Translations under genes and position numbers: made by a program
Notes under the pieces: generated by a model
Seen by the model: only the letters and a program-made list of their open reading frames with translations
What the model was told of the DNA's origin: nothing
Databases searched by the model: none
Part shown: positions 1 to 61,420 of the stretch, in pieces
Layout of the letters: each line of letters opens with the position of its first letter
How positions within the stretch are numbered: position 1 is the first letter of the stretch
Origin: Clostridia bacterium
GTDB lineage: Bacteria; Bacillota; Clostridia; Oscillospirales; CAG-272
Reading direction: 5' to 3'
Assembly (NCBI GenBank): GCA_017621085.1
Contig: JAGATW010000070.1
Span: forward strand, 1 to 61,420
DNA length: 61,420 nt

Positions 1-133
1 AATTATAAAATGTTAAAAAAATATTAAATTTATTAACTAAATATGCACATTATGGAAATATATGCTATAATAAAGCGAAATTGTTAAATAAATAAAGCTT
101 TAGTTAACAAATAGTTGATAATTTGGAGCGTAT

Positions 134-1438
134 ATGGATTACATAAGAATAGTAAATATAATTTTTGATATTTTATACGGCTTAACAGGAGCAATTGTAC
201 TTCACTATATAGTTTTTGCAATTGTGGGTCTTTTTAAAAGCAAAAAATATCCACCGGTTGAGGAAAAGCTAAAATACGGTCTTATCATTCCTGCAAGAAA
301 CGAGGAAAAGGTGGTAGGAAACCTAATAAAAAGCATACAGAAAAACAACTACCCACAGGAAAAGCTACATATTTTTGTAATTGCTCATAACTGTACAGAT
401 AATACAGCCAATATTGCAAGAGAGCTTGGTGCAACCGTTTATGAATACAATAACCCAAATGAATGTACAATGGGCTATGCCTTTAGATATTTGTTTGACC
501 AAATAGAAAAGGACTACGGTAGGCAAAGCTATGACGGATTTTTCCTTTTCAACGCAGACAATATTCTTGACGAAAATTATTTTAACAAAATGAACGATGC
601 CTTTGTGGCACACGGGAAAAAGGACATAATTACATCCTTTAGAAACTCCAAAAATTTCGGAGAGAATGTAATGTCAGCCTGTTATGGACTATATTTTGTA
701 TATGGTTGCTTGCTTGAAAGCAAGGGCAGAAGTGTATTAAACTGCTCTACAAGAGTTCAAGGCACAGGCTATGTTATAGGTAGTGAGCTTGTTAAAGACG
801 GATGGAAGTATGTAACGCTTACAGAGGATTGGGAGTTTACAGCCGACCAAATAGTAGAGGAAAACAAAATTTATTATTGTGATGAGGCGGTGTTCTATGA
901 CGAACAGCCTACAACCTTTAAGGTAATGTGGCGTCAAAGAGTTCGTTGGTGTCGTGGCAGATGGCTTGTATGCTTAGCTCGTCTTAAGGATTTACTTAAG
1001 TGCTTATTTAAGCCAAAAAGGAAAAACGGAAACAAATACAAGGGCTCGGTTTACGATATGACCGTTAAGGTTTTGCCTGTATTCATTATAACCACCCTTT
1101 TGTTCTTTTCTCGCTTGATTACAGTTAGCTTAGCTCCTGTTTTCTTCCCTGAGCAATATACCTTTAGTGGCGTTATTCTGCAATGGCTGTTCCGTTCGCT
1201 TGGATTTTTTGGCTTTGCATACGTTTTACTCGTTATTTCTTCGATTATCATTTATATAGTCGAAAGAAAGAGAATAAAAAATGTCAGCCTTGGAATTAAA
1301 ATTTTATCAACCCTTATTTGGCCGTTTTTCTTAGTTATTGCAACCCCTGCTGAGTTCGTTGCAATTTTCTCCAAAAACCTTGGCTGGAAGGAAATTCCAC
1401 ACAAAAACACAACCTCCTTTGAGGATTTGAATAATTAA
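134..1438 (+). CDS. Membrane glycosyltransferase family 2 (CESA-like)
   Basis: IIPARNEE, LTED and RQRVRW (QxxRW) motifs; N- and C-terminal hydrophobic segments; GGAG RBS upstream. Confidence 0.85.
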   Translation: MDYIRIVNIIFDILYGLTGAIVLHYIVFAIVGLFKSKKYPPVEEKLKYGLIIPARNEEKVVGNLIKSIQKNNYPQEKLHIFVIAHNCTDNTANIARELGATVYEYNNPNECTMGYAFRYLFDQIEKDYGRQSYDGFFLFNADNILDENYFNKMNDAFVAHGKKDIITSFRNSKNFGENVMSACYGLYFVYGCLLESKGRSVLNCSTRVQGTGYVIGSELVKDGWKYVTLTEDWEFTADQIVEENKIYYCDEAVFYDEQPTTFKVMWRQRVRWCRGRWLVCLARLKDLLKCLFKPKRKNGNKYKGSVYDMTVKVLPVFIITTLLFFSRLITVSLAPVFFPEQYTFSGVILQWLFRSLGFFGFAYVLLVISSIIIYIVERKRIKNVSLGIKILSTLIWPFFLVIATPAEFVAIFSKNLGWKEIPHKNTTSFEDLNN

Positions 1439-1443
1439 CGCAA

Positions 1444-1530
1444 AAAAGCACATAGGTTACTCAAATTTCGAGCAACCTACGTGCTTTTGTTATACTAAAA
1501 AGGTGTACCAACTGCCTGTGTTGGTACACC
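1444..1530. terminator. Two adjacent hairpins between the convergent GT2 and icd genes
   Basis: AAAAGCACATAGGTTACTC/GAGCAACCTACGTGCTTTT (1444-1488) and GGTGTACCAAC/GTTGGTACACC (1502-1530). Confidence 0.7.
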
Positions 1531-1536
1531 CATATT

Positions 1537-2754
1537 TTATGCTAATTTCTTTTCAAGACGGGCGCGAATTTCCTTAATAAATGTACTTGTGTTTACAGCA
1601 GTTGCATTAAAGCCTGCCTCTACAAGTCCAACTAAGTCCTTTGTCATAATACCGTCGTTTAGCGTATCGATACAAGCGCACTCAAGCTTGTCAGCAAATT
1701 CAACAAGGTCGCAAAGACCATCAAGTTCACCACGCTTACGCAAAGCGCCTGACCATGCAAAAATTGTTGCCATTGGGTTAGTTGAGGTGTCCTCACCCTT
1801 TAAATATCTGTAATAGTGTCTTGTAACTGTTCCGTGTGCAGCCTCATACTCATATTTTCCGTCAGGAGAAACAAGAACAGAGGTCATCATAGCAAGTGAG
1901 CCAAAGGCAGTGGAAACCATATCGGACATAACGTCACCATCATAGTTCTTACAAGCCCAAATGTAGCCACCCTCACTTCTTATAACTCTTGCAACAGCAT
2001 CATCAATAAGTGTATAGAAATATGTTATGCCAAGCTCCTCAAATTTTGACTTGTAGCACTCATCAAAAATTTCTTGGAAAATAAGCTTAAAGGTTTGGTC
2101 ATACTGCTTTGAAATTGTGTCCTTTGTTGCAAACCAAAGGTCTTGCTTTGTGTTAATAGCATAGTTAAAGCAGGAATGTGCAAAGGAGCGAATAGAGGAG
2201 TCTTTGTTATATTGACCCTGTAAAACACCCGGGCACTCAAAATCGTAAATTTCCTTTTTAAAGCTTACATTACCGTTTTCATCTGTGAAAACAAGCTCTG
2301 CCTTGCCCTTAGTAGGAACACGATATTCAGTAGCCTTGTATACATCACCATAAGCGTGACGTGCAATTGTAATTGGCTTTTTCCAGTTGCGAACAGCAGG
2401 CTTTATCGAGTCAATAAGAATAGGAGCTCTAAATACCGTACCGTCAAGAATAGCACGAATTGTTCCGTTAGGGCTCTTCCACATTTCAGTTAAATTATAT
2501 TCCTCAACTCTTTGCTTGTTAGGAGTAATTGTAGCACACTTAACGCTAACACCGTACTTTTGGTTAGCATAAGCAGCATCAAATGTAACCTTGTCCTTAG
2601 TTTTTTCTCTTTCGGGTAAGCCAAGGTCATAATATTCGGTTTTTAAATCTATAAATGGAAGAAGAAGCTCATCCTTAATCATCCTCCAAATAATTCTTGT
2701 CATTTCATCTCCATCCATTTCAACAAGTGGAGTTGTCATTTTAATTTTTTCCAT
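1537..2754 (-). CDS. icd: NADP-dependent isocitrate dehydrogenase
   Basis: [47 protein letters not shown]; start moved to the ATG after the GGAGG RBS. Confidence 0.95.
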
Positions 2755-2793
2755 TTTTGCGCCTCCCATGGCTGATTTTTTTATCATTATAAC

Positions 2794-2893
2794 ATTATAC
2801 AACAGGATATAAAAATTTTCAATAGAAACTTGAATATTTTATCGTGTTAAAATGATAAATTTTGTTGACATATGGGACTAATTAGTATATAAT
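2794..2893. promoter_or_regulatory. Divergent sigma-A promoters for icd (-) and the paaK operon (+)
   Basis: minus strand TTGAAA-17-TATAAT (2822..2794); plus strand TTGACA(2865)-17-TATAAT(2888). Confidence 0.7.
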
Positions 2894-2994
2894 ATTATTT
2901 ATAATACGAAAAACGGCTCTTTTATTGTATTTTTATTCACAAAAGAGCTAAATAAAAAACATAAAAGTGCATTTGATAAGGAAAAGGCAGTAGT

Positions 2995-4299
2995 ATGATT
3001 TGGGCAAAGGAAGAAACTCTTTCAAGAGAAGAAATGGAGGCCTTACAATTAGAAAGGCTTCAAGAAACAGTAAAGCGAGTATATGAAAAGGTAGAGCCAT
3101 ACAGACGTAAAATGGACGAGTGTGGCATAAAGCCGGAGGACATTAAGTCCTTAAAGGATTTATCAAGACTACCATTTGTGACAAAGCAGGATTTGAGGGA
3201 CAATTATCCCTTTGGTCTTTTTGCAGTACCAAAGGAGGAGCTTTTAAGAATACACGCATCCTCAGGTACAACAGGAAAGCCAACAGTTGTCGGCTACACT
3301 AAGGGGGATATGGACACATGGACCGAGTGCGTTTCCCGTATTGCAGTAGCAGGTGGCGCAAAGGCTGATGACGTAGCGCAAATTTGCTTTGGCTACGGTA
3401 TGTTTACAGGAGCTCTTGGCTTGCACTATGGACTTGAAAACATAGGCGCTACAATAGTTCCGTCATCAACAGGTAACTCTGAAAAGCAAATTATGTATAT
3501 GAAGGACTTTGGCACAAGCCTTCTTGTAGCAACACCTTCCTATGCACTTCGCTTAGCAGAGGTTGCAAGAGAAATCGGAGTTGACCCCAAAACCGATTTA
3601 AAGGTTAAAATCGGTCTTGTGGGAAGTGAATTGTTAACCGACGCTATGCGTGAAGAAATGCATAAGTGCTGGGGAGAAGATATGCTTGTTACCTCAAACT
3701 ACGGTATGAGTGAGCTAATGGGACCCGGTGTTTCAGGTGAGTGCGAGTATCTTTGCGGTATGCATATTAACGAGGACTTTTTCATTCCTGAAATTATTAA
3801 CCCCAAAACCGGGGAGGTTTTGCCTGAAGGCGAATGGGGCGAGCTTGTAATTACTTGTATTAAAAAGGAAGCGCTTCCACTTATAAGATATAGAACAAAG
3901 GACATAACAAGGCTAATTTATGAGCCATGTAAGTGTGGAAGAACAACTGTAAGAATGGAAAACCTTTCGGGCAGAAGTGACGATATGCTTAAGATTAGAG
4001 GCGTTAACGTATTCCCAAGCCAGATTGAAGAGGTTGTATTAAGTGTTGAGGGACTTGGCCCACACTATGAAATTATAGTTGAAAGAGATGGCTATTCCGA
4101 TAAGCTGACAGTAAGAGTAGAGCTTGCAAGCGCAACTGACTCCTTTAAGGTTCTTGAGGAAATAGAAAAAACTGTTAGAAATAAGCTTAAGGTAATGCTT
4201 GGCTTGGATGCTAAGGTTAAGCTTGAATCCCCAAATACCTTGGCACGCTTTGAGGGCAAGGCAAAAAGAGTAAGAGATTTACGAAAGGAGCAAAAATAA
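2995..4299 (+). CDS. paaK: Phenylacetate/arylacetate-CoA ligase (copy 1)
   Basis: [42 protein letters not shown] motifs. Confidence 0.9.
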
Positions 4300-6038
4300 T
4301 GAGTGAAAAGAGAATAATGCTTGGTAATGATGCCATTGCCAGAGGCGCATATGAGGCAGGAGTTAAGGTTTCAAGCTCCTATCCGGGCACACCAAGTACA
4401 GAAATAAGTGAATTTTTAGCAAAGTATGAAGAGGTTTATACAGAGTGGGCGCCAAATGAAAAGGTAGCCTTGGAGGTTGCAGCAGGAGCTTCAATTTCAG
4501 GTGTACGCAGTATGGCTTGTATGAAGCACGTTGGCTTAAACGTAGCCTCTGACCCACTTTATACTCTTGCATATACAGGTATTAATGCAGGTCTTGTAAT
4601 TGTAGTAGCAGACGACCCCGGTATTGCAAGCTCACAAAACGAGCAGGACACAAGAATGATTGCAAGAAGCGCTCACCTACCACTAGTTGAGCCAAGCGAC
4701 AGTAACGAGGCAAAGGAATACTTTAAGTACGCATTTGACCTAAGTGAAAAATATGATACCCCTGTTATTTTCAGAACAACAACAAAGCTCTCACACTCAC
4801 AAAGCATAGTTGAATTAGGTGAAAGAGTAGTTCCTGAAGATAAGACATACGAAAGAAGCATGACTAAGTATGTTATGATGCCTGCATCTGCCATAGGAAG
4901 ACACAAGGTTGTTGAGGCAAGGGAAATCCAAATGGAAAAGGATGCTTCCACCTTCCCAATTAACAAGGTTGAATATAACGATAAGAAAATCGGCTTTATT
5001 ACCTCCGGCGTTCCTTATCAGTATGTTAAGGAAGCATTTCCAAATGCAAGCGTATTAAAGCTTGGTGTTATCAATCCATTGCCAAAGGCTATGATTGAGG
5101 ACTTTGTAAAAGAGGTTGAAACAGTTTACATAATTGAAGAATTAGAGCCTGTAATTGAAGAGCAGGTAAGAAGCTGGGGCTTAAATGTAAAGGGTAAGGA
5201 ATGCTTTACAAAGCAGGGCGAGTACAGTGCAAATATGCTTAAAAAGGTAATTAATGGTACTGATGACTGCGTATTTGAAAAGGCAGTGTCCCCAGCCCGT
5301 CCACCTATTTTGTGCCCAGGCTGTCCGCATAGAAGCGTATTTTCAGTTCTTAACAAGCTTAAGATACACGCATCAGGCGATATTGGTTGCTATACCTTAG
5401 GCGCAGTTGCTCCGCTTAACGTAATTGATACAACAATTTGTATGGGCTCATCTATTTCCCTACTACACGGTATGGAAAAGGCAAAGGGCAAGGAATATAT
5501 TAAAAACTGGGTTGCTACAATTGGTGACTCAACCTTCCTACATACAGGTGTTAACTCACTTATTAATATGGTGTATAATAAGTCAAGCGCAACTGTTATG
5601 ATTCTTGATAACCGTACAACAGGTATGACAGGACATCAAGAGCATGCAGCTACAGGAAAAACTCTTAAGGGCGAGGACACCTATGCAATTGATTTAGCAG
5701 AGCTTTGCAGAAGCATTGGTGTGCCAAATGTAATTGAAATTAACGCCTTTGACGTACAGGGACTTGAAAAGACAGTTAAGGAAAGCGTAAATAGTGATAC
5801 CTTAACCGTAATTATTGCAAAAGCACCTTGCGCACTTTTAAAGGGACAAAAATTCCCATATGTATGTAAGGTTGATAGTGAAAAGTGCAAAAAATGCGGT
5901 ATGTGTATGAAGATTGGTTGTCCTGCAATGACAAGAAATGAGGACGGCACAGTTAAAATAGACGAAACAATGTGTAATGGATGTGGTCTTTGCACAAATT
6001 ACTGCAAATTCGGCGCTATTAGCAAGGAAGAAAGATAA
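4299..6038 (+). CDS. iorA: Indolepyruvate:ferredoxin oxidoreductase alpha subunit
   Basis: YPGTPSTE, MKHVGLNVA, LCPGCPHR, GDIGCY, GDSTF, C-terminal two-cluster ferredoxin Cys motifs; TAATG overlap with paaK. Confidence 0.93.
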   Translation: MSEKRIMLGNDAIARGAYEAGVKVSSSYPGTPSTEISEFLAKYEEVYTEWAPNEKVALEVAAGASISGVRSMACMKHVGLNVASDPLYTLAYTGINAGLVIVVADDPGIASSQNEQDTRMIARSAHLPLVEPSDSNEAKEYFKYAFDLSEKYDTPVIFRTTTKLSHSQSIVELGERVVPEDKTYERSMTKYVMMPASAIGRHKVVEAREIQMEKDASTFPINKVEYNDKKIGFITSGVPYQYVKEAFPNASVLKLGVINPLPKAMIEDFVKEVETVYIIEELEPVIEEQVRSWGLNVKGKECFTKQGEYSANMLKKVINGTDDCVFEKAVSPARPPILCPGCPHRSVFSVLNKLKIHASGDIGCYTLGAVAPLNVIDTTICMGSSISLLHGMEKAKGKEYIKNWVATIGDSTFLHTGVNSLINMVYNKSSATVMILDNRTTGMTGHQEHAATGKTLKGEDTYAIDLAELCRSIGVPNVIEINAFDVQGLEKTVKESVNSDTLTVIIAKAPCALLKGQKFPYVCKVDSEKCKKCGMCMKIGCPAMTRNEDGTVKIDETMCNGCGLCTNYCKFGAISKEER

Positions 6039-6053
6039 GGAGGGCTGAGATAT

Positions 6054-6617
6054 ATGAATATAATGGTAGTTGGCGTTGGCGGACAGGGAACATTGCTCAC
6101 CAGCAGAATTATTGGAAAAACAGCCCTTAATGCAGGCTGGGATGTTAAGCTTTCCGAGGTGCACGGTATGGCACAGCGTGGAGGAAGCGTTGTTACCTTT
6201 GTAAGATATGGCAAAAAGGTTTATGAGCCTGTTTGCGAGGAGGGTAGCGTTGACGTTCTTATCTCTTTTGAAAGACTTGAGGCACAAAGATATGCTCACT
6301 TCTTAAAAAAGGACGGCATTATGATTGTAAACGATACAAGAATTGACCCAATGACAGTTGTTATAGGCGCTTGTCAGTATCCAAACGGAATTTTGGAGGC
6401 TCTATCTTCGGAGCATAAGGTATATACAATCAACGGTGGAGAAATTGCAAAGAGCCTTGGCAATTCAAAGGTTTTAAACTCTGTTGTTTTAGGACTTGCA
6501 GCAAAGCATATCGGCTTTACAAAGGAAGAGTGGCTCGAGGTATTACAAGCAACAGTTCCACAAAAGACAATCGAAATTAACACAAGAGCATTCGAAAAGG
6601 GATACGAGGTAGAATAA
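6054..6617 (+). CDS. iorB: Indolepyruvate:ferredoxin oxidoreductase beta subunit
   Basis: VGVGGQG and SEVHGMAQRGGSV motifs; follows iorA. Confidence 0.93.
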   Translation: MNIMVVGVGGQGTLLTSRIIGKTALNAGWDVKLSEVHGMAQRGGSVVTFVRYGKKVYEPVCEEGSVDVLISFERLEAQRYAHFLKKDGIMIVNDTRIDPMTVVIGACQYPNGILEALSSEHKVYTINGGEIAKSLGNSKVLNSVVLGLAAKHIGFTKEEWLEVLQATVPQKTIEINTRAFEKGYEVE

Positions 6618-6618
6618 A

Positions 6619-7917
6619 ATGATTTGGAATGAACAAATGGAGTGTATGTCACGTGAGGAAATGACTAAGCTTCAAGATGAAAGACTTGTTAAATTAGTTA
6701 AGTATGTTTACGATAATGTAGAATATTATCGCAACAAAATGGACAAATGCGGTGTTAAGCCTGAGGATATTAAGGGCATTTGCGATATAACAAAGCTCCC
6801 TTATACAACTAAGGACGACTTACGTGATACATACCCCTTTGGACTTTTTGCAGCTCCTCATTCCGATATTGTAAGAATACACGCATCCTCCGGTACAACA
6901 GGAAAGGCAACAGTAGTTGGCTACACACAAAACGATATTGATATGTGGAGTGAGTGCGTTGCACGTTGTATGTCAATGGCAGGCGTTACCAAGGACGATA
7001 TTATTCAAGTAGCATATGGCTATGGCTTGTTTACAGGTGGTCTTGGCGCACACTATGGTGCTGAAAGGCTTGGCGCGATGGTAGTTCCTATGAGCACAGG
7101 TAACTCCAAAAAGCTAACAACAATGATGGTTGACTTTGGCGCAACAGCAATTGCTTGTACACCATCATATCTCTTACACTTATCTGAGGTTTTAAGAGAT
7201 GAGGGCTTAATTGATAAAATAAAATTAAAGGCAGCTATTTGCGGTGCAGAGCCTTGGACAGAAAAAATGCGCCACGAAATCGAAACACGTCTTAACATTA
7301 CAGCTCACGACATTTACGGTCTTAGCGAAATTATGGGTCCCGGCGTTGCCTGTGACTGTAAGGAGCACGCAGGACTTCACATTTGCGAGGATTATTTCTA
7401 TCCTGAAATTATTGACGCAAAAACCCTTGAGCCTGTAAGCGACGGAGAAACAGGAGAGCTTGTATTTACAACTCTTACTAAAGAGGGTATTCCTCTTATT
7501 CGTTACAGAACCAAAGATTTAACAAGCATAACACGTGAAAAATGCAAGTGTGGAAGAACCAGCGCAAGAATTTCACGCTTTAAGGGTAGAAGCGACGATA
7601 TGCTTATTATTCGTGGTGTTAACGTATTCCCAAGTCAGGTAGAGGCAGCGCTTATTAATGTTGAGGAGGTAACACCTCACTATATGATGATAGTAGATAG
7701 AGAAAACAACCTTGACAGCCTTGAAATTCAGGTTGAGGTTGATAGCAAATACTACACAGACGAAATTAAGGGAATTGAAAAGCTTACTAAGAAGATTGCA
7801 GGTGTAATTCAAAGTGCTCTTGGCATTAGCGCAAAGATTAAGCTAATGGGTCCAAACTCACTAAAGCGTAGTGAGGGCAAGGCAGTTCACGTAATTGATA
7901 ACAGAAAGCTATATTAA
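6619..7917 (+). CDS. paaK: Phenylacetate/arylacetate-CoA ligase (copy 2)
   Basis: [37 protein letters not shown]; paralogue of 2995..4299. Confidence 0.9.
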   Translation: MIWNEQMECMSREEMTKLQDERLVKLVKYVYDNVEYYRNKMDKCGVKPEDIKGICDITKLPYTTKDDLRDTYPFGLFAAPHSDIVRIHASSGTTGKATVVGYTQNDIDMWSECVARCMSMAGVTKDDIIQVAYGYGLFTGGLGAHYGAERLGAMVVPMSTGNSKKLTTMMVDFGATAIACTPSYLLHLSEVLRDEGLIDKIKLKAAICGAEPWTEKMRHEIETRLNITAHDIYGLSEIMGPGVACDCKEHAGLHICEDYFYPEIIDAKTLEPVSDGETGELVFTTLTKEGIPLIRYRTKDLTSITREKCKCGRTSARISRFKGRSDDMLIIRGVNVFPSQVEAALINVEEVTPHYMMIVDRENNLDSLEIQVEVDSKYYTDEIKGIEKLTKKIAGVIQSALGISAKIKLMGPNSLKRSEGKAVHVIDNRKLY

Positions 7918-7930
7918 GGAGGACAAAGAA

Positions 7931-8359
7931 ATGACAGTTAATCAGGTATCCGTTTTTATAGAAAACAGACAAGGCAGACTTGGCGAGGTTTTAAATGTTT
8001 TAAAGGAGAATGACGTTAACATTTTGTCAATTTCCTTGGCAGACACAACAGAGTATGGTCTTTTAAGACTTATAGTTAATAAGCCGGAGCACGCAAAGGA
8101 CGTTCTTCTTTCTGCAGGCTTTTCAACAATGCTAACAGAGGTGCTTATTATTAAGGTGCCACACGTAGCAGGGGCACTTCAGGACATTCTTTCTGAAATT
8201 GCAAAGGCTAATATAAGTATTGAGTATATGTACGGTCTTTCTGTTGAGGCAAATGATGCATCAATAGTTATGAAAACAAATCAGCTAAATGAGGCTTGCA
8301 ACGTACTTAAGAACAAAAACATTGGAACAATGACAGAAAAGGAAATAGAGTCCTTATAA
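7931..8359 (+). CDS. Tandem ACT-domain protein (paaK-associated)
   Basis: QVSVFIENRQGRL, SLADTTEYGLLRLIV, IEYMY; start after the AAGGAGG RBS. Confidence 0.85.
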   Translation: MTVNQVSVFIENRQGRLGEVLNVLKENDVNILSISLADTTEYGLLRLIVNKPEHAKDVLLSAGFSTMLTEVLIIKVPHVAGALQDILSEIAKANISIEYMYGLSVEANDASIVMKTNQLNEACNVLKNKNIGTMTEKEIESL

Positions 8360-8362
8360 TAA

Positions 8363-9163
8363 ATGATAATAGATTTCCATACCCATATTTTCCCTGACAA
8401 AATTGCCGAGGCAACAATTCAAGCACTTTCAAAGGGAGCAAGCATTCCACCACACTCAAACGGAGCATTAAGTGGACTTTTAGATAAAATGAGCAAGGCA
8501 GAGGTTGATGTAAGCATCAACCTTCCTGTCTTAACAAAGGCAAAGCAATTTGATAGCATTTTTTCCTTTGCAAGGGGTATTAATGAAAGCGTTAATAACG
8601 TAATCTCCTTTAGCGGTATTCACCCTGATGATGAGGAGTACGAAAAGCATCTTTGCTTAATAAAGGAAGCAGGAATTAAGGGAATAAAAATTCATCCTGA
8701 CTATCAAGGCACATTTTTTGATGATGAAAAATATGTAAAAATCCTTGCCTTAGCAAAAAAGCTTGACCTGATTACAGTTACCCACGCAGGGCTTGACGGT
8801 GCATTTGTAGGCGAAGAAATTAAGTGTACTCCGAAAAGAGTGCTTAACCTGCTTGATAAAATAGGTAGCTATGATAAATTAGTTCTTGCCCACTTAGGTG
8901 GAAACGAGCTATTTAGTGATGTATATGAGAATTTGGCAGGAGAAAATGTTTATTTTGATACAGCCTACGTGCTACCTTTTTTAACTAAAGACCAATTTGA
9001 AAAAATGGTAATAAGGCACGGGGAAGGTAAAATTTTGTTTGCAACCGACAGCCCTTGGCAGGACCAGGGCGAAATGGTAAGCTTTATAAAGAGCTATAAT
9101 CTTGGTAAGCAGGTTGAAAATAAAATTCTATATGAAAACGCAAAAAAATTACTAAATATTTAG
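8363..9163 (+). CDS. Metal-dependent amidohydrolase (amidohydro_2 type)
   Basis: IIDFHTH, GIKIHP, LAHLGG, ILFATDSPW. Confidence 0.85.
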   Translation: MIIDFHTHIFPDKIAEATIQALSKGASIPPHSNGALSGLLDKMSKAEVDVSINLPVLTKAKQFDSIFSFARGINESVNNVISFSGIHPDDEEYEKHLCLIKEAGIKGIKIHPDYQGTFFDDEKYVKILALAKKLDLITVTHAGLDGAFVGEEIKCTPKRVLNLLDKIGSYDKLVLAHLGGNELFSDVYENLAGENVYFDTAYVLPFLTKDQFEKMVIRHGEGKILFATDSPWQDQGEMVSFIKSYNLGKQVENKILYENAKKLLNI

Positions 9164-9170
9164 GTGAAAT

Positions 9171-10358
9171 ATGTTTAACGAAAAAATGTATGCTTTAGGC
9201 AGTAAGCGCTCTATTATAAGAGAAATTTTTGAATACTGCAAGTCAAGAGCAAATGAAATAGGGGCGGACAAGGTTTTTGATTTTAGTATCGGAAACCCAA
9301 GCGTTGAGCCACCAATTGAAATAAGCAATGCTATTTGCGACCTTGTAAATAACGCAAATTCCGTTCTTTTACACGGCTACACCTCAGCGCAGGGCGATTT
9401 AGGTGTAAGAACAGCAATAGCTGACGAAATTAACGAAAGATTTGGCGCAGGAGTAGGTCCTAACAATATTTATATGACCTGTGGTGCAGCAGCATCACTT
9501 ACCATCTCCCTAAGAGCACTTTTAAACGAGGGAGAGGAGTGTGTAGTATTTGCTCCATTCTTTACAGAATATAGAGTATTTATTGAAAATGCTCAGGGAC
9601 GTGTGGTTGTTTCCACTCCTTTAGAAAAAACCTTCCAGATTGACACAGTTGATTTGGAAAGCAAAATCACTGAAAAAACAAAGGCAGTAATTATTAACTC
9701 CCCTAACAATCCAAGTGGAGTTGTGTACAGCGAGGAAACAATAAAGGCTGTAACAGATATACTTAAAAAGAAGGAAAAGGAATTTTCCCATCCAATATAT
9801 CTAATTGCCGATGAGCCATACAGAGAGCTTGTATTTGGCGACGTTACCGTTCCTTATCTTATGAATTACTATGATAATACCATAGTTTGCTACTCATACT
9901 CAAAGGCACTTTCCTTGCCGGGTGAAAGAATTGGCTATATTGCAGTAAGCCCAAAAATGCAGGACTCACAAAACGTATATCTTGCAATTTGTGGCGCAGG
10001 ACGTTCTCTTGGCTATGTTTGTGCTCCAAGCCTTTTCCAACAGGTAATTAAAAATACTATTGGCGCAAAGGTAGATGTAAACATTTATAAGGAAAACAGA
10101 GATATTCTTTATAATGCTTTGACAGAATATGGCTACGAGTGTGTTCAGCCTGATGGCGCATTCTATCTATTTGTAAAGGCGCTTGAGGACGATGCCTACA
10201 AGTTCTTTGAAAAGGCAAAGTCCAAGGAAATTTTAGTTGTTCCTTGTGATGACTTTGGTGTAACAGGCTATGTGCGTATTGCATACTGCGTTGATAAGCA
10301 AAGAATAATCAATGCGCTCCCTGCCTTTAAAGCATTAGCAGAGGAATATAAGAAATAA
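9171..10358 (+). CDS. PLP-dependent class I/II aminotransferase
   Basis: INSPNNPSG, DEPY, SYSKALSLPGERIG. Confidence 0.9.
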   Translation: MFNEKMYALGSKRSIIREIFEYCKSRANEIGADKVFDFSIGNPSVEPPIEISNAICDLVNNANSVLLHGYTSAQGDLGVRTAIADEINERFGAGVGPNNIYMTCGAAASLTISLRALLNEGEECVVFAPFFTEYRVFIENAQGRVVVSTPLEKTFQIDTVDLESKITEKTKAVIINSPNNPSGVVYSEETIKAVTDILKKKEKEFSHPIYLIADEPYRELVFGDVTVPYLMNYYDNTIVCYSYSKALSLPGERIGYIAVSPKMQDSQNVYLAICGAGRSLGYVCAPSLFQQVIKNTIGAKVDVNIYKENRDILYNALTEYGYECVQPDGAFYLFVKALEDDAYKFFEKAKSKEILVVPCDDFGVTGYVRIAYCVDKQRIINALPAFKALAEEYKK

Positions 10359-10359
10359 T

Positions 10360-10394
10360 AAAAGTGTGTACTGACATTGTCAGTACACACTTTT
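10360..10394. terminator. Bidirectional intrinsic terminator
   Basis: AAAAGTGTGTACTGACA-T-TGTCAGTACACACTTTT between convergent genes. Confidence 0.8.
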
Positions 10395-10448
10395 TATTTG
10401 CCTATGTAAGCTGTAACTAGTTAAAAGGACAAAATAAATAATTGTGAG

Positions 10449-11261
10449 TTAATATAAAATAAGCTCCCTTATTTTTCTAACAGTACTATTGACCTTTTCT
10501 ATATTTACAATTCCTGTTTGCAAATCAAAGGATGTTGCCTCAGTTGTAAAGTCACCCTTGTAGTTAATTTTCTTTACGAAGTCAAAAAATTTATTAAAAT
10601 CAACACATCCGTCCCCTACGTGCAGCACACGTAAGTTTTGCCAATCCTTATATTCGCCAAGACGGTCATTTATGTGCAAATGTGCAAAATGGTCTACCAC
10701 GTGTCGATTATTTTCGTCATAAATTAGGTCAATCTGCTTGTGAAAGTCTGCCATTTTAGTATCAAAGGTAAATTTAATGTCAGGATAGGCATCGCAAAGC
10801 AGGCACAAATAATAAAAGGGGTCACGTTGATTGCAAACAACATTTTCAACGGTTAAGGTTAGGTCATAATGCTTTGCAATATTGTCAAGATATTCAAAGC
10901 ACTTAATATTGTAATCAATATTTTTGTCGGAAATTGGCCCGTTCCATAAATGTAAAACAAGCTTGTTTGCTCCTATGTCACGAGCAAGGGCGCAATTAAT
11001 TTCCATTCTTTCAAGGGCTTCGTCTAATTTTGAATAGCTTATAAGCTCACCGATTTGCTTTTCCAAGTGGAAAACCACAACAGGCATATCAAGAGATAAA
11101 ACAGTTGATTTTAAAGCTCCGATTTTATCATACCAGCTATCGTACATTAAAAGCTCAAGTCCGTCACATTCAAGCTTAGGCACTATGTCTTTAAGCAAGG
11201 TAAAATCTCTGCCATTTGGTCTGCCAATTAAAGCGCCGGTTGAAACAAGCACTCTATTCAT
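10449..11261 (-). CDS. Sugar phosphate isomerase/epimerase family TIM-barrel protein
   Basis: LTVENV, FTFDT, HLHIND, VGDGCVDF, FTTE pattern of the AP-endonuclease-2/xylose-isomerase-like fold. Confidence 0.7.
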   Translation of the reverse strand: MNRVLVSTGALIGRPNGRDFTLLKDIVPKLECDGLELLMYDSWYDKIGALKSTVLSLDMPVVVFHLEKQIGELISYSKLDEALERMEINCALARDIGANKLVLHLWNGPISDKNIDYNIKCFEYLDNIAKHYDLTLTVENVVCNQRDPFYYLCLLCDAYPDIKFTFDTKMADFHKQIDLIYDENNRHVVDHFAHLHINDRLGEYKDWQNLRVLHVGDGCVDFNKFFDFVKKINYKGDFTTEATSFDLQTGIVNIEKVNSTVRKIRELILY

Positions 11262-11423
11262 AGCAATTCCCCCTTTAAGAATTATTTCAATGACATTATA
11301 TATTAAATTTTTTTGTGTGTCAATGATTGTAAAATAAAATTACATAGTTTATATTAAATTTCTTGTCAATGCTAAATTTATGTGGTAAAATAAAGAAAAT
11401 AAGCTAGTAAGGGGGATTTCTAA

Positions 11424-14234
11424 GTGAAGCAAGTAGAAAAGCAATATAGGTGCGTACCATTTTGGTCTTGGAATGATAAATTAAACAAGGACGAGCTTGT
11501 AAAGCAGGTTGAGTGGATGAACGAAAACGGCGTGGGTGGATTTTTCATGCACGCACGTGGTGGACTTAAAACCGAATACCTTGGAAAAGAATGGTTTGAG
11601 TGTATTGAGGCTTGCGCTAAGCGTGCCAAGGAGCTGGGCATGGAAGCCTATGCCTATGACGAAAACGGTTGGCCAAGTGGCTTTGTTGGCGGTAAGCTTC
11701 TTGAGGACATTGAAAATCACGACAGATACTTAACATATTCATATGGTAAGTATGATAAAAATGCACTTGCTTCCTATGATATTAGCACAAGTGCCTTAAA
11801 AAAGGCAAGAAAGGGAGATACAAATTGCCTTAATGTATATGAGCATTATTCAACATCAACGGCGGACATATTAAACCCTGAGGTTGTGGATAAGTTTATT
11901 GAAATGACCCACGAGGAATACAGAAAAAGAGACAAATATGACCTAAAGGGCTTTTTTACCGATGAGCCACAGTATTTCCGTTGGGACACTCCATATACAA
12001 AAATGCTCCCCATCTACTTTAAGGAAAAATACGGAGAGGACATTTTAAAGGGCTTAGGACTTTTATTTGTGGAAAAGCGTGGTTATCGTGATTTTAGGTA
12101 TAAGTATTGGAAAGCATTACAGGAATTAATGCTTGAAAGCTTTGCGAAAAAAATTTACGATTGGTGCGAAAAATATGGCTACAAGCTAACAGGACACTAT
12201 ATTGAGGAAAACTGCCTTGCAGGGCAAATGAATTGCTGTGGTGGAATTATGCCATTTTATGAGTATGAGCATATTCCGGGCATTGACTACCTTGGCAGAG
12301 GCTTAGATGATGAGCTTGCTCCTAAGCAGGTATCAAGTGTAGCCTGTCAGCTTGGCAAAAAGCAGGTGCTAACCGAAACCTTTGCTGCCTGTGGCTGGAA
12401 TATTTCCCCCATAGATTTAAAAAAGATAGCCGAGCTGCAATATGTGGCAGGAGTTAATTTAATGTGTCAGCATCTTTTGCCATATAAAGAGGCAGGACAA
12501 AGAAAAAGAGATTACCCGGCCCATTTTTCAAGCATAAACCCTTGGGTAAAAGAGGGCTTTACTACATTTAACGACTATTTTTCATATCTTGGCAAACTTA
12601 TTGCAAATAGCGAGGAAATTGTAAATGTAGGCGTATTACAGCCAATAAGAAGTGCATATTTTGATTATAAGCCTACATCAAGAGAGCCATATAACGGAAT
12701 AGAGCCACTTGAAATGGATTTAAAGCGCACTATTCGCACCCTAACCTATTATGGCATAGGACATCATTTTATTGATGAAACTATTTTGGCAAGGCACGGA
12801 TATGTTGAGGGTAAGCAATTAATTGTTGGCAAGTGTAAATACGACTATATTGTTTTGCCATCAATGTACACAATGGATAAAGCCACCTGTGAAATTTTAA
12901 ATGAGTACATATCAAACGGTGGCAAGGTGCTGCTTGACGGCAAAAAGCCACAGTACTTAGAGGGTAAAAGACATACTCACAGCTACTTAAAAACAAACAC
13001 AGGGTGGGGTGAAATTATAAAAGCTCAGCCACACAGGATAAAAAATAACAAGGATGTTCGTATGTCATACAGACGTGACGAAAATGGCAGAGAATTTATA
13101 TATGCTGTAAATCTAGGTAAGGAAATAACAGTTGATTTTACCTTGAAAAATGGTAAATCCTTTGAGAAATACGATATTCTAAATGATAAGAGCGAAATTA
13201 TACCAACCTCTGTTCATTTTGATAATGGTCAGTCATATTTACTTTATGTATCAAATGAAAAGCCAAAGGTAAGAGAAGAAAAGAAAAAGCTAATACTTGA
13301 CTCAAGCTTTAGCTTAGCTGACAAGGTTAATAACTATATGACCCTTGACACTCTTTCCTATTCCACAAATGGCAAGGACTACTCAGAAAAAAGATACCAT
13401 ATGTGCGCCCTTGACGAGCTTTTAAAAATGAGATATAAGGGCAGGCTTTACCTAAAATACACAGTAAATATAAACACTCCCCCTGCAAAATGCTTGCTTT
13501 TAGCCGAGGAAATGGGTATAATAAGCATAAGCGTAAATGGTAAGAGTGTAAACAAAGAGGGCATCTCTCCCTTAGAGCTTGCAAGTGAGTGCTACAACGT
13601 AGCAAATGCCTTAAATCAGGGCGAAAACGAAATAATTATAGAAACCGACTACTATCAGGGTGAAAATGTTTATTATGCTTTGTTTGGTGAAAATGTAACA
13701 GAAAGCATTAAAAACTGCTTAGCCTATGATACTGACATTGAGCCTATATATCTATATGGCGATTTTGGTGTTTACGGTGAATTTGAAAATGGCAAAAATG
13801 ACTTTATACTCTTAGGGGATAATTTCTATATTGATAAGCAAAAAAGTGAAATTACATCTCTTGAAAGTGACGGCTATCCATTCCTTTCAGGACAGGTGCG
13901 CCTAAAGAAAAAAATTAATTTAAGCGACACAGGGTACGTTCTTTACATTGAAAAAAGCTTCCATATGGCAGAAATTTATGTAAACGGACAAGGGGCTGGA
14001 AATATGATGCTTGAAAGAAGCCTTGATATTTCTAACCTTTTAAGCGTAGGAGAAAACGAAATAGAGATTATACTAACTCTTGGAAACCGAAACCTGTTAG
14101 GTCCATTCCACACAAATGAAGAAGAGCCATACTTTGTAGGGCCCGATACCTTTGAGCGCTTTGGAAGCTGGGAAAATGGCAAGAGCAGATATTATAATCC
14201 AAAATATGCCCTTGTTAAAGCGTTGCCATTCTAA
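11424..14234 (+). CDS. Large cytoplasmic glycoside hydrolase, GH106 (alpha-L-rhamnosidase)-like
   Basis: PFWSWN, GGFFMHARGG, YDENGWPSG, GFFTDEP, RKRDYP motifs; GTG start after AAGGGGG; no signal peptide. Confidence 0.7.
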   Translation: MKQVEKQYRCVPFWSWNDKLNKDELVKQVEWMNENGVGGFFMHARGGLKTEYLGKEWFECIEACAKRAKELGMEAYAYDENGWPSGFVGGKLLEDIENHDRYLTYSYGKYDKNALASYDISTSALKKARKGDTNCLNVYEHYSTSTADILNPEVVDKFIEMTHEEYRKRDKYDLKGFFTDEPQYFRWDTPYTKMLPIYFKEKYGEDILKGLGLLFVEKRGYRDFRYKYWKALQELMLESFAKKIYDWCEKYGYKLTGHYIEENCLAGQMNCCGGIMPFYEYEHIPGIDYLGRGLDDELAPKQVSSVACQLGKKQVLTETFAACGWNISPIDLKKIAELQYVAGVNLMCQHLLPYKEAGQRKRDYPAHFSSINPWVKEGFTTFNDYFSYLGKLIANSEEIVNVGVLQPIRSAYFDYKPTSREPYNGIEPLEMDLKRTIRTLTYYGIGHHFIDETILARHGYVEGKQLIVGKCKYDYIVLPSMYTMDKATCEILNEYISNGGKVLLDGKKPQYLEGKRHTHSYLKTNTGWGEIIKAQPHRIKNNKDVRMSYRRDENGREFIYAVNLGKEITVDFTLKNGKSFEKYDILNDKSEIIPTSVHFDNGQSYLLYVSNEKPKVREEKKKLILDSSFSLADKVNNYMTLDTLSYSTNGKDYSEKRYHMCALDELLKMRYKGRLYLKYTVNINTPPAKCLLLAEEMGIISISVNGKSVNKEGISPLELASECYNVANALNQGENEIIIETDYYQGENVYYALFGENVTESIKNCLAYDTDIEPIYLYGDFGVYGEFENGKNDFILLGDNFYIDKQKSEITSLESDGYPFLSGQVRLKKKINLSDTGYVLYIEKSFHMAEIYVNGQGAGNMMLERSLDISNLLSVGENEIEIILTLGNRNLLGPFHTNEEEPYFVGPDTFERFGSWENGKSRYYNPKYALVKALPF

Positions 14235-14252
14235 AAACTAAAGGAGATAAAA

Positions 14253-15377
14253 ATGGTAAAGGTAAGTGTTGTTGTTCCTGTATATAACACAGAAAAATAT
14301 TTAAAAAAGTGCCTTGACAGCCTGCTTATGCAAACCCTAAAGGAAATAGAGGTAATTTGCGTAAATGATGGCTCACAGGACTCCTCTCTTAGCATTATTA
14401 TGGAGTATGTGGAGCGTGACAAACGCTTTAAGGTGATAGATAAGGCTAATAGTGGCTATGGAGCGACAATGAACCAAGGCTTTGATATATCAAGTGGTGA
14501 ATATGTGGGAATTTTGGAAAGCGATGACTTTTTTGAGCCCACTATGCTTGAAGAACTGTATTTTAACGCTAAAAATGACGACCTTGATGTATGTAAGGCA
14601 GGCTTTAATTATTACTACTCTCAAGGCAAAAGCACAAGTGCAGTTATGCCACAGAGCCTTATAGATAAAGGAATATTTTGCCCAACTACTGATTTTAAAT
14701 CAGCTAAGGAGCAGTTAGCACTATTTAAAATTAAGCCAACAATTTGGTCTGCAATTTATAAAAGAGAATTTATAAAGGCAAATAACATTCGCTTTACGGA
14801 AACAAGCGGTGCATCCTTTCAGGACACAGCCTTTAATTTTAAGGTGTGGGCAAGTGCTAAGCGTGTAAGACTTATAAAGCCTTGTCTTATTAATTACAGA
14901 CAGGACAATGAGGAATCATCAGTACATTCAAGTAGTAAAGCATTCTTTATTTGTAAGGAATATGCAGAAATAGAGAGATTTTTAAGTAATCACCCAAACA
15001 AAAGCACCTTGGAGTCAATTAAAAACGCACTAAAATACGAGGCTTATTTGTGGAATTACGAAAGACTTGATAGTGAGGCTTCAAAGGAATTTATTTTAGT
15101 TGCTTCAAATGAGCTAAAATCAGATATGGACCGAGGAAATTGCCAAAAAAAGCTATATTCTTGGGACAAATGGAATCAGCTTTGCCAAATTATAAATAAT
15201 CCGAAAAAGTTTCATAATTTACGTCAAGAGGAAAAGAAATTTGAAGCAAGTCTTGGCGAAAGTGAAAGACAAGGTGGCAAATTAAAAACAATTAAAGCTT
15301 CAATTAAGAAAAATGGTGTAGGACGCACAATAAAAGCGCTTACAATGAAATTAAAAAGGAAGCTGCAAAGAAAATAA
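14253..15377 (+). CDS. Glycosyltransferase family 2
   Basis: VSVVVPVYN, VNDGSQD, LESDD, FQD motifs. Confidence 0.88.
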   Translation: MVKVSVVVPVYNTEKYLKKCLDSLLMQTLKEIEVICVNDGSQDSSLSIIMEYVERDKRFKVIDKANSGYGATMNQGFDISSGEYVGILESDDFFEPTMLEELYFNAKNDDLDVCKAGFNYYYSQGKSTSAVMPQSLIDKGIFCPTTDFKSAKEQLALFKIKPTIWSAIYKREFIKANNIRFTETSGASFQDTAFNFKVWASAKRVRLIKPCLINYRQDNEESSVHSSSKAFFICKEYAEIERFLSNHPNKSTLESIKNALKYEAYLWNYERLDSEASKEFILVASNELKSDMDRGNCQKKLYSWDKWNQLCQIINNPKKFHNLRQEEKKFEASLGESERQGGKLKTIKASIKKNGVGRTIKALTMKLKRKLQRK

Positions 15378-15392
15378 AAGGGAGGGTAAGGG

Positions 15393-16496
15393 ATGAAAAG
15401 GTATGATTATCTAATAGTCGGCGCAGGACTTTTCGGCTCCGTTTTTGCCTATGAGGCAAGGAAAAGGGGTAAGCGCTGCTTAGTGATAGATAAAAGAAGC
15501 CATATAGGTGGAAATGCTTATTGCGAAAAAATTGAAGATATAAATGTACACAAATATGGCGCGCATATTTTTCATACCTCAAATAAAGAAATTTGGGACT
15601 ATGTAAATTCCCTTGCCAAATTTAATGATTTTATTAATTCCCCCTTGGCAGTTTATAAATCGGAAGCCTATAATCTTCCCTTTAATATGTACACCTTTAG
15701 TAAAATGTGGGGAATAACAACTCCCGCACAGGCAAAGGAAATAATAGAAAAGCAAGTAAAGGAGGCAGGAATTAAAAGCCCAAATAATCTTGAAGAAAAG
15801 GCGCTTTCCTTAGTTGGCAGAGATATTTATGAAAAGCTAATTAAGGGCTATACAAAAAAGCAATGGCAAAGGGAATGTAACACCTTACCCCCTTCAATTA
15901 TAGAAAGAATACCTATTAGATTTACCTATGATAATAACTATTTTAACGATACCTATCAAGGCATACCAATAGGTGGCTACAATGTAATAATTGAAAAGCT
16001 TTTAAGTGGCACAGAGGTAAGACTGAATACTGACTATTTTGACCTCGAGGAAAGAGAGGAAATAGCAGAAAAAACAATATACACAGGACCGATTGATAGG
16101 TTTTTTGACTATCAATTAGGCACACTTGAATACCGTAGCATAAGGCTTGAAACTAAGGTTATTGATTGCTGTGACTATCAAGGAAACGCAGTTATAAATT
16201 ATTGTGATGAGGAAATTCCATACACAAGAGTAATAGAGCATAAGCATTTTGAATTTGGCAAGCAGCCAAAAACAGTTGTTTCCTGGGAGTATTCAAGAGA
16301 ATGGACCAAAAACGACGAGCCCTTTTACCCAATAAATGACGAAAAAAATAACGCCCTATACCAAAAATATAAGGAGCTTGCAAGCACAAAGCCCAATATA
16401 ATTTTCGGTGGCAGACTGGGAGAGTATAAATACTACGATATGGACAAGGTAATAGAAAAAGCCCTTGACCTTGCCAAAAAAGAGATTTATAATTAA
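15393..16496 (+). CDS. glf: UDP-galactopyranose mutase
   Basis: IVGAGLFG, HKYGAHIFHT, FGGRLGEYKYYDMD. Confidence 0.95.
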   Translation: MKRYDYLIVGAGLFGSVFAYEARKRGKRCLVIDKRSHIGGNAYCEKIEDINVHKYGAHIFHTSNKEIWDYVNSLAKFNDFINSPLAVYKSEAYNLPFNMYTFSKMWGITTPAQAKEIIEKQVKEAGIKSPNNLEEKALSLVGRDIYEKLIKGYTKKQWQRECNTLPPSIIERIPIRFTYDNNYFNDTYQGIPIGGYNVIIEKLLSGTEVRLNTDYFDLEEREEIAEKTIYTGPIDRFFDYQLGTLEYRSIRLETKVIDCCDYQGNAVINYCDEEIPYTRVIEHKHFEFGKQPKTVVSWEYSREWTKNDEPFYPINDEKNNALYQKYKELASTKPNIIFGGRLGEYKYYDMDKVIEKALDLAKKEIYN

Positions 16497-16504
16497 AACA
16501 ATTA

Positions 16505-16538
16505 AAAATCCCCTGATAGATTGCTATCAGGGGATTTT
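16505..16538. terminator. Bidirectional terminator
   Basis: AAAATCCCCTGATAG-ATTG-CTATCAGGGGATTTT. Confidence 0.8.
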
Positions 16539-16579
16539 GACGTTAATATAGGAGCTTTTGTTTATCTTATATTATTCAA

Positions 16580-17920
16580 TTATTTCTTTGTTCTTTTTGC
16601 TATACAAGCTACAAGCGTGGAAAAATAGCAAAGCACGATTATTTCCACAATAAAATGGTAGATGTTGACTTGTAAGGTATCTATTTGTGTGCGTAAAAAC
16701 AACTCCACACCAACAAAAATGGCAAAAGCACCTATCACAAGGCGATGTGCCTTGTTAATGAGCTTATCCTTTACAAGTGCAAAAATAATAAGCACAAAGC
16801 CTACCATATTAGCAAGAGCTAAAGCATCTCCAATGAACACATTTGCAAAAGAGAAAAGCTGATTTATTATATATGCATCTTGACTGATTATTTCAGGCAT
16901 AAATACAAATATCAAGCTACTAAGAATTTGACCAATAAATATGGATAAAGCCTCGCTTAAAAGTATAGTGGTACAACCGGCATTAAGAAGCTTATTTTTG
17001 TGCAATCTTTGATATTCATAACCAAAATAGGTAAGAAAAATTAAAAGTGTCATTTTTATATAAATATCAAAGTTAGACAATATTGAAACAAGCTGTGTAG
17101 CGCTTGTCTGTGATATAGGCAGACTGTCTATAAATATGACGCATGCAGTATATACTGCATAAATAAAAATTGTGATAAGCAAGGAGATAATAGTGGACTT
17201 GGAAATAGAATTTTCACAATCATAGCTACATTTTTCAAGGAATGAGTAGAGTAGATATAGCAAAGAAAGCTCTATGAAGGAAACGAAAAAATATACTAAT
17301 ATTTCTAAAATGATTTTTAATATAATTGTCGAGCTAAGGCTTTTTACTATTAATAGCCCCAAAAAAGAAATTATAGCTATGCCAAGAAAAGCTAAAGCAT
17401 AAAGAGAAAGCTTTCCTATATTCTTAAAAACATTTTTATAATAGTGTTCGCTATCCATAATAGAATAGTTAAAATAAATATCGTTTCTTCTAAAGCTGAA
17501 AACAACATATACCCCTACAATAAAGAGCAGAACAAATATAATCCCACCAAAGCCCTGGTCAGCAAAATTATATGACTTGCCAATATATAAAGCAATAGGC
17601 ATAACAAAGGCAAATACACCTAAGATTAATTTTATCAAAATTGATGAAGCCTTGTTATAAAAAGCATTTTTTATTAAGTCAGCTCGCTCGTCCTTTACGC
17701 TAAGCTTACTTATTATAAAGCCAATAGCTAAAACTATTAATGTGCTTACGCAAATGGCAATTTCCAAGCTAACAAACCAAAAATGCTTGTTGCCATGAGA
17801 GTTTCTAATTATATTTGCAAGGTGAATAATACCAAGCATCAAGGAAATAACAAAGGACATAAAAATAGCATTACGTGATATTTTCCCCTTTACATTTTCA
17901 ATTCTTTCGTCGTAAAACAT
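16580..17920 (-). CDS. Polytopic membrane protein of unknown function
   Basis: About a dozen hydrophobic segments; DER motif repeated; start placed at MFYDER after GGAGG, 1 nt downstream of the XRE stop. Confidence 0.7.
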   Translation of the reverse strand: MFYDERIENVKGKISRNAIFMSFVISLMLGIIHLANIIRNSHGNKHFWFVSLEIAICVSTLIVLAIGFIISKLSVKDERADLIKNAFYNKASSILIKLILGVFAFVMPIALYIGKSYNFADQGFGGIIFVLLFIVGVYVVFSFRRNDIYFNYSIMDSEHYYKNVFKNIGKLSLYALAFLGIAIISFLGLLIVKSLSSTIILKIILEILVYFFVSFIELSLLYLLYSFLEKCSYDCENSISKSTIISLLITIFIYAVYTACVIFIDSLPISQTSATQLVSILSNFDIYIKMTLLIFLTYFGYEYQRLHKNKLLNAGCTTILLSEALSIFIGQILSSLIFVFMPEIISQDAYIINQLFSFANVFIGDALALANMVGFVLIIFALVKDKLINKAHRLVIGAFAIFVGVELFLRTQIDTLQVNIYHFIVEIIVLCYFSTLVACIAKRTKK

Positions 17921-17921
17921 A

Positions 17922-18113
17922 TTATTCCCTCCAAAACAAATCATTAAGCGTAACACCCAATTCCTTACATATGCGAATACATAATTCCACCGTGGGATTA
18001 TAGCCACCGTTTTCAATCATATTAATTGTTTGTCTTGAAACTCCGATTTTTTTTGCAAGCTCCGTTTGTGACAAGTTTTTTAAAGCACGCGCTTGCTTCA
18101 TCTTTTCGTTCAT
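17922..18113 (-). CDS. XRE-family helix-turn-helix regulator
   Basis: LSQTELAKKIGVSRQTINMIENGGYNPT; AGGAGG RBS. Confidence 0.92.
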   Translation of the reverse strand: MNEKMKQARALKNLSQTELAKKIGVSRQTINMIENGGYNPTVELCIRICKELGVTLNDLFWRE

Positions 18114-18123
18114 TTTGACCTCC

Positions 18124-18191
18124 TGTCAAATATATTTGACAAATTGATTATATCACAGACATCATAAATTGTCAAGTATATTTGACAATTT
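18124..18191 (-). promoter_or_regulatory. Consensus sigma-A promoter with two palindromic operators
   Basis: TTGACA(18175-18170)-17-TATAAT(18152-18147) with TGn extension; palindromes TGTCAAATATATTTGACA (18124-18141) and AAATTGTCAAGTATATTTGACAATTT (18166-18191). Confidence 0.8.
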
Positions 18192-18195
18192 CGGT

Positions 18196-18230
18196 AAAAA
18201 AACAGCCTCGCAAACACGAGACTGTTCTTT
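18196..18230 (-). terminator. Terminator downstream of the four-helix-bundle gene
   Basis: AACAGCCTCG-CAAACA-CGAGACTGTT with an A-run on the left (U-tail on the minus strand). Confidence 0.65.
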
Positions 18231-18247
18231 TGATATTAATTTTTAGC

Positions 18248-18601
18248 TTACTGTTTTTCCTTTAAGGTTGTAATAGAGGAAACAAGCATTCGGCGGAGAG
18301 TAATAATTTGGTTATTATAGTAAGCAAGCCTTTCATTTGAAAGACGTCCAACCTCAAAAAGAAGAGAAAGCCAAAACTCGCTCTCGTTACATTCTTTGAG
18401 AGCAATTTCAAGCTTAGATATAAAATCCTTTGTTCCCTGCGCATATTGAGCCTCGTGAATATTTGCTCCTACCGAGGTGCCACAACGAATTAATTGATTT
18501 ATTAAAGCGCCTTCTACACCATTGGCTTTTAATTCTCTAAAAAGAAAAACTATATCTTTTGCAAAAACCTTTGATTTTTCTCTTAAAATGCTATCTGCCA
18601 T
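18248..18601 (-). CDS. Four-helix-bundle protein (23S rRNA IVS-protein / Avd-like family)
   Basis: NQLIRCGTSVGANIHEA, DFISKLEIALKECNESEFWL signature; AAGGGAG RBS. Confidence 0.9.
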   Translation of the reverse strand: MADSILREKSKVFAKDIVFLFRELKANGVEGALINQLIRCGTSVGANIHEAQYAQGTKDFISKLEIALKECNESEFWLSLLFEVGRLSNERLAYYNNQIITLRRMLVSSITTLKEKQ

Positions 18602-18625
18602 ATTTGCTCCCTTCTGGTTTCAAAC

Positions 18626-18787
18626 GTGACGTAGTCACTCATAACTACACGAAGTGTATCATAACAATGCGAAGCATTTCATAACATTTTCACAGATACA
18701 AAGATAAGAGTTGCTATAGCAACGTTATGAGTTAGCAAGCTAACGTTATGAATTAAGCGAAGCATTTAGCTTCGCTTAATGTTATGA
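18626..18787. repeat. Heptamer-plus-hairpin array: 3x TCATAAC, 3x GTTATGA, six variable perfect hairpins
   Basis: TCATAAC at 18639, 18659, 18679; GTTATGA at 18724, 18745, 18781; each heptamer is directly preceded by a different inverted repeat. Confidence 0.9.
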
Positions 18788-18836
18788 TATTAATTTTTTG
18801 TGAAAATTCATAGTTGATTTTTGATTGCATCAAAAA

Positions 18837-19832
18837 TCATTCCCACTCAATAGTAGAAATTGGCTTTGGTGAGAGGTCATATGCAACACGGCATACACCA
18901 TCTACTTCCTTTAGAATTCTGTCGGTTACAGTTTTTAAAAGCTCCCAAGGAAGCTCAGGTACAGTTGCGGTCATTGCGTCAACAGAGTTAACAGCACGAA
19001 TGATTACGCACCAGTCGTAAACTCTGTGGTCGTTTTTAACACCAACGGAGCACATATTTGGAATTACAGTAAAGAACTGCCAAATCTTGTCTGTATAGCC
19101 TGCCTTTTCAACCTCTTCACGAAGAATAGCATCACTTTCTCTTACAGCCTCAAGTCTATCTCTTGTAATAGCGCCTGTGCATCTTACACCAAGACCGGGA
19201 CCCGGGAATGGCTGACGATAAACCATAGACTCCGGCAAGCCAAGAGCGATACCTACAACTCTTACCTCGTCCTTATAAAGAAGCTCAAGTGGCTCAACAA
19301 GCTTAAACTTCAAATCCTTTGGAAGTCCACCAACATTGTGGTGAGCCTTGTGACCCTTTTTGCTTTCAATAATGTCAGGATAAATAGTACCCTGAGCTAA
19401 ATATTTAACACCCTTAAGCTTTCTTGCCTCTTCAGCAAAAACCTCAATAAATTCTTTACCGATAATAGAGCGCTTTTCCTCAGGACCGGCTACATTTTTA
19501 AGCTTACCTAAGAAACGGTCAGTTGCATCAATATAAATAAGATTAGCATTAAGCTCCTTTTGGAAAACCTCAATAACGCTTTCACTCTCATTCTTACGCA
19601 TTAAGCCGTGGTTAACGTGAACGCAGTAAAGCTGCTTGCCAACTGCCTTAATAAGAAGTGCAGCCAAAACAGAGGAGTCAACACCACCGGAAAGAGCCAA
19701 AAGAACCTTTTTGTCCCCTACCTGATTACGAATGTTTTCAACCTGTTCGTCAATAAATTTGTTTGCAAGCTCCATAGTGGTAATACGTGGCATATCGTCC
19801 GGACGTACAACCTCGTTTTTCTTTTGAGCCAT
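18837..19832 (-). CDS. guaA: GMP synthase, ATP-pyrophosphatase and dimerisation domains only (no glutaminase domain)
   Basis: LSGGVDSSV, AQGTIYPDIIES, HHNVGGLP, RQPFPGPGLGVR, KPISTIEWE; 331 aa; AGGAGG RBS. Confidence 0.9.
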   Translation of the reverse strand: MAQKKNEVVRPDDMPRITTMELANKFIDEQVENIRNQVGDKKVLLALSGGVDSSVLAALLIKAVGKQLYCVHVNHGLMRKNESESVIEVFQKELNANLIYIDATDRFLGKLKNVAGPEEKRSIIGKEFIEVFAEEARKLKGVKYLAQGTIYPDIIESKKGHKAHHNVGGLPKDLKFKLVEPLELLYKDEVRVVGIALGLPESMVYRQPFPGPGLGVRCTGAITRDRLEAVRESDAILREEVEKAGYTDKIWQFFTVIPNMCSVGVKNDHRVYDWCVIIRAVNSVDAMTATVPELPWELLKTVTDRILKEVDGVCRVAYDLSPKPISTIEWE

Positions 19833-20048
19833 AACTAATCCTCCTGTGAATTAATTGTAGAATTTTGATAAAAAAAGTATATCACAAAATCTTTTGCAGT
19901 GCAAGTGGGTTGAACATACTTTTTTTGAAAAAATTAAAAAAATTTTTATAGCTTTTTTGTGTAAATCTACAATGTTTTAAAAAACAATAAATTTTTGTTG
20001 ATATTTCAACATTTTTGTGGCATAATAAAAGCAACTGCGGTTATGAAT

Positions 20049-20078
20049 AAAATCCCTCTCAAACAAGAGAGGGATTTT
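20049..20078 (-). terminator. Terminator after the gtrA-like gene
   Basis: AAAATCCCTCTC-AAACAA-GAGAGGGATTTT. Confidence 0.75.
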
Positions 20079-20080
20079 TG

Positions 20081-20545
20081 CTATTTATTTTTCTTTTTAA
20101 AAATAATAAACTTGCTAAAGAAGTAATTTAGAATTATAACAATTACAGCTAAAATAACCTTAGCAATCAGGTCGCCTGTTAATGTAAAGAAGGATAGGTC
20201 AATTGCAATATTCTTAAATGCAAGGACCTCTACAAAAAGTAACAAGCCGGCTTCCTCAATTAAGAAGCTTAAAACCCTTGCACCTAAAAACTCCAAAAGC
20301 TCACGTGTTATTGTTTTTGCATCAAATGCTTTAACCTCGAAAACAAAAAGCTTGTTTACCACATAGGCAAAAAGTGCCGCTATTACCCACGCAATAAGGT
20401 TGGTAACTAAGTATAATTCCTTGTCTAAAATAAGGTCAAATAAAATATAAGCTACAAAGTTTACAAGGGTAGTTAAAGCGCCAAATATTATATAGAGTAT
20501 AATTTCCTTATGCTTTAGATAAAGTGATTTAATTTTGCTCATCAT
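20081..20545 (-). CDS. GtrA-family small lipid-sugar flippase
   Basis: YIIFGALTTLVN, FAYVVNKLFVF, LNYFFSKFIIF; four hydrophobic segments. Confidence 0.88.
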   Translation of the reverse strand: MMSKIKSLYLKHKEIILYIIFGALTTLVNFVAYILFDLILDKELYLVTNLIAWVIAALFAYVVNKLFVFEVKAFDAKTITRELLEFLGARVLSFLIEEAGLLLFVEVLAFKNIAIDLSFFTLTGDLIAKVILAVIVIILNYFFSKFIIFKKKNK

Positions 20546-21479
20546 TCTTTTCCTTTATCTCAAGCTTGTCCTTTAAAATATACACAGGACGATTTTTTGC
20601 CTGAACATACATTTTAGCAATATATTCACCTAAAACGCCTAAGCAGAACAGCTGAATACCACCTATTAAAAGAACAAGAACAACTATTGTTGCATATCCG
20701 GGCACATCAATACCGAAGGCGAGCTTTTGCACAATTACAAAAATAAGATAAGCAATTGACAAAAGTGAGCTTATAAAGCCAACATAAGTGGACAATTTAA
20801 GTGGTGAGGTAGAAAAGGCAAATATACCCTCGAAAGCATACCTGATAAGCTTTTTAGTCCCCCACTTGCTCTGACCGCTTTCTCTTTTTGCCACCTCATA
20901 TGGAATATACTCAGTATTAAAGCCAACGTAGCTGAAAATTCCCTTAGAAAAGCGATGGAACTCTGTCATTTGCAATATGGCATCAACCATATTTCTTTTC
21001 ATTAAGCGAAAGTCGGACGCACCATTTACAAAGCGAACATCGGAAATCTTATTTATAAATTTGTAAAAGCCTGACTTAATAGCTGACATAAGCTTATTTT
21101 CCTTGCGCTTTTTTTGATACGCAGTTACACAGTCAAGCTCAGGATTAGCATTTAAAACCTCAAGCATTTCAAGGACAACCTGTGGTCTTTGCTGTAAATC
21201 GGCATCTATTAAGCAAACAAGGTCACCGCGAGCGTGAGAAAGCCCTGCATAAATAGCGCTTTCCTTGCCAAAGTTACGGCTAAAACACAAAACCTGTACA
21301 TTTTGTGGGCTTGAAGCGTGTATTTCCTTTAGTCTTTGATAGGTTTTGTCACTACTACCATCGTTTACAAAAACAAATTCATAGCTATCAACCTTGCCCT
21401 CAAAGGCAGAGCAAACCTCATTATAAAATGCGTGAACATTTCCCTCCTCATTATAGCAGGGAACAACTAATGATAACAT
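20529..21479 (-). CDS. Polyprenol-phosphate glycosyltransferase, GT2 (GtrB-like)
   Basis: VVPCYNEE, FSRNFGKE, DADLQ, DFRL, two C-terminal TM helices, GEYI, RPVY. Confidence 0.9.
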   Translation of the reverse strand: MLSLVVPCYNEEGNVHAFYNEVCSAFEGKVDSYEFVFVNDGSSDKTYQRLKEIHASSPQNVQVLCFSRNFGKESAIYAGLSHARGDLVCLIDADLQQRPQVVLEMLEVLNANPELDCVTAYQKKRKENKLMSAIKSGFYKFINKISDVRFVNGASDFRLMKRNMVDAILQMTEFHRFSKGIFSYVGFNTEYIPYEVAKRESGQSKWGTKKLIRYAFEGIFAFSTSPLKLSTYVGFISSLLSIAYLIFVIVQKLAFGIDVPGYATIVVLVLLIGGIQLFCLGVLGEYIAKMYVQAKNRPVYILKDKLEIKEKNDEQN

Positions 21480-21497
21480 AAAAATCCTCCAAGCAAA

Positions 21498-23186
21498 TTA
21501 CGCTAATTTTTCAAGCAGCTCCTGACAAAGCTCTGCAACCTCAGAAAGCGCGCCCTTTTCAAATGGTGACTTTAAATCTGCCATTTCAATTAGCTTAGTA
21601 AAGGTATAGTTGCCTGTACGCCTTGCGTGGTCTATATAGGTACGTAAAGCACCATCATAGTCCTTTAAGCTTAGCTGTAAAAACTCAAAGGCAATAACCT
21701 GCGCTAAGCAGTAGTCAATATAGTAAAACGGGCTTTGGAAAATATGGTTTTGATATTGCCATCTTGTACCCTTTTCAAGATACTCTATGCCATTTGCATT
21801 CATATAAGGACGGAACTTGCCTTCAAGCTCAAGCCATAGCTTGTTTCTTTCGGCAGGTGTCATTTCCGGGTTTTCATAAACCACCTCTTGGAAGTAGTCA
21901 ACAATAACTCCGTAAGGAATAAAGGAAAGAGCAGAGAAAAGGTGCTTATATTTGTATTTGTCAGCACTCTTGCCAAAGAACTTATCAATATATTTCCAAG
22001 CGAAGAACTCCATGCTCATAGAGTGGCTCTCGGCTGTTTCCATTCCACCTAAGGAAAGCTCCGGAGTCATTTCATCTCTACCTACAAAGTAAGCAAACGC
22101 GTGACCTGCCTCGTGTGTAATTACATCAACATCGGCAGTTGTACCATTAAAATTCGCAAATATAAATGGCTGACGGTAATCGGGGAAAAATGTCATGTAG
22201 CCACCTGTCCACTTGCCTTCTCTTGGCATAACGTCAAAGGCATCGGACTCAAACATCATATCAATAAACTCACAGGTTTCAGGGCTCATTTCGTGATACA
22301 TTTCCTTGCCTGCCTCTAAAATACCCTTAGCATCAAGAATTGGTACAGGGTCAATTTCAAAGTAAGTGCTATCATCATAAAGCTTCATTTCATCAATTCC
22401 AAGCTTTGCAGCAATCTTCTTTTTTAAATTTGATATAACAGGCACTAAATCACTTAAAACATTTTCACGGAAAACCTTTATAGCCTCTTTGTCATAAGAG
22501 GTTCTTTGCATAAGGTTGTAGCCAAGCTTAACATAGTTATCATAGCCAAGCTTTTTTGCCATTCTGTCCCTTACTTTAACCATTTTGTCATAAATTCCGT
22601 CAAGGAACTCACTATTATCGCCTAAGGACTTACCAAGAGCATTGTAGGCTTCCTTTCTTGTTTCTCTGTCACTGTCCTGCATATATTTACGCAAAGCACC
22701 CAAGGTTAGCTTTTCGCCACGGAAATCATAGGTAAGCTCGGAGACAAACTTGCTATATTCGGTTGTTAGCTTATTTTCCTCCTGCATTTCCTCTAAAATA
22801 CGCTCATCAACGCACTTTAAGGAAAGCTCCAACATTGTAATAACAAGAGGATTTAAGGTCTTTTTTGCTTCCTCTAAATATGGGGAGCTAAGAAAAGCCT
22901 TTGTGAATTTAACGTCGTACATTTGAATTTCGGGAAGAGCAGAGTTATAGTAATCCATTTCCTTTTCATAAAATTCATCACGGCTGTTAAGATTTAGGCG
23001 AGTTGAGGCAAGACGTGCCACCGTGCCAACATGCTCACTTAGCTTATTGTATTCCTCACGTAAGGAAAGAAGCTCGTCACCACTTGCTGCATTTTCAGTC
23101 CTTGTAATTATGTCCTTAATTTTTTCAATAACAGAGTCCTTATCAACTCTTTCATATTTCATTTCACTTATTTTAGTATATTTCAT
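21498..23186 (-). CDS. M3-family oligoendopeptidase (PepF-like)
   Basis: HEAGH zinc motif, ESHSMSMEF, PFYYIDY; start after AAGGAG. Confidence 0.9.
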   Translation of the reverse strand: MKYTKISEMKYERVDKDSVIEKIKDIITRTENAASGDELLSLREEYNKLSEHVGTVARLASTRLNLNSRDEFYEKEMDYYNSALPEIQMYDVKFTKAFLSSPYLEEAKKTLNPLVITMLELSLKCVDERILEEMQEENKLTTEYSKFVSELTYDFRGEKLTLGALRKYMQDSDRETRKEAYNALGKSLGDNSEFLDGIYDKMVKVRDRMAKKLGYDNYVKLGYNLMQRTSYDKEAIKVFRENVLSDLVPVISNLKKKIAAKLGIDEMKLYDDSTYFEIDPVPILDAKGILEAGKEMYHEMSPETCEFIDMMFESDAFDVMPREGKWTGGYMTFFPDYRQPFIFANFNGTTADVDVITHEAGHAFAYFVGRDEMTPELSLGGMETAESHSMSMEFFAWKYIDKFFGKSADKYKYKHLFSALSFIPYGVIVDYFQEVVYENPEMTPAERNKLWLELEGKFRPYMNANGIEYLEKGTRWQYQNHIFQSPFYYIDYCLAQVIAFEFLQLSLKDYDGALRTYIDHARRTGNYTFTKLIEMADLKSPFEKGALSEVAELCQELLEKLA

Positions 23187-23217
23187 AGTATGCTCCTTAA
23201 AAAACATTTACCTTATA

Positions 23218-23281
23218 ATAATAACATAAAACAAAATAACTGTCAAGTAACTTGACAGGCTAAGTGATTGCGTGTTAAAAT
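23218..23281. promoter_or_regulatory. Back-to-back divergent sigma-A promoters
   Basis: TGTCAAGTAACTTGACA (23241-23257) gives a TTGACA on each strand; -10 TATTAT (minus, 17 bp spacer) and TAAAAT (plus, 18 bp spacer). Confidence 0.55.
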
Positions 23282-23314
23282 ATATAAGATATCAAACCTA
23301 AAAAGGAAGAACAA

Positions 23315-23806
23315 ATGTTAAATTTAGTATATATTTTTACGCCACTTATTTTAATACTTGGCGTTGCAGGAATTTTTGCCCTTGCAAAAAAGGAAAATGA
23401 GCGTAAAACAAGTAAGCTAAACAGACGTGATTTTACAATTCGCTCCTCTTACGTATGGGGTGGAATTATGATAACCATTGATGTAATTACATTAGTAATG
23501 CTTGTTTTCGGCAATATCGGTGAGCCATTTCCCATTGGCTTTAATTTAGTGCTTGCCACCGTTTTTGTCATATTCGCCTTTGGAATTTTACAGGTGTTTA
23601 GAGAAAAGGTTAAGGTTAAGGACAATGATATTATATATACCCCTGCAATAGGTCGAACATGCACCTACACCTTTTCACAAATTGAAAAAATTGAAAGCAA
23701 AAAAACAGGCACAGCAGTATTTATAGGTGGCAAAAAAGCCTTTACCTTAGACACTAACGGTGTTGGCACACTACTGTTTATTGAAATTTTTAAAACACGT
23801 AAATAA
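23315..23806 (+). CDS. Hypothetical membrane protein (3 TM plus PH-like soluble tail)
   Basis: Three hydrophobic segments; AAGGA RBS; downstream terminator. Confidence 0.6.
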   Translation: MLNLVYIFTPLILILGVAGIFALAKKENERKTSKLNRRDFTIRSSYVWGGIMITIDVITLVMLVFGNIGEPFPIGFNLVLATVFVIFAFGILQVFREKVKVKDNDIIYTPAIGRTCTYTFSQIEKIESKKTGTAVFIGGKKAFTLDTNGVGTLLFIEIFKTRK

Positions 23807-23839
23807 AATAGCAAGAACAAAATCTGTTCTTGCTATTTT
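23805..23839. terminator. Bidirectional terminator
   Basis: AAAATAGCAAGAACA-AAATC-TGTTCTTGCTATTTT. Confidence 0.8.
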
Positions 23840-24568
23840 TTACTTTGAATGAATTGCTGAATTAATAACCTCAAGAGCTTTTTGCGCATCGCTCTTTGTT
23901 AGCTGAGGCACACCGTTTAATGGGTATTCAATGCCCAAGCCTTCATACTTAGAAACACCTAAGGTATGGTATGGTAAAACATCAATTTTATCAATACAGC
24001 CGTAATTTTTAATTAATCCACCAAGACGTAAAAGATATTCGTCTTTATAGGTTATATCCGGCACAATAACGTGTCTTATCCACACACGCTTTTCCTTTTT
24101 TTCTAAATATTCAAGGAAATTAAGCACACTTTCGTTTGAAAAGCCTGTTAGCTTCTTATGCTCGTTTTTATCAATATGCTTTATATCAAGCATAATAAGG
24201 TCGCAATATTCCATTAACTTATCAAAGTTAGCTTGATTTTCCTTGTTAAAGGTAATACCGGAGGTATCAAGGGCTGTATGTATGCCCCTTGCTTTAGCAA
24301 GCTTAAAAAGCTCTGTTAAAAAGTCTATTTGCATTAAGGGCTCGCCACCGGTTGCAGTAATGCCACCTGTTTCGTAAAATGGCAAATTTCTTACCATCCT
24401 ATCAATAAGCTCCTGTGCCTCGTACTCCGTGCCTGCGTGAGTTACCCAAGTGTCAGGGTTGTGACAGTAAAGGCAACGCATAGGACAGCCTTGGAAAAAC
24501 ACTACAAAGCGTACTCCGGGGCCATCAACCGTGCCAAAGCTTTCTATGGAGTGAACATACCCCTTCAT
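23840..24568 (-). CDS. pflA: Pyruvate formate-lyase activating enzyme (radical SAM)
   Basis: ESFGTVDGPG, GCPMRCLYCHNPDTW, LPYHTLG; start at MKGYVH just after the pflB stop. Confidence 0.95.
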   Translation of the reverse strand: MKGYVHSIESFGTVDGPGVRFVVFFQGCPMRCLYCHNPDTWVTHAGTEYEAQELIDRMVRNLPFYETGGITATGGEPLMQIDFLTELFKLAKARGIHTALDTSGITFNKENQANFDKLMEYCDLIMLDIKHIDKNEHKKLTGFSNESVLNFLEYLEKKEKRVWIRHVIVPDITYKDEYLLRLGGLIKNYGCIDKIDVLPYHTLGVSKYEGLGIEYPLNGVPQLTKSDAQKALEVINSAIHSK

Positions 24569-24569
24569 A

Positions 24570-26798
24570 TCAGATACAGCAATGGAAGGTTCTTGAAATA
24601 ACCTCGTCCTGTTGCTCCTTTGTAAGCTTAATAAAGTTAACTGCGTAGCCGGACACACGAATTGTTAATTGTGGGTATTTTTCAGGATGCTTTTGAGCAT
24701 CTAATAAAAGCTCTCTGTCAAATACATTTACATTAAGGTGGAAGCCACCCTTCTTGGAATAACCGTCGAGAAGAGCAATAAGATTGCGTCTTTGCTCATC
24801 CTCCTCCTTACCAAGGGCAGATGGAATGATTGTAAATGTGTTGGAAATACCGTCCTGCGAATCCATAAATGGAATTTTAGCAACAGATGCAAGGGATGCA
24901 ATAGCACCGTTTGTATCTCTGCCGTGCATTGGGTTAGCACCGGGCGCAAATGCCTCGCCCTGCTTTCTTCCGTCAGGGGTAGAGCCTGTATTCTTACCGT
25001 AAGAAACGTTAGAGGTAATTGTTAAAATAGAGGTTGTGTGTACGCCGCCACGGTAGGTATGATTCTGACGCAAATATTTAATGAATGTATGCAACACCTC
25101 AGTGGCAATAGAGTCAACTCTGTCGTCATCATTACCGTATTTAGGGAAGTCACCCTCTGTAATGTAGTCAGTTACAATTCCTTTTTCGTTTCTTACAACC
25201 TTAACCTTGGCATATTTAATGGCAGAGAGTGAGTCAGCAACAACGGAAAATCCTGCAATACCTGTTGCAAACCATCTCTTAACATTTTTGTCGTGTAATG
25301 CCATTTGAAGTCTTTCGTAGGAATACTTGTCGTGCATATAGTGGATAATGTTAAGAGCATTAATATATACTCCTGCAAGCCATTCCATCATAGCATTGTA
25401 TTTGGTCATTACATCGTCATAGTCAAGGTATTCACCCTCAACAGCACGATATTCAGGACCAACCTGCTCACCGGTAATTTCGTCCTTACCACCGTTAATT
25501 GCGTAAAGCAAGCATTTAGCAAGGTTAGCTCTTGCACCAAAGAATTGCATTTCCTTACCTATTCTCATAGAGGAAACACAGCAAGCAATACCATAGTCAT
25601 CACCATGGAGAGGGCGCATTAAATCGTCGTTTTCATACTGTATTGCGTGATGCTCAATAGAAATCTTTGCACAAAATTCCTTGAAGGCATCAGGCAATTG
25701 TGTTGACCAAAGCACAGTTAGGTTTGGCTCTGGTGCCGCGCCTATGTTGTTTAAGGTATTTAAGTAACGGAAGGACATTTTTGTAACCATATGACGTCCG
25801 TCAGTACCAACACCACCAATAGACTCAGTTACCCAAGTAGGGTCACCTGCAAAAATAGCATTATAGTCAGGAGTTCTTGCAAAGCATACAAGACGTAGCT
25901 TCATAATAAAGTGGTCAACAATCTCCTGTGCCTCTTTTTCAGTAATAATACCTGCCTTTAAATCTCTCTCAGCATAAATGTCAAGGAAGGTAGAGGTTCT
26001 ACCAAGGCTCATAGCAGCGCCATTTTGCTCCTTAACTGCTGCAAGGTAAGCAAGATATAGCCACTGTACAGCTTCCTTTAAGGTCGAAGCCGGCTTGGAA
26101 ATATCAAAGCCGTAAAATTCACCAAGCTTTTTGAGCATTTGTAATGCTCTTATTTGCTCGGAAATTTCCTCGCGCTCTTGTATAACGTCGGAATACATAA
26201 CTATTCTTGTTCCGTTTTTCTTAGCTTCCTTGTCCTGAATTAAACGGTCAATACCGTAAAGAGCAACAAGACGATAGTCACCAATAATTCTGCCACGACC
26301 GTATCCGTCAGGCAAGCCTGTAATAATATGGCTGGAGCGACATTTTCTCATCTCAGGCGTGTATGCGTCAAAAACACCTGCATTGTGTGTTTTTCTGTGC
26401 TCAGTAAAGAAGTCAACAATTTCAGGATCAACCTCATATCCGTTTTGCTTGCAAGCCTGCATAGCCATTCTGATACCGCCATAAGGCTGAAGAGCTCTCT
26501 TTAATGGCTTGTCTGTTTGCAAGCCTACAATTTGCTCCTTGTCCTTGTCAATATATGCAGCTTTGTGTGATGTGATTGTAGAAACCGTGCGAGTGTCCAT
26601 ATCAAGAACACCACCATTTTCAATTTCCTGCTTCTTTAGGTCGCTTACCTGCTTCCACAAATCAAGGGTAGCATTAGTTGGTCCGCAAAGAAAGCTATCG
26701 TCACCATCATATGGTGTATAGTTCTTCTGTATAAAGTCGCGCACGTTGATTTCATTTTCCCATGCGCCACCATTAAAATTAATCCATTCATCTCTCAT
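24570..26798 (-). CDS. pflB: Pyruvate formate-lyase
   Basis: IACCVS active-site Cys pair and IRVSGYAV glycyl-radical loop; start at MRDEW after GGAGG. Confidence 0.97.
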
Positions 26799-27067
26799 AA
26801 TAGTGTCCTCCCTTCGAGGTAAATGATAAAATCTTTTCACATATAATATACCATTTTTTTGTCGTAAAGTCAACAATAATTGAATATTATTCTATAATCA
26901 TTACTTTATACATAAAAAGCTTAAAGCACGACCTTTCTTTTGTTGATTTGCAACATTTTCTTTTAGCAAAAGATTTATTCAGGTTGTAGATGTAGTATAT
27001 AATAAAAAGATTTGCAATACAATTGCATTTTCATCAAAATATATTGCACTTCTTGTCATGTATAAGG

Positions 27068-27934
27068 TTAGCTAAAAACATTAAATTTTCTCTTATATTC
27101 GCTGGGAGAAGTCTTGGCATACGCCTTAAAGCTGCGAGAGAAGAAGTTAACATCATCATAACCACACATTCGTCCTATTTCACCAATTAACATATCACTT
27201 GTTTTTAAAAGCTCAGCTGCCAATTCCATTCGTAGCGTAAGTATATACTTAGTGGGGGACATGCCCATTAGCCTTTTGAAGTGTAAATTGTAAGTGGTCA
27301 TACACATATTCTCCAGGCTTGCAAGATAAGGTATTTTGATGCTTGTTGTATAGAATTCGTTTATAAACGAAATTGATTTTGAAAGAAGGGAGCCACGGCT
27401 TTTGCTTTTTGCTCCTCTTGAAGCCTCGATAAAAATTCTTTCAAGAAGCAGAGAGAGCTCCTTCTCACGGTACTTATCGTTTTTGGAAAATGCGTCAAAA
27501 AGTGAATTGAATCTTATTTGAACACTGTTACCAACGGCGAGATGATTTATTTGTGGAAAAAGCTTTAAATCATATTTTGCTAACAATTCAAAGGCACGGC
27601 TTCCTGTAAAGTGTACACACAAATAGCTAAAGGGAAACTTTGTTGAAAAGATAGTGTAAGGAGTGTTTGGAGGAATGATAATTATATCGTTTTGATAAAA
27701 ATCCACCACCTCGTGTCCGATTTTTGCGTGTAGCTCTCCTGAAACCAAGAAAATAAAATAATAGTCAAGTCTGCCACATTTGTTGTAATTAATGCAATTT
27801 TTATCTGTAACAGAGGTGCTGCCGGCAACATTTACAGCCAAGGGTATGTCAGTTCTTAAACAGCTGTTGTGGTTTATTTCCCAATCTTGAAAAAAGCCAT
27901 CCTTGGTTATTGTTGATAGACGTAGATTTTTCAT
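27068..27934 (-). CDS. AraC-family transcriptional regulator
   Basis: N-terminal cupin-like region; C-terminal GYDDVNFFSRSFK..SPSEYK. Confidence 0.9.
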   Translation of the reverse strand: MKNLRLSTITKDGFFQDWEINHNSCLRTDIPLAVNVAGSTSVTDKNCINYNKCGRLDYYFIFLVSGELHAKIGHEVVDFYQNDIIIIPPNTPYTIFSTKFPFSYLCVHFTGSRAFELLAKYDLKLFPQINHLAVGNSVQIRFNSLFDAFSKNDKYREKELSLLLERIFIEASRGAKSKSRGSLLSKSISFINEFYTTSIKIPYLASLENMCMTTYNLHFKRLMGMSPTKYILTLRMELAAELLKTSDMLIGEIGRMCGYDDVNFFSRSFKAYAKTSPSEYKRKFNVFS

Positions 27935-28060
27935 TTTTATCTTCCTTTCCTTAAACGTTAAATAATGCTAAAATAATGTCAAAATTTGCATAGAAATTTA
28001 CACATAAATAGTGTATCATAAAATTAGCGAAATGTCAAATAATACATAAGGAGAATGAAA

Positions 28061-29566
28061 ATGAAAAAGAAATTTTTATTGATAATTTCAATGTTAATTG
28101 TTTTTTGTTGCTTTTTTGCAATCAGTATAAGTGCTGCTGCAACTGACGAATTTGGCACACCCGAAACAATTAACGGAATTGATTTAACAGGAATGAATGA
28201 GGACACGGTGGCACGTGTAGTAATTGTGGACGCAAATGGGGAATATCACACCTACCCTGCTCAATATGTGGTGTCAAGCAATACAAAATTTTATTACAAC
28301 TTTAAGCCAATCAACACAGCTCTCGGCACAAATTATAATAAGCACAGCATAATAAGAATTGAGGTTCCGGATAATATACAAATTGCTACAAACTGTGGTG
28401 ATTTATCACAAACTAACAATATGGTGGAAATTAAATTTTTCCCAAGCTCAGAGCTACATACTCTTGAATATGGTTGCTTCTACGCAAACAAAAAGCTTCA
28501 AAAGCTTAATATTCCGCCAAAAGTTACCACTATGGGAACCTTGCTTATCAACAACTCTTACATTAAAGAGCTTATATTTATGGACGGCTTTTCTGCCATT
28601 CCACCAAAGGACTCATTCAAAGGTGCTTCTGGTGTTAAAAAGGTTGTTTTCTCAAACCAAATGACCACTATGGAAGACCGTTCCTTTGATGGAACCTTTG
28701 GTGAAGAGCTTGAGGAATTTTATTTTGGCGCAAGCCTTAAGGATTTGGGTACTAACAACGCAGCTTGGGTAAAGCAGTCTGTTAAATTCTATATTCCTGC
28801 ACAGTTCTTGTCAGAGGTAGAAGAGGTTAAAATGGAGACCTATTCTTGGTGGGCAAGCTCAGCATGCTTGCCAACAGGCGTTATCTTCTTTACAGGAACA
28901 AAGGAGCAAGCACAGGCAATAATTGATAAATCAACCTATGATAGAGTTTTTTGCTCAAGCGCAGAGCTTGTTGCATGGGATTCCAACGTAAGTGATGATG
29001 ACTATGTGCCAAGCAGTGGCTGGAGAATTGTTTACGGATACAATACCTGTCGTGCATTTTATGAAAATGCGCACGATATGAACGGTAAAAACACACCCAA
29101 TGTAAAGAGCTATTTTGAAAAAATTACAGTTGGCGATATGTGTAAGCGTTGCTTAAGCGGTGTTGTGTCAGAGGAAATTGACCCATTGTTTGTATGCAAG
29201 GGCTACACTGTATCAACCTTTGGAGAAACATTCTCAATGGCACAGGGCTTTGTTATTAACAATGAGGCAATTGAAAAATATATGAAGTACGTGCCGGACT
29301 TTGAGTATGGCTTAATCGTAGCAGGCAATACGGCTGATAACGAAGCCTTTGCACCTGCTCTTAATGGGGATTTGTGTATACCACAGAATAAGCTTACACA
29401 CGATTATTTTGACATTAAGATAACAGGTATAACAAGTGATTATGCTGATAGTAAAATTGTATTTTGCGCTTATGTAAAGGCTGGCGAAAAGGTATATTAT
29501 CTTGATAACTACAAAACCTGTGAAGCATTAACAGGCATTAGCTATAACGAAATTCCTAAAGCATAA
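28061..29566 (+). CDS. Secreted BspA-like leucine-rich-repeat surface protein
   Basis: Signal peptide ending AISISAA; degenerate LRR_5-type repeats (LQKLNIPPKVTTMG, VKKVVFSNQMTTMEDRSF, LEEFYFGASLKDLG). Confidence 0.65.
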   Translation: MKKKFLLIISMLIVFCCFFAISISAAATDEFGTPETINGIDLTGMNEDTVARVVIVDANGEYHTYPAQYVVSSNTKFYYNFKPINTALGTNYNKHSIIRIEVPDNIQIATNCGDLSQTNNMVEIKFFPSSELHTLEYGCFYANKKLQKLNIPPKVTTMGTLLINNSYIKELIFMDGFSAIPPKDSFKGASGVKKVVFSNQMTTMEDRSFDGTFGEELEEFYFGASLKDLGTNNAAWVKQSVKFYIPAQFLSEVEEVKMETYSWWASSACLPTGVIFFTGTKEQAQAIIDKSTYDRVFCSSAELVAWDSNVSDDDYVPSSGWRIVYGYNTCRAFYENAHDMNGKNTPNVKSYFEKITVGDMCKRCLSGVVSEEIDPLFVCKGYTVSTFGETFSMAQGFVINNEAIEKYMKYVPDFEYGLIVAGNTADNEAFAPALNGDLCIPQNKLTHDYFDIKITGITSDYADSKIVFCAYVKAGEKVYYLDNYKTCEALTGISYNEIPKA

Positions 29567-29569
29567 AAC

Positions 29570-29599
29570 AAAACGGAGAGAAAGGTTTCTCTCCGTTTT
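29570..29599. terminator. Bidirectional terminator
   Basis: AAAACGGAGAGAAA-GG-TTTCTCTCCGTTTT. Confidence 0.8.
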
Positions 29600-30522
29600 T
29601 AAATTAGTAAGCACATAATAGGAATTGTAATAGCACTTAATGAGGTGCTTAATAAAACCATATTTGCAGCAGTTCTTTGACCTTGACCTAACATTTCCGC
29701 AAATGTTAAAATTACGCTTGCCACAGGGCAAAGGAACAGTATGTAAATTGTTAGCTTTAAATTATGCTCAATCGGTAAGGGTAACAAAATAAGCAAAACT
29801 AAAAGCGGTAATGCAATTTGCTTAATTAGTGCAATTAAATATTGCTGTGGCTTTGTAAATACGTCTTTTAGTGGGGCACAGGCAAGTCGCATACCCATAA
29901 TAAGCATACAAAGCGGAGTTGTCATTCTGGCAAGAAGGCTTATCATACCATCTATTTGACTTGGAAAATCAACACCGAAAATTAAAAGCGGAAGCGCAAC
30001 AAAAAGAGCAATTACCGCAGGGTTTAAAATAATCTTTTTAATGCTCATATATTTTCTGTCACGAGTTATTACGTAAGATGCAACAGTCCAGCCAAGAATG
30101 TTCATAGCAAGGGAGAACATAGCGGAAATTACAACAGCCTCGGGGTAATGTGGCAAAAGTGCTTGTAAAATGGGAACGCCCATAAAGCCACAGTTTGAAA
30201 AGGATGTGCAAAGGGTAAAAATTCTATATGATGGGTCGCTCTCCTTTTTCTTAAACACAAATGAAAACACAAGCAAGAAGGTAATAAGCACAACTAAAAT
30301 AAATAAAAATGAAAATATCATTTTCCACATTAGCTCAATGGAAAAGTCAACAGAGGTAATGGAGTTTATAACAAGCATAGGAGAGCAAACATACATAAGC
30401 AGCTTAGCAAAGGCAGGGATAGCCTCACTTTTAATAAGCTTTGACTTTATTAACAAAAATCCGGGAATAGCATAAAAAAGCATAATTCCAACAGTTGTAA
30501 GCGCAGTAATAAAGCTACTCAT
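29599..30522 (-). CDS. AEC (auxin efflux carrier)-family transporter
   Basis: FSNCGFMGVP, NPAVIA, TPLCMLIMG motifs; about 10 TM segments. Confidence 0.88.
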   Translation of the reverse strand: MSSFITALTTVGIMLFYAIPGFLLIKSKLIKSEAIPAFAKLLMYVCSPMLVINSITSVDFSIELMWKMIFSFLFILVVLITFLLVFSFVFKKKESDPSYRIFTLCTSFSNCGFMGVPILQALLPHYPEAVVISAMFSLAMNILGWTVASYVITRDRKYMSIKKIILNPAVIALFVALPLLIFGVDFPSQIDGMISLLARMTTPLCMLIMGMRLACAPLKDVFTKPQQYLIALIKQIALPLLVLLILLPLPIEHNLKLTIYILFLCPVASVILTFAEMLGQGQRTAANMVLLSTSLSAITIPIMCLLI

Positions 30523-30670
30523 AGTGTCCCCCTTTAACATTTTTTACTAATGATAGCACATAAATCAATGGTTTTCAATAATAATTTCAAAAAATTTAAG
30601 TCAAAATATTGAAATGAAAAAAATAGTGTGATAGAATAATTTTATTATTTTTTGCACGGAGGCAAATTGT

Positions 30671-31654
30671 ATGATAAGAATTGGAATTTTTGGCTATGGC
30701 AACCTTGGCAAAGGTGTTGAGTGTGCTATTATGCAAAATAAGGATATGGAGCTTGTAGCTGTATTTACAAGACGTGACCCAAGCACAGTTAAAATTTTAA
30801 CACAGGGCGTTTCTGTATGCCATGCTGATAATGTTCTTGATTTTAAAGATAAAATAGATGTTATGATTTTATGTGGTGGAAGTGCAACAGACCTACCAAA
30901 GCAAACACCATATCTTGCAAAGCATTTTTGCGTAGTTGATAGCTTTGATACTCACGCAAAAATTCCTGAGCATTTTGCAAATGTTGATGCAAGTGCTAAG
31001 GAGGGTGGCAACATTGGTATGATTTCCGTTGGATGGGACCCCGGCATGTTTTCACTTAACAGAGCTCTTGGCAGCTCTATATTGGTTGATGGCTGTGACT
31101 ATACCTTTTGGGGTAAGGGCGTTAGCCAAGGACACTCTGATGCTATAAGACGTGTTGAGGGTGTTTTGGACGGAAAGCAATATACAGTTCCTGTTAAAGA
31201 AGCCTTAGAGGCTGTAAGAAGTGGCGCAAATCCACAGCTAAGCACACGTCAAAAGCACACAAGAGAGTGCTATGTAGTTGCAAGCGAGGGAGCAGACAGA
31301 GCTAAAATAGAAAAGACAATTAAGGAAATGCCAAACTACTTTAGCGATTATGATACAACAGTTAACTTTATCTCCCAAGAGGAGCTAAACGAAAAGCATA
31401 GTGGCATTCCACACGGTGGCTTTGTAATTCGTAGTGGAAAAACAGGCAAGAATTTAGAAAATACTCACATTATCGAGTATAGCCTAAGGCTTGACTCTAA
31501 TCCGGAATTTACAGCATCCGTATTAGTTGCATACGCACGTGCAACCTATCGTATGCACAAGGAGGGCTTTGTAGGAGCAAAAACAGTTTTAGACGTTGCG
31601 CCCGCATATCTTAGCTCCTTAAGCAACGAGGAATTAAGAAAAACATTGTTATAA
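30671..31654 (+). CDS. ddh: meso-diaminopimelate D-dehydrogenase
   Basis: GYGNLG, VDSFDTH, VGWDPG, FWGKGVSQGHSDA, SNPEFTA. Confidence 0.95.
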   Translation: MIRIGIFGYGNLGKGVECAIMQNKDMELVAVFTRRDPSTVKILTQGVSVCHADNVLDFKDKIDVMILCGGSATDLPKQTPYLAKHFCVVDSFDTHAKIPEHFANVDASAKEGGNIGMISVGWDPGMFSLNRALGSSILVDGCDYTFWGKGVSQGHSDAIRRVEGVLDGKQYTVPVKEALEAVRSGANPQLSTRQKHTRECYVVASEGADRAKIEKTIKEMPNYFSDYDTTVNFISQEELNEKHSGIPHGGFVIRSGKTGKNLENTHIIEYSLRLDSNPEFTASVLVAYARATYRMHKEGFVGAKTVLDVAPAYLSSLSNEELRKTLL

Positions 31655-31660
31655 CAAATG

Positions 31661-31686
31661 AGGCTACCTTGTTGGTAGCCTTTTTT
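31661..31686 (+). terminator. Terminator after ddh
   Basis: AGGCTACC-TTGTT-GGTAGCCT followed by a T-run. Confidence 0.7.
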
Positions 31687-31746
31687 ATACCCAAATGTTG
31701 ATTTTTACGCTTACTGTATGATAAAATAAATTAGGGAGGCGATGAA

Positions 31747-32475
31747 ATGACAGATATTGAAATGATAAAAGATATAATTGATAATAGCGAAAACATAGTG
31801 TTTTTTGGTGGCGCAGGTGTATCAACTGAAAGTGGAATACCTGATTTTCGTGGTAATGGTGGGCTTTACACAAAAGAAAGTGACGATGTTTCTCCTGAGG
31901 AAAAGCTACACATAAGCTATCTAAAAGCAAATCCGAGTGGCTTTTATGAATATTACAAAAATAATATGATTTGCACCTGGGCAAAGCCAAATGATGCCCA
32001 TTATATGCTTGCCAACCTTGAAAAGGAGGGAAAGCTAAAGGCAGTAATTACACAAAACATCGACGGACTACACCAAATGGCAGGAAGCCAAAGGGTAATT
32101 GAGCTGCACGGAACAGTCCATAAAAACTATTGTATGGACTGTGGAGCAAATTACCCCCTTGACTATGTTTTAGAAAGCGACGGTGTTCCTTACTGTGAAA
32201 AATGTGGCGGAGTTGTGCGTCCTGACGTTGTAATGTACGGAGAGGGCTTGGATGCTAAGGCTTGGTATGAGGCTGAGGAAGCAATTTATAATTGTGACAC
32301 ATTAATAGTAGGTGGTACATCCTTAACGGTTTACCCTGCCTGCACTCTTGTTGATGCCTACGAGGGAGAGCATTTAGTTATAATAAACAAAACTCCAACT
32401 CCAAAGGATAGCGACGCAGAGCTTGTAATAAACGAGCCAATAGGAAAAACCTTAAAGGAAGCGTTACAAGAATAA
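31747..32475 (+). CDS. cobB: NAD-dependent protein deacylase (sirtuin)
   Basis: GAGVSTESGIPDFRG, TQNIDGLHQ, ELHG, two CxxC, GTSL. Confidence 0.92.
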   Translation: MTDIEMIKDIIDNSENIVFFGGAGVSTESGIPDFRGNGGLYTKESDDVSPEEKLHISYLKANPSGFYEYYKNNMICTWAKPNDAHYMLANLEKEGKLKAVITQNIDGLHQMAGSQRVIELHGTVHKNYCMDCGANYPLDYVLESDGVPYCEKCGGVVRPDVVMYGEGLDAKAWYEAEEAIYNCDTLIVGGTSLTVYPACTLVDAYEGEHLVIINKTPTPKDSDAELVINEPIGKTLKEALQE

Positions 32476-32535
32476 AAAACTATTAAAAACCTTTGCATAA
32501 AAATAGCCTTCTCCCGCGGGAGAAGGCATTTTAAA

Positions 32536-33849
32536 TTATTCAACAACGTAACAGCTATTAATGCCATAGCTTTTGCATAGGTTAATTATACTTTCGTTAA
32601 ACTCCTCGCCACAAACTATCAAGGAAACAGCAGGTGGACAGGTAATATTCGGACTTGCCAAAGTTCTGCCAAGGGCTTTTTCAATAGGCACACGGGTGCG
32701 CTTGGAAAAAATAGCCTTTCTTATGCTCATTTTTCTTTCAGGTGGAATTAAAGTGTTGTTCTTTTTAGAAATATCCTCTTTAATTTCAATTTGAGCAAAA
32801 ACCTTTTCAAGATGGTCAAGGTGTGAAATGTCATTTTCTGGAGTTACCATAAGCACGCAAAAGTCCTTATCGTAAAATTCGCACATAATACCGTTATTTT
32901 CAAGAATTTTTGCAAAATCCTGACCCCTGTGTCCGATTTTTGAAGCTTCAATGGTCAATTTTAAAGGCTCATTTATCTTAATATAGCTATATTTTTCAAA
33001 CCTTTTAAGCTCCCTTGCAATATCATTTATTTTTTTGCCGTAGCCATTACTTAAAAGCTTGTTTGCGTTATCTAAGGACGCAAGAATAAGGTAAGATGGG
33101 CTTGTGCTACCAAAAAGAGCTAAAGCACCTTTGCCCTGCTCCTTAAAAAGAGAAGGAGCATTTTTTGAAATATGTAAATAAGCACCACCTGTTATAACAG
33201 GCAAGGTTTTGTGTGCAGAGTCACAGCACATATCAGCACCCATTGTTATAGGGTGCAAATCATTATTCAAAAACCTTAAATATGCTCCGTGTGCATTGTC
33301 AACAAGCAATGGCACACCATATTTTTTGCATACTCTTGATAAAGCTGAAATATCACACATATTGCCGAGATAATCGGGGCTGGTAACATATACGCAGCAG
33401 GGTAAATTATCTACACTCCCCAAGGCTTTTTCAAGAATTTCACCTGTAATAGTACAAGAAAGATAGCTTTCATCACTATTTGGAAACAACCACATAACCT
33501 CAAGGTCATTTAAGGCGCAAGCAGATATAAATGATGAGTGTGCATTTCGACCGGCAAAAACATAACTGCTTTTACTATTCATTTTTGCAAGATAGAGCAT
33601 AGCTCTTATACAAAGAGAAGAGCCCTCACAGGAATAAAGCGTTTGCTCGCTGCCAAAAAGCTTTGTTGCATTAAGCTCGCTTTCTTTTATAATGCCATTT
33701 GCATCGTATAAGCTATCAGCGCCTGTAAACTCGGTAATATCGTATTTTTCAAAGCCTAAAAATGATTTTCCCTTATGCCCGGGCATATGGAGTCTTATAA
33801 TGTCCTTATCTATGTATTCGTTTATAAAATCACAAATAGGAGTTTTCAT
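32536..33849 (-). CDS. PLP-dependent Orn/Lys/Arg decarboxylase family protein
   Basis: LHMPGHKG, VTSPDYLG, VDNAHG, DSAHKTLP, STSPSY. Confidence 0.85.
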   Translation of the reverse strand: MKTPICDFINEYIDKDIIRLHMPGHKGKSFLGFEKYDITEFTGADSLYDANGIIKESELNATKLFGSEQTLYSCEGSSLCIRAMLYLAKMNSKSSYVFAGRNAHSSFISACALNDLEVMWLFPNSDESYLSCTITGEILEKALGSVDNLPCCVYVTSPDYLGNMCDISALSRVCKKYGVPLLVDNAHGAYLRFLNNDLHPITMGADMCCDSAHKTLPVITGGAYLHISKNAPSLFKEQGKGALALFGSTSPSYLILASLDNANKLLSNGYGKKINDIARELKRFEKYSYIKINEPLKLTIEASKIGHRGQDFAKILENNGIMCEFYDKDFCVLMVTPENDISHLDHLEKVFAQIEIKEDISKKNNTLIPPERKMSIRKAIFSKRTRVPIEKALGRTLASPNITCPPAVSLIVCGEEFNESIINLCKSYGINSCYVVE

Positions 33850-35219
33850 TATTCACCAAGCTCTTTTGCTACAGCAACAGCTATTGCACATTCCATTCTC
33901 TTTCTAAACAGGCGACAGCCATACTCATAAATACCCCTTACACTACCTGTTGCGTGGTAAGCATTTGCAGCGCAACCACCGGAGCAGTATAGCTTAGCCC
34001 AGCAGTCCTTACAGTCGGGACGTGCATAAACATTACAAGAGGCAAATTCATCTCTTGCCTCGGTGTTTGTAACTCCGTCCCAAATGTTGCCAAGCTTGTA
34101 TTTTTCCTCGCCTACAAATTGGTGGCAAGGGTACAAATCGCCCCAAGGAGTAACAGCCATATATTCTGTGCCTGAGCCACAGCCTGATATCCTTTTATAG
34201 ATACAGGGTCCACCCTTTAGGTCTATCATATAGTGATAGAAGGTAAAGTCCTTGCCCTGCTTGTGTCTTTTAATCATAAGATTTGCTAAGTCCTCATATT
34301 GCTTGCAAACAATAGGAAAGTCCTCTTCGGTTAATTCTTCCTTATCTCCCTTTGCACAAACAACAGGCTCCATGCTTAATTCATTAAAGCCAAGGTCAAG
34401 CATAACCTTAATGTCCTCTAAAAAGTCTGGGTTTGCGTGGGTAAAGGTGCCTCTCATATAGTAATTTTTGCCACCTCTTGCATCAACAAGCTCCTTGAAT
34501 TTAGGTACAATCTTGTCCCAGCTACCCTTTCCGTTATAGTCAACTCTGTATCTGTCGTGTATTTCCTTACGTCCGTCAAGAGAAAGAACAACATTGCTCA
34601 TTTCACGATTGGCAAAGTCAATTACGTCCTTGTCAATTAAAACACCGTTAGTAGTAAGTGTAAAACGGAAGTTCTTGTTGTGCTTTTTCTCAATTTCACG
34701 GGCATAAGCAACTAAATCCTTAATCATTTGGAAATTCATAAGTGGCTCGCCACCGAAAAAGTCAACCTCTAAATTACGACGCTTTCCCGAATTTTCCACT
34801 AAGAAATCAAGTGCGCGCTTACCAACCTCCAATGACATAATGGCTCTTTCTCCGTGATACTTGCCCTGTGAGGCAAAGCAGTAGGAGCAATTTAAGTTAC
34901 AGGTATGGGCAACGTGAAGGCAAAGTGCCTTTACAACGCCGCTTGTTTTTTGCTTAAGTGTATCAGCCATAGGCTCAAAGGTGTCGGGAGTAAATAAACA
35001 GCCACTATTTTTAAGCTCTACTATTTGCTCGTAGCACTCATTAATATCATCAAGGCTTAAATCCTTGTATTTTTCAGAAATGGCTGAAACCACTTCGCTC
35101 TTGGAGTGCTTTTCAAACATTTCAATTATGTCATAAGCACAGGAGTCAACAACGTGAACGCCACCTGAGCAAATGTCAAGTACAATATTGTAGCCCCCAA
35201 ATTTGAATTGATGTACCAT
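33849..35219 (-). CDS. scfB: SCIFF/ranthipeptide radical SAM-SPASM maturase
   Basis: CNLNCSYC, FFGGEP, SPASM Cys motifs (GCGSG..YPCHQF..CKDCWAKLYCSGGCAAN); adjacent to scfA. Confidence 0.93.
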   Translation of the reverse strand: MVHQFKFGGYNIVLDICSGGVHVVDSCAYDIIEMFEKHSKSEVVSAISEKYKDLSLDDINECYEQIVELKNSGCLFTPDTFEPMADTLKQKTSGVVKALCLHVAHTCNLNCSYCFASQGKYHGERAIMSLEVGKRALDFLVENSGKRRNLEVDFFGGEPLMNFQMIKDLVAYAREIEKKHNKNFRFTLTTNGVLIDKDVIDFANREMSNVVLSLDGRKEIHDRYRVDYNGKGSWDKIVPKFKELVDARGGKNYYMRGTFTHANPDFLEDIKVMLDLGFNELSMEPVVCAKGDKEELTEEDFPIVCKQYEDLANLMIKRHKQGKDFTFYHYMIDLKGGPCIYKRISGCGSGTEYMAVTPWGDLYPCHQFVGEEKYKLGNIWDGVTNTEARDEFASCNVYARPDCKDCWAKLYCSGGCAANAYHATGSVRGIYEYGCRLFRKRMECAIAVAVAKELGE

Positions 35220-35274
35220 AAAAAACCTTCTTTTATATTTACTAAGTAGCAAAAGCTACCAAAAATTTCAATTA

Positions 35275-35300
35275 AAAAGGCTGTTTGGTATCAAACAGCC
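35275..35300 (-). terminator. Hairpin with U-tail between scfA and scfB (partial terminator or stabiliser)
   Basis: GGCTGTTTG/CAAACAGCC stem followed by a T-run on the minus strand. Confidence 0.6.
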
Positions 35301-35311
35301 CTGTGCGTTAA

Positions 35312-35458
35312 TTATTTATTGTTGTTTTCGCACTGTTGGTTAGCGATACCGCAGCTTGTCTTGCAAGCAGACTGGCAAGAAGTCTGGCACTCACCGCAGC
35401 CACCATTCTTTGCGCTTTCGCAAAGATTACTTGTTTTGATTGTCTTAATATGTTCCAT
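35312..35458 (-). CDS. scfA: SCIFF (six-cysteine ranthipeptide) precursor, 48 aa; not in the ORF track
   Basis: Hand translation MEHIKTIKTSNLCESAKNGGCGECQTSCQSACKTSCGIANQQCENNNK; GGAGG RBS. Confidence 0.97.
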   Translation of the reverse strand: MEHIKTIKTSNLCESAKNGGCGECQTSCQSACKTSCGIANQQCENNNK

Positions 35459-35613
35459 TGTGTAAACCTCCAAAAACATTTGTTTAGAAAATTATAGCAT
35501 ATCTTAAAAATAAAGTCAATACAAATGTTAGAAATTTCTTGGTTGATTATTTGCAAATTATGTGATACAATAGGTAGGTAATGTATTAAATCAAAAAGAT
35601 GAAAGGAAATATT

Positions 35614-36297
35614 ATGGAGAAAACAAATACCGGAAATACCTTGTCCTATAAGGAAAAGGTAAGAATTGCAAAAAGAAATATAATGATTAAAAGGGCGATT
35701 ATAGGATTAATAGTTGTGTGCATCCTGGCTTCACTGATATTAGCCATTGCTATGGCAAATCGCCCATATTATGCAGATATTGAAATTGAGGGCTATGGCG
35801 TAATAACGGTAGAGCTTGATAAAAGCGCAGCGCCAAAAACCGTTAAAAACTTTGTAAAGCTTGCAAAAAGTGGCTTTTACGATGGACTTACCTTTCATAG
35901 AATAATAGAGGGCTTTATGATGCAGGGTGGCTGTCCTAATGGTAATGGCACAGGTGGTAAACTTGATAAAAACGGAAAAGAAATCAACATAGTTGGCGAG
36001 TTTTCCAAAAACGGCTATGCAAACAGCATTTCTCACGAAAGAGGTGTTATTTCAATGGCTCGCTCAGGTGGATATCCGGAAAAGGATTATTACAACACAG
36101 CTTCAAGCCAGTTCTTTATAGTTCATCAGGACTCACCGCATTTAGACGGAAGCTATGCAGCCTTTGGCAGAGTTATTTCCGGTATGGAAATAGTTGATAA
36201 GGTTTGCGAAAGTGCAAAGCCAACAGATAGTAATGGCACTATTCCAAAGGAAGCACAGCCGATTATAAAAACAATCACTATAAAAAGAAGTAATTAG
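35614..36297 (+). CDS. Membrane-anchored cyclophilin-type peptidyl-prolyl isomerase
   Basis: APKTVKNF, FYDGLTFHRII, ISMAR, SQFFI, HLDGSYAAFG; N-terminal TM helix. Confidence 0.92.
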   Translation: MEKTNTGNTLSYKEKVRIAKRNIMIKRAIIGLIVVCILASLILAIAMANRPYYADIEIEGYGVITVELDKSAAPKTVKNFVKLAKSGFYDGLTFHRIIEGFMMQGGCPNGNGTGGKLDKNGKEINIVGEFSKNGYANSISHERGVISMARSGGYPEKDYYNTASSQFFIVHQDSPHLDGSYAAFGRVISGMEIVDKVCESAKPTDSNGTIPKEAQPIIKTITIKRSN

Positions 36298-36305
36298 GTG
36301 GATTT

Positions 36306-37391
36306 ATGGAATGGTATGTAATCCCATTGTTTATAGCAGGTCTCTTATGTCTTATTAAAGGTGGAGATTGGTTTGTTGAAGGAGCGAGCGGTATTGCTAA
36401 AAGATTTAGAATACCGGAAATTTTGATTGGCGCAACTGTTGTTTCAATCGGAACAACCTTGCCGGAGGTTATGGTTTCTGCAACATCAGCAGTGGAAGGC
36501 TTTGGCGGCATAGCCTTTGGAAATGCCATTGGCTCAATAATTTGCAATTCAGCTTTAATAGCAGCAATAACTATTAGTGTAAAGGCAGGCAAAATTGACA
36601 GAAGAACAATGATAACCCCTGTTTTGTTCTTTTTTGCATCAGCAATTTACTATAGCTTGACAGCATATATTTCCGGAAAATTCACAAGAATAAGTGGCAT
36701 AATTTTGCTCATAATCTTTGTTGCTTATATGGTTATAACCGTTCTTATGATGAAGCGTAAGGATGACACTCCCGAGGAAATAGCAGAGCTTGAATTGAAA
36801 AGGTTGCAGATAGAAAAATGCACATGCGTTGACATTGATGTCAAGTGTGAGCATTGCGAAAAAATCGACACAGGTGAACCTGTTTTGAAGAAAAAAGTCT
36901 TTGATAAGATGCTTATCAAGGAAATTGTATTTATCGTAATCGGAGCAGCTTTAATTGCAATAGGGGCGCGCTTGCTTGTTGATAATGCAACTGTTATGGC
37001 AAGGTTTTTCGGCATGAGTGAGGCTATTATCGGTCTTACCATAGTAGCTCTTGGTACATCACTGCCCGAGCTTGTGACGGCTATTACATCTCTTGTAAAG
37101 GGTCATGGCTCACTGTCCCTTGGAAACGTAATTGGCGCAAATCTATTTAATTTGATATTGGTGTCCGGTGTGAGTATTACTATTTCTCCATTTGCTGTTC
37201 CCGTGGAGGATGTTTTGCCAAACGGTATGCTTTCATCCTTGGTAATTGACATTCCGGTAATGCTTGGAGTTATGGCGATCCTTTCAATACCTGCACTGAT
37301 AAGGGGTAAGCTGTCAAGAGTACAGGGCATATCTCTTTTGGCAATTTATGCAGGATATATTGCCTTGAGAATGTTGCTTATTCAAACGTAA
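36306..37391 (+). CDS. Calcium/sodium antiporter (YrbG-like)
   Basis: Two alpha-repeats GTTLPE..GNAIGS and GTSLPE..GNVIGAN. Confidence 0.9.
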   Translation: MEWYVIPLFIAGLLCLIKGGDWFVEGASGIAKRFRIPEILIGATVVSIGTTLPEVMVSATSAVEGFGGIAFGNAIGSIICNSALIAAITISVKAGKIDRRTMITPVLFFFASAIYYSLTAYISGKFTRISGIILLIIFVAYMVITVLMMKRKDDTPEEIAELELKRLQIEKCTCVDIDVKCEHCEKIDTGEPVLKKKVFDKMLIKEIVFIVIGAALIAIGARLLVDNATVMARFFGMSEAIIGLTIVALGTSLPELVTAITSLVKGHGSLSLGNVIGANLFNLILVSGVSITISPFAVPVEDVLPNGMLSSLVIDIPVMLGVMAILSIPALIRGKLSRVQGISLLAIYAGYIALRMLLIQT

Positions 37392-37469
37392 ATAAAGGGC
37401 TTGTAAAGACAAGCTCTTTTCTTTTACAGTCAAAATAGCGACTTCGCTTTTTGTATACATGCTTTATTG

Positions 37470-37498
37470 TTGACAAATTTAAAAAAATATGTTAATAT
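37470..37498 (+). promoter_or_regulatory. sigma-A promoter of the fnl operon
   Basis: TTGACA-17-TAATAT with TGn extension. Confidence 0.55.
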
Positions 37499-37533
37499 AG
37501 GTGTGATAAATATCAATTTTTGAGGTGGTAGCT

Positions 37534-38589
37534 ATGAAGGATTCAATTTTCAAGGGCAAAACTTTAATGATTACAGGAGGCACAGGCTCCTTTGGTAATG
37601 CTGTACTAAATAGATTTTTAAAGACAGACATTGGGGAAATAAGAGTATTCTCACGTGATGAGAAAAAGCAAGACGATATGCGCCATGAATTTCAGGCAAA
37701 AATGCCTGAGGTGGCTGAAAAGATAAAGTTTTACATAGGCGATGTAAGAGACCTTGCAAGCGTTAAAAACGCAATGCATGGTGTTGACTACATTTTCCAC
37801 GCAGCAGCGCTTAAGCAGGTTCCATCCTGTGAGTTTTTCCCAATCGAGGCTGTAAAAACAAATGTTTTAGGTACTGAAAATGTTCTAACTGCTGCAATTG
37901 AGGCAGGAGTTAAAAATATAGTATGCTTGTCAACCGACAAAGCGGCATATCCTGTTAACGCAATGGGTACATCAAAGGCAATGATGGAAAAGGTTATTGT
38001 TGCAAAGTCAAGAACCGTTTCCCCTGAAAAGACAAAAATCTGCTGCACAAGATACGGTAATGTAATGTGTTCTCGCGGCTCTGTAATTCCATTGTGGATT
38101 GACCAAATAAGAGCAGGTAATGAAATTACAATTACAGACCCATCAATGACTCGCTTTATTATGTCACTTGACGAGGCAGTTGACCTTGTATTGTTTGCAT
38201 TTGAGCATGGCGAAAGCGGTGATATTCTTGTTCAAAAGGCTCCTGCTTGTACAATTGAAACACAGGCAAAGGCTGTAATTGAGCTTTTCGATAAGGAAAA
38301 GAAGACAGGAATTAAGATAATCGGTATTCGTCACGGTGAAAAAATGTATGAAACACTTCTTACAAACGAGGAGTGTGCAAATGCAATTGACCTTGGTAAC
38401 TTCTATCGTGTGCCTTGCGATAAGCGTGGCCTTAACTACGATAAGTACTTTAAGGACGGCGATAAGGAAAGAAATCCTTTAACCGAATTTAACTCACACA
38501 ATACAGAACTTTTAGATGTAGAGGGAGTTAAGGAAAAGCTTCTTTCCCTTGCATACATAAGAGAAGAGCTTGAAAAGGAAGCAAAATAA
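37534..38589 (+). CDS. fnlA: UDP-GlcNAc 4,6-dehydratase/5-epimerase (FnlA/CapE/WbjB type)
   Basis: TGGTGSFG, SRDEKKQ, HAAALKQVPSCEF, STDKA, RYGNVM. Confidence 0.88.
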   Translation: MKDSIFKGKTLMITGGTGSFGNAVLNRFLKTDIGEIRVFSRDEKKQDDMRHEFQAKMPEVAEKIKFYIGDVRDLASVKNAMHGVDYIFHAAALKQVPSCEFFPIEAVKTNVLGTENVLTAAIEAGVKNIVCLSTDKAAYPVNAMGTSKAMMEKVIVAKSRTVSPEKTKICCTRYGNVMCSRGSVIPLWIDQIRAGNEITITDPSMTRFIMSLDEAVDLVLFAFEHGESGDILVQKAPACTIETQAKAVIELFDKEKKTGIKIIGIRHGEKMYETLLTNEECANAIDLGNFYRVPCDKRGLNYDKYFKDGDKERNPLTEFNSHNTELLDVEGVKEKLLSLAYIREELEKEAK

Positions 38590-39785
38590 TGAGAATACTT
38601 GTAACAGGTGCAAGGGGCTTTGTTGGTAAAAACCTTTGCCAAGCACTTAAAAATATTCGTGATGGTAAGGACCGTACAAGAAGTATTGTAATAGACGATG
38701 TTTTCGAATACGATATTGACACTCCGGAGGAATATTTACAAAATTATTGCGATAATGCAGATTTTGTATTTAACCTAGCCGGCATTAACAGACCCAAGGA
38801 CAACAGCGAGTTTATGCAAGGCAATTTTGGCTTTGCGGACAAGCTTCTTTCCTGTCTTGAAAGGGCAGAAAATAAGTGTCCTGTTATGATTTCCTCTTCA
38901 ATTCAAGCTACCTTGATTGGCAGATATGGGGAAAGTGACTATGGCAAAAGCAAGCTTGCAGGCGAGGAGCTTTTGTTTGAATATGGCAAAAAAACTGGAG
39001 CACGTGTCTTAGTTTATCGTTTTCCTAACCTTTTTGGAAAATGGTGCAGACCCAACTACAACTCAGCAGTTGCAACATTTTGTAACAATATAGCAAATGA
39101 CCTACCCATACAGGTAAATGACAGAAGCGTTTTGCTTGAGCTTTTGTATATTGATGACCTTGTAGATGAAATGCTAAATGCATTAGAGGGTAAGGAAACA
39201 AGATGTAATTATGATGGTCTTAACCCTGTGCTTGATAATAACGGTAGATATTGTGTAGCTACCGTAACGCACAAGGTCACCCTTGGCGAAATTGTAGATT
39301 TGCTTTATACATTTAGAGACCAGCCCAACAATTTAGTTGTTCCCGAAATTCCAAACGGCTCATTTGCAAAAAAGCTTTATTCTACATATTTGTCCTATTT
39401 GCCAAAGGAAAAGGTATCATTTCCACTTAAAATGAACGTGGACCAAAGAGGAAGCTTTACAGAGCTTATTAAAAGCCAAAAGTGTGGACAAGTGTCCATA
39501 AACATATCAAAGCCCGGCATTACAAAGGGTCAGCATTGGCACAATACAAAATGGGAAATTTTCATTGTTGTAAGTGGCAAGGGCTTAATCCAAATGCGCA
39601 AAATCGGCTCTGACGAGGTCCTTAACTTTGAGATAAGCGGTGAAAAAATCGAAGCGGTTCATATGCTCCCTGGTTACACCCACAATATAATCAATTTAAG
39701 CGAAACCGAGGACTTAGTTACAGTTATGTGGGCTAACGAGTCCTTTGACCCAAATCACCCCGACACCTTTTTTGAGACTGTTTAA
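38589..39785 (+). CDS. fnlB: SDR-cupin reductase/epimerase (FnlB/CapF/WbjC type)
   Basis: TGARGFVG, YGKSK, FGKWCRPNYNS, C-terminal cupin KGQHWHNTK. Confidence 0.88.
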   Translation: MRILVTGARGFVGKNLCQALKNIRDGKDRTRSIVIDDVFEYDIDTPEEYLQNYCDNADFVFNLAGINRPKDNSEFMQGNFGFADKLLSCLERAENKCPVMISSSIQATLIGRYGESDYGKSKLAGEELLFEYGKKTGARVLVYRFPNLFGKWCRPNYNSAVATFCNNIANDLPIQVNDRSVLLELLYIDDLVDEMLNALEGKETRCNYDGLNPVLDNNGRYCVATVTHKVTLGEIVDLLYTFRDQPNNLVVPEIPNGSFAKKLYSTYLSYLPKEKVSFPLKMNVDQRGSFTELIKSQKCGQVSINISKPGITKGQHWHNTKWEIFIVVSGKGLIQMRKIGSDEVLNFEISGEKIEAVHMLPGYTHNIINLSETEDLVTVMWANESFDPNHPDTFFETV

Positions 39786-40017
39786 GCTTTGAAAATCTGT
39801 GTTGCTCCTGCTCCATGACCTTGACGTACGCCAAGTACGTCTGCGCCCACGGAGTGCGGTGCGCCTTGATTTTCTGTGCTTAAAAGCCTCAAAACCGATA
39901 GATTGTTTAAGCTTTGAAAATCTGTGTTACTACTTAGCTTGAGACCTCGACGTACATTGAGTACGCCGTCGCCCCCAATCTGCGTAATGCCTTGATTTTT
40001 CGTGCTTATTAACAATC
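39774..40017. repeat. Two tandem copies (125-bp period) of a structured intergenic repeat
   Basis: TGTTTAAGCTTTGAAAATCTGTGTT identical at 39779 and 39904; central CGTAC-N5-GTACG; closing GCCTTGATTTT..GTGCTTA in both copies. Confidence 0.85.
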
Positions 40018-40052
40018 AACCAACAAATCCAAAACAATGGAGAATAGATAAA

Positions 40053-41237
40053 ATGAACATTAAAACTGATTATTCTGACGTATCATTCAAGAATGACGGA
40101 CGTCTTAAGCTATTAATAATTGTAGGAACAAGACCTGAAATTATTCGTCTTGCTGCTGTTATAAATAAATGTAGAAATTATTTTGACTGTGTACTTGCTC
40201 ACACGGGTCAAAACTATGACTATAACTTAAACGGAATATTCTTCCGTGACCTGAAGCTTGCAGACCCTGAGGTTTATATGGATGCAGTAGGTGATGATTT
40301 AGGTGCAACAGTTGGTAACATAATTAATTGCTCATATAAGCTTATGGCACAAACAAAGCCGGATGCACTTCTTATTTTAGGCGATACCAACTCCTGTTTA
40401 TCCGCTATTTCCGCAAAAAGACTTCATATTCCTATTTTCCATATGGAAGCAGGTAACAGATGCAAGGATGAGTGCTTACCAGAGGAAACAAACAGACGTA
40501 TTGTAGATATAATTTCTGACGTTAACTTAGCATACTCTGAGCATGCAAGAAGATATTTAGCTGAGTGTGGCTTGCCGAAGGAAAGAACCTATGTTACAGG
40601 CTCACCAATGGCTGAGGTTTTACACCAAAATCTTGATGAAATCAAGAGGTCTGATGTATTAAAAAGACTTGGCTTAGAGCCTAAAAAATACATACTCTTG
40701 TCAGCGCACAGAGAGGAAAATATTGACACAGAGAAGAACTTTTTATCACTTTTCAACGCTATAAACAAGCTTGCGGAAAAGTACGATATGCCTATTCTTT
40801 ACTCCTGCCATCCACGTTCAAGAAAACGTCTTGAGGCAAGTGGATTTGTTCTTGATAAGAGAGTAATAAGAAATGAGCCCTTAGGCTTCCACGATTATAA
40901 CAAGCTTCAAATGAATGCCTTTTGCGTGGTGTCAGACAGCGGAACATTACCTGAGGAGTCCAGCTTCTTTACAAGCGTTGGCAATCCATTTCCGGCTGTA
41001 TGTATTCGTACATCAACAGAAAGACCTGAGGCGCTTGACAAGGCTTGCTTTATTTTAGCGGGAATTGATGAAAAATCACTTCTACAGGCTGTTACAACAG
41101 CCATTGATATGAATGAAAATGGCGATTACGGTATGCCTGTACCAAACTATGTTGATGAAAATGTTTCAACAAAGGTTGTAAAAATCATTCAGTCCTACAC
41201 AGGCGTAGTTGACAAAATGGTGTGGCGCAAATTTTAG
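40053..41237 (+). CDS. fnlC: Non-hydrolysing UDP-N-acetylhexosamine 2-epimerase (FnlC/CapG/WbjD type)
   Basis: VGTRPEII, HTGQNYD, LGDTNS, HMEAGNR, PEETNR, SDSGT; operon context. Confidence 0.85.
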   Translation: MNIKTDYSDVSFKNDGRLKLLIIVGTRPEIIRLAAVINKCRNYFDCVLAHTGQNYDYNLNGIFFRDLKLADPEVYMDAVGDDLGATVGNIINCSYKLMAQTKPDALLILGDTNSCLSAISAKRLHIPIFHMEAGNRCKDECLPEETNRRIVDIISDVNLAYSEHARRYLAECGLPKERTYVTGSPMAEVLHQNLDEIKRSDVLKRLGLEPKKYILLSAHREENIDTEKNFLSLFNAINKLAEKYDMPILYSCHPRSRKRLEASGFVLDKRVIRNEPLGFHDYNKLQMNAFCVVSDSGTLPEESSFFTSVGNPFPAVCIRTSTERPEALDKACFILAGIDEKSLLQAVTTAIDMNENGDYGMPVPNYVDENVSTKVVKIIQSYTGVVDKMVWRKF

Positions 41238-41271
41238 TTGTCCTACCTTATAATTGAATAGTAAATAAAAT

Positions 41272-41332
41272 GATGTACTGACGAAAAATGCCGAATTTTT
41301 TAGCATTTTGCTTGTTCAGTACATCTTTTTTT
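41272..41332 (+). terminator. Long hairpin with T-run after fnlC
   Basis: GATGTACTGA...TCAGTACATC followed by a T-run. Confidence 0.55.
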
Positions 41333-41426
41333 ATGATTTACTAAAAAAAATTTTGTGTCGAAAACCCTTGTATTTCGGGCATTTTGAGATTTTTTGAAAA
41401 AAATTTTGAAAAAAATTAATTTTGTG

Positions 41427-41455
41427 TGTAACCAAATGACATCTTTTTCCGTCTA
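41427..41455 (+). promoter_or_regulatory. Candidate ECF sigma-factor promoter
   Basis: TGTAACC-N16-CGTCTA matches the AAC/CGT(C) ECF pattern. Confidence 0.5.
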
Positions 41456-41460
41456 TTATG

Positions 41461-41660
41461 GTGAAAGGGCAAATTGCGCCTGTTTATCGTTACCCCATAA
41501 TCGCGATAAAACAGGTGCGTGTCCAACACTTAATGCATAGTAGCTTATGCATTTTAAGTTGAAATCAGCGTTGGCTTGGACGCAAAATTCTTCGTATACT
41601 GTTACAAGCAAATTATTTTTTAAAAGGAGGAAATCAAGAGGTACGCCGAAAAGGCAAAAG
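41461..41660 (+). ncRNA. Candidate structured non-coding RNA or leader
   Basis: GC-richer island with nested hairpins directly after the ECF-type promoter; no credible ORF. Confidence 0.35.
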
Positions 41661-41825
41661 AGGTCATATTGTATGCTCGAATAATGAGTAGCTTAAAAAG
41701 CTTTCGAAACACGCAAATTTTGGGCATTTTACATAATTTTTTGACTTTCGTTTTCAAAAGGAAAATCAAAAAATTGTGCAGTATGACGAAAAAAATCAAG
41801 TTGCAACGACAAAAATTATTTAATG

Positions 41826-41854
41826 TTGCAAAAATTAACATTGCGTGTTATAAT
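41826..41854 (+). promoter_or_regulatory. sigma-A promoter of the MoxR operon
   Basis: TTGCAA-17-TATAAT with TGn extension; AGGAGG RBS downstream. Confidence 0.65.
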
Positions 41855-41900
41855 ATAATAGTAATAAAATTGGTGTTTGACAAATTTAGGAGGATTTTTT

Positions 41901-44900
41901 ATGGAATTGAATCAGTTAGTAAAGCCATATAAGAAAAGATTAATAATTGAATCTCTTATTAAGGCTTCCGCTATTGGAGCATTCTTTGGATTGTGCTTAA
42001 CACTTATCACAGCACTTATCTTTAGAATGTTCCCGCAAAACTGGTACGGAATGCAGCTTGGCTTTATATTAAGCTCTGTAATTTCCGGTGTTGTATGTGC
42101 AGTTATTGTAGGTGTAATCATTTATAGAGTACGCTATACACACGGTATTGCACAAATCGCAAAGAGAATTGACCAGCTCGGCTTAGATGAGCGTGTTAGT
42201 ACAATGATTGAGTATCAAAACGATAAATCATATGTAGCTAAGGTTCAAAGAGATGACACTAAGAGCCGTATGTCTCAAATGAGCGTTAAGGAGCTCAGAA
42301 TTGACGTACCTAAGAAAACACTTGCAGGCTGTCTTGCAATTTTACTTGCAATTTTGCTTGTGTTCTCAGTTTACGCAGCAGAGCCAAACCCACACTACAA
42401 AAAGGCTCAAGAGGTTATTGAGTTCTTAGATGAGGTTGTTGATGGCTCAAATATGAGTGATGCTGATAAGGATGCCATTAATGATATTTTGGATGGTTAT
42501 AAGGATAGCTTAAAGCAGGATATCTCCAAGGAAGAGCATCTTGACATTCTTGAACAGACAAAGGATAAGCTTCAAGACTACTTAAATCAGCAAAAGGAAA
42601 TCAGAGATACAATTATTGAAAGCCTTAAGAACAATGATATTACTGAGGACTTAGCTGATGCAATTGAAAAGCAAGACCCGGAGGCAATTCAAGACGCTCT
42701 TGATAAGATAAAGGAAGAAATTGAAAAGCAACCAACTGCAGAAGAAAAGCAGGAAATGATTGATAAGGTTCAGGATGCATTCCAGGATGCAGTAGATAGT
42801 ACAGAACAGGATTCTGAATTAAAGGATGCCTTTGAGGAAGCAATCAAGGACCTTGAAAAGGTAGAAGAGGAGCTTGACAAGATTGAAGAGGAAATGGATA
42901 AAATCCAGGAAGACCTCGACAAGATTCAAGAGGAAATAGACAAGACTCAAGAAGAAATCGATAAGACTCAAGAGGAAATGGATAAAATCCAAGAGGAAAT
43001 AGACAAGACTCAAGAGGAAATGGATAAGACTCAAGAGGAAATCGATAAGACCCAGCAGGAAATTGAGAACACCGATGAAAAGATTGACGAAAAGCAAGAG
43101 CAAATCGATAACATCGATAAGGAGCTTGAGGAAATCGAAAAGGATGACTCAATGACCGAACAGGAAAAGGAACAGGCTAAGGAAGAGCTTGAGCAGGAAA
43201 AGGATAAGCTCGAGCAAGAAAAGGACCAGCTTGAGCAGGATAAGGAGCAGTTAGAGCAGGACAAGGAACAGCTTGAGCAGGATAAGGCAGAGCAAGAGCA
43301 AAACAAGGAACAGTTAGAGCAAGACAAGGCTGAAAAGGAAGAAACAAAGAACGAGCAAGAGCAAACAAAACAGGAGCAGGAGCAACAGAAGGAAAATCTT
43401 GAAAACACTGTTGACAAGTCCGAGTTCCAGGAAGAGCTTGATAAGACATTTGATGACTTGTACGATAACATTATGGATTCTATTGAAAAGGACAGCGCAC
43501 TTGAGGACACTGTTGATAAGATAGAGGACGAATTCGAAAAGATTGAGGATGAGCTTAAGGGCGAGGTTGATAACGAAATCGAAAACGGCTTTGAGGAAAT
43601 TGAAGACATCATCGAAAACTCTAAGGCAGACGAAGAGTCTAAGGATGAGATGAGAGATGAAATGGATGACCTTAAGGACAAAATTGATGATATCAATAAG
43701 GACAACTCCATGACCGAGGAAGAAAAGACCGAGGCTAAGGACGATGCTATTCACGACACACAAGATAAGATAGAGGATAAGACCGAGAAGGAAGACGAGG
43801 CTCAGGACGAAATCACTGACAATATGCAAAACAGCGATAATGAGCTTGTTGAAGACCTTGGCGACGCTATTCAATCTAAGGATGAAGACAAGATAAACGA
43901 TGCTCTTGATAAGATTCAGGAGGAGCTTGACAAAATCCAACAGGAAACAGATAAAATCCAAGACGAAATTGATAAGACTCAAGACAAGATAGATGATATC
44001 AACAAGGAAATGGAAAACATTGATAAGAATGAAAACATGACCGAGTCCGAAAAGAACGATGCTAAGCAAGAGCTTGAAAACGAAAAGAACGAGCTTGAGC
44101 AAGACAAGAGCGACCTTGAAAGCTCAAAGCAAGAGCAAGAGGACAAGAAGGACCAAATAGTTGAGGACATCTTCAATTCTGCTGAAAAGGCTCCTGACTC
44201 CGACATTAAGGATGCGGTTCAGGACTATGCACAAAACCTTGACAAGAGCGAAAACAAGGAAGACCTTGAAAACGCAACAGAGGATGCAAAGCAGGATATA
44301 AACAACGCAATCCAAAAGAACGAAACAAACAAGGAAATTGCTGACGAGCTTGACAACATTCGTCAAGAAATCAATCAGTCACAATCCAATAAGGAAAACA
44401 ACGACACAATGGAGGACATGAAGGACTCTATTGAAAACAGCGATGCAAGTGCTAACGACAAGGAAGCAGCTAAGGATTGGCTTGATAAGAACAACCAAGA
44501 AATTCAAGACGACATTCTTAACAATGACAATATGAACGAGCAGGAAAAGAATGACGCTTTAGGTGACAAGTATCAAGACATGAAGGAAGACATCAGCAAC
44601 GGAATGAAGGAAGACCAAGAGCAGTACGATAAGGACAACAGCTCCTTCCAGGATTCCAAAAATGACAACTTCCAGCAAATAGGCGAGGCACTTGAGGAAA
44701 ACAACAAGGATAAGCTTGATGGAGCAACAGAAAACATTAAGCAAGACAATAAGGAACAGAGTGACGAGGCTTGGAAAGAAACTGTAAACGATATGATAGG
44801 CGAGCTTGAGAATATCAAGAATAACGGCGAAATCAGCGACGAAATGAAGGATATCGTTGAGGACTATCAGGGCAAGCTTGAGGATGCACTTGAAAAATCA

Positions 44901-45476
44901 GAAACCGATATGGAAGGTGCTAAGGAAGATGTTGAAAACGCTACAAACGAATTCAACAAGGACTTAAGCGACTTTATGGAAGACCACTTTGGCGCTCAGG
45001 AAATGGGCAAGGATATGATTGGTAACCTTGACCAAGCTCAAGACAACCTAAACGGCGACAAGAGCGAAAACCAAGAGGGCGAAAACCAGCAGGGTGGCGA
45101 CAAGCAAGAGCAAGAGGGCGATAGCCAACAAGGTGGCGACAAGGAGCAAGAGGGACAAAATCCTGAAGGCGATAAGCAGGAGCAAGAGGGCGAGCAAGGC
45201 AAGGGCGAAAGCGAATCCGACAAGGAAAACGAGTCCGACTCTGAGTCCGAGGGCGATAGCGAAAACGAGTCCGACAGTGAAACTACCGGTGGTGGCGGAA
45301 ACAGTGAATATAAGGATGAAGCTACCATCTTTATTCCTGGATTTGGCAATATGACCTTCCAAGACCTTGTAGATCAAGGCGTGCTCAATGATGAATTTGA
45401 CAAGATGTTCGACCGTGAATTAACAGAGGAAGAGCGTCAGTTCATCGCAAACTATCTTGACACAGTTAAAAAATAA
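41901..45476 (+). CDS. Very large acidic, repetitive coiled-coil protein with N-terminal membrane anchor
   Basis: Three N-terminal hydrophobic segments with RIDQLGLDERVSTMIE; D/E/K/Q/N-dominated heptads; low-complexity tail; start after AGGAGG. Confidence 0.8.
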   Translation: MELNQLVKPYKKRLIIESLIKASAIGAFFGLCLTLITALIFRMFPQNWYGMQLGFILSSVISGVVCAVIVGVIIYRVRYTHGIAQIAKRIDQLGLDERVSTMIEYQNDKSYVAKVQRDDTKSRMSQMSVKELRIDVPKKTLAGCLAILLAILLVFSVYAAEPNPHYKKAQEVIEFLDEVVDGSNMSDADKDAINDILDGYKDSLKQDISKEEHLDILEQTKDKLQDYLNQQKEIRDTIIESLKNNDITEDLADAIEKQDPEAIQDALDKIKEEIEKQPTAEEKQEMIDKVQDAFQDAVDSTEQDSELKDAFEEAIKDLEKVEEELDKIEEEMDKIQEDLDKIQEEIDKTQEEIDKTQEEMDKIQEEIDKTQEEMDKTQEEIDKTQQEIENTDEKIDEKQEQIDNIDKELEEIEKDDSMTEQEKEQAKEELEQEKDKLEQEKDQLEQDKEQLEQDKEQLEQDKAEQEQNKEQLEQDKAEKEETKNEQEQTKQEQEQQKENLENTVDKSEFQEELDKTFDDLYDNIMDSIEKDSALEDTVDKIEDEFEKIEDELKGEVDNEIENGFEEIEDIIENSKADEESKDEMRDEMDDLKDKIDDINKDNSMTEEEKTEAKDDAIHDTQDKIEDKTEKEDEAQDEITDNMQNSDNELVEDLGDAIQSKDEDKINDALDKIQEELDKIQQETDKIQDEIDKTQDKIDDINKEMENIDKNENMTESEKNDAKQELENEKNELEQDKSDLESSKQEQEDKKDQIVEDIFNSAEKAPDSDIKDAVQDYAQNLDKSENKEDLENATEDAKQDINNAIQKNETNKEIADELDNIRQEINQSQSNKENNDTMEDMKDSIENSDASANDKEAAKDWLDKNNQEIQDDILNNDNMNEQEKNDALGDKYQDMKEDISNGMKEDQEQYDKDNSSFQDSKNDNFQQIGEALEENNKDKLDGATENIKQDNKEQSDEAWKETVNDMIGELENIKNNGEISDEMKDIVEDYQGKLEDALEKSETDMEGAKEDVENATNEFNKDLSDFMEDHFGAQEMGKDMIGNLDQAQDNLNGDKSENQEGENQQGGDKQEQEGDSQQGGDKEQEGQNPEGDKQEQEGEQGKGESESDKENESDSESEGDSENESDSETTGGGGNSEYKDEATIFIPGFGNMTFQDLVDQGVLNDEFDKMFDRELTEEERQFIANYLDTVKK
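42876..43064 (+). repeat. 9 x 21-bp coding tandem repeat (DK[I/T]QEE[I/M])
   Basis: GACAAGACTCAAGAGGAAATG-like units. Confidence 0.85.
43191..43337 (+). repeat. 7 x 21-bp coding tandem repeat (EQDKEQL)
   Basis: GAGCAGGATAAGGAGCAGTTA-like units. Confidence 0.8.
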
Positions 45477-45509
45477 TTAAAAAAATAACAGTATACGGAG
45501 AATAAGATT

Positions 45510-46700
45510 ATGGGATTATTTAACAAAGCGAACAAGGAAGCTAAGCCTGAAGAATTAAAGGCAAACGTAGCAAATACAACCGAAACAAACGTAGAGCCAA
45601 AGGCTGAAACAAAGCCTGAGGTTAAGCCGGAGCCAAAGAAGGAGCCTGTGGTACCAAAGGAACCGGTTCAAGACATCAAGATTGACGAAAAGGCAGAGAA
45701 GGAATTAAAGCTCTTTGCTGAAAAGTGTGCAAAGATATTCACTGAGGTTAAGAAGGATATCATTGGTCAAGAAGAGGTTGTTCAATCAACAATCATCGCA
45801 ATTATCGCAGGTGGTAACGTTCTCTTAGAGGGTGCGCCCGGTCTTGGTAAGACACGTCTTGTACGTTCACTTGGTAAGGTATTTGACCTACCGTTCTCAA
45901 GAATTCAGTTTACACCTGACTTGATGCCTGCCGACGTAACAGGTACTAACATTATTACTAAGGATGAAAACGGAACCTCTAAGTTCGAGTTCCAGAAGGG
46001 TCCTGTATTCAGTAACATAGTACTCGCGGACGAAATTAACCGTGCTACACCAAAGACACAGGCAGCTTTACTTGAGGCCATGCAGGAGCATAAGGTTACA
46101 GTAATGGGTGTTTCTCGTAAGCTTGACGAGCCATTCTTCGTTTTAGCTACACAGAACCCAATTGAGCAGGATGGTACATATCCATTGCCTGAAGCTCAGA
46201 TGGACCGTTTTATGTTCAAAATTTTAGTCCCAAATCCATCCGCTGCTGAGCTTGGACAAATCGTTACAATGACACAAAAGACAATGGATGAAACAGCGTC
46301 TGCTGCTTGTAACGGTGAAGAGCTCTTAAGAATGAGAGAGGTAGCTAAGTCTATTCCAATTGCATCCGAGGTTCTTGAGTATGCAATGGTAATGGTAGCT
46401 TCTACTCATTACAACAGCGAAATTGCAACCGATACAGCAAAGAAATATATTCGTGATGGTGCCAGCCCTCGTGCGGCTCAGGCTCTTATCACAGCAGCAA
46501 AGGTACGTGCTCTTGTTAAGGGCAGATACAATGTATCATACGATGATATCAATACCCTTGCTATTCCGGTACTCCGCCACAGAATCAAGCTCGGCTTCGA
46601 GGCTGTAACATCTAAGCTCACAGCAGACGATGTTGTAAAGGCTCACATAGCTGACCTTAACAATGTAAGCAAGTCATCAATTATCAACAAAAAGAAATAA
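45510..46700 (+). CDS. moxR: MoxR-family AAA+ ATPase
   Basis: GAPGLGKT, RIQFTPDLMPAD, LADEINRA, ATQNPIEQDGTYPLPEAQMDRF, GASPRA. Confidence 0.95.
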   Translation: MGLFNKANKEAKPEELKANVANTTETNVEPKAETKPEVKPEPKKEPVVPKEPVQDIKIDEKAEKELKLFAEKCAKIFTEVKKDIIGQEEVVQSTIIAIIAGGNVLLEGAPGLGKTRLVRSLGKVFDLPFSRIQFTPDLMPADVTGTNIITKDENGTSKFEFQKGPVFSNIVLADEINRATPKTQAALLEAMQEHKVTVMGVSRKLDEPFFVLATQNPIEQDGTYPLPEAQMDRFMFKILVPNPSAAELGQIVTMTQKTMDETASAACNGEELLRMREVAKSIPIASEVLEYAMVMVASTHYNSEIATDTAKKYIRDGASPRAAQALITAAKVRALVKGRYNVSYDDINTLAIPVLRHRIKLGFEAVTSKLTADDVVKAHIADLNNVSKSSIINKKK

Positions 46701-46715
46701 TAAGGGCGGTTTGGC

Positions 46716-47615
46716 ATGAAAAGAAGAATATTAGACGGTGATTTTCTTGACCGTCTAGATGCTGCCTCTCTTATCTTAAAAACACCAATGACCGGTTTCT
46801 TCGGTGGTGGTCGTAAGGCAAGGTCATATGGTAATACAGTAGAGTTTGCAGACTTCCGTGAATACTTCCCGGGAGATGATATCAGACGTATTGACTGGAA
46901 CGTTTACGCACGTTTTGAAAAATACTTCATTAAGCTCTTTACTGATGAAAGACAAATGCACAACCAGATTTATATAGACTGCTCTGCCTCTATGGCTTGT
47001 GGAAAGCCGGAGAAGGCAGCAGCAGCCTTAAGGGTTGCGGCAGCATTTGGATACCTCTCAGTTTCTGCAATGGATAGAGTTTCTTATAAGCTTATCAAGG
47101 GCGACAAGCTCGAGGATATAAAAATAACTATTACAAATAAGGACTCCTTCTATCGTGCGGCGCAGTATCTTGAGGATACTGAGTTTGAGGGGGATTTGGA
47201 CATGGAAAAAGCCATTGTACAAGCAAAGGCACCAGGTCACGATGACGGTCTTACAATTATTATTTCAGACTTTTTGACTGAAAGCGACTGGAAAAAGGCT
47301 ATCGACTTTCTGTTATATCACAGACGTGAGGTTATGCTCATACAGATCATGTCCCCTGATGAACTATATCCCGATTTTGACGGACGTATTCATATGATGG
47401 ACTCTGAAGCACCTGACTTAGCTGACGGACGTAACATGAGAGTGGTTGTCACCAAAAAAATGGTAGAAGCCTATCAAAAGGCATTGGACGAATATGAAAA
47501 GGAGATTATCGACTTTTGCGCTGCAAGAAATGTAACCTTCTTTACAGTTTCCTCTGATGATCCAATTGAAAGGGTAATCTTTGGAAAGGGCTATGAGGCG
47601 GAAGTAATCAAATGA
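46716..47615 (+). CDS. DUF58 domain protein
   Basis: EFADFREYFPGDDIRRIDWN, DCSASM, IISDF. Confidence 0.92.
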   Translation: MKRRILDGDFLDRLDAASLILKTPMTGFFGGGRKARSYGNTVEFADFREYFPGDDIRRIDWNVYARFEKYFIKLFTDERQMHNQIYIDCSASMACGKPEKAAAALRVAAAFGYLSVSAMDRVSYKLIKGDKLEDIKITITNKDSFYRAAQYLEDTEFEGDLDMEKAIVQAKAPGHDDGLTIIISDFLTESDWKKAIDFLLYHRREVMLIQIMSPDELYPDFDGRIHMMDSEAPDLADGRNMRVVVTKKMVEAYQKALDEYEKEIIDFCAARNVTFFTVSSDDPIERVIFGKGYEAEVIK

Positions 47616-49636
47616 GTTTTATATATCCACTTGGTCTTTTGGGCTTACTTGCCATACCGATCATAATAATCATTTATTTATTAAGATCCAAGTATAAGAG
47701 CAAGAATGTTTCAAGTACGTTTATCTGGAAACGAAGCTTGAAATATGTTAAGCGCAAAATTCCTTTGAATTTCATAATGTCATTATTACTTATTCTTCAA
47801 ATTTTAACAGTAGTAGCGGCGAGCTTTGCCATTGCCCGTCCAACTGTTAAACCTCTTAAGAGTGAAGAAAAGGTAGTAATTATTGACGCTTCTGCCAGTA
47901 TGCTTGCTGAAAAGGGTGGGGTAACACGCTTTGAATACGCAATACAGCAGGTAAAGGAAGCGACACAGGATGCAGGCTCTAACAATCAGTACACCATTCT
48001 TTTAGCCGGTGAAACTGTAAAGGAGCTTACATCAAGAGAAACCGATAGAGGCGAAATTTTAACCAAGCTTGATGGTTTAAAATGTACAATGGGTAATGCC
48101 GACATAAGTGCTGCACTTTTGAAGGCAGGGGATGTTTTAAACCAAAACTCCGGTGCAAAGGTTCTTCTTTATACAGATAAAACATACATTAACGCAGATG
48201 GCGTTGAGATTGTTGATTGTAAGAGAGATGGCGAATGGAATGCAGGCGTTATTAATTTTGAAGATAATGAGCTTGCAAACGGAACAGAGTTTATTGCAAG
48301 TGTTGGTAACTATGGCTTAGGCTCAAGCTGCAGCATCAAGCTTTTAATTGACGGTAAGGTAGCAGGTCAAAAGACCTTGAGCTTAGAGGCTAACCAAATC
48401 AGAACAGTAAGATTTACTCACTCAACAACACAGGGTGCTGATGATAGTGAGATAAGAATTGAATTAAGCCAGGCTGTAAAGAGCTATACAGAGGCAACTG
48501 TTGTTATTAACTCAGAGGATAATTTTGAATATGATGATTCCTTTACAATTTATCCAAAGGAAAAAATCAATCCGAAAATCCTTTATGTCAGCAAATATGT
48601 TGACTTTAATGGCGGTAAGGTATCTTGTACTCGTTCACTCTTGTACAGAGCCTTCTTGGCGGTAGGCTATTCAATTGACTCATCGAATATGTATTCAAGC
48701 GTTGACCAGGTTGACGAATACAAGGGCTATGACCTTTATATCTTTGAAGGTGTTGAGCCTTATGATATTCCAACCGACGGTGCTGTTTGGATACTTGATG
48801 CAAAGCAAGTGCCGGATAAGGCAGGTATTGTAATTGATAATACAGAATACGATGCATCTGCTATGGGCAACAAAAACGGATTTAAGTTTGAAAAAACACT
48901 TAGTCTTGATATAATTGAAGAATTGGTAAAGAATGTTTATTTTGACCCAATGAAAATCAATCTTGCATCAGGACCTATCTATGTTGACGCAGCTCTTACA
49001 AAATATCGTCCTATTATAAATAAGGGCACATTTAAGCCTGTATTTACAGCACAGGGACAAGATGTTATGGTTGCAGGTAATATAGGCAGTGTTCGTATGA
49101 TTGTAACATCCTTTGACTTTACAAATTCATCCTTGGGAGCATATGTTTCTGACTTCCCGATTCTTGTTTGGAATATGGTTAACTACTCAATTCCGGACCC
49201 ATTACCCGATAGAACGGCAACTGTTGGCACAGAGGTATCCTTTAACTACCCGGCAGGTGCTACAACCATTACATATAATTTTAATGGTGAAATGGTAAAT
49301 AAGAAGGACTTAACAGGACAGGGCACAAGTGACGAGGAGCTTGTACACAAGTTTGTAATTAACGAGCCCGGCAAATATGAGCTTATTGTTACATATCCGG
49401 ATGGCGACGACGCTGATAATCTTGAGGAAGTTAAGAGATATATTGTAACCGGACACGTATCTGAAAACGAGTCTATGATAGTACAAAGAGTACCAACAGA
49501 ATCAATAAGCGCTCCCGAGCCACAGGATGGCACGCAGGAAACCTTTGAGCCTGTTGAGATATTCCCGTATCTTATTGCCTTACTGATTTTATTATTAATA
49601 ATTGAATGGGGGGTATATTATCGTGACCAATATTGA
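47612..49636 (+). CDS. BatA-type N-terminal / von Willebrand A domain membrane protein
   Basis: MSFIYPLGLLGLLAIP..VSSTFIW..ARP; MIDAS DASAS; C-terminal TM ending LLIIEW. Confidence 0.85.
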   Translation: MSFIYPLGLLGLLAIPIIIIIYLLRSKYKSKNVSSTFIWKRSLKYVKRKIPLNFIMSLLLILQILTVVAASFAIARPTVKPLKSEEKVVIIDASASMLAEKGGVTRFEYAIQQVKEATQDAGSNNQYTILLAGETVKELTSRETDRGEILTKLDGLKCTMGNADISAALLKAGDVLNQNSGAKVLLYTDKTYINADGVEIVDCKRDGEWNAGVINFEDNELANGTEFIASVGNYGLGSSCSIKLLIDGKVAGQKTLSLEANQIRTVRFTHSTTQGADDSEIRIELSQAVKSYTEATVVINSEDNFEYDDSFTIYPKEKINPKILYVSKYVDFNGGKVSCTRSLLYRAFLAVGYSIDSSNMYSSVDQVDEYKGYDLYIFEGVEPYDIPTDGAVWILDAKQVPDKAGIVIDNTEYDASAMGNKNGFKFEKTLSLDIIEELVKNVYFDPMKINLASGPIYVDAALTKYRPIINKGTFKPVFTAQGQDVMVAGNIGSVRMIVTSFDFTNSSLGAYVSDFPILVWNMVNYSIPDPLPDRTATVGTEVSFNYPAGATTITYNFNGEMVNKKDLTGQGTSDEELVHKFVINEPGKYELIVTYPDGDDADNLEEVKRYIVTGHVSENESMIVQRVPTESISAPEPQDGTQETFEPVEIFPYLIALLILLLIIEWGVYYRDQY

Positions 49637-52577
49637 TATTTCGGTAGATCACCCACTATTATTCTTAATACTTATACCGGCTTTAATTTTAGGAATTATT
49701 CCTTTCTTAAGATTGAACAAAAAGCGTAGGGCATCTACAAAGCATTTAATTCCATTTATAATACACTTATCCCTTGTATTCCTTTTGTCAGGCTTGCTCG
49801 GTGGCATTAATGTTACTGAAACAACTGATGAAAAGCTCGAAACAAAGGTGGTATTTGTAGCTGACGTATCTGACAGTAATATTAATATGAAGGATGATAT
49901 GAATGCCTTTATTAAAGAGGTTATTAAGTCATCCGACAGAAACAACACAAAATTTGCTGTTGTTATGTTTGCAAACAATGTAATAAAAACTGTTGATGAC
50001 GACAAATTTGACACAAACACAAACGATTATTTGAAGTTTGATGCAAATGGTATGAAAACCGATCAAACTAATATTGAACAGGCTTTAACCATTGCAGCAG
50101 AGCTTTTTGAGCAAAAGGATGACCCGTTTGCTAAGGGTCAAAACAAGAAGATAATTGTTTTATCTGATGGTCTTGAAACCTTGGGCGACAGTATTGCAAA
50201 AGCCAACAAGCTAAGCGATGATATTCAAATAAGTGGCTCATACTTCAACATGGTAGCTGAGGGCACATCCAATAAAGAGGTACAGCTCGTCTCCATTAAT
50301 ACAAACGGTAAGGTTGCCGAGGGTAAGGATGTAACTGTTGAGGTTGTTGTTAAGGCTACAAGATTTGTTCGTAATGCAGAAATTACAATTTATGACGGTG
50401 ACATTGAAAAGACGCACCGTACTGACCTACAGCCCGGAACAAATGTGTTTAAGCTCACATATACTCCGGAGGTAGCAGGTGTTAACACTATTCGCGCAAC
50501 TGTTAAGGTTGACTCAAGAAGTGATATGTTAGAGGGTAATAATACTCTTTATGCATGGTATTCTCTTGACGCACAAAAGACAGTTTTGATAGTTGATGGT
50601 GATTATAGCACAGGCAAGAGTCAGTTTAACCAAATTAAGAACAGTACAGTTCTTAATAACCTAAGCGAGTATGAAATTAAGGGTCCTGTTTCCCCAAGAG
50701 CCTTCCCAAATACACTTGAAGGACTTTTGAAATATGACCAAATTGTACTAATGGATGTAAACTTTGACGACCTTCCATCAAATGCAGGCGCTAACCTGAA
50801 GCGTTATGTTGAGGAGGTTGGTAGAGGCTTATTCGTATCCTTCGGTGATAACTTCTATGATATTAACGAGGGTACATATTATGAATCTCCTATTGCTGAA
50901 ATTCTTCCCGTTGAGCTAAAGCTCCAGGAGGAAAGAGAAACAGTTGCCATGGTTATGGTAGTTGACCTTTCGTCCTCAATGAAGAAGATAATGAGCGGTA
51001 GTAGCAAATCAAGATTTGAGGTAGTTGTAGAAAGCGTTAAAAAGGTATTAATGCTTGGTGCAACTAAAGAGGAACAGGAAAAGGGCGAAGGATTTTCCGA
51101 TACTGACTATGTTGGTATAGTGTGCTTCGACCAGGACTCTCACGTAGCTCTTGAAATGCAACAGCTTGGTGATGCGAAGAACAGAGAAGAGATTTGTGAG
51201 GTTGTTGAATACGAATTAAGACACTATTACTATTCCTACTATCTTGATAAGAATGGTAAGGAGTCTGACATTCCAATCCACAAGGATGATGGCGATAAGT
51301 ATATAACACAGGGCTATACAAGACCTAATGATTATAGCAGAGGCGGTACTGACGACAGTACAGGTATATACATTAAGAGCTATGGTACATCCTATAAGTG
51401 GGCTATTCAGTCAGCCAGCGATATGCTTTCCAAGAAAAATAATGAGGTAACACTTCACATAAAGCAGGTTCTTATGATGTCTGACGGTGCGCCTAATGAT
51501 ATTGGCTCAGGCTATGAGGGCATTGTTGAGCGTATGGCAAAGGCGGGAACCATTACATCTGCAATTTCAATCGGTAATGATGATACATCACAAGCAGCCG
51601 AGCTTACCAAGATTGCTGAGGCAGGTAAGGGTACAATTTATGTTGCTCACAACGCAAACGATTTGACAAATGAAATCGTTGAAAAGGCAGAGGACATAAC
51701 AACAGAGCTTGTTAATGAAAAGCCTGTATTACCTTATCAGCTTTCCTTAAGCTCAAGTGTACTTAAGGGTGTTCGTGATTATGAAATTATCGGTGGTTAT
51801 TACAGCTCTGTAATTAAGGAAGAGGCTGAGCTTGTTCTTTACGTTGACAGAATGAAGCCACTGTATGCTGAATGGACCTATGGTCTTGGAAAGGTAAGCG
51901 TTTATATGTCTGACCTTGGTAATGAGGATTGGACAGGTGTACTCTTTAGAGATAACAATGGTATCACTCTTGTTTCCAATATGTTTGATGCTACTATGAA
52001 TCGTCAGGTTGACTCAACCGGACTTGATTACACAGCATCACGTGATGAGCTTGAAACAACAGTTACAGTTAACACCTACGAAAACGTTCGTGAGGGTGAG
52101 CATTTAATAGCCCAGGTATATAACAGTAGTGGCAAGCTTGAAACAACAGTTACCTTTGGTAAGATTGCTGAAAAGAAGTACAGAGGAATAATTCCTACAA
52201 ACAAGGTTGATGAAACCTATACAATTCAGCTAATGATTATTGATGATGCCACAAGCAAAATCAATGATACAACTACATTTGCTGTAACAGGCTATTATAA
52301 CTCTGAATATGATGTATTCAGTGATGCAGGTAAGAATAATCTTACAGCTATTACAAACAATGGCGGTGGAGAAATTCTTACAGATACTAAGGGCTTGTTT
52401 GAGGAGCTCGAGGGTCAAATTCGTATTCTTGAATACGATGTAAGCACACCTGTTGCTATTTTAGCACTCATTTTGTTCATCGCTGATATCTTGTTTAGAA
52501 ACATAGTTATTAAGCGCAAGAAGGAAAAGATAGAAATGACTGCTGAGGAGCAAGCAGCATCAATGAAGGGCAGATAA
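49623..52577 (+). CDS. Membrane protein with two vWA domains and a GATase1-like domain
   Basis: MIDAS DVSDS..LSDG and DLSSS..MSDG; YDQIVLMDV..YVEEVGRGL; WTYGLGKV; terminal TM helices; GTG start overlapping the upstream gene. Confidence 0.82.
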   Translation: MTNIDISVDHPLLFLILIPALILGIIPFLRLNKKRRASTKHLIPFIIHLSLVFLLSGLLGGINVTETTDEKLETKVVFVADVSDSNINMKDDMNAFIKEVIKSSDRNNTKFAVVMFANNVIKTVDDDKFDTNTNDYLKFDANGMKTDQTNIEQALTIAAELFEQKDDPFAKGQNKKIIVLSDGLETLGDSIAKANKLSDDIQISGSYFNMVAEGTSNKEVQLVSINTNGKVAEGKDVTVEVVVKATRFVRNAEITIYDGDIEKTHRTDLQPGTNVFKLTYTPEVAGVNTIRATVKVDSRSDMLEGNNTLYAWYSLDAQKTVLIVDGDYSTGKSQFNQIKNSTVLNNLSEYEIKGPVSPRAFPNTLEGLLKYDQIVLMDVNFDDLPSNAGANLKRYVEEVGRGLFVSFGDNFYDINEGTYYESPIAEILPVELKLQEERETVAMVMVVDLSSSMKKIMSGSSKSRFEVVVESVKKVLMLGATKEEQEKGEGFSDTDYVGIVCFDQDSHVALEMQQLGDAKNREEICEVVEYELRHYYYSYYLDKNGKESDIPIHKDDGDKYITQGYTRPNDYSRGGTDDSTGIYIKSYGTSYKWAIQSASDMLSKKNNEVTLHIKQVLMMSDGAPNDIGSGYEGIVERMAKAGTITSAISIGNDDTSQAAELTKIAEAGKGTIYVAHNANDLTNEIVEKAEDITTELVNEKPVLPYQLSLSSSVLKGVRDYEIIGGYYSSVIKEEAELVLYVDRMKPLYAEWTYGLGKVSVYMSDLGNEDWTGVLFRDNNGITLVSNMFDATMNRQVDSTGLDYTASRDELETTVTVNTYENVREGEHLIAQVYNSSGKLETTVTFGKIAEKKYRGIIPTNKVDETYTIQLMIIDDATSKINDTTTFAVTGYYNSEYDVFSDAGKNNLTAITNNGGGEILTDTKGLFEELEGQIRILEYDVSTPVAILALILFIADILFRNIVIKRKKEKIEMTAEEQAASMKGR

Positions 52578-52600
52578 TTTGTAATTCTTTCATAAACATA

Positions 52601-52704
52601 AAAACCACTCTGCACAGAAATGCACAGAGTGGTTTTGTTATAATTGTAAAAAGCAAAAGGTTCTTGCAAGCTAATAAAGCTCCCTTTATACAAGGGAGCT
52701 TTAT
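52601..52704. terminator. Two terminator hairpins between convergent genes
   Basis: AAAACCACTCTG/CAGAGTGGTTTT (52601-52636) and AATAAAGCTCCCTT/AAGGGAGCTTTATT (52673-52704). Confidence 0.75.
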
Positions 52705-52727
52705 TGACATTTAATGCGGCAAGGAAT

Positions 52728-53267
52728 TTATAATAAATCCTTATCGTAAATTGCTCTTTCTCCACCTATAAACTTAGGACGAGTTCTTGCACAGGTAAAT
52801 AGAGCATTACCTATTTTGTTAGTAGAAAGACGAACAGGTACAGCAACCTTTTTTAAGTGCATACCAATTAAGGTAAGACCAATATCAATACCGCAATCAG
52901 CCTTAATTTCCTCAATAACAACAGGATTTTTAAAGCTATTATATGCAACGGTTGCAAGTGAGCCACCTGCCTTTTTTTGTGGCACAACATTAACTCTTTC
53001 ACTAAAAGGAACACACTCCTTTTCTGTTACAATGGCTCTGTTTAAATGCTCACAGCATTGTACAGCCAAGTAAATTCCACGAGGAGCTAAAACTGACATA
53101 ATACCCTCGTAAATTTCAAGTGCAGTGTCCGGGTCAGAGTTAGTGCCGATTTTTGAGCCTACAACCTCACTTGTAGAGCAACCAACAACAAGTATATCAC
53201 CCTTTGTAAGCTCCGCTACATCGCAAAGTTCAGTAATTACACTTATACATTCATTTTTAATAGACAT
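52728..53267 (-). CDS. UPF0340 / TIGR01440-family (YwlG-like) protein
   Basis: VGCSTSEV, QCCEHLNRA, GIDIGLTLIGMHLK, TRPKFIGGERA. Confidence 0.9.
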   Translation of the reverse strand: MSIKNECISVITELCDVAELTKGDILVVGCSTSEVVGSKIGTNSDPDTALEIYEGIMSVLAPRGIYLAVQCCEHLNRAIVTEKECVPFSERVNVVPQKKAGGSLATVAYNSFKNPVVIEEIKADCGIDIGLTLIGMHLKKVAVPVRLSTNKIGNALFTCARTRPKFIGGERAIYDKDLL

Positions 53268-53408
53268 AAAAAACACTCCAAATCTAAAATTCTTTAATAA
53301 TTTTAACATTATATTGTAAAAAAGTCAACTATTTTGTGACAGTTCAAGATTTGTTCATAAATATAGTATATAATATATGTGGTAAATAATTAAAAGTGAG
53401 GATATATT

Positions 53409-55061
53409 ATGGCAAAAGTTCTTAACAAAGCAAGCAAGCAAATAGGCGTAACAGGTCCTGTTCTTACAATTGTAATGGACGGAGTAGGACTTGCTCCCGC
53501 AACTGAGGCAAACGCAGTTAGTCTTGCATATACACCAACACTTGATATGTTAATGTCAAAGTATCCAACAGTTAAGCTCAAGGCTCACGGTACAGCAGTT
53601 GGCTTACCGGGGGATGACGATATGGGTAACTCTGAGGTTGGACACAATGCTCTTGGCTCAGGTCAGGTTTTTGCACAGGGTGCAAAGCTTGTTTCACAGT
53701 CAATTGAAAATGGTAAGATGTTCTCATCTTCCACATGGCAAAAGGTAGTTTCCAATGTAAAGGCAAACAACTCTACATTACACTTTATGGGTCTTTTCTC
53801 TGACGGTAATGTTCACTCTCATATTAATCACCTAAAGTCTATGATTGACCAAGCTAAAAAGGAAGGCGTTTCCAAGGTAAGACTTCATATTTTAATTGAC
53901 GGTCGTGACGTTGGCGAAACAAGCGCGCTTGATTATATTCTTCCATTTGAGGAATATCTAAATGGCTTGAGAGATAATAGCTTCGATATTAAGATTGCAT
54001 CCGGTGGTGGACGTATGGTTATCACTATGGATAGATATGAGGCTAACTGGAAAATGGTTGAGCTCGGCTGGAAAACTCACGTTTTGGGCGAGGGCAGACA
54101 GTTTAATTCTGCAGCTGAGGCAGTTGAAGCATATAGAAACGAGCTTAAGGTTATCGACCAAGACCTCCCACCATTCGTAATTGCTGAAAATGGTGTTGCA
54201 GTTGGTACAATTAACGACGGAGACAGTGTAGTATTCTATAACTTCAGAGGCGACAGAGCAATTGAAATTTCTAAGGCATTTGATGATAAGAAATTTACAA
54301 AGTTTGATAGAGTTCGCTATCCAAACGTAGTATATGCAGGTATGCTTGAGTATGATGGCGACCTTCATATTCCATCTAACTATCTTGTAAATCCACCGGA
54401 AATTACAAACACAATGGGCGAATACCTTGCAAGCACAGGCATTTCTCAGCTTGCAATTTCTGAAACACAAAAGTATGGTCACGTAACCTACTTCTGGAAT
54501 GGTAACAAGAGTGGTAAGTTTGATGATAATCTTGAAACTTATATTGAAATTCCATCCGACGTTGTTCCGTTTGAGCAAAGACCTTGGATGAAATGCGCTG
54601 AAATTACAGATAAGCTGATTGAGTGTCTTGAAAGTGGCAAGTATGCTTGCTTAAGAGTTAACTTCCCTAATGGCGATATGGTAGGTCATACCGGTAACAT
54701 TTTGGCTACAAGATGCTCTATGGAAGCTCTTGACCTTCAGTTAAAGAGACTTTTAGAGGTTGTTGACAAGCTTCACGGTGTTGCGCTTATTACAGCCGAC
54801 CACGGTAATGCTGATGAAATGTATGAGTGTGACAAAAAGGGTATGCCAAAGGCAGGCAAGGATGGTAGCTTTAAGGCTAAGACAAGCCATACACTAAATC
54901 CTGTTCCATTCATCATTTATGATAACTATTATAGCGATAAGTATGAAATTAAGGCTGACAATGGTCAGTTTGGTCTTTCTAATGTTGCTGCAACAGCAGT
55001 TAACTTCTTAGGCTATGAAGCTCCTTGCATGTGGGATGAAAGCGTAATTACCTTAAAATAA
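53409..55061 (+). CDS. gpmI: 2,3-bisphosphoglycerate-independent phosphoglycerate mutase
   Basis: MGNSEVGH, DGNVHSH, NFRGDR, ETQKYGHVTYF, DMVGHTG, TADHGNA. Confidence 0.96.
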   Translation: MAKVLNKASKQIGVTGPVLTIVMDGVGLAPATEANAVSLAYTPTLDMLMSKYPTVKLKAHGTAVGLPGDDDMGNSEVGHNALGSGQVFAQGAKLVSQSIENGKMFSSSTWQKVVSNVKANNSTLHFMGLFSDGNVHSHINHLKSMIDQAKKEGVSKVRLHILIDGRDVGETSALDYILPFEEYLNGLRDNSFDIKIASGGGRMVITMDRYEANWKMVELGWKTHVLGEGRQFNSAAEAVEAYRNELKVIDQDLPPFVIAENGVAVGTINDGDSVVFYNFRGDRAIEISKAFDDKKFTKFDRVRYPNVVYAGMLEYDGDLHIPSNYLVNPPEITNTMGEYLASTGISQLAISETQKYGHVTYFWNGNKSGKFDDNLETYIEIPSDVVPFEQRPWMKCAEITDKLIECLESGKYACLRVNFPNGDMVGHTGNILATRCSMEALDLQLKRLLEVVDKLHGVALITADHGNADEMYECDKKGMPKAGKDGSFKAKTSHTLNPVPFIIYDNYYSDKYEIKADNGQFGLSNVAATAVNFLGYEAPCMWDESVITLK

Positions 55062-55069
55062 TATAAATT

Positions 55070-55095
55070 AAAAGCCCTGAATTACAGGGCTTTTT
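55070..55095 (+). terminator. Terminator after gpmI
   Basis: AAAAGCCCTG-AATTA-CAGGGCTTTT. Confidence 0.75.
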
Positions 55096-55141
55096 CAATA
55101 AATAAGGCTTAGTGGATTTTTAATCTGCAAATAGGAGAATT

Positions 55142-55753
55142 ATGATAATATATCAAGATAAGGACATAGTTGTTTGCGAAAAGCCATATGGTGTATCATC
55201 CCAAAAAAGCGATAGGGAAAATATGGTTGATATTTTAACTGAATTAACAGGTGAAAAAATATTTCCTGTACATAGACTGGACATTCAAACAACAGGTCTT
55301 ATGGTTTATGCAAAAAATGAAAAAAGTGCCGGCATACTATCAAATCAAATTGCAAATCACCAATTTGAAAAAGAGTACCTTTGCCTATGTCACGGTAGTC
55401 TTGAGGAGCAGGGCGAAATGGTAGATTTTTTGTATCACGACAGAATAAAAAACAAATCCTTTGTTGTAAAAAGCAAAAGAAATGGAGCAAAGGAGGCAAG
55501 GCTCAAATATAAGACAATTTTAAAAAAACAGGCGGGGGAGTGTGAATTGTTTTTAGTTCACGTTAAGCTTTTTACAGGCAGAACTCACCAAATAAGAGTC
55601 CAATTTGCCTCTCGTGGCTGTCCGCTTTACGGGGATGGCAAATATGGTGCTTGCGATAACGATAAAATTCATTTGCATAGCACACACATAGGCTTTTTAC
55701 ATCCAAGAACTAATCAACCAATGGAATTTAATTCTTTGCCAAGCTGGTATTAA
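55142..55753 (+). CDS. RluA-family RNA pseudouridine synthase
   Basis: KPYG, VHRLD, TGRTHQIRVQ, PLYGDGKYG, LHS. Confidence 0.92.
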   Translation: MIIYQDKDIVVCEKPYGVSSQKSDRENMVDILTELTGEKIFPVHRLDIQTTGLMVYAKNEKSAGILSNQIANHQFEKEYLCLCHGSLEEQGEMVDFLYHDRIKNKSFVVKSKRNGAKEARLKYKTILKKQAGECELFLVHVKLFTGRTHQIRVQFASRGCPLYGDGKYGACDNDKIHLHSTHIGFLHPRTNQPMEFNSLPSWY

Positions 55754-55819
55754 TCCATCTTGGAACAAAAAGCTTTCTTACTCATATTATGTAGTAATGC
55801 TATTTGTGAAGGAGAAGCT

Positions 55820-56377
55820 ATGATTCAAGAAAAGGAATATTTACGTGACAGGGCGGTTACATACGCAAGAAAGTATGCCCTTGTAAGAAACCCCTTGTTT
55901 TTTACCTTTGAGGGAATAGGCGGGAATTGCACAAACTTTGTGTCACAATGCGTTTTGGCAGGCTCTTGTGTTATGAATTTTACACCGACTTATGGGTGGT
56001 TTTACCTTTCCTCAAACAGACGAGCCGCAGCCTGGACAGGGGTGGAATTTTTCTACAATTTCATGACTACAAACACAGATGTTGGTCCCTTTGGCAGGGT
56101 TGTGGACATAAGCGAGGCAATGGTAGGAGACATAATTCAACTCCAAAACGAAAAGGACGTTTTTTATCACACCCTCATAATAACTCAAATTACGGAAAGC
56201 GAAATATTTATCTGTGCAAATTCAGTTGATTCCTTGGACAGACCCCTGTCCTCATACACCTATAAATCCTTAAGAGTTATCCATATTGACGGTGTAAGAT
56301 ACGATACAAGGTTCATAATTGATTGCTTTGATAGCCTTTTAAATCCACCGGTGCAAGGAAATGAAGCACAGGGCTAA
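55820..56377 (+). CDS. Putative amidase-domain protein (Amidase_6-like)
   Basis: RDRAVTYARKYA, GGNCTNFVSQC, GDIIQL..YHT; start after AAGGAG. Confidence 0.75.
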   Translation: MIQEKEYLRDRAVTYARKYALVRNPLFFTFEGIGGNCTNFVSQCVLAGSCVMNFTPTYGWFYLSSNRRAAAWTGVEFFYNFMTTNTDVGPFGRVVDISEAMVGDIIQLQNEKDVFYHTLIITQITESEIFICANSVDSLDRPLSSYTYKSLRVIHIDGVRYDTRFIIDCFDSLLNPPVQGNEAQG

Positions 56378-56460
56378 GAAACAAAACAAAAAGTTTTAAT
56401 CAAAACGCACATAAAATTAATTTAAAATAAAACTTATTTGTTAAAATAGTATAAAATCAC

Positions 56461-56489
56461 TTGACAAAAATAGGTTTTTATTGTAATAT
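56461..56489 (+). promoter_or_regulatory. sigma-A promoter
   Basis: TTGACA-17-TAATAT. Confidence 0.5.
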
Positions 56490-56556
56490 ATACTTGTGTA
56501 TGAATCTAAACTTTTAATAGATTTGTGTGCTTAAAACTTTTTTCGGAGGAAAAGAA

Positions 56557-59316
56557 ATGAAGAAAAAATGGTTAGCACTATTATTAGCAATTGTAATGCT
56601 TATGGTAGTAGCAGTAATTACATCATGCTCTTGTGGTGATGAACGTACAGACCCACCGGGTCCTACAAGTAGCTCACAGGAGGGTGGCGATAGTACAGAC
56701 TCAAGTACTAACAAGCCGGATGGACCTGATAATCCTGATAAGCCCGGTGATAATGACGATCCTGTTAATCCGGGTGAAACAGTTGAAGAGGTTAAGCCTG
56801 TAATTCAATATGTAAGAATTGCTGATATTGGCGCTGAAACAGTTACAATAAAGTTCAATGCTAAGGGCAAAAACCTTACATACGAAATCAGATACAGCTC
56901 ATCTCCTATTACTGAGGAAAACTTTGGTGATGCTACTCTTGTAAGCGGAGTTAATGTAACAGGCTCAGGTGAGGTTAAGACAGCAGTTCTTAACTTAAAG
57001 GCTGACAAGAATACTAAAAATTACATTGCGGTACAGGCAACAAGTGGTAAGGTTAAGAGCGTGGTTGAATCTGTTCGTGCCGGCGGTCTTGACTTAGTAT
57101 ATGTTGACCCGAATAGAATTACATCCGTTTACTGTGGTGAGGTTATTAAGGACTTAACACCATTGTTCGACGAGTTTGAGGGTATTGTTGACCCAATGGG
57201 CGCAATGAATGGTGTGGAAGGTGCTGAGGCTGGTACTCTTCCAACAAACAGACTTAACCAGTTCTATTACAAAAAGGGCGACTGGCTACCCGGTATGCTT
57301 GACCCATACAATGAAACTCACGAAAGATATGGTACAGACCTTGCACCAATCATCGACCTTGAGTATGAGCATTACATTGAGGCAATCATGGTATTCTATA
57401 GCCATGAAGCATATGATTTGGATGTTCGTTCCTCAAAGGCATTTGCAAACTTTGATACTCCATCCGACTGGGATGCAACAAATGTATCTTACCCTGCTTC
57501 AAGCTTTGAAGCGAATGCTTGGAACTTAATTCCTATCGGCAAGGAAGTAAGATTTATTCAGCTTCAGTTCCTTGATGGTGAAGCTCCTGTTGAGGTAATC
57601 TTCTACGGCTATCAGACAGGTGAAACCGAGGGTGACGAGCTTGGTGAAACAAGTCATAAGCTTCCAACAGTTGGTGAGCTTATGGGTGTTTGTGGTCTTT
57701 TAGGTTGGGGTTCCGTTTGTGGCTATGAGGACCTTAAGTGTGCAACAGTTCTTCGTGAATATCACAACTTCGGTTGGTCATATAACTGGTCATCCTTCCC
57801 AAAGAAGGCAACAAATCTTATTAAAACAAACGTTGGTAACTTTGACTCATTCTATAAGGATCACAGTCCTTATAACCTAATCGTTCCTTGCTTGCAATGG
57901 AGTGATGGAGATAACCCTGCAAGAACATATAATGCATTAACAGGTAAGCTTAATGCAGAGGTTGCAAGCTTTACAGAAAAGTATTTACCAACTACATATA
58001 TTGCATATGCTGACTCCGTTTACCAGTTTGCTGCTCGTTATGGTAGCAGTAAGATGGGCTACTTATATGATAATGTAAGAGAGCACTCTGACGGTGGCGA
58101 CAAGATTGGTCTTAACTACATTAAGTGGATTGAGCTTGGTAACGAGCCTAATGGTGAGGACCAAAGAGGTACAACACCATATCAATTAGCTGCCCTTACA
58201 TCATGTGCATATGACGGTCATATGAGAACTGTATTAAGCGACGTTTACAACCCGGACGATTATACATACTTCCTCGGTGGTAAAAACGCAGACCCGGATA
58301 TCAAGCTTGCTATGGCAGGTCTTGCCGGTATTGGTAACACTTACATTACATCTATGTGCTACTGGATGAGAGCAAACAGAGAAGATATTCATGGCACATG
58401 GACATCTAAGAATGATGCAATCGCTATGGACGCATTTAACGTTCATACATACTTCGGCGAGCTCTACAACTTGAACGGTCAGCAGGTTTATGTTGGTACA
58501 TCACCTGAGGAATATGGTCTTGTTGATGCTATGTCCCGTCTTATTGAGTTTAGAAACAAGTATTACCCGGATGTTGAGGTTTGGTTAACAGAGTTTGGTT
58601 GGGATACAAACGAATCCTACGAAACAATGACATCCTCTCACGCATATGGCGACTACACATCAAGACAGGTTCAAGGTATGTGGTTAACTCGTGCATACTT
58701 GCTCCTTTCCTCCTGTGGAGTTGATAAGGCAACTATGTACATGTTAGCAGACTTCTCAGGCGCAAATGACAGAACAGCTATCGGTAAGTACGGTACCTGT
58801 GGTGTTATTGCATATAGCTTTACTGAGGATAATGAGCAAATTTTCCTTGACTCGGGTGGAAATGAATGCGTTAAGAGAAAGTACATTGACAAGGACGGTA
58901 ACGAGAAAGAAGGCTACTTCTATCTTGATAACGGTCAGCCAATGGCAGGAAGCCCTTCTGCAGAAAAGCTTGAATACAAGCCCGGCTACTACTACATGCG
59001 TACACTTCTTAACACACTTTATGACTACACATTTAGAAGAGAGCTAAAGTCCGGTAATGACGATGTTTGGGTATATCAATATTCAAATCCTGATCATGAC
59101 GAGGCTTACGCACTCTGGTGCCCAACCTCTAATATGACAAAGGTTGATGGCTACAAGCTTTATGTAGGTACAGAATACGAAAGCGTAACTCTTGTAGAGT
59201 CCGATGCCGAAAACGCAAATCCTGAAGGCAGAAAAACAGAGCTTACAGTTGATGCAAACGGCTATGTTTCAGTAAACGTATCTGAAAATCCTGTTTACGT
59301 TGTAGTTAACAAGTAA
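56557..59316 (+). CDS. Lipoprotein with Pro/Asp linker, beta-sandwich modules and clan GH-A glycoside hydrolase domain
   Basis: Lipobox VITS-C; IELGNEPN (acid/base), AFNVHTY, VWLTEFGWD (nucleophile); C-terminal VNVSENPVYV. Confidence 0.7.
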   Translation: MKKKWLALLLAIVMLMVVAVITSCSCGDERTDPPGPTSSSQEGGDSTDSSTNKPDGPDNPDKPGDNDDPVNPGETVEEVKPVIQYVRIADIGAETVTIKFNAKGKNLTYEIRYSSSPITEENFGDATLVSGVNVTGSGEVKTAVLNLKADKNTKNYIAVQATSGKVKSVVESVRAGGLDLVYVDPNRITSVYCGEVIKDLTPLFDEFEGIVDPMGAMNGVEGAEAGTLPTNRLNQFYYKKGDWLPGMLDPYNETHERYGTDLAPIIDLEYEHYIEAIMVFYSHEAYDLDVRSSKAFANFDTPSDWDATNVSYPASSFEANAWNLIPIGKEVRFIQLQFLDGEAPVEVIFYGYQTGETEGDELGETSHKLPTVGELMGVCGLLGWGSVCGYEDLKCATVLREYHNFGWSYNWSSFPKKATNLIKTNVGNFDSFYKDHSPYNLIVPCLQWSDGDNPARTYNALTGKLNAEVASFTEKYLPTTYIAYADSVYQFAARYGSSKMGYLYDNVREHSDGGDKIGLNYIKWIELGNEPNGEDQRGTTPYQLAALTSCAYDGHMRTVLSDVYNPDDYTYFLGGKNADPDIKLAMAGLAGIGNTYITSMCYWMRANREDIHGTWTSKNDAIAMDAFNVHTYFGELYNLNGQQVYVGTSPEEYGLVDAMSRLIEFRNKYYPDVEVWLTEFGWDTNESYETMTSSHAYGDYTSRQVQGMWLTRAYLLLSSCGVDKATMYMLADFSGANDRTAIGKYGTCGVIAYSFTEDNEQIFLDSGGNECVKRKYIDKDGNEKEGYFYLDNGQPMAGSPSAEKLEYKPGYYYMRTLLNTLYDYTFRRELKSGNDDVWVYQYSNPDHDEAYALWCPTSNMTKVDGYKLYVGTEYESVTLVESDAENANPEGRKTELTVDANGYVSVNVSENPVYVVVNK

Positions 59317-59332
59317 TTTAATAGCTAATAAG

Positions 59333-59358
59333 AACCGCCAAGCATTTGGCGGTTTTTG
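59333..59358 (+). terminator. Terminator
   Basis: AACCGCCAA-GCAT-TTGGCGGTT followed by T-run. Confidence 0.75.
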
Positions 59359-59523
59359 TTCGCTTAAAATGAAAAAAGTCTTACATATAATTATATAATG
59401 AAGAAAAAAACCGGCACATCTATGCAGATTTTAGGCAATGATGTGCTTTTTTTATGAAAAAATGTTGGTTTTAAGGTTATGATTTTTAACGAAAAGCCTT
59501 GAAAATAAAGGGATTTCAATGCT

Positions 59524-59550
59524 TTAGCACTCGAAAAGCTAAATTGCTAA
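59524..59550 (+). promoter_or_regulatory. Degenerate upstream CIRCE element
   Basis: TTAGCACTC-N9-AATTGCTAA. Confidence 0.7.
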
Positions 59551-59578
59551 AAAAGTTGAAGAATTTTTAAAAAAGGTA

Positions 59579-59607
59579 TTGACAAAAAGAATAATTGGTG
59601 ATAATAT
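59579..59607 (+). promoter_or_regulatory. sigma-A promoter of the hrcA operon
   Basis: TTGACA-17-TAATAT with TGn extension, lying between the two CIRCE sites. Confidence 0.65.
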
Positions 59608-59618
59608 ATCTATAGAAA

Positions 59619-59645
59619 TTAGCACTTGAACAAAAAGAGTGCTAA
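59619..59645 (+). promoter_or_regulatory. CIRCE element (HrcA operator)
   Basis: TTAGCACTT-N9-GAGTGCTAA, one mismatch to consensus. Confidence 0.92.
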
Positions 59646-59687
59646 GTTCTGACAGAAGCGAATAAACTGTAAAGGGAGGGCATACAA

Positions 59688-60809
59688 ATGAGCTTTGATA
59701 CATACGAGCTTAGTGATAGAAAAAAATCTATTTTAAAAGCTATTGTAGAGGCACACATTAAGCTTGGTGAGCCTGTTGGCTCTAAGTACTTAATGCAAGA
59801 GGGAAACATACCTTATTCCTCAGCTACCATTAGAAATGAAATGGCAGAGCTTGAAGGCCTTGGCTATTTGGAACAGCCCCATACCTCGGCAGGTCGTATT
59901 CCTTCTGAGCTTGGTTATAGGTTTTATGTTGACACTCTTGTAGCACAGTATGACGCAACTACACAAGAGGCGGGTCAGTTAAAAAAGCTCTTGTCTGTAA
60001 AGCAGGCTGAAATCGATAAGATTTTGGAAAACGCAACAAAGGTTGCCTCTGCTATGACAAACTATACAGCGCTTTCCTTGCGTCCCCGTCCCTCAAGCAT
60101 TACAATAAAAAAGTATGAGGCTGTTTACTTAGACCCCTATTCCTTTATTATAGTAATGATAGTGGGTGCCTCTGACTCAGTTAAAACAAGGAACATTAAG
60201 CTTCCATTCAGCGTAACACCTGACTTGATTAAGCTTTTGTCCCAAGTGTTAAATTTGTATTTGACAGGAATATCTATTAATGAAATGAATATTTCCTTAA
60301 TGGTAGATATGGAAACACAGTTAGAGAGCAGTAGCGGTGAGGACAAAAAGCTATGTGCTGAGCTTATTTCCATTACGGTTAAAGGCATTTATGAAACAAT
60401 GAACGAGTTAGGCTCTGAAATTAAATTTGAGGGCTTGAATAGACTCCTTGAGCATCCGGAATATAAAAACCTTGATAAGCTTCAAAAAATGATAAGCGCA
60501 ATTGAAAGCAAGGAAGATATTATAAAGGCGGTATCCACCATCGACCAAAGCGACGATGAAACAAAAATATTCATTGGCTCTGAAAATATGGTTAAGATAA
60601 TGGATGACTCCACCTTAATATATAAAAACCTAAAGCTCAATGGCAGAACAATAGGAGCAATCGGAATTATAGGTCCTTGCAGAATGGACTATTCTAAGGT
60701 GCTTAAAACAATTGATCGTCTGAGCGAGGAAATTAATAATATGTCAAGCTTAGATGCATTGCCACCGGGCACAATAATTAAGACAGAGGAAGATGATGAT
60801 GGACAATAA
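59688..60809 (+). CDS. hrcA: Heat-inducible transcription repressor
   Basis: EPVGSK, SSATIRNEM, QPHTSAGRIPS, IGIIGPCRMDY. Confidence 0.96.
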   Translation: MSFDTYELSDRKKSILKAIVEAHIKLGEPVGSKYLMQEGNIPYSSATIRNEMAELEGLGYLEQPHTSAGRIPSELGYRFYVDTLVAQYDATTQEAGQLKKLLSVKQAEIDKILENATKVASAMTNYTALSLRPRPSSITIKKYEAVYLDPYSFIIVMIVGASDSVKTRNIKLPFSVTPDLIKLLSQVLNLYLTGISINEMNISLMVDMETQLESSSGEDKKLCAELISITVKGIYETMNELGSEIKFEGLNRLLEHPEYKNLDKLQKMISAIESKEDIIKAVSTIDQSDDETKIFIGSENMVKIMDDSTLIYKNLKLNGRTIGAIGIIGPCRMDYSKVLKTIDRLSEEINNMSSLDALPPGTIIKTEEDDDGQ

Positions 60810-61332
60810 GGAAAAAAATGTAAATAGCGAAAATAACGAAAATAACGAAAATAACGAAAACAATGAAAGCAATGTGAACAAGGAAGCAGGTGCTGAAAAG
60901 GACACAGAACTATTTGAAATAAAAAAGCAGTTAGCCGACACAAGCGACAAATATTTAAGAGTTCTTGCAGAGTATGATAACTTCCGTAAAAGAAGCTTAA
61001 AGGAACGAGATTCTATTTACAGCGAGGCTTATGTTGACTGCGTAAAAAATCTTCTCCCAATAATTGATAATATTGAAAGAGTATTAACTCTTGAGGGGGA
61101 TGAAAAGTTTATGGATGGATTAAAGCTAATAGTTGGCCAGGTACACGAATCCTTAAACAAAATGGGTGTTACAGAAATTGAATGTAAGACCTTTGACCCA
61201 AATTTGCATAATGCGGTAATGCACATAGATGATGAGGCTTATGGTGAAAACGAAATAATTGAGGTTTTCCAAAAGGGCTACACCTATGGTGAGCGCGTTA
61301 TAAGATATGCTATGGTAAAAGTAGCAAATTAA
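60799..61332 (+). CDS. grpE: Nucleotide exchange factor GrpE (start may instead be 60793 or 60796)
   Basis: LRVLAEYDNFRKR, FDPNLHNAV, FQKGY..RVIRYAMVKV. Confidence 0.95.
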   Translation: MDNKEKNVNSENNENNENNENNESNVNKEAGAEKDTELFEIKKQLADTSDKYLRVLAEYDNFRKRSLKERDSIYSEAYVDCVKNLLPIIDNIERVLTLEGDEKFMDGLKLIVGQVHESLNKMGVTEIECKTFDPNLHNAVMHIDDEAYGENEIIEVFQKGYTYGERVIRYAMVKVAN

Positions 61333-61373
61333 TTAGTTAAAAATTTACTTAATATAAACGGAGGAAAATTATT

Positions 61374-61420
61374 ATGGGAAAAATTATCGGTATTGACTTA
61401 GGTACAACAAACTCTTGTGT
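61374..61420 (+). CDS. dnaK: Chaperone DnaK, 5' end (cut by the window edge)
   Basis: MGKIIGIDLGTTNSC after GGAGG, downstream of grpE. Confidence 0.95.
   Translation, partial: MGKIIGIDLGTTNSC

What the first reader, a model, noticed from the sequence alone, without database searches (positions are those of the whole stretch)
18620..18839. Heptamer/hairpin array that folds into a ladder of perfect four-way junctions
Seen: left arm, 20-nt period: GTGAC-GTA-GTCAC, TCATAAC(18639), TACAC-GAA-GTGTA, TCATAAC(18659), AATGC-GAA-GCATT, TCATAAC(18679). Right arm: GTTGC-TATA-GCAAC, GTTATGA(18724), GTTAGC-AA-GCTAAC, GTTATGA(18745), ATTAAGCGAAGC-ATTTA-GCTTCGCTTAAT, GTTATGA(18781). Nested pairing of the heptamers gives two consecutive four-way junctions with no unpaired linker bases. 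Stem sequences differ but stay perfectly paired, indicating selection on structure. ATTTTCACA (18686-18694) also complements TGTGAAAAT (18799-18807), and an 11-bp hairpin (18815-18839) includes the guaA stop. Established: C-GNA-G triloops are very stable in single-stranded DNA, so the functional form may be top-strand ssDNA rather than mRNA. Function is inference; I recognise no named element.
Basis: partly seen in the sequence, partly recalled or inferred. Interest (0 to 1): 0.85.

Follow-up and report, generated by a model that had tools for sequence, protein, structure and literature searches.

The report
Gut-1-like hairpin and heptamer repeat array
The array is real and is an undetected relative of the little-studied "Gut-1" RNA motif: variable hairpins joined by a fixed seven-base word, here sitting in front of a small four-helix-bundle gene, a pairing that turns out to be the rule in this group of gut bacteria.

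Summary
It is not a one-off. It is a two-armed member of a dispersed repeat class built from units of "perfect hairpin + invariant heptamer".

One heptamer variant of this class (GUGAAAU) is already in Rfam as Gut-1 (RF01706, function unknown). That model gives 789 matches in 50 genomes of this genus, but it does not detect the TCATAAC/GTTATGA family seen here.

Of 108 PF05635 (Avd-like, "23S rRNA IVS protein") genes in the genus, 72 carry inverted arrays of a family-specific heptamer, against 5.7% of control genes.

Compensatory changes support the hairpins and a helix that brackets one arm. They do not support the four-way-junction ladder, although the ladder is the computed minimum-energy fold.

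Gut-1 arms in this genome lie in sense orientation just after stop codons (18 of 30, against 1 antisense). This favours RNA over top-strand ssDNA.

Best reading: a transcribed cis element of a PF05635 cassette, with the heptamers as its recognition code. This is a new variant of a known kind.

The parts
18815..18839 (-). 11-bp hairpin (loop GCA on the minus strand) that overlaps the guaA stop codon. It is the first hairpin of the element and a possible guaA 3' end structure.
   Evidence: (I14). The same position holds a hairpin in the orthologs G065, G066, G069 and G025.
18808..18814 (-). Variant outer heptamer ACTATGA (minus-strand reading). 'AACTATGA' opens the element in most copies.
18799..18807 (-). 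S: ATTTTCACA on the minus strand, the 5' half of the helix that brackets arm 1.
   Evidence: I22. Covaries with S' in G009 (ATTTTCGCA/TGCGAAAAT) and G012 (TCGTTTCGCA/TGCGAAACGA). Helix 2 has 2 compensated pairs.
18710..18787 (-). Arm 1 in the direction of transcription: three TCATAAC (minus-strand reading; + strand GTTATGA at 18781, 18745 and 18724), each followed by a perfect hairpin (18752-80, 18731-44, 18710-23). The last hairpin plus the T-rich tail scores as terminator-like.
   Evidence: Compensatory changes against G009, G065 and G017.
18686..18694 (-). S': TGTGAAAAT on the minus strand, the 3' half of the bracketing helix, directly 5' of arm 2.
18626..18685 (-). Arm 2: three GTTATGA (minus-strand reading; + strand TCATAAC at 18679, 18659 and 18639), each followed by a 5-bp hairpin with C-UNC-G loops in the sense RNA. 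This is the Gut-1-like arm.
   Evidence: Architecture compared with the Gut-1 consensus.
18599..18611 (-). Ribosome-binding site GGGAG (18607-18611) and ATG (18599-18601) of the four-helix-bundle gene.
   Evidence: Read; ORF.
18248..18601 (-). 117-aa PF05635 / TIGR02436 four-helix-bundle protein (Avd-like, '23S rRNA intervening sequence protein').
   Evidence: Pfam E = 1.9e-21. TIGR02436 E = 6.4e-26. PDB 2rld_A E = 1.7e-23, 5 chains in the entry.
18196..18226 (-). Hairpin followed by a T run on the minus strand, the likely terminator of the four-helix-bundle gene.
   Evidence: Read. Not listed by the consensus scan.
18837..19832 (-). Upstream gene: the ATP-pyrophosphatase part of GMP synthase (guaA), without the glutamine amidotransferase domain.
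   Evidence: matches positions 196-512 of the 512-position model.

Best explanation
What it is (high confidence): a two-armed copy of a dispersed, modular repeat class. The unit is a structure-only hairpin (any sequence, perfectly paired, usually closed by C-G around a 3-base loop) abutted by an invariant 7-base word. One word variant of this class is Rfam Gut-1. The window carries the TCATAAC/GTTATGA variant, which that model misses.

How it most likely works (inferred): the array is transcribed on the minus strand as the guaA trailer and the leader of the four-helix-bundle gene. In the RNA, the hairpins act as rigid spacers that hold the heptamers single-stranded, or, in two-armed copies, let the two arms zip together. 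The heptamer is the recognition code of the cassette. Every PF05635 gene family in the genus has its own word, kept identical in all copies of both arms. The most likely reader is the pentameric Avd-like protein encoded next door. The S-S' helix and the arm-to-arm pairing are alternative folds that would expose or hide the words. The many copies without the gene are derivatives spread by insertion.

Shown: the structure, its conservation, the family, the gene association, the orientation bias and the insertion polymorphism. Inferred: transcription of this copy, protein binding, and any regulatory outcome.
For: Class and family
- Rfam Gut-1 matches the arms of arrays upstream of PF05635 genes, one arm on each strand: L202 52.0 and 42.8 bits; L250 68.9 and 45.1; L252 65.3 and 51.5; L263 58.0 and 44.0.
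- The Gut-1 consensus is three hairpins separated by GUGAAAU.
- 47 of 50 genus genomes have matches, 789 in all, 30 of them in this genome.

Gene link
- 57 of 108 PF05635 genes have both arms upstream, and 15 more have the word upstream and its complement downstream. Among 1027 control ORFs, 59 meet the same criteria.
- 47 of 108 have at least 3 copies of the word in each orientation. No random 350-nt window reached that (0 of 3000).
- The TCATAAC-linked proteins form one clade (support 100/99). Close relatives carry different words, changed in all copies together.
- Cross-phylum echoes: tandem NNNNTGA heptamers flank PF05635 genes in a Bacteroidales and a Chloroflexaceae MAG. The Coxiella IVS has tandem GACAGAT repeats before its S23p ORF (PMC4990558, passages read).

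Structure
- 12 compensated pairs in hairpins and S-S'.
- An S-S'-type bracket of at least 8 nt surrounds arm 1 in 21 loci and arm 2 in 1 locus.

RNA and orientation
- 18 of 30 Gut-1 hits in this genome have an ORF of at least 100 codons ending within 120 nt upstream on the same strand; 1 of 30 has one on the other strand.
- 21 of 60 PF05635 loci scanned lie about 250-400 nt downstream of a tRNA gene on the same strand.
- Weinberg et al. 2010 list Gut-1 as an RNA ('Y') (PMC2864571, Table 1 and passages read).

Spread
- Copies 96% identical over 268 nt within one genome.
- Identical arrays at four contig ends of G004.
- Filled site in G012 against empty sites in G000:C67 and G015.
- Patchy occurrence: 11 of 401 genomes and 8 of 178 genera of the order.
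Against: - No expression data could be obtained.
- In this copy, the arm next to guaA reads TCATAAC in the sense RNA, the reverse of the usual Gut-1 orientation. 12 of 57 two-armed cassettes share this order, against 33 with the TGA-type arm first.
- In several cassettes a good promoter lies between the array and the gene, as read (L202, L204, L209, L210, L213). There the array is not in that gene's mRNA.
- 50 of 51 TCATAAC-array loci have no PF05635 gene nearby. All 30 Gut-1 hits of this genome lack one. Genomes such as G028 (96% complete) carry TCATAAC arrays but no TCATAAC-linked PF05635 gene among those found, so the protein is not needed in cis.
- A recurrent hairpin (GGTGAGC-GAAA-GCGAGCC) is stable only on the TCATAAC strand, through tandem G.A pairs. 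In contrast, the Gut-1 model's U.G pairs favour the other strand. Strand evidence from mismatches is therefore mixed.
- The correlation between PF05635 gene count and Gut-1 count across genomes is weak (rho 0.32; the genomes are not independent).
Confidence: 0.45

Rival explanations
1. The arrays are DNA-level ends or recognition sites of a mobile element. The two arms act like terminal inverted repeats, and each unit is read as a hairpin plus flanking word on single-stranded or cruciform DNA by a recombinase (HUH-type or unknown). The four-helix-bundle gene is cargo or an accessory factor.
For: - Units are polar and the two arms are mirror images: on the TCATAAC strand, GNA loops number 37 and TNC loops 1. 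For the PF05635 cassettes, arm 1 has 0 GNA and 14 TNC loops, and arm 2 has 8 GNA and 4 TNC.
- C-GNA-G loops and tandem G.A pairs are typical of stable DNA hairpins (recalled knowledge).
- Near-identical copies, contig-end copies, filled and empty sites, and patchy spread across families.
- The G012 insertion lies between the two halves of a hairpin, CATCCCAC...GTGGGATG.
Against: - No transposase or recombinase gene travels with the arrays.
- Regions around eight weak Y1/RAYT-like (PF01797) matches were fetched. None of the eight stretches holds an array; at most 2 scattered heptamers were seen.
- G005, the genome with the most arrays (19 pattern matches), and G028 (96% complete) have no PF01797 match.
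- Single-armed copies show an 18:1 orientation bias relative to the upstream gene, which a pure DNA element need not show.
- None of the 80 viral-contig loci examined has hairpin spacers.
Confidence: 0.2
2. The arrays are generic REP/BIME-like 3' UTR furniture: stable stem-loops that protect transcripts from 3' exonucleases, or insulate neighbouring genes. No specific reader of the heptamer exists. PF05635 cassettes simply insert into, or co-travel with, such repeats.
For: - Position directly after stop codons and before terminators.
- Very high copy number.
- One hairpin of the window's arm 1 scores as terminator-like.
- REP/BIME precedents (PMC3333891 and PMC3116915, seen in the search listing only).
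Against: - A stabiliser needs stems, not an invariant single-stranded word. Here the stems drift freely while the word is identical in all units of an element.
- The word changes in concert between closely related cassettes.
- 67% of PF05635 genes carry arrays against 5.7% of controls, too strong for chance co-location.
Confidence: 0.2
3. The arrays are double-stranded operator or iteron-like sites. The heptamers are binding sites spaced about two helical turns apart for a DNA-binding regulator (possibly the four-helix-bundle protein) that controls the adjacent promoter.
For: - 121 of 215 heptamer-to-heptamer distances are 18-24 nt.
- In L202, L209, L210 and L213 the -35 box follows the last heptamer directly (read).
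Against: - This does not explain why the spacers must be perfect palindromes with compensatory changes.
- It does not explain the hundreds of copies in 3' UTRs with no promoter.
- In the window no promoter-like site lies between the array and the gene.
Confidence: 0.07

Closest known systems
Gut-1 RNA motif (Rfam RF01706; Weinberg et al. 2010, Genome Biol 11:R31)
   Same: Same unit plan: three hairpins of free sequence separated by one conserved heptamer (GUGAAAU in the model), with C-UNC-G type loops. The model hits the arms of arrays upstream of PF05635 genes in this genus, and 789 places in 50 genomes.
   Different: - The window's word is GUUAUGA/UCAUAAC, and the model does not detect it: no hit at E up to 10 in 17800-19600, none in the contig at E up to 0.01, and none in 20 loci of the TCATAAC family at E up to 0.1.
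- Gut-1 is described as a single-armed free-standing ncRNA from human gut sequence, with no gene link in the text I could read. Its Additional File 1 was not available to me.
- The inverted second arm, the S-S' bracket, the many word variants and the PF05635 link do not appear in what I could see.
23S rRNA intervening sequences with an S23p/PF05635 ORF (Leptospira, Coxiella)
   Same: Same protein family. The Coxiella IVS has tandem heptamer repeats in front of the ORF, in variable number between strains, and terminal inverted repeats that form a stem cut by RNase III (PMC4990558, passages read). It is regarded as a selfish element of unknown mobility.
   Different: The window's copy is not in an rRNA gene. 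Both arms lie upstream of the ORF rather than around it. Hairpins are interleaved between the heptamers.
REP / BIME / REPIN elements with RAYT transposases
   Same: High-copy extragenic palindromes, often in 3' UTRs, combined in direct and inverted order. REPINs are two-armed.
   Different: REP stems are conserved in sequence and carry a 5' GTAG (recalled). Here the stems are free and the linker word is conserved. No RAYT is linked.
Avd of diversity-generating retroelements
   Same: Homologous pentameric four-helix-bundle protein that works bound to a structured RNA (PMC10053308, passages read, for the homology; the RNA-binding role is recalled).
   Different: I did not search the window or the genome for a reverse transcriptase, template repeat or variable repeat, so the absence of DGR components is untested. 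PADLOC gave no hit for the protein.
Type III toxin-antitoxin repeats (ToxI/ToxN)
   Same: An array of short repeats directly upstream of a small protein gene. The idea of a cognate RNA for each protein family.
   Different: ToxI units are identical 36-nt tandem repeats and ToxN is an endoribonuclease (recalled). Here the units differ except for 7 bases, and the protein belongs to another fold.

Membership tests
Rfam Gut-1 (RF01706) | Score at or above the family's gathering threshold (50 bits) with the covariance model | tested here: not met
   No Gut-1 match in window 17800-19600 at E up to 10. None in contig C112 at E up to 0.01. None in L166 or L280 (TCATAAC-linked cassettes). None in 20 TCATAAC loci.
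Rfam Gut-1 (RF01706) | Architecture: three or more hairpins of variable sequence separated by one conserved heptamer | tested here: met
   Window arm 2 in sense RNA reads GUUAUGA-hp-GUUAUGA-hp-GUUAUGA-hp, against the consensus printed.
Rfam Gut-1 (RF01706) | Homology with bona fide Gut-1 copies (shared framework and context) | tested here: inconclusive
   TCATAAC-linked PF05635 proteins are sister to GTGATAT-linked ones whose arrays do match Gut-1. TCATAAC, GTGATAT and TCGATAT elements share a terminal hairpin CGTGATACTC...GAGTATCACG. No direct nucleotide alignment of whole elements was made.
23S rRNA IVS element | PF05635 ORF | tested here: met
23S rRNA IVS element | Located in helix 25 or 45 of a 23S rRNA gene | tested here: not met
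   It lies between guaA and an XRE-type regulator gene. There is no rRNA match in 17800-19600.
23S rRNA IVS element | Terminal inverted repeats that enclose the ORF and form one long stem | tested here: not met
   Both arms are upstream of the ORF. 15 of 108 relatives do have the enclosing form.
REP/BIME with RAYT | Conserved palindrome sequence, and a Y1 (PF01797) gene flanked by the repeats | tested here: not met
   The stems vary freely. None of the eight stretches fetched around weak PF01797 matches holds an array. Arrays are present in genomes without any PF01797 match.
Integron attC | R''/R' boxes RYYYAAC / GTTRRRY, with extrahelical bases and cassettes between sites | tested here: not met
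   The consensus is recalled. TCATAAC and GTTATGA fit it only in the AAC/GTT triplet. The units are 20 nt apart with no cassette. No integrase search was made.
Type III toxin-antitoxin | Identical tandem RNA repeats plus a ToxN-like nuclease | tested here: not met
   The units differ except for the heptamer. The protein is PF05635, with no PADLOC hit.

The most novel reading that the evidence does not exclude
PF05635 cassettes and Gut-1-type arrays form a sequence-coded recognition network. Each cassette family owns a 7-base word. The cassette supplies both a pentameric Avd-like binder and an 'anti-word' arm. Dozens of single-armed arrays in the 3' UTRs of ordinary genes display the matching words between hairpin spacers. 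This would give a multivalent, register-free RNA-RNA (or RNA-protein) lock of a kind not described before. It would also explain why all words of an element stay identical and change in concert.
Probability: 0.12. Interest if true: 0.9.

Novelty: new variant of a known kind. Interest (0 to 1): 0.62.

Why it matters
Gut-1 has sat in Rfam since 2010 as an orphan motif "from human gut only", with no host, partner or function. PF05635 proteins (the "23S rRNA IVS protein" and the stand-alone relatives of DGR Avd) are very common and equally unexplained.

This window links the two. The motif class has a host genus, where it is among the commonest repeats. It comes in at least 28 word groups. It is the standard upstream companion of PF05635 genes.

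That gives a directly testable hypothesis for both orphans: does each Avd-like pentamer bind its own heptamer array? It also suggests that the heptamer repeats seen next to PF05635 genes in Coxiella, Bacteroidales and Chloroflexaceae belong to the same story.

Practically, RF01706 misses whole subfamilies, so a word-agnostic model is needed.

Tried and rejected
- **HUH/RAYT link.** PF01797 was searched in 50 genus genomes. Eight stretches around weak matches were fetched; none holds an array. The two IS200-type copies of this genome were read. Only the C86 copy has one GTTATGA at its right end, so this was not pursued.
- **Is every TCATAAC array next to a PF05635 gene?** No: 1 of 51 loci.
- **Phage origin.** None of the 80 viral-contig loci examined has hairpin spacers.
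- **Genome-contig scan.** The hits in Bacteroidota and Cyanobacteria are plain tandem (GTTATGA)n repeats, not hairpin arrays.
- **Expression.** No RNA holder was listed, and read laying was not used.
- **Literature searches on the bare motifs** returned only primer noise.
- **In print?** Searches for PF05635, the IVS protein, heptamer repeats, hairpin arrays and Gut-1 found no paper linking Gut-1 or hairpin/heptamer arrays to PF05635. Supplementary files (Additional File 1 of PMC2864571) were not available and may bear on this.
- **Other families.** PADLOC gave no hit. Integron attC, CRISPR-like and ToxI-like readings were considered and dropped (see the membership table).
- **G.T versus A.C mismatch counts** as a strand test were too few to decide (7 against 3).
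- **Not done.** No covariance model of my own was built. No structure or complex prediction was run.
Full report
**Observation.** Three TCATAAC words (18639, 18659, 18679) and three GTTATGA words (18724, 18745, 18781) are each separated by a perfect hairpin. There is a 9-base complement (18686-94 with 18799-18807) and an 11-bp hairpin over the stop codon of the ORF 18837-19832. The heptamer occurs 17 times in the window against 9.5 expected, six of them in 150 nt. The + strand folded as DNA gives the nested ladder, with z = -7.9 and 0 of 200 shuffles as stable. The minus strand folded as RNA gives z = -5.4.

**Context.** Everything here is read on the minus strand. The order is:
- the ATP-pyrophosphatase part of GMP synthase;
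- the array;
- a GGGAG ribosome-binding site;
- a 117-aa PF05635/TIGR02436 four-helix-bundle protein, whose closest solved relative is 2rld, with five chains in the entry;
- a terminator-like hairpin;
- an XRE-type regulator with two palindromic operators.

The window is a whole contig of a 1.9-Mb, 65%-complete assembly.

**A family, not a singleton.** The same genome has two more TCATAAC/GTTATGA arrays (C74, C99).
- The triple-heptamer pattern is in 16 of 61 related genomes, all in the same genus, with 0 hits for the reversed control.
- It is in 11 of 401 genomes and 8 of 178 genera of the order.
- MAGs titled as uncultured Ruminococcus, Clostridia, Eubacteriales or Oscillospiraceae carry it. 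The matches in Bacteroidota and Cyanobacteria are plain tandem heptamers.
- The usual element is about 210 nt: AACTATGA, a hairpin, a GTTATGA arm, a core, a TCATAAC arm, then TCTAAAC-TAAAAC.
- Copies within one genome are up to 96% identical over 268 nt. G004 has identical arrays at four contig ends.
- A G012 copy is an insertion relative to G000:C67 and G015.
- One-armed arrays exist (L002, L006).

**Unit anatomy.** I collected 134 distinct spacers between consecutive TCATAAC words.
- 102 are end-to-end hairpins, and 86 of these are perfect.
- 90 of the 102 close with C-G.
- On the TCATAAC strand, 37 of 71 three-base loops are GNA and 1 is TNC.

The units are therefore polar and the two arms are mirror images.

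**Orthologs.** The guaA-downstream locus carries the array in G009, G012 (tandemly duplicated), G017, G025, G065, G066 and G069. It is empty in, for example, G027, G021 and G068. I aligned four of these loci.
- 12 pairs changed on both sides. None of 500 shuffles reached that, and slid controls gave 0-3.
- All 12 lie in local hairpins or in the S-S' helix.
- The three ladder helices have none. Their four variable cells are 2 wobble and 2 broken.
- RNAalifold's own consensus keeps the hairpins and pairs the first word of each arm, bracketing arm 1.
- A complementary bracket of at least 8 nt surrounds arm 1 in 21 cassettes and arm 2 in 1.
- Energetically, the ladder is the minimum on both strands and with both parameter sets. 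Enforcing S-S' costs 1.7 to 11.4 kcal/mol.

The ladder is thus a possible fold, but it is not the one that evolution visibly preserves.

**Link to four-helix-bundle genes.** Only 1 of 51 TCATAAC loci has such a gene. The converse is striking, however. Reading upstream of other PF05635 genes of the genus showed the same architecture built on other words: GTGATAT, ATGATGT, ATGAAGC, GTGAAGT, GCTAAAT and more.
- Of 108 genes analysed, 57 have at least 2 copies of one 7-mer in each orientation within 420 nt upstream. A further 15 have it upstream and its complement downstream.
- Among 1027 control ORFs of this genome, 59 qualify, mostly with A/T-rich chance words.
- 47 of 108 genes reach at least 3 copies in each orientation. 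No random window did (0 of 3000).
- Arm sizes differ by at most one unit in 50 of 57 cassettes.
- 121 of 215 word-to-word distances are 18-24 nt.
- In a protein tree, the TCATAAC-linked proteins form one clade (100/99), next to GTGATAT-linked ones. Close relatives carry words that differ at one or two bases in all copies at once.
- 21 of 60 loci scanned lie about 250-400 nt downstream of a tRNA gene on the same strand.
- Outside the genus, PF05635 genes in a Bacteroidales and a Chloroflexaceae MAG are flanked by tandem NNNNTGA heptamers. The Coxiella IVS has tandem GACAGAT repeats before its S23p ORF (PMC4990558, passages read).

**A named relative.** An Rfam scan of cassette loci hit Gut-1 (RF01706). 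In L202 the scores were 52.0 bits on one strand for one arm and 42.8 bits on the other strand for the other arm. The consensus is three hairpins separated by GUGAAAU.
- GTGAAAT cassettes score 58-69 bits; related words score 30-46 bits.
- TCATAAC, GCTAAAT and TGAATTG cassettes score nothing.
- The model finds 789 matches in 50 genus genomes, in 47 of the 50, and 30 in this genome. None is in the window's contig.
- In this genome they are mostly one-armed elements of about 130 nt that begin just after a stop codon.
- 18 of 30 have a long ORF ending within 120 nt upstream on the same strand, against 1 on the opposite strand.
- Weinberg et al. listed Gut-1 as an RNA from human gut sequence only, not cis-regulatory (PMC2864571, Table 1 and passages). 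Their Additional File 1 was not available to me.

**Interpretation.** The window holds a two-armed, divergent member of the Gut-1 class, placed as the leader of a PF05635 gene.
- The orientation bias of the relatives and the trailer position point to RNA.
- Invariant words set against freely drifting but compensated stems point to the word as the thing being read.
- The family-specific words, changed in concert, and the tight gene association make the Avd-like pentamer the most likely reader.

None of the last three steps is shown. The DNA-level (mobile end), generic-stabiliser and operator readings remain open, with the weights given above.

**What did not pan out.** No RAYT or IS200 link was found. 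There were no viral copies among those examined, no PADLOC hit, and no RNA run listed.

Noticed in passing
window 18837-19832 (-): The guaA ORF of 331 aa matches only positions 196-512 of the full GMP synthase model. No glutamine amidotransferase domain precedes it; the next upstream ORF that was scanned is GtrA-like. It is either a split or a truncated guaA.
   Followed up: partly
window 18124-18191 and 17922-18113 (-): Two copies of the palindrome TGTCAA(A/G)TATATTTGACA overlap a perfect TTGACA-17-TATAAT promoter (12 of 12, with TG) in front of a 63-aa XRE/RstR-like HTH ORF. This looks like a classic autoregulated repressor. The Rfam microRNA 'hits' at this position are this palindrome.
   Followed up: partly
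G000:C73:300-900: The 14-base palindrome GTTTCACGTGAAAC is repeated seven times at 40-130 nt spacing. This is a different kind of array from the one studied.
   Followed up: no
G000:C97:60-330, C28:110-330, C116:11430-11700, C8:22640-22850, C117:16200-16390: Two-armed arrays built on other words (TCGATAT, GTGATAT), with no PF05635 gene found in this genome. They share with TCATAAC elements a terminal hairpin CGTGATACTC...GAGTATCACG and a terminator-like hairpin.
   Followed up: partly
L008:1235-1416; G000:C74:1300-1440; G000:C128, C73: Other small repeat modules sit beside or inside the arrays, for example GGACCGTCGGGGACGTCGGTCCCTACAA and GGGCTAAGCCCAAACCC...TACACAAG followed by a terminator-like hairpin. 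They resemble the right end of the IS200-type copy in G000:C86 and may be derivatives of it.
   Followed up: no
L187 = G012:C48 (1403-1800 region): The whole guaA-stop to start-codon array unit is tandemly duplicated, joined at a short TGAC(T) repeat.
   Followed up: no
L198-L201, L206, L208, L219, L224, L225, L230, L245: A deep-branching group of PF05635 genes is flanked by plain tandem heptamers (for example GCTGACN, CAGTGGT, ATGCAGA), with the complement on the other side of the gene. This is an IVS-like layout without hairpins.
   Followed up: partly
PF05635 matches: Many PF05635 genes and Gut-1 hits lie within a few hundred bases of contig ends, as expected if these repeats, or the neighbouring tRNA/rRNA genes, break assemblies.
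   Followed up: no
L005:1503-1582: A ZMP/ZTP riboswitch match (49.5 bits, above its threshold) near one array locus. Unrelated to the finding.
   Followed up: no
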